Positions 1 to 20,000 of a DNA stretch of 20,000 nt are shown here, one piece after another; within the stretch, counting starts at the first letter, position 1, and the number at the start of each line of letters is the position of its first letter. A program made the translations under genes and the position numbers. The stretch lies in the IMG/VR virus record IMGVR_UViG_3300028888_000118. The stretch is one strand, 5' to 3'. The stretch is from an uncultured virus (IMG/VR IMGVR_UViG_3300028888_000118) (taxonomy: Duplodnaviria > Heunggongvirae > Uroviricota > Caudoviricetes). The notes under the pieces were generated by a model that saw only the letters and a list, made by a program, of their open reading frames with translations, made no database searches and had not been told where the DNA came from.

Positions 1-82
1 TTTCATATTCATCTCCGTGAAATATATAGATACCTTTAATGTCTCCTGAATCTATTACCTTTTTCAACTCCATAATGTTCAT
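1..82 (-). CDS. holA: DNA polymerase III delta-like clamp loader subunit, N-terminal part (runs off window)
   Basis: Manual translation from ATG at 82: MNIMELKKVIDSGDIKGIYIFHGDEYE. The YxFxGxE motif is typical of the HolA N-terminus; start overlaps the upstream stop (TAATG); follows dnaX and holB-like genes. Confidence 0.65.
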   Translation of the reverse strand, partial: MNIMELKKVIDSGDIKGIYIFHGDEYE

Positions 83-918
83 TATAGTTCACCGCCTGTG
101 ACTAATAGATGTGAGTTAATAATGCAGTTATCAATAATAGACTGCTTATTACAGCCTTTTGTATTCAGGCTATTAATACTCTTTGATACAGTCTTAATAA
201 CTGCGTCATACTCTGTTTCTCCGTTTTTTATAACACGATTTGCACAGCTTAAAATTATGCATCGTAAGAACATTGTGGGATCAATTCCGTCAGTAGATTC
301 CTTTAGCTTTAACTTAGTCGTAATTTTTAATTCATTTGCTAGATTAGCTTTTCCGATGTACTTCACAAAAGATTCTGCAAGATTATATACATCAGAAATT
401 TCCGTTTCTTCCGCAGATATAACATCCTGCGGACATGAGCATATCTGAGTTACGATATTATGATCATCTTCTGTAAATGTATAGTTCTTATGATCTGCAA
501 AATCTTCAAGTTCCTGAACAGTGTACGGATCAAGGTACATTACCATTCCTCTACTTATCAGTGTTCCAAGTACGTTTGATATATCGCAAACTGTCAGTAT
601 GAAGTATGCTGAATTAGGTGGTTCTTCTGTAACCTTTAGCAATGCATTCTTAGCGATAACTGACATATCATCTGCATCTGCGAACATATACACTGTTTTA
701 TCTGATACTGTATAAGAATCAACAATTACATCTCTTACGCTTTCAACGGTTGTTTCGCACGGAACAAAATTTGCATGTAGCTTTCGTGCAATATAATCAG
801 AGATCACACGTTTTCCAAAACCTCTAGGAGCAACAATAATAGAAAATCTAGGAAATCTATCATTATCAATTGCATTATCTATAATATTCAGTATTCGCTT
901 CTGCCCACAAACATACAT
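82..918 (-). CDS. holB: DNA polymerase III delta-prime-like clamp loader subunit (AAA+)
   Basis: Degenerate P-loop APRGFGK, NALLKVTEEPP motif and TLISR, characteristic of HolB/DnaX family. Start moved to ATG 918 behind GAGGT RBS. Confidence 0.8.
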   Translation of the reverse strand: MYVCGQKRILNIIDNAIDNDRFPRFSIIVAPRGFGKRVISDYIARKLHANFVPCETTVESVRDVIVDSYTVSDKTVYMFADADDMSVIAKNALLKVTEEPPNSAYFILTVCDISNVLGTLISRGMVMYLDPYTVQELEDFADHKNYTFTEDDHNIVTQICSCPQDVISAEETEISDVYNLAESFVKYIGKANLANELKITTKLKLKESTDGIDPTMFLRCIILSCANRVIKNGETEYDAVIKTVSKSINSLNTKGCNKQSIIDNCIINSHLLVTGGEL

Positions 919-920
919 AA

Positions 921-1946
921 TTATACCTCTGAACACAGTAAGATGAATGTCGATTCAATCAGCGGTTTCGGATTCGTATCCCACTTAATAGACGAATTGA
1001 TATTGATTACCTCGTTTAGCAACTGTGTGAAGAATGTGAAATCATCTCTTGTATATGCCGACACACGTTTCTTATACGTTACAGGAATCTGCAAATAATC
1101 GAATGTACCTACTACGTCATACTTGCAAAGGTCTAGTACAAAATTGTTATACTCCTTAATAAACTGTTTCAGGTCGTGACCACTTCCATGAACCGTTTCT
1201 ACAATCTCGATCACAGACTTCTTATCCATCTTACACAGTGCATCTGTGAGATCGAACATTGTTCCGTATCCAACTGTACCGAGCGATTCTGTAACAGCTT
1301 CTACAGTCAGATTCTTAGAGTATCCGAGAACTTTATCCATTAACGTGATAGCATCACGCATACCGCCATCAGCTAATTTTGCAATGTAGTCAATTGCTTC
1401 ATCTTCATAAGTATATTCCATACCTTCTTCATTTTCTCTTGAAATGATGTATTTAAGTCTTTCTGTAATTCCGGTACGTGAAATTCTCTGGAAATTATAT
1501 CTTTGCACTCTTGAAAGAATTGTCTTAGGAATCTTCTGTGGATCAGTTGTGCAGAAAATAAAAACACTGGTAGGTGTAGGTTCTTCAAGTGTAAGTAGCA
1601 GTGCTTGCCACCCTTGATCAGTAATAGCGTGTACCTCATCAAGTAGGAATACTTTGTACTTATAGCCAATTGGCTTAAATCGTGAATCTTCAATCAGCTT
1701 TCTAATATCATCAACCTTACCATGAGAAGCGGCATCCAGTTCTACAGTAATGCCTTTATTATCATTTATTGCATTTGCGAATAGTCTAGCTGACGTTGTT
1801 TTTCCAGTTCCCGCGCCTCCGCAGAACAAGTATGCATTCTTAATTTCACCTTTACTAAGCTGATTAAGAAGAGTACCCTTGATTACATTCTGCTCAACAA
1901 CATCATCAAACTTATTCGGTCTATACTTTGTAGCAAGTGACTCCAT
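921..1946 (-). CDS. dnaX: DNA polymerase III gamma/tau-like clamp loader ATPase (short, gamma-like)
   Basis: LATKYRP N-terminus, Walker A GGAGTGKTT, Walker B LDEVH, LEEP, TILSR, GGMRDAI. Start at ATG 1946 behind AAGGA. Confidence 0.93.
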   Translation of the reverse strand: MESLATKYRPNKFDDVVEQNVIKGTLLNQLSKGEIKNAYLFCGGAGTGKTTSARLFANAINDNKGITVELDAASHGKVDDIRKLIEDSRFKPIGYKYKVFLLDEVHAITDQGWQALLLTLEEPTPTSVFIFCTTDPQKIPKTILSRVQRYNFQRISRTGITERLKYIISRENEEGMEYTYEDEAIDYIAKLADGGMRDAITLMDKVLGYSKNLTVEAVTESLGTVGYGTMFDLTDALCKMDKKSVIEIVETVHGSGHDLKQFIKEYNNFVLDLCKYDVVGTFDYLQIPVTYKKRVSAYTRDDFTFFTQLLNEVININSSIKWDTNPKPLIESTFILLCSEV

Positions 1947-1960
1947 TTTGTTATATCCTT

Positions 1961-2176
1961 TCATAAATAGTAAGCAAATATATCTTCATTGTACTCACGT
2001 ACATTACTTGAACATGTTGGACACACACAATAGTATCCAAATTTATACCAAATGTATCTATACTCATGCTTATTCGCATTAAAACGACATCCACACTCAA
2101 AACAGTAAAATTTCTTCCATTTAAGCTGATTGTTTACAAAATCATCAAACGAACCATCTTTAATTACTTCAGGCAT
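1961..2176 (-). CDS. small zinc-ribbon protein
   Basis: 71 aa with CxxC (CFECGC) and CPTC; first gene behind promoter at 2215-2243. Confidence 0.7.
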   Translation of the reverse strand: MPEVIKDGSFDDFVNNQLKWKKFYCFECGCRFNANKHEYRYIWYKFGYYCVCPTCSSNVREYNEDIFAYYL

Positions 2177-2214
2177 AACTACTACCCCCCACCTTGCCTG
2201 TAATCCTTATATAT

Positions 2215-2243
2215 AGTATAACACAAAATCGTAAAAAAGTCAA
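2215..2243 (-). promoter_or_regulatory. sigma-A-type promoter
   Basis: Minus strand TTGACT-N17-TATACT with extended -10 TG. Confidence 0.85.
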
Positions 2244-2253
2244 GTGGTTTTAT

Positions 2254-2288
2254 AAAAAATATCCGCAAAAATTAAGTTTTTGCGGATA
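2254..2288 (-). terminator. intrinsic terminator
   Basis: 12-bp stem TATCCGCAAAAA/TTTTTGCGGATA followed by a U tract on the minus strand, just after the stop at 2303. Confidence 0.8.
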
Positions 2289-2302
2289 CTTAGTGTAATA
2301 GA

Positions 2303-2506
2303 TCAGACAGTGTGCCAATATTCTTCACCATTGATACACGGGAGATACTTTACCTCTGCGTACAGCCTTTCTCCGTACTTGAAAGGACTATACGGAAGTG
2401 CGCGGGAACACCGGATGTAGAATTTTCCTTCATGCTCATAAATAGCACATTTTGCAGTGGCATCCCGACCGATATTTATTGTTGTCAGTGCTCTATACTT
2501 TTTCAT
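2303..2506 (-). CDS. hypothetical phage protein
   Basis: ATG at 2506 behind GGGAGTG; 67 aa; tight packing with neighbours. Confidence 0.65.
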   Translation of the reverse strand: MKKYRALTTINIGRDATAKCAIYEHEGKFYIRCSRALPYSPFKYGERLYAEVKYLPCINGEEYWHTV

Positions 2507-2516
2507 ATAATCAATC

Positions 2517-2819
2517 TCACTCCCAAATACTCTCAATCCACTCTTCGCCGGAACCACACATCAATCTCCAATTGATGCCGTCCGGAATCTCAACTACCTT
2601 TAACTTACTGAACTTACTACTGCACCAATTAGAACCAAAAGACTCCATCAGTTCAATGAGTTTAGGATCAGTTCTGAAATCCTCATCGTGTCTACCATCT
2701 TTCCACTCGTAGTAACTGCCCTCGTCACCGCAGTCAATGATCTCCGCGCCTAACATCTTAGCACACTCATCAGAAAAGCTAAAACAGCCCTTATACCTCT
2801 TGTTAATGACTATTTTCAT
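2517..2819 (-). CDS. hypothetical phage protein
   Basis: 100 aa, AAGGAG RBS; MKIVIN..G.F..S, RTDP.L and LKVVEIPD..W..G.EW motifs resemble a common phage family. Confidence 0.8.
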   Translation of the reverse strand: MKIVINKRYKGCFSFSDECAKMLGAEIIDCGDEGSYYEWKDGRHDEDFRTDPKLIELMESFGSNWCSSKFSKLKVVEIPDGINWRLMCGSGEEWIESIWE

Positions 2820-3054
2820 ACGCTACTCCTTTCTTAATGAAGTATCTGATTGTAACAATCTCACTATCGGTTGTTCCTACAAACACGCATCTGTATGCGG
2901 TCTTGCCTCCGTCTGTAGTCACCGTTTCACGGTGTATACAACCAACCGGATAATCACAGTTCAGAAAAGTCTCCCAAGACTCACTACCGACTACCGGAAT
3001 ATTATCTGTTTCAACTGCAATATACTTTCTTCCATTAATGGAGATCACAGTCAT
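2803..3054 (-). CDS. hypothetical phage protein
   Basis: ATG at 3054 behind GAAAGGAG; 83 aa. Confidence 0.7.
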   Translation of the reverse strand: MTVISINGRKYIAVETDNIPVVGSESWETFLNCDYPVGCIHRETVTTDGGKTAYRCVFVGTTDSEIVTIRYFIKKGVAYENSH

Positions 3055-3067
3055 AATCAAACTCCTT

Positions 3068-3271
3068 TCAGCATTCAACCTCTGCAAGAATTTTCCGCAG
3101 TACATCATTCTTCTTGTAAAGTTTCTCGCGGTCATCATCTGCAATGCTCCACACTTCCGCCTGTTTCTCGTTCTGTGCGATCATAGCACGTACTCTGTCA
3201 GGCTTTACGTTCGGAATATCCTGAACTCTCAATCCGATAATAGCAAGTTCTTTATCAGTCAGTTTATTCAT
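3068..3271 (-). CDS. hypothetical phage protein
   Basis: 67 aa, GAAAGGAG RBS. Confidence 0.7.
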   Translation of the reverse strand: MNKLTDKELAIIGLRVQDIPNVKPDRVRAMIAQNEKQAEVWSIADDDREKLYKKNDVLRKILAEVEC

Positions 3272-3283
3272 AACAAACTCCTT

Positions 3284-3616
3284 TCAATCAATTTCCATGT
3301 AGCAGTACGTGTCATATCCTGCTTTCCGCAGTTCTTCTGTTACGGCTTCTGCAAATGCAGTCCTACGATCACCAATGCCACACGCTCTGCTGAACGTGAA
3401 ATATCCAGTCTTTCCAAGAAAACGACCATCAAACTTAATCGCATAGAATCCTGCATCTTCTGCCGCTTTCTTTACCTTGTCTTCTGCACATCTAGGAAGA
3501 AACACACCCGCAGTATCAAAGTTCATAGAACCAGTTTCCGGAACTTCTTCAAGAACATGCTTTGCATTTTCATAAGCTGTGATAAGGTCTTTCGTAAGCT
3601 GTTCATATTTAGTCAT
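3284..3616 (-). CDS. hypothetical phage protein
   Basis: 110 aa, AAAGGCGG RBS. Confidence 0.75.
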   Translation of the reverse strand: MTKYEQLTKDLITAYENAKHVLEEVPETGSMNFDTAGVFLPRCAEDKVKKAAEDAGFYAIKFDGRFLGKTGYFTFSRACGIGDRRTAFAEAVTEELRKAGYDTYCYMEID

Positions 3617-3634
3617 TTTACTTACCGCCTTTCA

Positions 3635-3922
3635 TTAAGCCGCATAGAATCTTTCTTTCAGTCGGGCTTCCTGTTCGCGTGTTTCCGGAATGTAATAATC
3701 ATATTCATCAGCTTTGTTACCGTACTTAGTAACTTTGCAGTACCACCAACCATCTGGAAGCGCGATCTGCATCACATAGGCATTCTTGATTGCGTTGAAT
3801 TCGCAATTCTTCATACCACCGACAATCGTATCATAAAGTCTCTTTTCGGTGAATTTCTCACCATTGAAATACCCGCCGATAGCCTGATCAAACAATCTCT
3901 TAGCAGTTTCTTTAAGAGTCAT
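3635..3922 (-). CDS. hypothetical phage protein
   Basis: ATG at 3922 behind GAGGT. The longer ORF call to 3985 would overlap the promoter. Confidence 0.7.
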   Translation of the reverse strand: MTLKETAKRLFDQAIGGYFNGEKFTEKRLYDTIVGGMKNCEFNAIKNAYVMQIALPDGWWYCKVTKYGNKADEYDYYIPETREQEARLKERFYAA

Positions 3923-3967
3923 AAGATACCTCACTTTCTGATCACTCGTCATCTCTCTTACATATAT

Positions 3968-3996
3968 AGTATAGCATATTTGCAAGAAAATGTCAA
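3968..3996 (-). promoter_or_regulatory. sigma-A-type promoter
   Basis: TTGACA-N17-TATACT with extended TG. Confidence 0.88.
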
Positions 3997-4018
3997 GTAG
4001 TTTGCAGAAAATATATAG

Positions 4019-4051
4019 AAAAAATCCTCACAAATAATATGTGAGGATTTT
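4019..4051 (-). terminator. intrinsic terminator
   Basis: AAAATCCTCACA/TGTGAGGATTTT hairpin with U tract, after the stop at 4071. Confidence 0.8.
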
Positions 4052-4070
4052 GTATAATATGTATAAACCA

Positions 4071-4409
4071 TCAATCTATATCTAACCACTCTACGAACTG
4101 TTTCATAACCCTATCATTGATAACATAATAATTTTCGCCGTCACCGAAATCAAACGCAAGAATCGGAAACTGCTTCCCCATTGCAAAACACTGTTCTTCG
4201 ATCTTATCAAGCCATTCCTTCTTAATAGAAACGGACTTCACTTCCGATTCTCGTGTTTTACACTCAATCAGACAATTATTAGATACTACATCACCTTTAA
4301 GGAATGCACTTGATCCACTACTTGTTTGAACTTTGGCATTCAATGCTTTAGCAGTACGTTTTTCATGACGATCACTATAATACCTTGTACTGTTCTTATT
4401 GTTTACCAT
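4071..4409 (-). CDS. PD-(D/E)xK nuclease, putative Holliday junction resolvase
   Basis: HE...A N-terminal helix, SGS..KGDV, LIECKT, SIKKEWLDKI motifs. Confidence 0.75.
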   Translation of the reverse strand: MVNNKNSTRYYSDRHEKRTAKALNAKVQTSSGSSAFLKGDVVSNNCLIECKTRESEVKSVSIKKEWLDKIEEQCFAMGKQFPILAFDFGDGENYYVINDRVMKQFVEWLDID

Positions 4410-4411
4410 AA

Positions 4412-4630
4412 TTAATCACCACTAATAGCGCAACGTAATTCCTCAGACTTTTCGTGAATCAGTTTCATCAGTCTAAGTTGCTCTTTTGCATACGGACTTT
4501 CCAATATTTGAACAGTGTCATCTTTATTCAACTTATCCGTAACCTCGTCAAGTTCATTTTGCAATGCATGAATCTCATTATTAAGATCACTCACACGCGA
4601 ACTAAGTTCGCTATTTACTGCAACTTTCAT
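4412..4630 (-). CDS. hypothetical coiled-coil protein
   Basis: 72 aa, AGGTG RBS, heptad pattern. Confidence 0.65.
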   Translation of the reverse strand: MKVAVNSELSSRVSDLNNEIHALQNELDEVTDKLNKDDTVQILESPYAKEQLRLMKLIHEKSEELRCAISGD

Positions 4631-4647
4631 AACTAATACACCTACAA

Positions 4648-5085
4648 TTAAAACTTTTTCAGGTATTCTGTAATGCTATCAGTTGTGGATTCAAGGAAAT
4701 CAATATAGTCACAAATATCATTTCGTTCATCTTCAATCCGGTGCGCTCTATCAAGTACAATAGATTCAAGATAATTTAGGAATGACCGGATAATCTTCTT
4801 ACGTACAATAAGTTCTCCGGTACACTCATCATATTCGTCATCCGGCTTACAGATAGTTTCGGCAGTAATAGTTGTCATAATACTATTCCTATTCAGCGCA
4901 TCTCTAACCCAATTAGGAAAATATCTGCTATTGCGAAGTGAGTTTGGAATATTGTCATATCTTACCGCACACTTAGCAACCGTCTTATGAAGACCATCTT
5001 TTGTTTCACCGCTGTAAAACTTAATGTCAAGCGGCGTTCCCTTACCTAGCTTCTTCATTGTTTTTCCTCCTACAATACATTTCAC
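4648..5085 (-). CDS. hypothetical phage protein
   Basis: ORF track; true start is probably the second Met (MKKLG) behind AGGAGG. C..DDEYDE.TG motif resembles small phage proteins. Confidence 0.7.
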   Translation of the reverse strand: MKCIVGGKTMKKLGKGTPLDIKFYSGETKDGLHKTVAKCAVRYDNIPNSLRNSRYFPNWVRDALNRNSIMTTITAETICKPDDEYDECTGELIVRKKIIRSFLNYLESIVLDRAHRIEDERNDICDYIDFLESTTDSITEYLKKF

Positions 5086-5566
5086 AATCTTCTTTGTTCA
5101 TATAAAACAGGGGATTCCCTGATTCTATGCAAGTATTATCACTAATAGGATTTACAATAATAGTTTTACCATTATCAACGTAGTAAAATACATTGTTTAT
5201 ATTATATGCTGTAACTTCTACTACTCGATATTTCGGGATATCATAAAAACATTCACAGGCTTTATAATTATCGTCAATACCGTCATTCTCTACTTTTACA
5301 AATCCAGTTGATCTGCATTCTTTACAAAATCCAGAATGTTTAACAAAATACAATTCAGGTTTATACAAAGTTACAGTACATGCGTTATGCGTGAATTCAG
5401 TATCTACAATATAATCATATACTGTATCACTTTGATCCGGAGTATTATCAGTATTATCGTTGCTTCGATCATTATTCAATTCTTCATATTCCTGTATGAA
5501 CTGTTTTGCAAATTCTGCAATCTTATCAAATGTTTTTATATAATCAGGTTCAGTTGGATTAAACAT
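5042..5566 (-). CDS. hypothetical protein with CxxC...CxC putative Zn site
   Basis: ATG at 5566 behind AGGTG; CKECRSTG...CEC. The upstream extension to 5668 overlaps a structured leader. Confidence 0.65.
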   Translation of the reverse strand: MFNPTEPDYIKTFDKIAEFAKQFIQEYEELNNDRSNDNTDNTPDQSDTVYDYIVDTEFTHNACTVTLYKPELYFVKHSGFCKECRSTGFVKVENDGIDDNYKACECFYDIPKYRVVEVTAYNINNVFYYVDNGKTIIVNPISDNTCIESGNPLFYMNKEDCEMYCRRKNNEEAR

Positions 5567-5779
5567 ACTAACAACACCTACCAAAATCAATATAGTTTTT
5601 CGGAATCCGGCGCAGATAACGCTCAATATTATCCACGCCAGACAGAAGCATTTCGCTTCTTTCACCAAAGGTGTTGTTCCGACAGCTATCTTTTATGTAC
5701 AAAGGAGGCACACATGTCTATTGTGGCAAGTTAAGAATAAAAGAAACTACAAAGATAGCAAAGTTTTCTTTTATTTGAG

Positions 5780-5853
5780 TGGGCTTGCCGGGACTCGAAC
5801 CCGGAATCTGCTGGTTATGAGCCAGTAGCGTTGACCGATTGCGCCACAAGCCC
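5780..5853 (-). tRNA. tRNA-Ile2 (CAT)
   Basis: Cloverleaf GGGCTTG/CAAGCCC, anticodon arm CTGG-CTCATAA-CCAG, T-loop TTCGAGT. The GGCTCATAACC context resembles lysidine tRNA-Ile2. Confidence 0.85.
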
Positions 5854-5856
5854 TTA

Positions 5857-5996
5857 TGATACCCAAAAAGAGAATTGAACTCCTATCAACCGCTTTCTCA
5901 CATACAATACAAAATCTATTCAGATTGTATTAATGTCTGCGCGGATTTTGTACGCAGAATTTCATATTTTCATACGAAAATATACCTTACCTGAGT
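5857..5996 (-). ncRNA. tRNA-like RNA with acceptor and T arm and an expanded multi-hairpin interior (candidate)
   Basis: ACTCAGG/TTTGGGT acceptor-like stem, T arm AGGAG-TTCAATT-CTCTT, 3' A-TCA, three internal hairpins. Confidence 0.5.
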
Positions 5997-6080
5997 GTGT
6001 CTACCGCCTACAGAAGTAGGTCTTATGCATACTTTCTCGGTCTAATGACGTTGAGCCGCCATATAAAATATAATCATTAT

Positions 6081-6155
6081 TGGTGTGGGATAGGAGAGTT
6101 GAACTCCCATCTCCTGCTTGGAAGGCAGGAATAATAGCCGTTATACCAATCCCAC
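6081..6155 (-). tRNA. tRNA-Gly (TCC)
   Basis: GTGGGAT/ATCCCAC, CCTGC-CTTCCAA-GCAGG, encoded CCA. Confidence 0.92.
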
Positions 6156-6172
6156 ATTTATAACTAATGAAA

Positions 6173-6334
6173 TCATGTAATGTAAACCATCATAGATTCT
6201 CCTGCAAATTTCTTATAGTGCGAATTATTATAAAGTTCTTTATGACGGATTTTCTTATTCCATAATCTCTTAAACATTTTTCTGGATGTCTTTTCTCCGT
6301 CTTTAATCCACCACTTGTATTTAGAGCCTTTCAT
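6173..6334 (-). CDS. small basic hypothetical protein (53 aa)
   Basis: Manual translation MKGSKYKWWIKDGEKTSRKMFKRLWNKKIRHKELYNNSHYKKFAGESMMVYIT; AAGGAG RBS; fills the gap between tRNAs. Confidence 0.65.
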   Translation of the reverse strand: MKGSKYKWWIKDGEKTSRKMFKRLWNKKIRHKELYNNSHYKKFAGESMMVYIT

Positions 6335-6364
6335 AATTCACACTCCTTTTGTTATTTAATATGA

Positions 6365-6447
6365 CGGTGTGGGTGGGATTTGAACCCACAACCCTACACG
6401 GGCGACTGTTTTCAAGACAGCTTATCTTCCCCACTGACAACCACACC
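6365..6447 (-). tRNA. tRNA-Ser (TGA)
   Basis: GGTGTGG/CCACACC, loop CTTGAAA, long variable arm, G73. Confidence 0.9.
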
Positions 6448-6458
6448 ATGTTAAATGA

Positions 6459-6542
6459 TGCTACTGACGGGACTTGAACCCGTACTCCGCATCCGGAAGG
6501 GGATTTTAAGTCCCCCGCGTCTGCCAATTCCACCACAGTAGC
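6459..6542 (-). tRNA. tRNA-Leu (TAA)
   Basis: GCTACTG/CAGTAGC, GGGGA-CTTAAAA-TCCCC, long variable arm, A73. Confidence 0.93.
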
Positions 6543-6546
6543 ATAA

Positions 6547-6619
6547 TCGGAGTGACAGGATTTGAACCTGCGACATTCTGGTCCCAAACCAGACGCGCTA
6601 CCGACTGCGCTACACCCCG
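6547..6619 (-). tRNA. tRNA-Pro (TGG)
   Basis: CGGGGTG/CACTCCG, TCTGG-TTTGGGA-CCAGA. Confidence 0.93.
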
Positions 6620-6647
6620 ACATATATAATAAATATTTGTTAAATGA

Positions 6648-6729
6648 TGCGCCTGACAGGACTTGAACCTGCACGGATTTCTCCACCAGAACCTAAATCT
6701 GGCGCGTATGCCAATTTCGCCACAGGCGC
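6648..6729 (-). tRNA. tRNA-Leu (TAG)
   Basis: GCGCCTG/CAGGCGC, CCAGA-TTTAGGT-TCTGG, long variable arm. Confidence 0.93.
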
Positions 6730-6873
6730 GTATAAAATGTTGTGCTTACATGACAGCCTAGAGGTATTCCATACGATCATTAGATCAACCCGACAAACCT
6801 TTAATCTAGGATTTTGTAAAACTTTATCCTTTGTGCTTATAATGCTTAATCTTTATATATACCGTTTTCCAAC

Positions 6874-6929
6874 GGTTTTTGAACTGTAAGATTTTAACTT
6901 TCAACTTTGAGATTTAATACTTGAACTTT
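6874..6929 (-). repeat. in-register 7-nt degenerate array (consensus AAAGTTY)
   Basis: AAAGTTC AAGTATT AAATCTC AAAGTTG AAAGTTA AAATCTT ACAGTTC AAAAACC; further similar units at 6819-6854. Confidence 0.7.
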
Positions 6930-6932
6930 ATA

Positions 6933-6997
6933 TGTCATATGTGGAGTCGAACCACACCGCCGGATTTCCAGTCCAGAGTTTTACCGAAATTATAACA
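6933..6997 (-). tRNA. atypical or pseudo tRNA (anticodon GGA) embedded in the ncRNA
   Basis: TGTTATA/TATGACA acceptor, CTGGA-CTGGAAA-TCCGG, TGTGG-TTCGACT-CCACA; D arm rudimentary; no Ser-type variable arm. Confidence 0.6.
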
Positions 6998-7176
6998 TTC
7001 TTTCCTATTAAAGAAAGTTCAAATCTCCGTTACCTCAATTGTTGGCGAGGTTTCAGTGACTTATTAAATCTCTCTGTTAACGCACAAAGAAAGCGAATCT
7101 AAATTTATGGTTTTCGTCATGCAAGCACAATGTATTTCAAAAATGCTTTCCTAACATTTCCGACAACTTTATTATA

Positions 7177-7827
7177 TCAGCACTCAAATTCAATTACTGT
7201 GGTAGCATTTGAAGTTGAGAGTGCCGCGTCAACTTTCGTGTTGAAGAAATCATATTCTTCTCTAAGTGCTGTGATTTTGTCCTGAACCTTATTCGGATCA
7301 ATAAGATCAATTGTGTTTGCTTCGATGTAAGCGTTTCTTGCGGATTCAATCACATCAGCCTGAATACCTTCCTTGTTTCCAAAAAGTCCGGTAACGTAGC
7401 GATCTGCATAATCAGTAATTGCGTCATTAGTCTTCTTGATTGTGTTCATGCAAACCTTATATTGACTTGCAAGTGTGTTTGCGAGTTTCGCAACAAAGTC
7501 AATACCGACATTCCGGTACTCGATCAGTTCAGCAACGGTCATTGTAACAGTTTCACCGTTATCTCGTGCAATCGTCACCTCTGTAATTGCATTGCTCTTT
7601 GTAATGGCTCTCTTAATGGCATTTCTTCTCCTAATGAGGTCTTCCACCTTCTGCATTGCTGACTTCATGGATACACTGTAATCAGCAATACTCATACCAT
7701 CAATTTTGGTATTTGAGTGCTTAGTAGTGTTTACGTAGACACTCTGAGACATTTCCTTCTCAATTCTGCTTGCAAGTGTTTTAAGTTCCGCAAGACCCTC
7801 GTGAACTGTCATTGTGTACTTCTGCAT
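7177..7827 (-). CDS. helical coiled-coil protein, possibly distantly DIP1984/DUF6847-like
   Basis: 216 aa, GGAGG RBS; MTVHEGLAELK...SNAITEV and MTVAELIE...SNATTVI internal repeat. Family resemblance is from memory only. Confidence 0.8.
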   Translation of the reverse strand: MQKYTMTVHEGLAELKTLASRIEKEMSQSVYVNTTKHSNTKIDGMSIADYSVSMKSAMQKVEDLIRRRNAIKRAITKSNAITEVTIARDNGETVTMTVAELIEYRNVGIDFVAKLANTLASQYKVCMNTIKKTNDAITDYADRYVTGLFGNKEGIQADVIESARNAYIEANTIDLIDPNKVQDKITALREEYDFFNTKVDAALSTSNATTVIEFEC

Positions 7828-7877
7828 AATAAATTCCTCCTAAACTTTAATTCCTTACTAGCTTCTTGCTAGCATAA

Positions 7878-7953
7878 TGGTGGTTAGAGTCCGAGTCGAA
7901 CGAACTTCTGCCGATTTTCAGTCGGCGGCACCAACCGTGTATACCATCTAACC
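7878..7953 (-). tRNA. tRNA-Phe (GAA)
   Basis: GGTTAGA/TCTAACC, GCCGA-CTGAAAA-TCGGC, encoded CCA. Confidence 0.9.
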
Positions 7954-7972
7954 GTTTCTTGATTACAATCAT

Positions 7973-8001
7973 AGTATAACATATTTTCTTAGTTTTGTCA
8001 A
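7973..8001 (-). promoter_or_regulatory. sigma-A-type promoter
   Basis: TTGACA-N17-TATACT with extended TG, ~20 nt upstream of tRNA-Phe. Confidence 0.88.
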
Positions 8002-8022
8002 TACCTTTTCGTGCCAAAGTCA

Positions 8023-8310
8023 TTACAAGTTTTCATCTTGTTTTTGTGCAACATCACTAGACTGTAATTGATCAATAAGAGATTTAAGCCTTACAATCAT
8101 TTCCTGCTTGTCATAAACAGAAATATCAAAATTCTCTGGAATAAAGATCATGTTCGGTTTCTTGTCTGATATACTTTCAATGTGTTTCTTGATAGCGTCA
8201 CACATAGCATAAATTTCTGATTTGGTATATACTAAATCTGTTTTACATGTTACGCACATTACTTCATTGTCTTTTGGTAAAGGTACATTTTTGAATTCAA
8301 ATTCGTACAT
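8023..8310 (-). CDS. hypothetical protein
   Basis: 95 aa, GAGGTG RBS. Confidence 0.7.
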   Translation of the reverse strand: MYEFEFKNVPLPKDNEVMCVTCKTDLVYTKSEIYAMCDAIKKHIESISDKKPNMIFIPENFDISVYDKQEMIVRLKSLIDQLQSSDVAQKQDENL

Positions 8311-8338
8311 AATATCACACCTCTCGTTTATTTTGATA

Positions 8339-8409
8339 AGGCAACAGTTGGATTTGAACCAACGATTACGGTGTTGCGGACCGCTGTGTTACCACTTCAC
8401 TATGTTGCC
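8339..8409 (-). tRNA. tRNA-Cys (GCA)
   Basis: GGCAACA/TGTTGCC, U73, GCGGT-CCGCAAC-ACCGT. Confidence 0.88.
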
Positions 8410-8448
8410 GTGATCACGCCTATTATTAATATCCTGAATAGGCACAGG

Positions 8449-8571
8449 TGTCTAATGACCTGCCGTTCTGTTTTTCCGTGACATAATACGCTATTAAAAC
8501 ATACTATGCGCCTTGACTATCCTAGACCGGATAGGTGGGAATCGAACCCACTCACGGGAACATACTAGACA
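8449..8571 (-). ncRNA. circularly permuted tRNA-like RNA (Y RNA/YrlA-like topology, candidate)
   Basis: T arm GTGGG-TTCGATT-CCCAC directly followed by a loop-closed acceptor-like hairpin CTATCC/GGATAG; enclosed by CCGTGA/TCACGG and TGTCTAG/TTAGACA. Confidence 0.6.
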
Positions 8572-8573
8572 TT

Positions 8574-8649
8574 TGGTAGCGGATATCTGATTTGAACAGA
8601 TGACATAATGCGTATGAAGCATTCACTCTACCAACTGAGTTAATCCACC
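8574..8649 (-). tRNA. tRNA-Met (CAT, elongator type)
   Basis: GGTGGAT/ATCCGCT, AATGC-TTCATAC-GCATT, encoded CCA; lacks initiator features. Confidence 0.88.
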
Positions 8650-8653
8650 AGAA

Positions 8654-8727
8654 CTCCCGCAGAGGGATTTGAACCCCCCGACAAAAAGATTAACAATCTT
8701 CTGCGCTACCGACTGCGCTATGCGGGA
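8654..8727 (-). tRNA. tRNA-Asn (GTT)
   Basis: TCCCGCA/TGCGGGA, loop TTGTTAA, G73. Confidence 0.92.
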
Positions 8728-8742
8728 TTATTTATTTAATGA

Positions 8743-8815
8743 TGTGCCAAGAGGGGATCGAACCCTCGACCTTCCACTTAAAAGGCGGATGCTCTGCCAA
8801 CTGAGCTATTGGCAC
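8743..8815 (-). tRNA. tRNA-Lys (TTT)
   Basis: GTGCCAA/TTGGCAC, loop CTTTTAA. Confidence 0.93.
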
Positions 8816-8834
8816 ATCAATTATACCGAATTTT

Positions 8835-9536
8835 TTACACAAGCATATCTTTAACTTTCTGATCACTGAGCCATGTAGGAAATTCTTTAAGCAAATCCTG
8901 ATAAGTAATGTTTTCTGCCTTACTTACTGCAAAAAAGTCAGCATTATCCACGTACCGACCTTCCAGATTATCTAGGCTTTCCAGATAGCTAAACTTTGAA
9001 TCACCGAGTCCTACAAATTGCCAGAAAATAGGTTTCTTTGCGGCTTCAATAATTGTTGCTGTTGTATCCGTTTTATCATTGTCGAAATTATCTCCATCTG
9101 TAATAAAAATAACATATACAGGCAACTTCTCATTTTTATAAAATTTAATGATATCTCCCATAACTGGGCTATAGTTTGTTCCGCCCATGCTCTTTCCTTT
9201 TGTTTCCCGCTTAATGTATCCGTCCAGATTATTCAGATTTGCATCTTTAAGTCTACGACAACTATCAGAAAAAAGCCACGTTTCCATACTACCATCATCA
9301 TCAAAGTTCATTGCAAGCGGTAGCATTTTTTCAACAACTCTCTGAACAGTTCCGTTGCTATACAACCAATCCATAGAACCGCTGTAATCAAGAACAAGTG
9401 CTACTTTTGCTTTGAGATCAATTAGTGGCTTCTTGTCAAGACATACTTTATGTACTTCCTCTTTTGCAAGATTCACTTTTTGTACAAGACTTGTTTCATC
9501 ATTGTCTTTTTTCTTGAACATATCAAAAATTCCCAT
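8835..9536 (-). CDS. vWA domain protein (vWA-TerF-like)
   Basis: MIDAS DYSGSM, GGTNYSP, FITDG, PIFWQFVGLG, RYVDNADFF. Confidence 0.88.
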   Translation of the reverse strand: MGIFDMFKKKDNDETSLVQKVNLAKEEVHKVCLDKKPLIDLKAKVALVLDYSGSMDWLYSNGTVQRVVEKMLPLAMNFDDDGSMETWLFSDSCRRLKDANLNNLDGYIKRETKGKSMGGTNYSPVMGDIIKFYKNEKLPVYVIFITDGDNFDNDKTDTTATIIEAAKKPIFWQFVGLGDSKFSYLESLDNLEGRYVDNADFFAVSKAENITYQDLLKEFPTWLSDQKVKDMLV

Positions 9537-9566
9537 TATAAAATTCCTCCGTAGTTATTAAAATAG

Positions 9567-9640
9567 CATGGGAGCGAGGAATCGAACCCACTAATCTTGC
9601 AGTTTTGGAGACTGCCGTGCTACCATTACACTACTCCCCT
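9567..9640 (-). tRNA. tRNA-Trp (CCA), degenerate acceptor and T stems
   Basis: GCAGT-CTCCAAA-ACTGC arm and D arm intact; mismatches in the T stem (GTGGG/CCTCG) and at acceptor position 2. Confidence 0.75.
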
Positions 9641-9648
9641 ATGTTTAA

Positions 9649-9891
9649 CTAATCGGTCGATCCGTCAGGATGATCTTCAAGCCACTCATAATAAAAATCA
9701 GCTTCATAATACCAATTTTCTTCTACTTGAATCCAATGCCATTCAGCGTCAGAAAAATCATAGTTTTCAAACTCATAACCATAAATTTGATAATACTGCT
9801 CACTTTCGTTCATTGCTTCGATACGTGCAGTGTCCTTTGCTGTATTTCGGTTGTATGATTTTTTACGGTAATATTTTTTACCATGATTCAT
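9649..9891 (-). CDS. hypothetical protein (basic N-terminus, acidic/aromatic C-terminus)
   Basis: ATG at 9891 behind AAAGAGGTG; 80 aa. Confidence 0.6.
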   Translation of the reverse strand: MNHGKKYYRKKSYNRNTAKDTARIEAMNESEQYYQIYGYEFENYDFSDAEWHWIQVEENWYYEADFYYEWLEDHPDGSTD

Positions 9892-10057
9892 AACGCACCT
9901 CTTTATTGTTGTATCCGCTGTTCTATATCCAACCATCTCCGCAGATATGGCGGCTCTTCATTATCCATATAATGCGAACTTCCGGTGTCCGAATGACACA
10001 GCGTAGGCAAGCGGCTTACCTATTTATAGATTATTATAAATTATACAGTATGATTAT

Positions 10058-10783
10058 TTAGTATTCTTCATTAACTAAATAACATTTAACTGCAACCACA
10101 CCAATATTTTGAAACGGGCAGTTATTTGCATTCGTGTAGAAGAAATCTATTGTTTCGTTTGCATCAATTGTCATGTTTCCAACTGTTACATCTTCCGATG
10201 TAGAACAGTCATCTAAATAATAAAGACCGTTCATTTCCGGAAACTCCGGAATCTCTAAATATACAACTGTTCTATTTCCATGTAGGTTATATCCTAATTC
10301 AGTATATAGGAAATAACTTGCAACTGATCCTTTTATAATTCCGTCACCGACTGAACAATCAATCAGCGGTCTAAGTGATCCACCTTTAATTCCAGAAGAA
10401 CCACAATAGTATGTGCCATGCGTAAAAACTTTATATACAGCATCATACACCATTCTACACGAAGCACTTTGATCTGATACTACACAACTCTCTGTCACAG
10501 TAGTATAAACTGTTGTTTCAATAACAGGAGTTTCAGTTGTTGTAGTGGTCGTAAATGTAGTTGTTGTGATCGTAGTTGTTTCAGTCGTTGTTGTTTCTGT
10601 TGTAGTAGTTGTTGATAGTGTTGTTGTATCACTAGAACACATTGACGTTGTTTCAATATGCAATACATCTGAATCTGAATCAATTGGCATTTTGAATAAT
10701 TTTGCAAGTGCTACTGTACACGCAATAGCGATAAATATAAGAAAACATATTGCAGTAATATATGATGTATTTTTACTATTCAA
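10058..10783 (-). CDS. membrane-anchored Thr-rich protein with 3D-domain-like C-terminus (putative cell-wall binding/lytic)
   Basis: N-terminal hydrophobic helix, poly-Thr linker, C-terminal TYY..G, GLYYLDDC, IDFF motifs resembling 3D domains; TTG start behind GAAAGGA. Confidence 0.65.
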   Translation of the reverse strand: MNSKNTSYITAICFLIFIAIACTVALAKLFKMPIDSDSDVLHIETTSMCSSDTTTLSTTTTTETTTTETTTITTTTFTTTTTTETPVIETTVYTTVTESCVVSDQSASCRMVYDAVYKVFTHGTYYCGSSGIKGGSLRPLIDCSVGDGIIKGSVASYFLYTELGYNLHGNRTVVYLEIPEFPEMNGLYYLDDCSTSEDVTVGNMTIDANETIDFFYTNANNCPFQNIGVVAVKCYLVNEEY

Positions 10784-10808
10784 CTAATTCAATCCTTTCG
10801 ATCTAAAA

Positions 10809-11097
10809 CAGACTCAAAAACACGGCATACTCTGCAAATAACAGCGTATGTGTCCATCCGTGAAACCTATCTGCTATTGGTTTTTTAATAATGAAAGGAG
10901 TACCAGAATGGGTACGGAGTTGGTTTTGCTAACAAGTCTCAAAAACAGCTTACTATCTGAAACCTAACTTGTTTGGTTTTTTTACAAGTGCAGTTAGTAT
11001 TTATTCATAATCTGCAACTGAAAGTTTCATATGTTAATCAAACTCAATCGGATGCTAAAACAGTATTGCTACTGAAACCTCTCCGCCAGTGTTTTTT
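10809..11097 (-). ncRNA. three-copy structured RNA motif (candidate)
   Basis: Units at 11097-11049, 10983-10931 and 10886-10809 share AAAAAAC, AGGTTT and TTTT(T) loops with different but complementary stems. Confidence 0.7.
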
Positions 11098-11126
11098 AGT
11101 GTAAGAAAGTGAGGATAAGAAAATGT

Positions 11127-11200
11127 TGGTTTCCCTAGCAGGACTCGAACCTGCGATACTGGAGTCAAAGTCCAGTGCCTTACCACTTGGCGATAGGGAA
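11127..11200 (-). tRNA. tRNA-Gln (TTG)
   Basis: TTCCCTA/TAGGGAA, CTGGA-CTTTGAC-TCCAG, encoded CCA. Confidence 0.93.
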
Positions 11201-11203
11201 GTA

Positions 11204-11407
11204 TCAACCCTCATCCACAAGATCGTATTCGCACCAGTCATTTTCCAGTGCTTCTCTTGCCGCGCCGTAGTAATCATCTCTTGTCGGTTCGTATGCGTCA
11301 TATTCTTCTTCATTGTCGTAAGTGTCATCAGTATTATTAAAATGCCACTCTCTAGCTTCATCCTCATCAATATAAATTGTTGTTTGCCATGTGAATTTCA
11401 TTTCCAT
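11204..11407 (-). CDS. small highly acidic protein
   Basis: 67 aa, rich in D/E and aromatic residues; GAAAGGA RBS; first gene behind a promoter. Confidence 0.7.
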   Translation of the reverse strand: MEMKFTWQTTIYIDEDEAREWHFNNTDDTYDNEEEYDAYEPTRDDYYGAAREALENDWCEYDLVDEG

Positions 11408-11433
11408 AATTAAACATCCTTTCTTATTGTTTT

Positions 11434-11462
11434 ATTATAGCACACTTTCTTGAAAAAGTCAA
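11434..11462 (-). promoter_or_regulatory. sigma-A-type promoter
   Basis: TTGACT-N17-TATAAT with extended TG. Confidence 0.88.
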
Positions 11463-11479
11463 TATGTTTCTGAAAAAAT

Positions 11480-11746
11480 TCAATATTCGATCATGAATAT
11501 GAATTCATCGCCATCAACTTTATCCAACATTTCTTCAAGTGCAGAACTTGCTGAATAAATCATATCCTTGTCTTTCAAGTTATATGTGCGTTCAAATTCT
11601 CTACACCACCGATCAAGTTTCTGTTCAATTGTATCAGCGTTTATAAGATATAGCTTTTCGTATTCAGGAAAAGATAAGAACTGTTTTACTGCGAATCTTA
11701 CGTTTTCATCAAAATCTGACTCTGTACATAGTGCAATATTCTTCAT
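11480..11746 (-). CDS. hypothetical protein
   Basis: 88 aa, GAGGTG RBS. Confidence 0.7.
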   Translation of the reverse strand: MKNIALCTESDFDENVRFAVKQFLSFPEYEKLYLINADTIEQKLDRWCREFERTYNLKDKDMIYSASSALEEMLDKVDGDEFIFMIEY

Positions 11747-11787
11747 ATAATCACCTCACATTGAGTACATAACCTCTTTACAAATAT

Positions 11788-11816
11788 AGTATATCATATT
11801 TTTTATAGTTTGTCAA
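11788..11816 (-). promoter_or_regulatory. sigma-A-type promoter
   Basis: TTGACA-N17-TATACT with extended TG. Confidence 0.88.
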
Positions 11817-11846
11817 GTAGTTTTTGAAATTTTTATATTTTAATTA

Positions 11847-12983
11847 TTATCCATTACCTTTAGCCGCATTACAACTTCTACACAACATTTGAAGATTATT
11901 TTCAACTGTCTTTCCGCCCTTACTCCACGGAATGATATGATCACCATGCATATCAGAAAAGCTATATTCAGTATCAATACCATTTGCCATACAGATAGCA
12001 CACTTATGACCTTGTTTTTCATAAACACGGCGTTTCATCTGATCTGGAAATGTTCTGATAGACAGATATTTCTCATCTGCAAAAGTGCGGTCAGAAAGAA
12101 CATACGGAATAATTCCTGCCTGCTTCGTTACATCTTCATCCTGAATAAGTTTATCAATAACTGTACGCATTTCATTTGTATTATACTGCTTATTACGATA
12201 CTTATTGTAAAGTATTCCCCACTCTTGACCTTCAGTAAGTTTCTTCTGCATATTTGGAAACATACGCTTTGCCCAAGAGATCACTTCCTGAAAATATAAC
12301 CACAACTCGTTTGCGTCCATATCGTGTTGATGAATAGCCATGTATTTTCCGCCAGACGATAATCCGTCACGATCTGCAATCCATGCAAGAGCCTTTTCAA
12401 GATAATCCTGCCGGATAGGATTTCCTTTAATAAATCCGTCAGCCATTTGTCCTGCAACACAATTCCTCTTACTGAAATAGTTCTTTGCATCTGAAAGCCA
12501 TGTTCCGGCGTAAGTTGCATTAAGAAGTTCCTGATTTGTAAGAGTCTCACCTGCAATATTGATTACCTTAAACCATTCCAGTTTTTCTTCTTCCGTACCT
12601 TCGCAGATATAGATTGTCAGTTCATAATCTTTGATCTGCTGTTTCTCATTATCTGTAAGGTTATGAAAGAACTTATCATTACCGTTAATCTTGATAGCAA
12701 AATCGCCATTAAGGTACTGAGCAAGAGAAATTGTTCTCTGCTGTCCATCAAGAACTTCGTAAGTATCACTACCTGTTTTATTCCAGTACATAATATTAAG
12801 AGGAAATCCTTTACGAACAGTTTCAATTACCATATCTCTTTTCTTGTCGGTATAGCAAAATTCTCTTTGGAATGACGGACGTATGCAGAGTCTACCACTG
12901 TATCCGTATACCCCACCATCACCATCGTCAGTATATCCTTGACAGAGTTCAGATACTTTGATCTTTGTTTCTGTGATTCGCAT
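11847..12983 (-). CDS. DUF262 (GmrS/ParB-like) + HNH endonuclease
   Basis: RPSFQREF, VLDGQQRT and F..IN.AG..L motifs of DUF262; C-terminal CAIC...DHIIPWSKGG...NLQMLCRSCN HNH. Confidence 0.9.
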   Translation of the reverse strand: MRITETKIKVSELCQGYTDDGDGGVYGYSGRLCIRPSFQREFCYTDKKRDMVIETVRKGFPLNIMYWNKTGSDTYEVLDGQQRTISLAQYLNGDFAIKINGNDKFFHNLTDNEKQQIKDYELTIYICEGTEEEKLEWFKVINIAGETLTNQELLNATYAGTWLSDAKNYFSKRNCVAGQMADGFIKGNPIRQDYLEKALAWIADRDGLSSGGKYMAIHQHDMDANELWLYFQEVISWAKRMFPNMQKKLTEGQEWGILYNKYRNKQYNTNEMRTVIDKLIQDEDVTKQAGIIPYVLSDRTFADEKYLSIRTFPDQMKRRVYEKQGHKCAICMANGIDTEYSFSDMHGDHIIPWSKGGKTVENNLQMLCRSCNAAKGNG

Positions 12984-12984
12984 A

Positions 12985-13890
12985 TCAAGCACCTACTTTC
13001 TTACGAATAAGAATACGAGAATAAGGAATTTTGTCACCGATAGCTAACATCTTTTTACCATTAGCGTGATGCCAGCCTGTAGTATCGACATAACTGCCAA
13101 CATTTAACTGCCCCATAATGTCAAACTGTTCAATACAATGTTTATCTAAAAATGAAAGAGGTACACCCATAATACCATCAAAATCAACAGGTATATCAGA
13201 TACTTTATCAACATTGATAGCATCATAATTATCATATTTCGGATATTCTTCGGGCGTATAATTCTTCCAAAGAATGAGTTTTTCGTGACGCTTTGCAACA
13301 TCTAAATTTGAATACCAATTTATGTTTCCGAATTTCTTAATTGTTCCATCGGGTTGTACAAATTCATGTACATTTGTGCATCCAAGCCACATATCGCCTG
13401 ACATTAAAAAGGGAAATACTTCTTTATATTTAATGGCGTTCATACTTCCGATAATCAAAAACTTCTTCTTATGTTCCATCAGAACAGCCACATACTCACG
13501 GAACAGGCTGAAAGGCGGGTTAGTTACCACAATGTCTGCCTCATCAAGCAAGTCAAGACATTCCTGATTTCTGAAATCGCCGTTACCTTCAAGTGGAGTC
13601 TTTACACCGACCTCAATATCGTTATCATCGCCACCCATATATTCCATCTTATAGGTAGGCTCATTTTTGTCATAATGTGTGGAAATCAGCTTCTTGAGAC
13701 AAAGTTCTGCAAAGTTCAGATGAAAATACTTCCAGAATGCCGACCATGTAGGATCATCGCAGTTGCAGAGAACGATCTTATCTTTGAAATGTTTCTTATA
13801 GTGCATCAGTTCTTTAGAAACATCAGTAAGTTGTGTATAGAATTCATCATTCTTCTGTGTTTTTGCTCTGTGAAGATTTGCATTTTTCAT
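12985..13890 (-). CDS. adenine-specific DNA methyltransferase, EcoRI family
   Basis: KNDEFYT, CNCDDP, GDFR, VVTNPPFSLFREY, YPKYDNYDAI motifs. Confidence 0.92.
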   Translation of the reverse strand: MKNANLHRAKTQKNDEFYTQLTDVSKELMHYKKHFKDKIVLCNCDDPTWSAFWKYFHLNFAELCLKKLISTHYDKNEPTYKMEYMGGDDNDIEVGVKTPLEGNGDFRNQECLDLLDEADIVVTNPPFSLFREYVAVLMEHKKKFLIIGSMNAIKYKEVFPFLMSGDMWLGCTNVHEFVQPDGTIKKFGNINWYSNLDVAKRHEKLILWKNYTPEEYPKYDNYDAINVDKVSDIPVDFDGIMGVPLSFLDKHCIEQFDIMGQLNVGSYVDTTGWHHANGKKMLAIGDKIPYSRILIRKKVGA

Positions 13891-13910
13891 AATTACCATT
13901 CCTCCACAAT

Positions 13911-14429
13911 TCAGTAATATACACCCTGATCAACAACGCTATATGTCTGTCCGGTATCAACTGATACAGCACAGCACTTCCCAGATGTTTTAGAAAATCC
14001 TACATATTCGTATTCGTCAGCGTTATTCCATTCAAAGGTAAAGATTGTTCCGATAGGAAGTTCACTCAATTTTGATTTTCTTCTTTTTGGAATTTCGACT
14101 CCACGATATCTTGCCCATGCAATTGCAAGTGCAATACGTGGATCAAATTTATCTTTATCATTCTGACATACGGCGTAACCACGCCTGTTATGACGTAATG
14201 ATATAATCTGAACTACTGTACGATTACGTTTTCTGTGTGTGTATACAGCGAATGGTAAAGCGTGTTGTGAATTATAGTTAGAGTCCAAAGTCCACCTACC
14301 ATCGGAAGACCTGTGTGCGTCTTTAATAGAATCAAGCAATATACCTGCCTTGTAATCTGTAATACCTGCAACACAGAAAAATTCAGCACACTGCTTTTTT
14401 ACCCAATCTTCAAATGAAATAATCTTCAT
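13911..14429 (-). CDS. hypothetical phage protein
   Basis: 172 aa, GAAAGGTG RBS; G.A.C...D.FD.RIALAIAWAR motif seen in phage proteins. Confidence 0.75.
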   Translation of the reverse strand: MKIISFEDWVKKQCAEFFCVAGITDYKAGILLDSIKDAHRSSDGRWTLDSNYNSQHALPFAVYTHRKRNRTVVQIISLRHNRRGYAVCQNDKDKFDPRIALAIAWARYRGVEIPKRRKSKLSELPIGTIFTFEWNNADEYEYVGFSKTSGKCCAVSVDTGQTYSVVDQGVYY

Positions 14430-14461
14430 AACTTACACCTTTCATTATTTTAGTTTCATTG

Positions 14462-14584
14462 CTACCTACACGCATACTTCTGCGCGAGTTTCTTCTTGTT
14501 AGGAATGACCATCGGTCTGTGCATATCCTGTCTCATTTTTCTTTCTGACTTATTTTGGAGTTTAAGTTGTCTTTTAGCATTCAT
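14462..14584 (-). CDS. small basic peptide (40 aa)
   Basis: Manual translation MNAKRQLKLQNKSERKMRQDMHRPMVIPNKKKLAQKYACR; GAGGT RBS; directly behind a promoter. Confidence 0.65.
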   Translation of the reverse strand: MNAKRQLKLQNKSERKMRQDMHRPMVIPNKKKLAQKYACR

Positions 14585-14632
14585 TTTATTTACCTCTTTC
14601 TTATCGACTCATTAACTTTTCCTTGCAAATAT

Positions 14633-14661
14633 AGTATAACATATTTCAAAGAAAATGTCAA
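14633..14661 (-). promoter_or_regulatory. sigma-A-type promoter
   Basis: TTGACA-N17-TATACT with extended TG. Confidence 0.88.
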
Positions 14662-14696
14662 GTAGTTTTTAGAAATTTTTCGTTTCCAATAACGTA

Positions 14697-14746
14697 AAAC
14701 AAATAGGTAGCAAATTGCTTATTTTTGTGCAACTTGCTACCTATTT
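14697..14746 (-). terminator. intrinsic terminator
   Basis: AAATAGGTAGCAA...TTGCTACCTATTT hairpin right after the HD gene stop. Confidence 0.75.
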
Positions 14747-14752
14747 CAATTA

Positions 14753-15439
14753 TTATGTATTTGTAATGAAATAATCTTCGCAACTGTCTGAATTGTCATT
14801 GTCTGTGAACTGGTCATCCGGAATATACTTAAAATCAGGATTTTCAATTACATATGTAGAAAACATATCTGCTCTGTTTAGTGCAAAGGCAAGCGCGTTT
14901 CTGGAATATGCAAATCCTAGTTCCTGTTTGTTGCTGTAATCTGATAGATCATACGGTCCCATATGCCAATAGATCGCCTGTGCTTCTTCATCCGTAAGAA
15001 TCATGTAGCGGTTGATGATCTGCAAGGATAGCGCGGCATGTCCCATACAGAACTTTGTAGAATCGTACTCATAGCACTTCTTTTCTTCCCATACGCCAGA
15101 TTCCTTGTTCTTTACGTTTTTCCATACAGACTTATATCGACCAATCTTACAGAGATCATGGAAAAGTGCTACAATTGCAATAGATTCATCAGACCACTTC
15201 TTACGCCAATTTTTACCGTAGATAAAATTCATTTCATCAAGCAAAGCATAGTAAACATTAAGTGAGTGGTCAAGCAGACCACCGTCATAACTTCCGTGAT
15301 ACTTAGTAGACGCAGGACTTGTATAGAATCCGGAATCTTCAAGATATTCCATAAGATTATAAATCCCGTCACGCTTGATATTCTCGGTAACAATTCGGAT
15401 AAAATCCTGTTTCTGCTGTTCATTTGACATCTCAAACAT
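14753..15439 (-). CDS. HD-domain phosphohydrolase
   Basis: PASTKYHG..GGLLDHSLNV, LFHDLCK, AIYWHMG, ADM motifs. Confidence 0.9.
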   Translation of the reverse strand: MFEMSNEQQKQDFIRIVTENIKRDGIYNLMEYLEDSGFYTSPASTKYHGSYDGGLLDHSLNVYYALLDEMNFIYGKNWRKKWSDESIAIVALFHDLCKIGRYKSVWKNVKNKESGVWEEKKCYEYDSTKFCMGHAALSLQIINRYMILTDEEAQAIYWHMGPYDLSDYSNKQELGFAYSRNALAFALNRADMFSTYVIENPDFKYIPDDQFTDNDNSDSCEDYFITNT

Positions 15440-15450
15440 CTTAATTCTCC

Positions 15451-16719
15451 TTATACACAAATCCAACATCTGTTCTTAGAACGTGTGACCGCGACATAAT
15501 AAACCTTAAATTCATCAGGATTACTTGTTCTGCCGTTTGCGGGGAATTTTCCGTAAACTAGCACGTTTTCAGCTTCACCGCCCTTAGATGCATGTGTAGT
15601 CATTACCTTAATACACGGTTTTGACTTTATTTCGACCATCTGTTCATCACTGACTTGCGATGGCTTGTAACAATAGAACTTTTTTCCCAACTCTTTTAAC
15701 TTTGCTTCAACAATTCCACATTCTCTGTTCGATCTAGTAAGAATTAGCCAATCCTCATTCTCATTAACACCCTTAAGAACATCGTCCAACTGTGATTTTG
15801 AGAAAAATTTTAATTCTCCGGCATTCTCGTTCATCGGAATTGTCTCTTTAACAATGATATTCGGGGCTTTCCGGATTACAGTGTTAGCGTATCTCAGAAT
15901 ATTCTTAGCTGTTCTGTAATTCTCGGTCAAGAAGAAATGCTCCCATTCAGGATTTTCCATCAGTGATAGGAAAATCTGAACGTCACCACCCTTAAACTGA
16001 TATAGTTCCTGATAGTCATCACCGATCACGAAGTTGTTCTCAGCATTAAGTCCTCTAAGAAAGTTATATTCAAGACATCCAATATCCTGTAATTCGTCCA
16101 CAAACAGATACTTCAAAACAGTTTTAGTGCTATTGAAATACTCTGTAGATAATTTTAGAAGTTCGTCAAATGTAATTACATTATTTGCTTTACAGAGTGT
16201 TTTAACAGTCGTTTTATATGATTGATTGTTTACAATTCCTAGTAAAATTAACAATTCTTCATATACACTGTAATTTGAAAAGCTATTTGGAATTTCAGAT
16301 TTACTTATACTACCGCTTGTCGCTCTCTTGTAAAGCCTAAGATATTTCAGATAATCATCCATTGTACATCTATGTGCATATCCGTTATCAATTAGATACT
16401 TCATATACTTTGTTTGAAATTCTTCTGAAAATATATCAAAGTCATATCCAGACTTTCTTAAAAGTTTATGTGCATATGAATGAATTGTTCCGACAAAGCA
16501 CTTATCATAATTCGGAATATCCGATAGTCTTGAAATCAACTCATCTGCCGCAAGGTTTGTGAATGTGATTACCACAACGGAGTTAGGATCAACTCCGTCA
16601 TGTAGTAATCTTCTGACGCGCTCTACAAGTGTCCTAGTCTTTCCAGAACCGCTTCCGGCATCAACAATGATGTTCTTTGCGTTACTATTCACAATTTCAA
16701 GTTGTTGCTTACTAAGCAT
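15451..16719 (-). CDS. UvrD/PcrA-like SF1 helicase (compact)
   Basis: AGSGSGKT, ITFTNLAA, GTIHS, VDELQD, GDDYQ, NYRT, TTHASKGGE, YVAVTRSK. Confidence 0.93.
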   Translation of the reverse strand: MLSKQQLEIVNSNAKNIIVDAGSGSGKTRTLVERVRRLLHDGVDPNSVVVITFTNLAADELISRLSDIPNYDKCFVGTIHSYAHKLLRKSGYDFDIFSEEFQTKYMKYLIDNGYAHRCTMDDYLKYLRLYKRATSGSISKSEIPNSFSNYSVYEELLILLGIVNNQSYKTTVKTLCKANNVITFDELLKLSTEYFNSTKTVLKYLFVDELQDIGCLEYNFLRGLNAENNFVIGDDYQELYQFKGGDVQIFLSLMENPEWEHFFLTENYRTAKNILRYANTVIRKAPNIIVKETIPMNENAGELKFFSKSQLDDVLKGVNENEDWLILTRSNRECGIVEAKLKELGKKFYCYKPSQVSDEQMVEIKSKPCIKVMTTHASKGGEAENVLVYGKFPANGRTSNPDEFKVYYVAVTRSKNRCWICV

Positions 16720-16745
16720 TGTTTTTTACCCTCTACTTTTATATT

Positions 16746-17900
16746 TTAAGCACCTACAAACATTTCCACGTTTTTCATGATCATTTCACGGATTTCTGCA
16801 TTTTCCTCATTTTGTAGAAAAGGAATCAAGTCAGGCTGACCGTGAACTTTAATATCTACCAGATTTCCATTCTCATCTTCGCGTGTGAGAAGTTCACCTG
16901 TTTCAATATCAATAAATGTGAACCAACCACCCGCCTTGTGAATGATATCTTTTGTGATTGCAATATCAATAATATCACACAGCGCATTAATTCCGTCAGC
17001 GTATGTAAGTGTATAGAATCCAGACTTTCTGTCAGGCTTGCAAATTTTAGTCTTTTTAACACTAATGAGAACTCTATGCCCAAACGGAGAATCAAAACTC
17101 TTTTTAACATCCTTGAATTCTTCATCAAATGGTGTACCTTGTCTAAATTCAAGTCTTACAGAACAAACGTGCTTCCAACATCTTCCGCCCGGAGTTACAG
17201 TTGTAGGTCCGCCGTATCCTGCATTCAGGTTGTCTCTCACCTGATTGATGCCAATAAGCGCACAATTTGTTTTAGCACAAACCAATTCTACCTTTTTAGA
17301 GAACTTTGTTAGTGCTCTTGAAATTCCGCCGTAGGTTGCATCCTCTACAGTCTTTTCCATTTCCTGCTGTGACACCATCATGCCTAGACTGTCAATAACA
17401 CAAAGACCGATCTCTCCGGTATCAATAATCTGCATACACATTTCAAAGATTTCTTCTGCGGATTGTGATTCCGGAGACATATAATATAATGCTCCAACAT
17501 CTACACCTAGTACAGTTGCCCAATCATCATCAAATGTATTTTCGCAATCAATCCACATAACACGTTTAGGCCCGGATGATCTAAGTTCAATTAACTCTGC
17601 GGCTTCTGTCTTATTTAGTTTGTCTCTTGACTCTAACTCAGATACACGTAAATCATATTCCTCTTGAAACAGCTTTTGAGCATTTCCGGCAATATCAAGT
17701 GCAGTTGTTGTCTTACCTGATCCCTCATCACCCGCAAACTCTGTAATACGTCCTCTAGGAATTCCGCCATATAGCATATAGTTTGCTCTAGGTGAGGAAA
17801 AAGGAATTCTATCACATTTGTGAACAATAGTACCAACACTAAATAAATCCGCTTTGTACTTCTTATTAAACTCAGCAAATAAAGATTCTGATTTATTCAT
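16746..17900 (-). CDS. recA: RecA recombinase (phage type)
   Basis: GGIPRGRITE, GDEGSGKTT, VIDSL, INQVRD, TPGG, KAGGWF. Confidence 0.95.
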   Translation of the reverse strand: MNKSESLFAEFNKKYKADLFSVGTIVHKCDRIPFSSPRANYMLYGGIPRGRITEFAGDEGSGKTTTALDIAGNAQKLFQEEYDLRVSELESRDKLNKTEAAELIELRSSGPKRVMWIDCENTFDDDWATVLGVDVGALYYMSPESQSAEEIFEMCMQIIDTGEIGLCVIDSLGMMVSQQEMEKTVEDATYGGISRALTKFSKKVELVCAKTNCALIGINQVRDNLNAGYGGPTTVTPGGRCWKHVCSVRLEFRQGTPFDEEFKDVKKSFDSPFGHRVLISVKKTKICKPDRKSGFYTLTYADGINALCDIIDIAITKDIIHKAGGWFTFIDIETGELLTREDENGNLVDIKVHGQPDLIPFLQNEENAEIREMIMKNVEMFVGA

Positions 17901-18547
17901 ACGCTATCATTTCCCCTATCGTATATGATGCATTTATCATTATCATTCATATAAATGATACTCTTGTTTTCACGCTTACGGAAGTCTTTCAGATATTCAA
18001 CAATCCTTGCACAAATATCATGTGTACTAAGTTTTTCTGTTTTGATACAAGATGTCATAATGTCAAATGCATTTGATACATCAAGATACTTATCATCATG
18101 CTTTGCACGGCGATTCCACTCTTTCTTATCATAAGAACCACGCTCAATTGATCGCTGTTTTCTCACATCATCAGAACAAAGTAGATAAACAATAAAGCAG
18201 TTATTTGAGCCGTACTGATCAATGTACTCTCTACAACCGTCAATGTCCATAATTGTTACGTAATCTGTTGTTTCTACGTTATCAACTACAGAACTTCCAT
18301 AATACCATACTGTATCAATTCCATCAACATTTGTTTCATACTTACGATATTCAAAGATCGTTCCATCTTTAAGAGAATTTAGAAATGATTCTGTATCAGT
18401 GAAATTATATTCAACCCCATCTGTTTCAGAATCCCGCTTCGGTCGTGTCGTTGTAGAAATAATCGGCTTAAAATTAAAATTGTTTACAAGTTCTGACATC
18501 GTTGTATCTTTTCCAGAACAACTTTTTCCAACAATAATCGTAATCAT
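17897..18547 (-). CDS. guanylate kinase-like nucleotide kinase
   Basis: GKSCSGKDT, STTTRPKRDSETDGVEYNF, WYYG. Confidence 0.88.
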   Translation of the reverse strand: MITIIVGKSCSGKDTTMSELVNNFNFKPIISTTTRPKRDSETDGVEYNFTDTESFLNSLKDGTIFEYRKYETNVDGIDTVWYYGSSVVDNVETTDYVTIMDIDGCREYIDQYGSNNCFIVYLLCSDDVRKQRSIERGSYDKKEWNRRAKHDDKYLDVSNAFDIMTSCIKTEKLSTHDICARIVEYLKDFRKRENKSIIYMNDNDKCIIYDRGNDSV

Positions 18548-18549
18548 AC

Positions 18550-19071
18550 TTAACTTCTTTCCCTACTAACTGTTGATCTTGAAAGTTCCATAGCGGCAAC
18601 TCTACGTCCTAACACCTTTTTCGCACTCTGCAAAAGTTCAAGCGCATATGCAAGTTTAGCTTTGATCTGATTATATGCACGTTCGTATACAATAAGTGCT
18701 ATATCTTCATTGACAAGTTCAGATTCAGCCTTTGCCTTTCTAAACCCTACTGTTCCAACTGCTTCACTATATAATTTATTGTATAGAAATTGCCTGTTTG
18801 TAGCCGATACATCATGACGGATTCCTAGTCTTTCTTGTGATTCGCTTGCAAAATACATTTGTGCAGGAAGTGTCATGATGATATCATCCAACTCTTGATC
18901 TGTGATAGGTTCTGACGTATCACCTGCCTTATTGAGAATGTCCGCAACATATGCAACATAGGCATCCAACTTATCACAACATTTATCAACAAGACCGTTT
19001 ACAAGTTCATCTACATATAATGCATCACTTTCAGTATTATCCATACACTGTTCTACTAGATGTTCAACCAT
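18550..19071 (-). CDS. helical hypothetical protein, possible recombination mediator (UvsY-like)
   Basis: All-helical pattern, located in the recombination block; function is inference only. Confidence 0.5.
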   Translation of the reverse strand: MVEHLVEQCMDNTESDALYVDELVNGLVDKCCDKLDAYVAYVADILNKAGDTSEPITDQELDDIIMTLPAQMYFASESQERLGIRHDVSATNRQFLYNKLYSEAVGTVGFRKAKAESELVNEDIALIVYERAYNQIKAKLAYALELLQSAKKVLGRRVAAMELSRSTVSRERS

Positions 19072-19597
19072 TGGTATATTCACCCCACGTATCATTGGAA
19101 AGTTTATGAAGTTTCTTCAACGCCGATTCACCGATATAGTCAAACATAACACGTTTCTTAACTCCATCAATTATAAAATGCGGTATAGCGTTTTCTCCGG
19201 TAATATCAGAAATATTTAATGAAGCGTGACCGGATTCTCTATGTGCAATTAAGTCTTTAATATTTACAAATACTGTAATATCATAGTCTATAAACCATAC
19301 ACACACTCCGGCTATACAGCGTTTGATCTTACTTTTTTCTGTCATGCCGTTCCATTGATTAGCTGTAATCGCGCCTTTATAATTCAGAGTGTTTCCATAC
19401 AGGCATTTACATTCAAGATAGAACATATCCGGAGAATGAAACATAGAAAAGTCACAGATATTTTGCACACCGGAATATCCGCCCATAGGATCAGGAAGTC
19501 TATCAAATGACACGCCGCTAAGAGATTCAAAGCATTTCCGTATCCGTGCTTCAAAATCCTTACCCCTGTTTGTTTTCTTAATTCCATCCATAATCAA
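19064..19597 (-). CDS. RecU-like Holliday junction resolvase
   Basis: NRGKDFE..I, CDF, YLECK and ITANQ..M motifs match the RecU pattern. Confidence 0.8.
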   Translation of the reverse strand: MIMDGIKKTNRGKDFEARIRKCFESLSGVSFDRLPDPMGGYSGVQNICDFSMFHSPDMFYLECKCLYGNTLNYKGAITANQWNGMTEKSKIKRCIAGVCVWFIDYDITVFVNIKDLIAHRESGHASLNISDITGENAIPHFIIDGVKKRVMFDYIGESALKKLHKLSNDTWGEYTNG

Positions 19598-20000
19598 TCA
19601 TCCCTTTTACATACTGTCCTATATGGACAATACTGACAAATCTTAGATGTCACGGATTCCTCTCTCGGCGGAACAGTTTTATCATGAACATGCTTATCAC
19701 ATTCATTAAGTCTGTCAACAATAAACTGTTTTTTATCAGCGTCAACATGGAAAAGGTACGGTTTCTTTGAACATAAATCACGGTTTTCATATAGGAATAA
19801 AACATCGTCAATTCCCAATTCAAGTGCATACGTATATGCCTGATAGTAGTGTCCTTCATCAACACTAAATCTGTTCATCCACTTAAAAGATGATTCAGTT
19901 TTTATTTCAAGAATATAATACTTTCCCTTGTATTTGATAATGCCGTCACAGAGGAAAATCAGATTTCTATCTTTGTCGAACAACTTTGTCTCAAAGTTTT
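19594..20000 (-). CDS. Cas4/RecB-like PD-(D/E)xK exonuclease, C-terminal part
   Basis: CDGII, ILEIKT, QAYTY and C-terminal CQYCPYRTVC; start lies beyond the window. Confidence 0.85.
   Translation of the reverse strand, partial: NFETKLFDKDRNLIFLCDGIIKYKGKYYILEIKTESSFKWMNRFSVDEGHYYQAYTYALELGIDDVLFLYENRDLCSKKPYLFHVDADKKQFIVDRLNECDKHVHDKTVPPREESVTSKICQYCPYRTVCKRDD

What the first reader, a model, noticed from the sequence alone, without database searches (positions are those of the whole stretch)
6740..7827. Candidate new RNP system: coiled-coil protein gene followed by a ~390-nt nested-stem ncRNA
Seen: about 46 nt after the stop of the 216-aa gene, a minus-strand RNA is closed by a 15-bp stem (UUGUGCUUGCAUGAC 7130-7116 / GUCAUGUAAGCACAA 6754-6740). 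Its single G-U pair only works on the minus strand. Properly nested inside are stems 7091-7082/6836-6827 (10 bp), 7072-7062/6919-6909 (11 bp perfect) and 7022-7014/6929-6921 (9 bp perfect). There is also a GGAA-capped hairpin (6876-6861), a 3' domain (CCUAG/CUAGG, AGGU/ACCU) and a possible pseudoknot from the 5' GAAAACCAUA segment. Gene and RNA lie behind one promoter (7973-8001), flanked by tRNA-Phe and tRNA-Leu, whose processing could release them. Inference: the protein and RNA act together. The RNA does not look to me like tmRNA, RNase P, SRP, 6S or an intron.
Basis: partly seen in the sequence, partly recalled or inferred. Interest (0 to 1): 0.9.

Follow-up and report, generated by a model that had tools for sequence, protein, structure and literature searches.

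The report
Phage structured RNA tied to one gene
A real, intricately folded RNA of about 390 bases follows a small phage gene inside a cluster of tRNA genes, and the same gene-plus-RNA pair turns up in very different phages, including relatives of the laboratory phage T5, so its unknown job can now be tested.

Summary
Window 6740-7130 (minus strand) is a discrete structured RNA, not a chance fold. Its 16-bp closing stem, a three-helix 3' domain and a long-range pseudoknot keep pairing through compensatory changes in 32 relatives: 95.5% of cells paired against 69.8% after shuffling, and 31 of 34 pairs changed on both sides. Between the 5' domain and the 3' domain lie a variable linker, which here holds a sub-threshold tRNA-like element, and two A-rich tracts of 7-nt 'AAAG' repeats. 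RNA libraries of three studies hold contigs that cover just this stretch.

A covariance model of the 3' domain finds one copy downstream of the 216-aa gene (PHROG 1491), on the same strand, in 96 of 96 homologue loci. These include T5-like, Vibrio, Bacillus, Clostridium, Lactococcus, Klebsiella, Aeromonas and Pseudomonas phages. A reverse motif scan found the gene upstream in 76 of 80 loci.

The only catalogued part I found is Rfam RAGATH-27, which matches the 5' ~86 nt in one subclade. The window itself matches no Rfam family except tRNA. The protein has no known fold or family. Physical binding between protein and RNA is inferred, not shown. Closest analogues are the GOLLD and ROOL RNAs.

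The parts
7973..8001 (-). sigma-70-like promoter (TTGACA, 17 nt, TATACT, with TG before the second hexamer) ahead of tRNA-Phe, the gene and the RNA
   Evidence: 11 of 12 consensus matches. This is a consensus match only; 5 sites were found against 6.6 expected in shuffles.
7878..7953 (-). tRNA-Phe(GAA), 50 nt upstream of the gene start
   Evidence: ARAGORN. In many relatives a tRNA lies 27-140 nt upstream of the gene.
7177..7827 (-). 216-aa protein gene, PHROG 1491 (database label 'tail fiber protein', unverified). Predicted as long helical hairpins plus a small four-stranded sheet.
   Evidence: ORF; phrog_1491, E 7.9e-50; AlphaFold2, mean pLDDT 83.3; 710 phage records with homologues
6740..7130 (-). 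the whole structured RNA, from the outer ends of closing stem P1 (391 nt)
   Evidence: RNA-library contigs span 6741-7146, 6741-7116, 6770-7116 and 6827-7156.
7115..7130 (-). P1, 5' strand (UUGUGCUUGCAUGACG)
   Evidence: helix 1 is 99% paired, and 14 of 16 pairs change on both sides. G-U pairs fit only the gene strand.
6740..6755 (-). P1, 3' strand (UGUCAUGUAAGCACAA), directly after the conserved GGC
7104..7114 (-). conserved junction AAAACCAUAAA (family consensus CGAAAACYUUAAAC). It corresponds to the unpaired 5' part of the Rfam RAGATH-27 model.
7096..7102 (-). pseudoknot, 5' strand UUAGAUU
   Evidence: 29 of 32 sequences have at least 7 bp in the same register; 7 of 7 pairs changed on both sides
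6780..6786 (-). pseudoknot, 3' strand GAUCUAA, in the loop of 3'-domain hairpin Pc
7069..7092 (-). local hairpin P2 (UUUCUUU / AGAGAGA), at the position of the family's P2
   Evidence: family P2: 75.7% paired against 59.3% shuffled; 8 of 9 pairs changed on both sides; for the window's own fold. The assignment in the window is inferred.
6933..6996 (-). tRNA-like element in the variable linker: acceptor, anticodon and T arms, a shortened D arm, anticodon loop CUGGAAA
   Evidence: RF00005 at 23.2 bits, below the gathering score of 29; not called by ARAGORN. Relatives carry full tRNAs at this place.
6877..6932 (-). first A-rich tract of 7-nt repeats (YAAAGNN)
   Evidence: AAAG spacings: 7 nt x118, 14 nt x48, 21 nt x16; TRF periods 14 and 21 at 6878-6930
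6861..6876 (-). GGAA-capped hairpin between the two repeat tracts; variable in the family
6821..6860 (-). second A-rich repeat tract
6756..6825 (-). conserved 3' domain: AAAGUUUUACAAAAUCC, then helices Pa (6810-6806/6761-6757), Pb (6800-6798/6764-6762) and Pc (6792-6790/6776-6774), then GGC
   Evidence: model R1; 73.1 bits, E 4.5e-10 in the window; 95.5% paired against 70.0% shuffled; 10 of 11 pairs changed on both sides
6648..6729 (-). tRNA-Leu(UAG), 10 nt after the RNA's 3' end. Its 5' processing would free the RNA's 3' end (inferred).

Best explanation
Window 6740-7130 (minus strand) encodes a discrete, stable, non-coding phage RNA of about 390 nt. It belongs to a widespread class that so far is catalogued only as a fragment.

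Architecture. A 16-bp stem joins its two ends. A 5' pseudoknotted domain and a three-helix 3' domain are locked together by a second, long-range pseudoknot. The large loop closed by this core displays a linker, which holds a tRNA or tRNA remnant in some members, and about a dozen single-stranded 7-nt 'AAAG' repeats.

Expression (inferred from the layout). The RNA is transcribed from the tRNA-array promoter together with tRNA-Phe, the 216-aa gene and the downstream tRNAs. It is probably freed by tRNA-type processing, with P1 protecting its ends.

Coupling. The gene and the RNA form one inherited module: in every homologue locus examined the RNA follows the gene. The most likely reason is that the two work together. 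Either the protein binds the conserved 3' domain or the repeat tract, or it is needed to fold, process or control the RNA. The setting inside tRNA clusters suggests a role in tRNA or translation matters during infection.

Shown: the RNA's existence, fold, strand, presence in RNA libraries, and linkage to the gene. Inferred: the processing route, physical binding, and function.
For: Structure. On a sequence-only MAFFT alignment of 32 RNAs, P1, the pseudoknot and helices Pa, Pb and Pc are 95.5% paired. Shuffled controls give 69.8% (0 of 500 shuffles reach the observed value) and slid controls 34-46%. 31 of 34 pairs change on both sides. On 50 distinct 3' domains the figures are 95.5% against 70.0%, with 10 of 11 pairs compensatory.

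Strand. The invariant or dominant G-U pairs (column pair 20/671 in 32 of 32; 13/678 in 25 of 32) would be A-C mismatches on the other strand.

Expression. In RNA libraries of three studies, contigs cover just this stretch. Two whole contigs run 6741-7146 and 6741-7116.

Forward linkage. Model R1 hits once, downstream of the gene and on its strand, in 90 of 92 sources at E <= 0.01. The other two hit with filters off, at E 4e-4 and 8e-4. All 4 of the most divergent homologue loci hit too, at E 6e-5 to 0.02.

Reverse linkage. 76 of 80 motif-found loci with full flanks have the gene upstream, with the motif starting 267-428 nt after the ORF.

Repeats. AAAG spacing peaks at 7, 14 and 21 nt; TRF reports periods 7, 14 and 21.

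No coding role. There is no minus-strand ORF of 40 aa or more inside 6781-7130.
Against: - No test of binding was possible.
- The protein is mildly acidic (pI 5.1-6.5 in 32 homologues). It has no Pfam, NCBIfam or PADLOC family and no informative fold match. Nothing marks it as an RNA binder.
- The nearest analogues, ROOL and GOLLD, are reported to act without known protein partners (passages read).
- In L061 three ORFs lie between the gene and the RNA, so strict adjacency is not required.
- Many of the 96 loci are near-duplicates: there are 50 distinct 3' domains among 90 hits.
- The RNA ends used for the P1 alignment were picked by a complementarity search. P1's percentage paired is therefore partly by construction, though its fixed position and sequence turnover are not.
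- Contigs cannot show true RNA ends or levels, and no DNA run was laid as a control.
Confidence: 0.55

Rival explanations
1. An RNA-only machine of the ROOL/GOLLD kind. The RNA folds, and perhaps multimerises, on its own and acts without the 216-aa protein. The gene is a neighbour only because both sit in one conserved transcription unit of the tRNA region.
For: The RNA shares with GOLLD and ROOL the phage origin and the position in tRNA islands. With GOLLD it also shares a well-conserved 3' part, a variable 5' part or linker, and tRNAs sometimes embedded in the linker (passages of the preprint read). The double-pseudoknot core suggests a self-sufficient fold. The protein shows no RNA-binding signature.
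Against: A neighbour by accident would not be kept in 96 of 96 loci across phage families whose proteins are only 28-48% identical and whose other neighbours differ. No protein partners had been identified for ROOL, according to the passages read.
Confidence: 0.22
2. A cis-acting 3' untranslated element of the gene. The structure protects the mRNA's 3' end, sets a processing site between the mRNA and the downstream tRNAs, or feeds back on the gene's translation. It has no job of its own.
For: It always lies 3' of the same gene, on the same strand, starting 4-53 nt after the stop. No terminator-like site lies between the gene and the RNA.
Against: A stabiliser does not need 300-460 nt with two pseudoknots, conserved single-stranded repeats and invariant loop sequences. 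In L061 three ORFs separate the gene from the RNA. RNA-library contigs of three studies consist of the RNA stretch alone (weak, since contigs cannot show ends).
Confidence: 0.13
3. A decoy or sponge for a host factor that attacks or handles tRNA or A-rich RNA. Candidates are an anticodon nuclease, an mRNA interferase or an RNA chaperone. The tRNA-like insert and the AAAG (lysine-codon-like) repeats would be the bait, and the protein would be an accessory.
For: It sits inside tRNA arrays. Full tRNAs or anticodon-arm-like hairpins occupy the linker: 3 of 54 RNAs have ARAGORN tRNAs, and 18 of 54 have an anticodon-arm-like hairpin against a mean of 8.4 and a maximum of 16 in 200 shuffles. There are a median of 10 AAAG words per RNA, with 7-nt spacing. 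That phage tRNAs counter tRNA-cleaving defences is from recalled literature, not from a call.
Against: The tRNA-like part is the least conserved part and is absent in most members. In two RNA-library variants the window's 'anticodon' differs, GGA to GAA. No host target is known. This reading does not explain the obligate gene linkage.
Confidence: 0.07
4. A DNA-level element (origin, iterons or packaging site), or decayed tRNA genes with chance hairpins.
For: Short tandem repeats and inverted repeats are typical of origins. A tRNA remnant is present.
Against: The G-U pairs work on one strand only, and the compensatory changes keep pairing rather than sequence. The stretch is found in RNA libraries. 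The element is conserved far beyond the tRNA remnant.
Confidence: 0.03

Closest known systems
RAGATH-27 RNA (Rfam RF03100, an 86-position model)
   Same: In 5 relatives (L001, L019, L027, L065, L078) the model matches at or above its gathering score (77-95 bits against 76.1). The match is exactly the first ~86 nt of this RNA, directly after the gene's stop. Positions the model leaves unpaired correspond to the P1 5' strand plus CGAAAAC..UAAAC. Its single annotated hairpin is the second helix of the 5' pseudoknot.
   Different: The model covers about a quarter of the RNA. It lacks P1's partner strand, the repeat tracts, the 3' domain and the long-range pseudoknot. It misses the window (no hit at E <= 10) and 15 of the 20 diverse loci scanned. 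No searchable text mentions the name. The supplements of the paper I recall as its source could not be read, so what its authors said about neighbouring genes is unknown to me.
GOLLD and ROOL RNAs (large ornate phage RNAs near tRNA islands)
   Same: All are phage-borne, large and pseudoknotted, and sit in or beside tRNA clusters. Like GOLLD, this RNA has a conserved 3' region, a less conserved 5' region or linker, and sometimes a tRNA in the linker (passages read).
   Different: There is no match to either Rfam model. This RNA is smaller: 298-466 nt in the set, against the more than 800 nt the preprint gives for many GOLLD RNAs. It has 7-nt A-rich repeats and an obligate neighbouring protein gene. 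Whether it forms cages like theirs is untested.
Y RNA / YrlA with Ro60 (Rsr) ribonucleoproteins (recalled from the literature, not from a call)
   Same: A non-coding RNA whose 5' and 3' ends form a long stem, with a tRNA-like module in some members, encoded next to the gene of its protein partner.
   Different: There is no Rfam Y-RNA match. The neighbouring protein has no Pfam family and is a 216-aa helical protein, not a Ro60-type ring. The repeats and the 3' domain have no counterpart.
Type III toxin-antitoxin pairs such as ToxIN (recalled)
   Same: A protein gene strictly coupled to an RNA gene made of short tandem repeats. This would explain why the two are never separated.
   Different: Here the RNA lies downstream of the gene, not upstream behind a terminator. 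The repeats are 7 nt inside a large folded RNA. Fold searches gave no ToxN-like match (an absence, hence inconclusive).

Membership tests
RAGATH-27 (RF03100) | score at or above Rfam's gathering score (76.1 bits) | tested here: not met
   The window has no hit, even at E <= 10. Five relatives' loci do reach it, at 77.2-94.7 bits. The window's RNA is therefore a homologue of RNAs whose 5' end is RAGATH-27, but is not itself a recognised member.
RAGATH-27 (RF03100) | conserved 5' sequence (..CGAAAACUUUAAACUA..) followed by a hairpin | tested here: inconclusive
   The window has CGAAAACCAUAAAUUUAGA and aligns column for column with members. The hairpin region is rearranged in the window's clade.
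GOLLD / ROOL (Rfam models) | match to the family covariance model | tested here: not met
   cmscan of 6600-7300 against all 4227 families at E <= 10 lists neither.
GOLLD / ROOL (as a kind) | phage RNA beside tRNA islands; tRNA sometimes inside a variable linker; conserved 3' part | tested here: met
   13 tRNAs in the window. Full tRNAs lie inside the RNA in L007, L002 and L009. The 3' domain is conserved in 96 of 96 loci.
GOLLD / ROOL (as a kind) | RNA-only symmetric multimer (nanocage) | not testable with these tools
   Needs cryo-EM or sizing of the transcript.
tRNA (RF00005), for the insert 6933-6996 | score at or above 29 bits; complete cloverleaf | tested here: not met
   23.2 bits with a shortened D arm; ARAGORN does not call it.
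PHROG 1491 (the protein) | full-length match to the family profile | tested here: met
   E 7.9e-50, residues 4-215 on profile positions 3-210 of 211.
tail fiber protein (the label of PHROG 1491) | a virion tail component | not tested
   No evidence either way from these tools. The gene sits among tRNAs and non-structural genes, and the model is a helical bundle with no tail-fibre match.
Type III toxin-antitoxin | repeat RNA upstream of an endoribonuclease toxin of the ToxN type | tested here: not met
   The RNA lies downstream of the gene. No ToxN-like fold is among the matches, but that absence alone is inconclusive.

The most novel reading that the evidence does not exclude
The gene and the RNA make a new kind of phage ribonucleoprotein. 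A double-pseudoknot RNA clamp displays about a dozen 7-nt AAAG repeats and, in some members, a tRNA. It would work with the helical protein as a particle that captures, shields or delivers tRNAs or translation factors during infection. One example would be a counter-measure to host systems that cut or deplete tRNAs. The module is conserved from T5-like phages of enterobacteria to phages of clostridia, bacilli and lactococci.
Probability: 0.15. Interest if true: 0.9.

Novelty: new variant of a known kind. Interest (0 to 1): 0.8.

Why it matters
Large, highly structured phage RNAs next to tRNA clusters (GOLLD, ROOL) are a long-standing puzzle. They have no known function and no identified protein partners. 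This RNA class shares their setting but adds two things they lack.

- It comes with an obligate neighbouring gene, which gives a genetic handle.
- It is present in easily handled laboratory phages. 440 phage records, mostly of T5-like Escherichia and Salmonella phages and including BF23, match the T5-like version. In most of the 60 records listed, the stretch has no annotation.

Knock-outs, pull-downs and structures are therefore directly feasible in E. coli.

The finding also corrects annotation. In some records the stretch is covered by short 'hypothetical protein' ORFs that are probably spurious. The Rfam entry RAGATH-27 describes only the 5' quarter of the molecule. The 'tail fiber' label of the gene family has no support here.

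Tried and rejected
**DNA and locus searches**
- blastn of the RNA against 50,697 phage records: no match. Relatives were reached only through the protein.
- The search for related loci with the single protein: nothing. The alignment A1 was needed.

**Pairings that did not hold up**
- A third long-range pairing (GUAAAAC after P2 with GUUUUAC of the 3' domain) was rejected: mean best complementarity 5.4 against 5.6 in mismatched controls.
- An all-against-all column scan for covarying pairs was too noisy outside the helices already named.
- RNAalifold on the sub-blocks of the 5' domain and the repeat tract gave no consensus structure on the MAFFT alignment.

**Protein function**
- Pfam, PADLOC and NCBIfam gave only sub-threshold hits. 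One example is L7Ae-like at 15 bits against a cut-off of 113. I treat all of these as chance.
- PDB sequence profile search: nothing below E 1.
- Foldseek against PDB: nothing at E <= 0.001.
- VIA-align: the best match is 3kdq_A (Z 11.2, rmsd 7.2, 151 residues aligned), a protein of unknown function. The rest are generic helical hairpins at Z <= 7.3.
- BFVD and the ESM Atlas returned only uncharacterised phage proteins.
- Longer homologues: three singletons with unrelated domains, probably gene-call fusions.

- No whole genome is held for the window.

**RNA libraries**
- No contig was seen bridging the gene and the RNA. Bins without cover are no evidence.
- Contig depths (RNA-stretch contigs 67, 17, 19 and 7; gene contigs 5.4, 2.9 and 4.6) cannot rank expression.

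**Literature**
- 'RAGATH-27': 0 papers. 'RAGATH' with two other terms: 0 papers. 'RAGATH': 48 papers, of which I saw 15 in the listing, none on this motif.
- Weinberg et al. 2017: passages only, and its supplement was unreadable.
- Fremin et al. 2023: passages only, no mention.
- Searches on T5 or BF23 with non-coding or stable RNA and on new classes beside ROOL and GOLLD found no description.
- A 2026 preprint on tRNA mimics concerns other RNAs (passages).
Full report
**What is in the window**

The minus strand of the window carries a phage-type tRNA array: 13 tRNAs by ARAGORN, 12 of them at Rfam's gathering score. Within it, in order, lie:
- a strong sigma-70-like promoter match (8001-7973, 11 of 12);
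- tRNA-Phe (7953-7878);
- a 216-aa ORF (7827-7177);
- 46 nt of spacer;
- 10 nt of spacer, then tRNA-Leu (6729-6648).

The flagged stretch has no minus-strand ORF of 40 aa or more between 6781 and 7130. It folds far better than shuffles: -104.4 against -77.2 +/- 5.4 kcal/mol, z = -5.04. Against Rfam 15 at E <= 10 it gives only a sub-threshold tRNA match at 6933-6996 (23.2 bits against 29) and chance-level rows. It does not match tmRNA, RNase P, SRP, 6S, GOLLD or ROOL.

**The protein**

The ORF is a full-length member of PHROG 1491 (E 7.9e-50). That family is labelled 'tail fiber protein', but I found nothing to support the label.
- It has no Pfam, NCBIfam or PADLOC family.
- AlphaFold2 on 32 homologues gives a confident model (pLDDT 83.3) of long helical hairpins closed by a small four-stranded sheet.
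- The only solved look-alike that stands out is 3kdq (Z 11.2), of unknown function.
- BFVD and the ESM Atlas return only uncharacterised phage proteins.
- The family is mildly acidic (pI 5.1-6.5).

Homologues occur in 710 phage records. They include T5-like Escherichia and Salmonella phages and phages of Vibrio, Pseudomonas, Bacillus, Klebsiella, Lactococcus, Aeromonas and Clostridium.

**Relatives of the RNA**

blastn of the RNA found nothing, so I went through the protein. An alignment of 32 homologues (A1) retrieved 80 IMG/VR loci. In L005, whose protein is 66% identical, the whole 391 nt aligns at 69% directly after the gene. In loci with proteins only 40-48% identical, blocks of the last ~190 nt still match.

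In lineage after lineage, the sequence just after a conserved GGCUG is complementary to a sequence 4-53 nt after the stop codon. The stems are 12-18 bp, and each lineage has its own sequence. By this strict, ungapped test 75 of 85 loci had the closing stem. Most of the rest have it with a mismatch or a variant GGCUG.

**The fold**

A MAFFT alignment of 32 distinct RNAs of 298-466 nt (A2) shows this order:
1. P1 5' strand;
2. CGAAAACYUUAAAC;
3. a 7-nt segment;
4. hairpin P2;
5. a variable linker;
6. two A-rich repeat tracts;
7. AAAGUUUUACAAAAUCC;
8. helices Pa, Pb and Pc;
9. GGC, then the P1 3' strand.

RNAalifold recovered P1, Pa and Pc, with compensatory changes in 21 of 26 pairs.

The 7-nt segment after the junction pairs with the loop of Pc. 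29 of 32 sequences have at least 7 bp in the same register, with very different sequences: UUAGAUU/GAUCUAA here, CACAAAC/GUUUGUG, UGUAGCAA/UUGUUACA and so on.

Counting P1, this pseudoknot, Pa, Pb and Pc on the unfitted alignment gives 95.5% of cells paired. Shuffled controls give 69.8 +/- 0.9% (0 of 500 reach it) and slid controls 34-46%. 31 of 34 pairs change on both sides, and the pseudoknot scores 7 of 7.

P2 is 75.7% paired against 59.3% shuffled, with 8 of 9 pairs compensatory. Its loop pairs with a segment further downstream to make a second, H-type pseudoknot. I judged this by eye from more than 15 lineages; it is the helix that Rfam annotates in RAGATH-27.

The G-U pairs in P1 fit only the gene's strand, so this is an RNA structure, not a DNA one.

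One caveat applies. I chose the RNA ends by searching for complementarity, which inflates P1's percentage paired. It does not affect P1's constant position or any of the other helices.

**The repeats and the linker**

AAAG occurs a median of 10 times per RNA (range 4-15). Shuffle means for the 22 RNAs printed were 1.4-4.1. The spacing peaks at 7 nt (118 cases), 14 nt (48) and 21 nt (16). Tandem Repeats Finder reports periods 14 and 21 in the window and 7 and 14 in L078. The tracts have no conserved pairing partner, so I take them to be single-stranded.

The linker is the variable part.
- In L007, L009 and L002 it holds a complete tRNA.
- In the window it holds a remnant with acceptor, anticodon and T arms but a shortened D arm.
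- 18 of 54 RNAs have an anticodon-arm-like hairpin there, against a mean of 8.4 and a maximum of 16 in 200 shuffles. This is a modest enrichment.

Two of them (7072-7062/6919-6909 and 7022-7014/6929-6921) are kept with compensating differences in L005, by my reading of the rows. They are specific to that clade. The stem 7091-7082/6836-6827 competes with P2 and has no family support.

**Linkage**

A covariance model of the 3' domain (R1: 85 positions, 11 pairs) hit exactly once in 90 of 92 sources at E <= 0.01. Every hit was on the gene's strand and downstream of the gene. The two misses, both Otagovirus phages of Pseudomonas and Pectobacterium, hit with filters off at E 4e-4 and 8e-4.

Four of the most divergent homologue loci also have it as the top hit in the unannotated gap after the gene, at E 6e-5 to 0.02. 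These are Lactococcus phage 949, Klebsiella KB57, Aeromonas LAh_8 and Salmonella 7-11, with proteins 28-31% identical. That makes 96 of 96, though with many near-duplicates: there are 50 distinct 3' domains among 90 hits.

In L061 three ORFs lie between the gene and the RNA.

In the reverse direction, a consensus pattern scan of IMG/VR gave 101 loci, 80 of them with full flanks. 76 of those 80 have the gene upstream on the same strand. Of the four exceptions, three (L105, and L103 with L150, which gave identical outputs) have no closing stem longer than 9 bp and are probably chance matches. One (L157) has a transposon-type ORF, TnpB-like by my reading, upstream of the motif.

The T5-like version is easy to read by eye. 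440 phage records match it at 89-100% identity, and in most of the 60 listed it has no annotation.

**Expression**

Metatranscriptome runs of three studies hold the stretch. When laid on 6500-8100 they give contigs that consist of the RNA alone:
- 6770-7116 with no differences;
- 6827-7156, followed by letters I recognise (from memory) as Illumina adapter;
- a whole 405-nt contig, 6741-7146;
- a whole 375-nt contig, 6741-7116.

Two studies thus stop at 6741, one base inside the predicted 3' end. Contigs cannot prove ends or levels.

The variant contigs carry 10 differences. Two adjacent ones in the tRNA-like acceptor stem keep pairing (U-A to U-G and U-G to U-A, my reading). One changes the 'anticodon' from GGA to GAA.

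**What is known**

Rfam's RAGATH-27 matches 5 relatives at 77-95 bits, always as the first ~86 nt of the RNA. It matches neither the window nor 15 of the 20 diverse loci. So a fragment of one subclade is catalogued, while the full molecule and its gene linkage are not in any text I could search. The supplement that should describe RAGATH-27 was unreadable.

The closest kind is GOLLD/ROOL. These are phage RNAs near tRNA islands; GOLLD has a conserved 3' region and sometimes tRNAs in its linker; no protein partners had been identified for ROOL, and neither has a known function (passages read).

**Verdict**

The RNA and its coupling to the gene are established computationally. That the two act together is the best reading, at about 0.55. 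It rests on linkage kept across phage families whose other neighbours differ. Binding itself is untested, and the acidic, family-less protein gives it no help. Rival readings are an RNA-only particle (0.22), a cis 3' element (0.13), a decoy for a tRNA-directed host factor (0.07) and a DNA element or chance (0.03).

Because the module is in T5-like phages of E. coli, the decisive experiments are ordinary ones.

Noticed in passing
window 8835-9536 (-): A 233-aa vWA-TerF-like protein (PF10138, E 5e-64; phrog_5359) is encoded between tRNA-Lys and tRNA-Trp, inside the tRNA array.
   Followed up: no
window 6933-6996 (-), variants in runs X3/X4: The tRNA-like insert differs between the window and two RNA-library contigs. 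Two adjacent acceptor-stem changes keep pairing, and the 'anticodon' reads GAA instead of GGA.
   Followed up: partly
L023, L024, L026, L027: about 103 nt upstream of the gene: ARAGORN calls a suppressor-type tRNA (anticodon UUA, 'tRNA-Stop') just upstream of the homologue gene. This hints that these phages read TAA as a residue.
   Followed up: no
L157 (IMG/VR), about 255-972 and upstream: A transposon-type ORF (TnpB-like by my reading of its sequence; no family search was run) lies upstream of the RNA's 3' domain, where the PHROG-1491 gene is expected.
   Followed up: partly
L065 2145-2317 (-): There is an Rfam FuFi-1 RNA match (66.7 bits against a gathering score of 59.6) just upstream of the homologue gene, on the opposite strand.
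   Followed up: no
L195 (Aeromonas phage LAh_8) 1097-1393: A gene annotated as a putative ProQ-type RNA chaperone lies directly upstream of the homologue gene.
   Followed up: no
L001 (Dulem virus 39) 3642-4099; several T5-like records: Short 'hypothetical protein' ORFs are annotated on top of the RNA. They are probably spurious. In L001 an RtcB RNA ligase gene lies about 2.4 kb downstream.
   Followed up: no
L061 3276-5051: Three ORFs (245, 158 and 185 aa) are inserted between the gene and its RNA. This is the only locus of the 96 where the two are not adjacent.
   Followed up: partly

What the first reader, a model, noticed from the sequence alone, without database searches (positions are those of the whole stretch)
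10790..11120. Three-copy RNA motif with internal covariation and triple-helix-like signature downstream of tRNA-Gln
Seen (minus strand): each unit is A6-7C(C)A, stem1, AGGUUU, stem2 hairpin, UUUU(U)GAG or UUUUAGC, stem1'. Stem1 is CGGA/UCCG, AACAAG/CUUGUU and CAGA/UCUG; stem2 is CAGU/ACUG, CAG/CUG and CACGG/CCGUG (units 11097-11049, 10983-10931, 10886-10809). The stems differ yet all pair, while the loops are conserved, which indicates selection on RNA structure. Extra hairpins separate the units. The A-tract can pair with GGUUU and the opposite U-run could add U.A-U triples, like ENE or SAM-II triplexes (inference). Possible roles are a multivalent protein sponge, an antitoxin mimic (type III TA antitoxins are tandem pseudoknots) or a ligand sensor. 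I do not recognise the family.
Basis: partly seen in the sequence, partly recalled or inferred. Interest (0 to 1): 0.8.

Follow-up and report, generated by a model that had tools for sequence, protein, structure and literature searches.

The report
New pseudoknot RNA in phage tRNA islands
The three repeats are real copies of a small, uncatalogued folded RNA that a few large gut phages place among their tRNA genes, probably to mark or protect pieces of the long tRNA transcript, though its job is untested.

Summary
Three units lie on the minus strand (11097-11049, 10983-10931, 10886-10807) in a 343-nt non-coding gap between tRNA-Gln and a 241-aa ORF. All three share A6-7C(C), stem S1, AGGUUU, hairpin S2, U4-5(G)AG, S1'. 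No shuffle of 200 gives a single match to the pattern. Rfam 15 has no match. I found 11 further units in six other contigs, two of them large IMG/VR phage records and four metagenome contigs. All lie on the tRNA strand inside tRNA islands. S1 takes 11 different sequences yet pairs in 95-96% of cells, with compensatory changes in 5 of its 6 pairs. U-G pairs fix the strand. It shows two compensatory events, which is modest support. The triple helix is untested. The type III antitoxin reading fails. Six units end 5-13 nt before a tRNA, and six sit 24-82 nt after sigma-70-type promoters. Best guess: a cis-acting pseudoknot module that punctuates or stabilises tRNA-island transcripts. Function and expression are not shown.

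The parts
11127..11200 (-). tRNA-Gln(UUG), upstream neighbour, co-oriented with the units
   Evidence: ARAGORN; Rfam tRNA 68.5 bits
11434..11462 (-). sigma-70-type promoter (TTGACT-17-TATAAT with TG) heading the 67-aa ORF, tRNA-Gln and the three units
   Evidence: consensus scan (11 of 12 matches); function inferred
11104..11120 (-). pyrimidine-rich, anti-SD-like box (CCUCACUUUCU) upstream of U1; the same box precedes units L100z and L120z
11049..11097 (-). Unit U1 (divergent: single C after the A-tract, 3' loop UUUUAGCA; S1 4 bp, S2 4 bp)
   Evidence: model R1 51.5 bits
10984..11048 (-). spacer 1 with two local hairpins
10931..10983 (-). Unit U2 (A7CC; S1 7 bp; S2 3 bp)
   Evidence: R1 63.5 bits
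10887..10930 (-). spacer 2 with a terminator-like hairpin (10915-10900) and an anti-SD-like box CUCCUUUC (10900-10893)
10807..10886 (-). Unit U3 (A6CC; S1 7 bp; S2 5 bp with an inserted inner hairpin)
   Evidence: R1 62 bits
10781..10799 (-). Shine-Dalgarno GAAAGGA (10799-10793) and TTG start (10783-10781) of the 241-aa ORF, 7 nt after U3; the SD can pair with the box at 10900-10893
   Evidence: pairing predicted only
10058..10783 (-). 241-aa ORF (N-terminal hydrophobic segment, Thr-rich linker), no family; downstream neighbour, not shown to be part of the element

Best explanation
The three units are copies of a real RNA family that is absent from Rfam. The family occurs in the tRNA islands of a small clade of large (about 200-kb) Firmicutes-type phages from ruminant and other guts. 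Each unit is transcribed on the tRNA strand as part of a polycistronic tRNA/mRNA transcript. Each folds into a hairpin with a lower stem S1, a fixed internal loop (5'-AGGUUU / 5'-UUUUUGAG) and a variable upper hairpin S2 that tolerates insertions. A fixed 5' A-tract+CC, 3-6 nt upstream, pairs with the GGUUU strand of the loop. That closes an H-type pseudoknot stacked on S1, and the opposite U-run is free to brace it. Shown: the family, the strand, S1 and S2. Modestly supported: the pseudoknot. Inferred: the triplex. Most likely (inferred) the module works in cis as transcript punctuation. In this reading it is a compact knot at the 5' side of a tRNA, of another structured RNA or of an ORF. It would define and protect the new 5' end after endonucleolytic cuts, for example against the 5'-to-3' exonuclease RNase J of Firmicutes. 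RNase P would then release it as part of the leader.
For: Not chance: 3 hits in the window against none in 200 shuffles. Homologues: a metagenome pattern scan gave 46 loci. Model R1 scores 5 of them (4 contigs) at 51-76 bits, and the best of the other 41 reaches 29.9 bits. Two IMG/VR phage records hold 1 and 2 units: G001 (201,895 bp) and G155 (207,349 bp). Structure: on 13 units 95.0% of cells pair, 27 cells change on both sides, 0 of 500 shuffles reach the covariation score, and slid controls pair in 28-43% of cells. RNAalifold finds S1 on its own, with 5 of 6 pairs showing compensatory changes. Strand: U-G at the top S1 pair in 6 units, and the minus strand folds better. Pseudoknot: 5-8 contiguous Watson-Crick pairs in one register in 13 of 14 units. 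L100z changes A-U to G-C. The sixth pair reads A-U in L076a and L100z but U-A in L120z and L069z. Context: all 14 units lie in tRNA islands on the tRNA strand. Six end 5-13 nt before a tRNA 5' end: L076a, L082a, L082b, L083b, L120z, L069a. Six lie 24-82 nt after TTGACA-17-TGnTATAAT/TATACT promoters, read by eye. U3 sits 7 nt before an SD. S2 accepts insertions of 32-48 nt. DNA contigs of three other gut runs keep the three-unit block at about 91-95% identity.
Against: No expression or RNA-end data exist. The one RNA run laid has exact contigs beside the motif but none over it. The protective or processing role is inferred only from position and fold. It does not explain why about 24 loop nucleotides are invariant. 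Nor does it explain units that sit between an ORF stop and the next promoter (L100z, L069z). The pseudoknot rests on few events. L120z was included by synteny and by eye and is not found by either model. Per-unit complementarity is not significant against shuffles of the A-rich flank. Single-unit folding z-scores are weak. Most units come from a handful of related phages, so the shuffle controls overstate independence. A tRNA is already a stable 5' block, so a shield directly before it is not obviously needed.
Confidence: 0.4

Rival explanations
1. Regulatory leader: the knot senses a small molecule or a factor, or acts directly on RNA polymerase as a put-like processive antiterminator. Either way it would control read-through or translation of what follows.
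For: About 24 invariant nucleotides sit at junctions while the stems vary, as in aptamers. An H-type pseudoknot with a U-rich strand is the architecture of six riboswitch classes that have triplexes (PMC7583470, passages read). Six of 14 units lie 24-82 nt after promoters. U3 is flanked by an anti-SD-like box and the SD of the next ORF, and these can pair. A terminator-like hairpin lies between U2 and U3.
Against: No conserved expression platform exists: no terminator follows S1', and only U3 (and the doubtful L144 unit) precedes an ORF. Most units precede tRNAs or other RNAs, which no known riboswitch controls. Three tandem units lie more than 300 nt from the promoter. There is no Rfam riboswitch or antiterminator match.
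Confidence: 0.2
2. Trans-acting product: after RNase P/Z processing the leader or spacer carrying the knot persists as a small RNA. It would bind a protein (an Hfq-like factor, or a host tRNA-directed nuclease as decoy) or another RNA. The three units would then act as a multivalent sponge.
For: Invariant single-stranded-looking A6 and U5G tracts resemble Hfq/Sm-type sites (recalled, not tested). The window's three-copy array is kept in related strains. Units that end 5-13 nt before a tRNA would be released with the 5' leader by RNase P (positions). Spacer-derived sponges from tRNA precursors are known (3'ETS-leuZ, recalled).
Against: No partner has been identified, and no protein gene is consistently linked in the loci seen. 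Most genomes carry only 1-2 units. The A-tract and GGUUU look paired with each other rather than free.
Confidence: 0.15
3. A new small self-cleaving ribozyme that cuts the tRNA-island transcript, in the way theta (HDV-like) ribozymes trim tRNA trailers in gut phages.
For: Small size, invariant junction nucleotides, variable peripheral helices and a pseudoknot. The strand order a-b-a'-hairpin-b' resembles HDV-like ribozymes minus P3. There is a precedent for ribozymes next to gut-phage tRNAs (PMC10879173, passages read).
Against: No match to any Rfam ribozyme family. No P3/L3 and no conserved C in the junction that would correspond to J4/2. The units do not abut tRNA 3' ends; the gaps are 29 and 33 nt.
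Confidence: 0.05
4. Type III toxin-antitoxin antitoxin RNA or a mimic of one (one of the first reader's ideas).
For: Tandem structured repeats with an A-rich stretch and pseudoknot potential.
Against: The units differ in both stems (mean column identity 62%) and are spaced 114 and 97 nt apart, with unrelated spacers. Relatives have single units. The flanking ORFs match no ToxN/AbiQ or any PADLOC toxin model.
Confidence: 0.02
5. A DNA-level or selfish repeat, or a weak bidirectional terminator, with no RNA function of its own.
For: The units behave as shuffled modules at recombination joints. One strain's contig diverges right at the 3' edge of U3 (joint 10633/10806). Small insertions with direct repeats occur in and near units. 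On the plus strand each unit ends in a T-run.
Against: G-U pairs on the tRNA strand would be A-C mismatches on the other strand or in DNA hairpins. The loops are invariant across paralogues whose stems have diverged. The plus strand folds no better than shuffles. The stems with 6x8 internal loops are poor terminators, and the terminator scan does not flag them.
Confidence: 0.05

Closest known systems
ENE-type triple-helix stability elements (KSHV PAN, MALAT1; review PMC7583470, passages read)
   Same: A stem-loop whose internal loop is U-rich, bordered by a conserved C-G pair, plus an A-tract in cis that can enter the loop. The proposed role is protection of an RNA end.
   Different: The A-tract is 5', not a 3' poly(A) or A-rich tail. 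It is only 6-7 nt long and is followed by CC, which pairs with GG. The 5' loop strand has 3 U (5 in one unit), not about 5. It would protect a 5' end in a bacterium. No triplex has been shown.
H-type pseudoknot riboswitches with U.A-U triples (SAM-II, SAM-V, preQ1-II/III)
   Same: A small H-type pseudoknot, a U-rich strand beside an A-U-rich helix and, as in preQ1-II, a hairpin embedded in the last loop.
   Different: No Rfam match. The U-run lies in the 3' loop, not loop 1. The unit is not upstream of metabolic genes and has no expression platform.
Theta (HDV-like) ribozymes beside gut-phage tRNAs (PMC10879173)
   Same: A small structured RNA tied to tRNA genes of gut Caudoviricetes phages infecting Bacillota. 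The proposed role is in tRNA transcript processing.
   Different: A different fold with no double pseudoknot core. Units lie 5' of tRNAs, or about 30 nt 3' of them, and do not abut the tRNA 3' end. Catalysis is untested.
GOLLD and ROOL RNAs (PMC12286853, passages read)
   Same: Phage-encoded non-coding RNAs of unknown function found near tRNA islands; ROOL comes from rumen.
   Different: Those are 500-800+ nt ornate RNAs that form nanocages. This is a 50-110-nt module, and it has no Rfam hit to either.
Coremin / xrRNA-C exoribonuclease-resistant RNAs (PMC10520033), and the coremin-like knots noted elsewhere in this scan
   Same: A small knot proposed to block a 5'-3' exonuclease. Earlier notes of this scan describe small pseudoknots between viral tRNAs.
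   Different: The defining 4-bp hairpin with a YGAD/YGNNAD loop and the 8-10-nt spacer are absent. The consensus is entirely different.
ToxI-type type III antitoxin RNAs
   Same: Repeated pseudoknot-capable units with an A-rich stretch.
   Different: The units are not near-identical tandem repeats, no toxin gene is nearby, and relatives carry single copies.

Membership tests
ENE / triple-helix RNA stability element | Stem-loop with a U-rich internal loop on both strands | tested here: inconclusive
   The 3' strand has U3-U6 in all 14 units. The 5' strand has only UUU after GG, UUUUU in L076a and UUC in L100z.
ENE / triple-helix RNA stability element | A-rich tract 3' of the element (poly(A) tail or genomic A-rich tail) is the clamped strand | tested here: not met
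   The A-tract lies 5' of the stem-loop in all 14 units.
ENE / triple-helix RNA stability element | G-C pair(s) bordering the U-rich loop | tested here: met
   The C-G pair closing S2 is present in 10 of 13 aligned units.
ENE / triple-helix RNA stability element | U.A-U major-groove triple helix | not testable with these tools
   The letters involved are invariant, and no 3D or probing data exist.
Type III TA antitoxin RNA (ToxI-like) | Array of near-identical short tandem repeats | tested here: not met
   Mean column identity is 62%, the stems differ, and the spacing is 114 and 97 nt with unrelated spacers.
Type III TA antitoxin RNA (ToxI-like) | Adjacent ToxN/AbiQ/CptN-type endoribonuclease gene | tested here: not met
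   Flanking ORFs give no Pfam, PADLOC or PHROG toxin match.
SAM-II / SAM-V / preQ1-II / preQ1-III riboswitches | Match to the family covariance model | tested here: not met
   No hit at E up to 10 in the region or at E up to 0.1 in five related loci.
SAM-II / SAM-V / preQ1-II / preQ1-III riboswitches | 5' UTR of a cognate metabolic gene with the SD inside the knot | tested here: not met
   Twelve of 14 units precede tRNAs, other RNAs or promoters. U3 ends 7 nt before the SD.
Coremin / xrRNA-C | 4-bp hairpin with YGAD (or YGNNAD) loop, conserved 8-10-nt spacer, then a second hairpin | tested here: not met
   By reading, no unit's hairpin loop fits YGAD/YGNNAD. The consensus was taken from passages of PMC10520033.
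HDV-like / theta ribozymes | Nested double pseudoknot (P1, P1.1, P2, P3, P4) with a catalytic C in J4/2 | tested here: not met
   Only 1-2 nt separate the S1 5' strand from the pseudoknot 3' strand, so there is no P3/L3. The 3' junction has no conserved C. There are no Rfam ribozyme hits.
HDV-like / theta ribozymes | Cleavage site within about 5 nt of a tRNA 3' end | tested here: not met
   The gaps after upstream tRNAs are 29 nt (U1) and 33 nt (L120a).
HK022 put-like processive antiterminator | Promoter-proximal cis RNA that makes RNA polymerase terminator-resistant | not testable with these tools
   Location is compatible for 6 of 14 units only. The two-hairpin put fold was not compared.
This family itself (model R1/R2) | A-tract+CC, S1, AGGUUU, S2, U-run+GAG, S1' on the tRNA strand | tested here: met
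   Window units score 51.5, 63.5 and 62 bits with R1, against at most 32 bits for pattern-selected chance loci.

The most novel reading that the evidence does not exclude
The unit is a bacterial-virus counterpart of the ENE clamp, turned around. A genomically encoded 5' A-tract is drawn into a U-rich internal loop, forming Watson-Crick pairs with GGUUU and Hoogsteen contacts with the opposite U5. The resulting knotted triplex would cap the 5' end of processed tRNA precursors and mRNAs. It would stall 5'-to-3' exonucleases such as RNase J. That would make it the first triple-helix RNA stability element, and the first xrRNA-like element, described in a phage.
Probability: 0.15. Interest if true: 0.8.

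Novelty: new variant of a known kind. Interest (0 to 1): 0.58.

Why it matters
Phage tRNA islands are known to hold enigmatic RNAs such as GOLLD, ROOL and theta ribozymes, but how their long mixed tRNA/mRNA transcripts are cut and kept is poorly understood. This finding adds a compact, well-defined module of about 50 nt with a clear consensus, covarying stems and a testable pseudoknot. It is small enough for direct biochemistry: probing, exonuclease stalling, ligand screens and cleavage assays. If the A-tract/U-loop clamp is real, it would extend triple-helix RNA protection from eukaryotic viruses and lncRNAs to phages. If not, it is still a new cis-element class for annotating gut phage genomes.

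Tried and rejected
1. Rfam: gathering thresholds on the window, E up to 10 on 10600-11300, and E up to 0.1 on five related loci gave only tRNAs and chance hits.

2. GenBank phages: blastn of 10700-11300 matched 357 records, all only over the tRNA-Gln part. Megablast of the whole window matched one tRNA-Pro.

3. First IMG/VR pattern scan: 75 loci. Only L069 proved real, and that emerged only later with the models.

4. IMG/VR scan for z-type units: 68 loci. Only the known L069 contig passed by eye. L333 has a 7-bp AT-rich S1, which is compatible with chance.

The best R1 score among the 80 was 30 bits, and I count none as real. R2 was run on 46 of the 80 with no hit at E up to 0.01. Model R1 over 150 genomes of the class of an Oscillospiraceae MAG gave 0 matches, with only part of the candidates scored.

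6. L144 (IMG/VR fragment G156): 39 bits with R2, an 8-bp S1, just before an SD, with three tRNAs 4.5 kb away. Possibly a member, but the locus was pre-selected by the pattern, so I left it out of all counts.

7. Expression: the one RNA run laid (X24) has exact contigs at 9634-9833 and 10574-10741 but none over 10800-11120. That is no evidence either way.

8. Substitutions in related strains: the table was cut and showed none inside the units, so no covariation could be drawn from it.

9. Programmed frameshift (AAAAAAC slippery site plus knot): rejected. The gap has 7-9 stops per frame, and relatives place the unit before tRNAs.

10. T7-like promoter reading of the CUCACU box: no PF00940 hit in G001, although the control genomes did not ring either, and the box is not enriched there.

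11. K-turn, CsrA (GGA) and boxA readings were considered by eye and do not fit the consensus.

12. An outer helix enclosing the unit is predicted for some units (U3, L100a, L120a, L120z) but is not consistent.

13. No earlier notes exist on this genome or on look-alike sequence.

Full report
SETTING. The window is part of a large phage with 37% G+C and essentially all genes on the minus strand. It encodes clamp-loader subunits, RecA/UvsX, a UvrD-type helicase and guanylate kinase. It also carries an EcoRI-type methylase next to a DUF262-HNH nuclease. Thirteen tRNA genes are scattered over 5.8-11.2 kb. Its RecA is at most about 43% identical to those of Streptococcus, Bacillus and Clostridium phages in GenBank. 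No whole genome is held for the window. The stretch 9500-12500 occurs in gut metagenome runs. One sheep-gut run holds all of it and may be the source. DNA contigs that I laid from a goat-gut run, a 'gut metagenome' run and a third coded run cover 10806-11156 at roughly 93%, 91% and 95% identity. So the three-unit block is kept in related strains.

OBSERVATION. The region 10784-11126 is a 343-nt gap between tRNA-Gln (11127-11200, minus strand) and a 241-aa ORF (10058-10783). The ORF has a TTG start and an SD, GAAAGGA, at 10799-10793. All six frames are closed, with 7-9 stops per frame on the minus strand. A pattern covering the three conserved blocks hits these three sites only, and no shuffle of 200 produced any hit. 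Thermodynamics alone is weak. Single-unit z-scores are -0.9, -0.8 and -2.1, and the MFE of U2 prefers another fold. The whole gap folds with z = -2.3 on the minus strand and -0.8 on the plus strand. The case therefore rests on comparison with homologues.

HOMOLOGUES. Rfam 15 gives nothing but tRNAs. GenBank phages match only the tRNA.
- Metagenome scan: a scan for the canonical consensus returned 46 loci. Five of them, from four contigs (L082, L083/L084, L100, L120), hold units in which both stems pair.
- IMG/VR record G001: I found this 201,895-bp record through RecA (74% identity). It holds one unit, 5 nt before tRNA-Lys, the first gene of its array.
- IMG/VR record G155: a second record of 207,349 bp (locus L069) holds two units.
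- Model scores: a covariance model built from 9 units (R1) separates real units (51-76 bits) from pattern-selected chance loci (at most 32 bits). I applied it to 75 + 79 + 80 loci. L069a (32.1 bits), L069z (24.6) and L100z (24.4) score low with R1 and were accepted on structure and context.
- Rebuilt model: a model rebuilt on 13 units (R2) finds no further copy in the window or in either whole phage record.
- Total: I count 14 units in 7 contigs. L120z is included by synteny and shared flanks with L100z and L069z, not by model score. L082/L083 and L100a/L120a are orthologous pairs. Another candidate (L144) is left out.

STRUCTURE.
- S1 has 11 different sequences. On the 13-unit alignment 95.0% of cells form standard pairs, against 28-43% when the partner is slid. 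Twenty-seven cells differ on both sides, and no shuffle of 500 reaches the covariation score (similar figures). These alignments are partly fitted to the model, and the sequences are related.
- RNAalifold on a plain MAFFT alignment predicts the same six S1 pairs, five of them with compensatory changes.
- The first two S2 pairs are C-G (10 of 13 units) and A-U/C-G/U-A/U-G. Beyond that, each unit has its own S2 of 2-8 bp, with loops or inserts of up to 48 nt.
- U-G at the top S1 pair in six units, and G-U pairs in S2 of L100a/L120a, assign the RNA to the tRNA strand.
- Invariant or nearly invariant parts are A5-7CC (RAACC in divergent units), AGGUUU, the C-G closing pair and U4-6GAG.

PSEUDOKNOT. 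AAACC can pair with GGUUU in one register in 13 of 14 units, and in a shifted 4-bp register in U1. Because these letters are nearly invariant, the evidence is thin but not nil.
- L100z has GAACC with GGUUC.
- The next pair is A-U in L076a and L100z, U-A in L120z and L069z, and an A.C mismatch elsewhere.
- L076a extends the helix to 8 bp.
The order of strands (A-tract, S1 5' strand, GGUUU, S2, U-run, S1 3' strand) makes a classical H-type knot. It has a 3-6-nt first loop, a 1-2-nt second loop, and a third loop made of S2 plus U5GA. The alternative pairing, A-tract with the 3' U-run, would leave only 2 nt to cross a 5-bp helix, so I reject it on steric grounds (established pseudoknot geometry; inference). 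The U-run runs parallel to the A-strand, as a Hoogsteen strand must.

CONTEXT.
- Every unit lies inside a tRNA island on the tRNA strand.
- Six end 5-13 nt before a tRNA 5' end: Lys-UUU three times, Ile-UAU twice, Gln-UUG once.
- Two (L100a, L120a) precede a conserved structured spacer of about 190 nt and then tRNA-Asn.
- Two (L100z, L069z) lie between an ORF stop and the next promoter.
- In the window, U1 and U2 are followed by further units, and U3 by the SD of an ORF.
- Six units sit 24-82 nt after strong TTGACA-17-TGnTATAAT/TATACT promoters, which I read by eye.
- The units are thus modules of polycistronic tRNA/mRNA transcripts, and they are shuffled between relatives.
- An anti-SD-like pyrimidine box lies 8-20 nt upstream of the A-tract in most units (8 of the 12 first tabulated; also in both L069 units). 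On the window's minus strand, 2 of only 3 matches to that box precede U1 and U3.

MECHANISM. I commit, at 0.4, to a cis-acting punctuation or stability module. In this reading a compact knot sits at the 5' side of whatever RNA follows. It would define and shield the 5' end created by processing, and RNase P would release it with the leader. What fits: placement before tRNAs, a structured spacer or an ORF; tolerance of S2 insertions; the knot topology; and hosts that (by recall) have the 5'-3' exonuclease RNase J. What does not fit well: the extreme conservation of the loop letters, which suggests specific recognition by a ligand, a protein or a tertiary fold, and the units placed before promoters. 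The rivals are a sensing or antitermination leader (0.2), a released sponge or decoy RNA (0.15), a new ribozyme (0.05), a structure-less repeat or terminator (0.05) and a type III antitoxin (0.02). Expression could not be shown. The single RNA run laid has exact phage contigs next to the gap but none over it.

COMPARISON WITH KNOWN ELEMENTS. The nearest ideas are the following.
- ENE triple-helix stability elements share a U-rich internal loop with an A-tract, but their A-tract is 3' and eukaryotic-viral (PMC7583470, passages).
- Triplex-bearing H-type riboswitches: no model match.
- Theta ribozymes beside gut-phage tRNAs: a different fold and position (PMC10879173, passages).
- GOLLD/ROOL near tRNA islands: far larger (PMC12286853, passages).
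- Coremin xrRNAs: defining hairpin loop and spacer absent (PMC10520033, passages).
Earlier AI notes of this scan report other small pseudoknots in viral tRNA arrays. I treat them as leads only. Their coremin-like and put-like consensus is not the one seen here. From the listings, and from passages of five of the papers listed, I saw no description of this motif. I did not open the supplements of the viral structured-RNA catalogue PMC10690425.

VERDICT. This is a real RNA family absent from Rfam, with solid secondary-structure support. The pseudoknot is plausible and lightly supported, and the triplex is untested. Its known range is narrow: a clade of large gut phages. Function is unknown, with a reasoned guess. 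I rate it moderately interesting now and considerably more so if the A-tract clamp proves to be an exonuclease-resistant triplex.

Noticed in passing
L082:1211-1365 versus L083:4115-4190: The tRNA-Ile(UAU) gene of L082 carries an insertion of about 78 nt inside its anticodon loop. Its orthologue in L083 is uninterrupted. ARAGORN miscalls part of it as tRNA-Tyr(ata). It could be a small tRNA intron or an insertion element.
   Followed up: partly
L082:1124-1200 versus L083:4076-4103: Unit L082b has a 48-nt insertion in hairpin S2, flanked by an 11-nt direct repeat (AGGTTTCTTTG). The unit still scores 51-55 bits.
   Followed up: partly
L083:3063-3178 versus L082:775-782: An insertion of about 106 nt separates unit L083a from tRNA-Lys. 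In L082 the tRNA follows after 8 nt. Short direct repeats lie at the joints.
   Followed up: no
L076:16086-16245: A tRNA-like gene with a matching acceptor stem, a terminal ACCA and a T arm, but with a long internal insertion. ARAGORN does not call it.
   Followed up: no
L100:1165-1355 and L120:673-862: A conserved spacer of about 190 nt between the unit and tRNA-Asn, closed by a stem of about 18 bp. It has no Rfam match and is probably another uncatalogued structured RNA.
   Followed up: partly
window 11104-11120 and 10893-10900 (minus strand); the same box occurs upstream of units in L069, L082, L083, L100, L120: An anti-Shine-Dalgarno-like pyrimidine box (CUCACUUUC / CUCCUUUC / ACCUCCUUU) lies 8-20 nt before the A-tract of most units. 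Before U3 it can pair with the SD of the 241-aa ORF.
   Followed up: partly
window 11847-13899 (minus strand): The phage carries an EcoRI-type adenine methylase (PF13651) directly followed by a GmrSD_N/DUF262-HNH protein. That protein matches a PADLOC type II restriction enzyme model at E 3.5e-125.
   Followed up: no
window 10058-10783 (minus strand): A 241-aa ORF with an N-terminal hydrophobic segment and a long Thr-rich low-complexity linker, and no family match. In one related strain, about 170 nt of its 5' part and upstream leader (10634-10805) is replaced from the 3' edge of U3 onward.
   Followed up: partly
L144:1498-1556 (IMG/VR fragment G156): A possible outlying family member: A5CC, an 8-bp S1, AGGUUU and UUUUUGAG, just before an SD, with three tRNAs 4.5 kb downstream. 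It was pre-selected by the search pattern, so I did not count it.
   Followed up: partly
window 8835-9536 (minus strand): A vWA-TerF-like protein (PF10138, E 5e-64) is encoded within the tRNA island.
   Followed up: no
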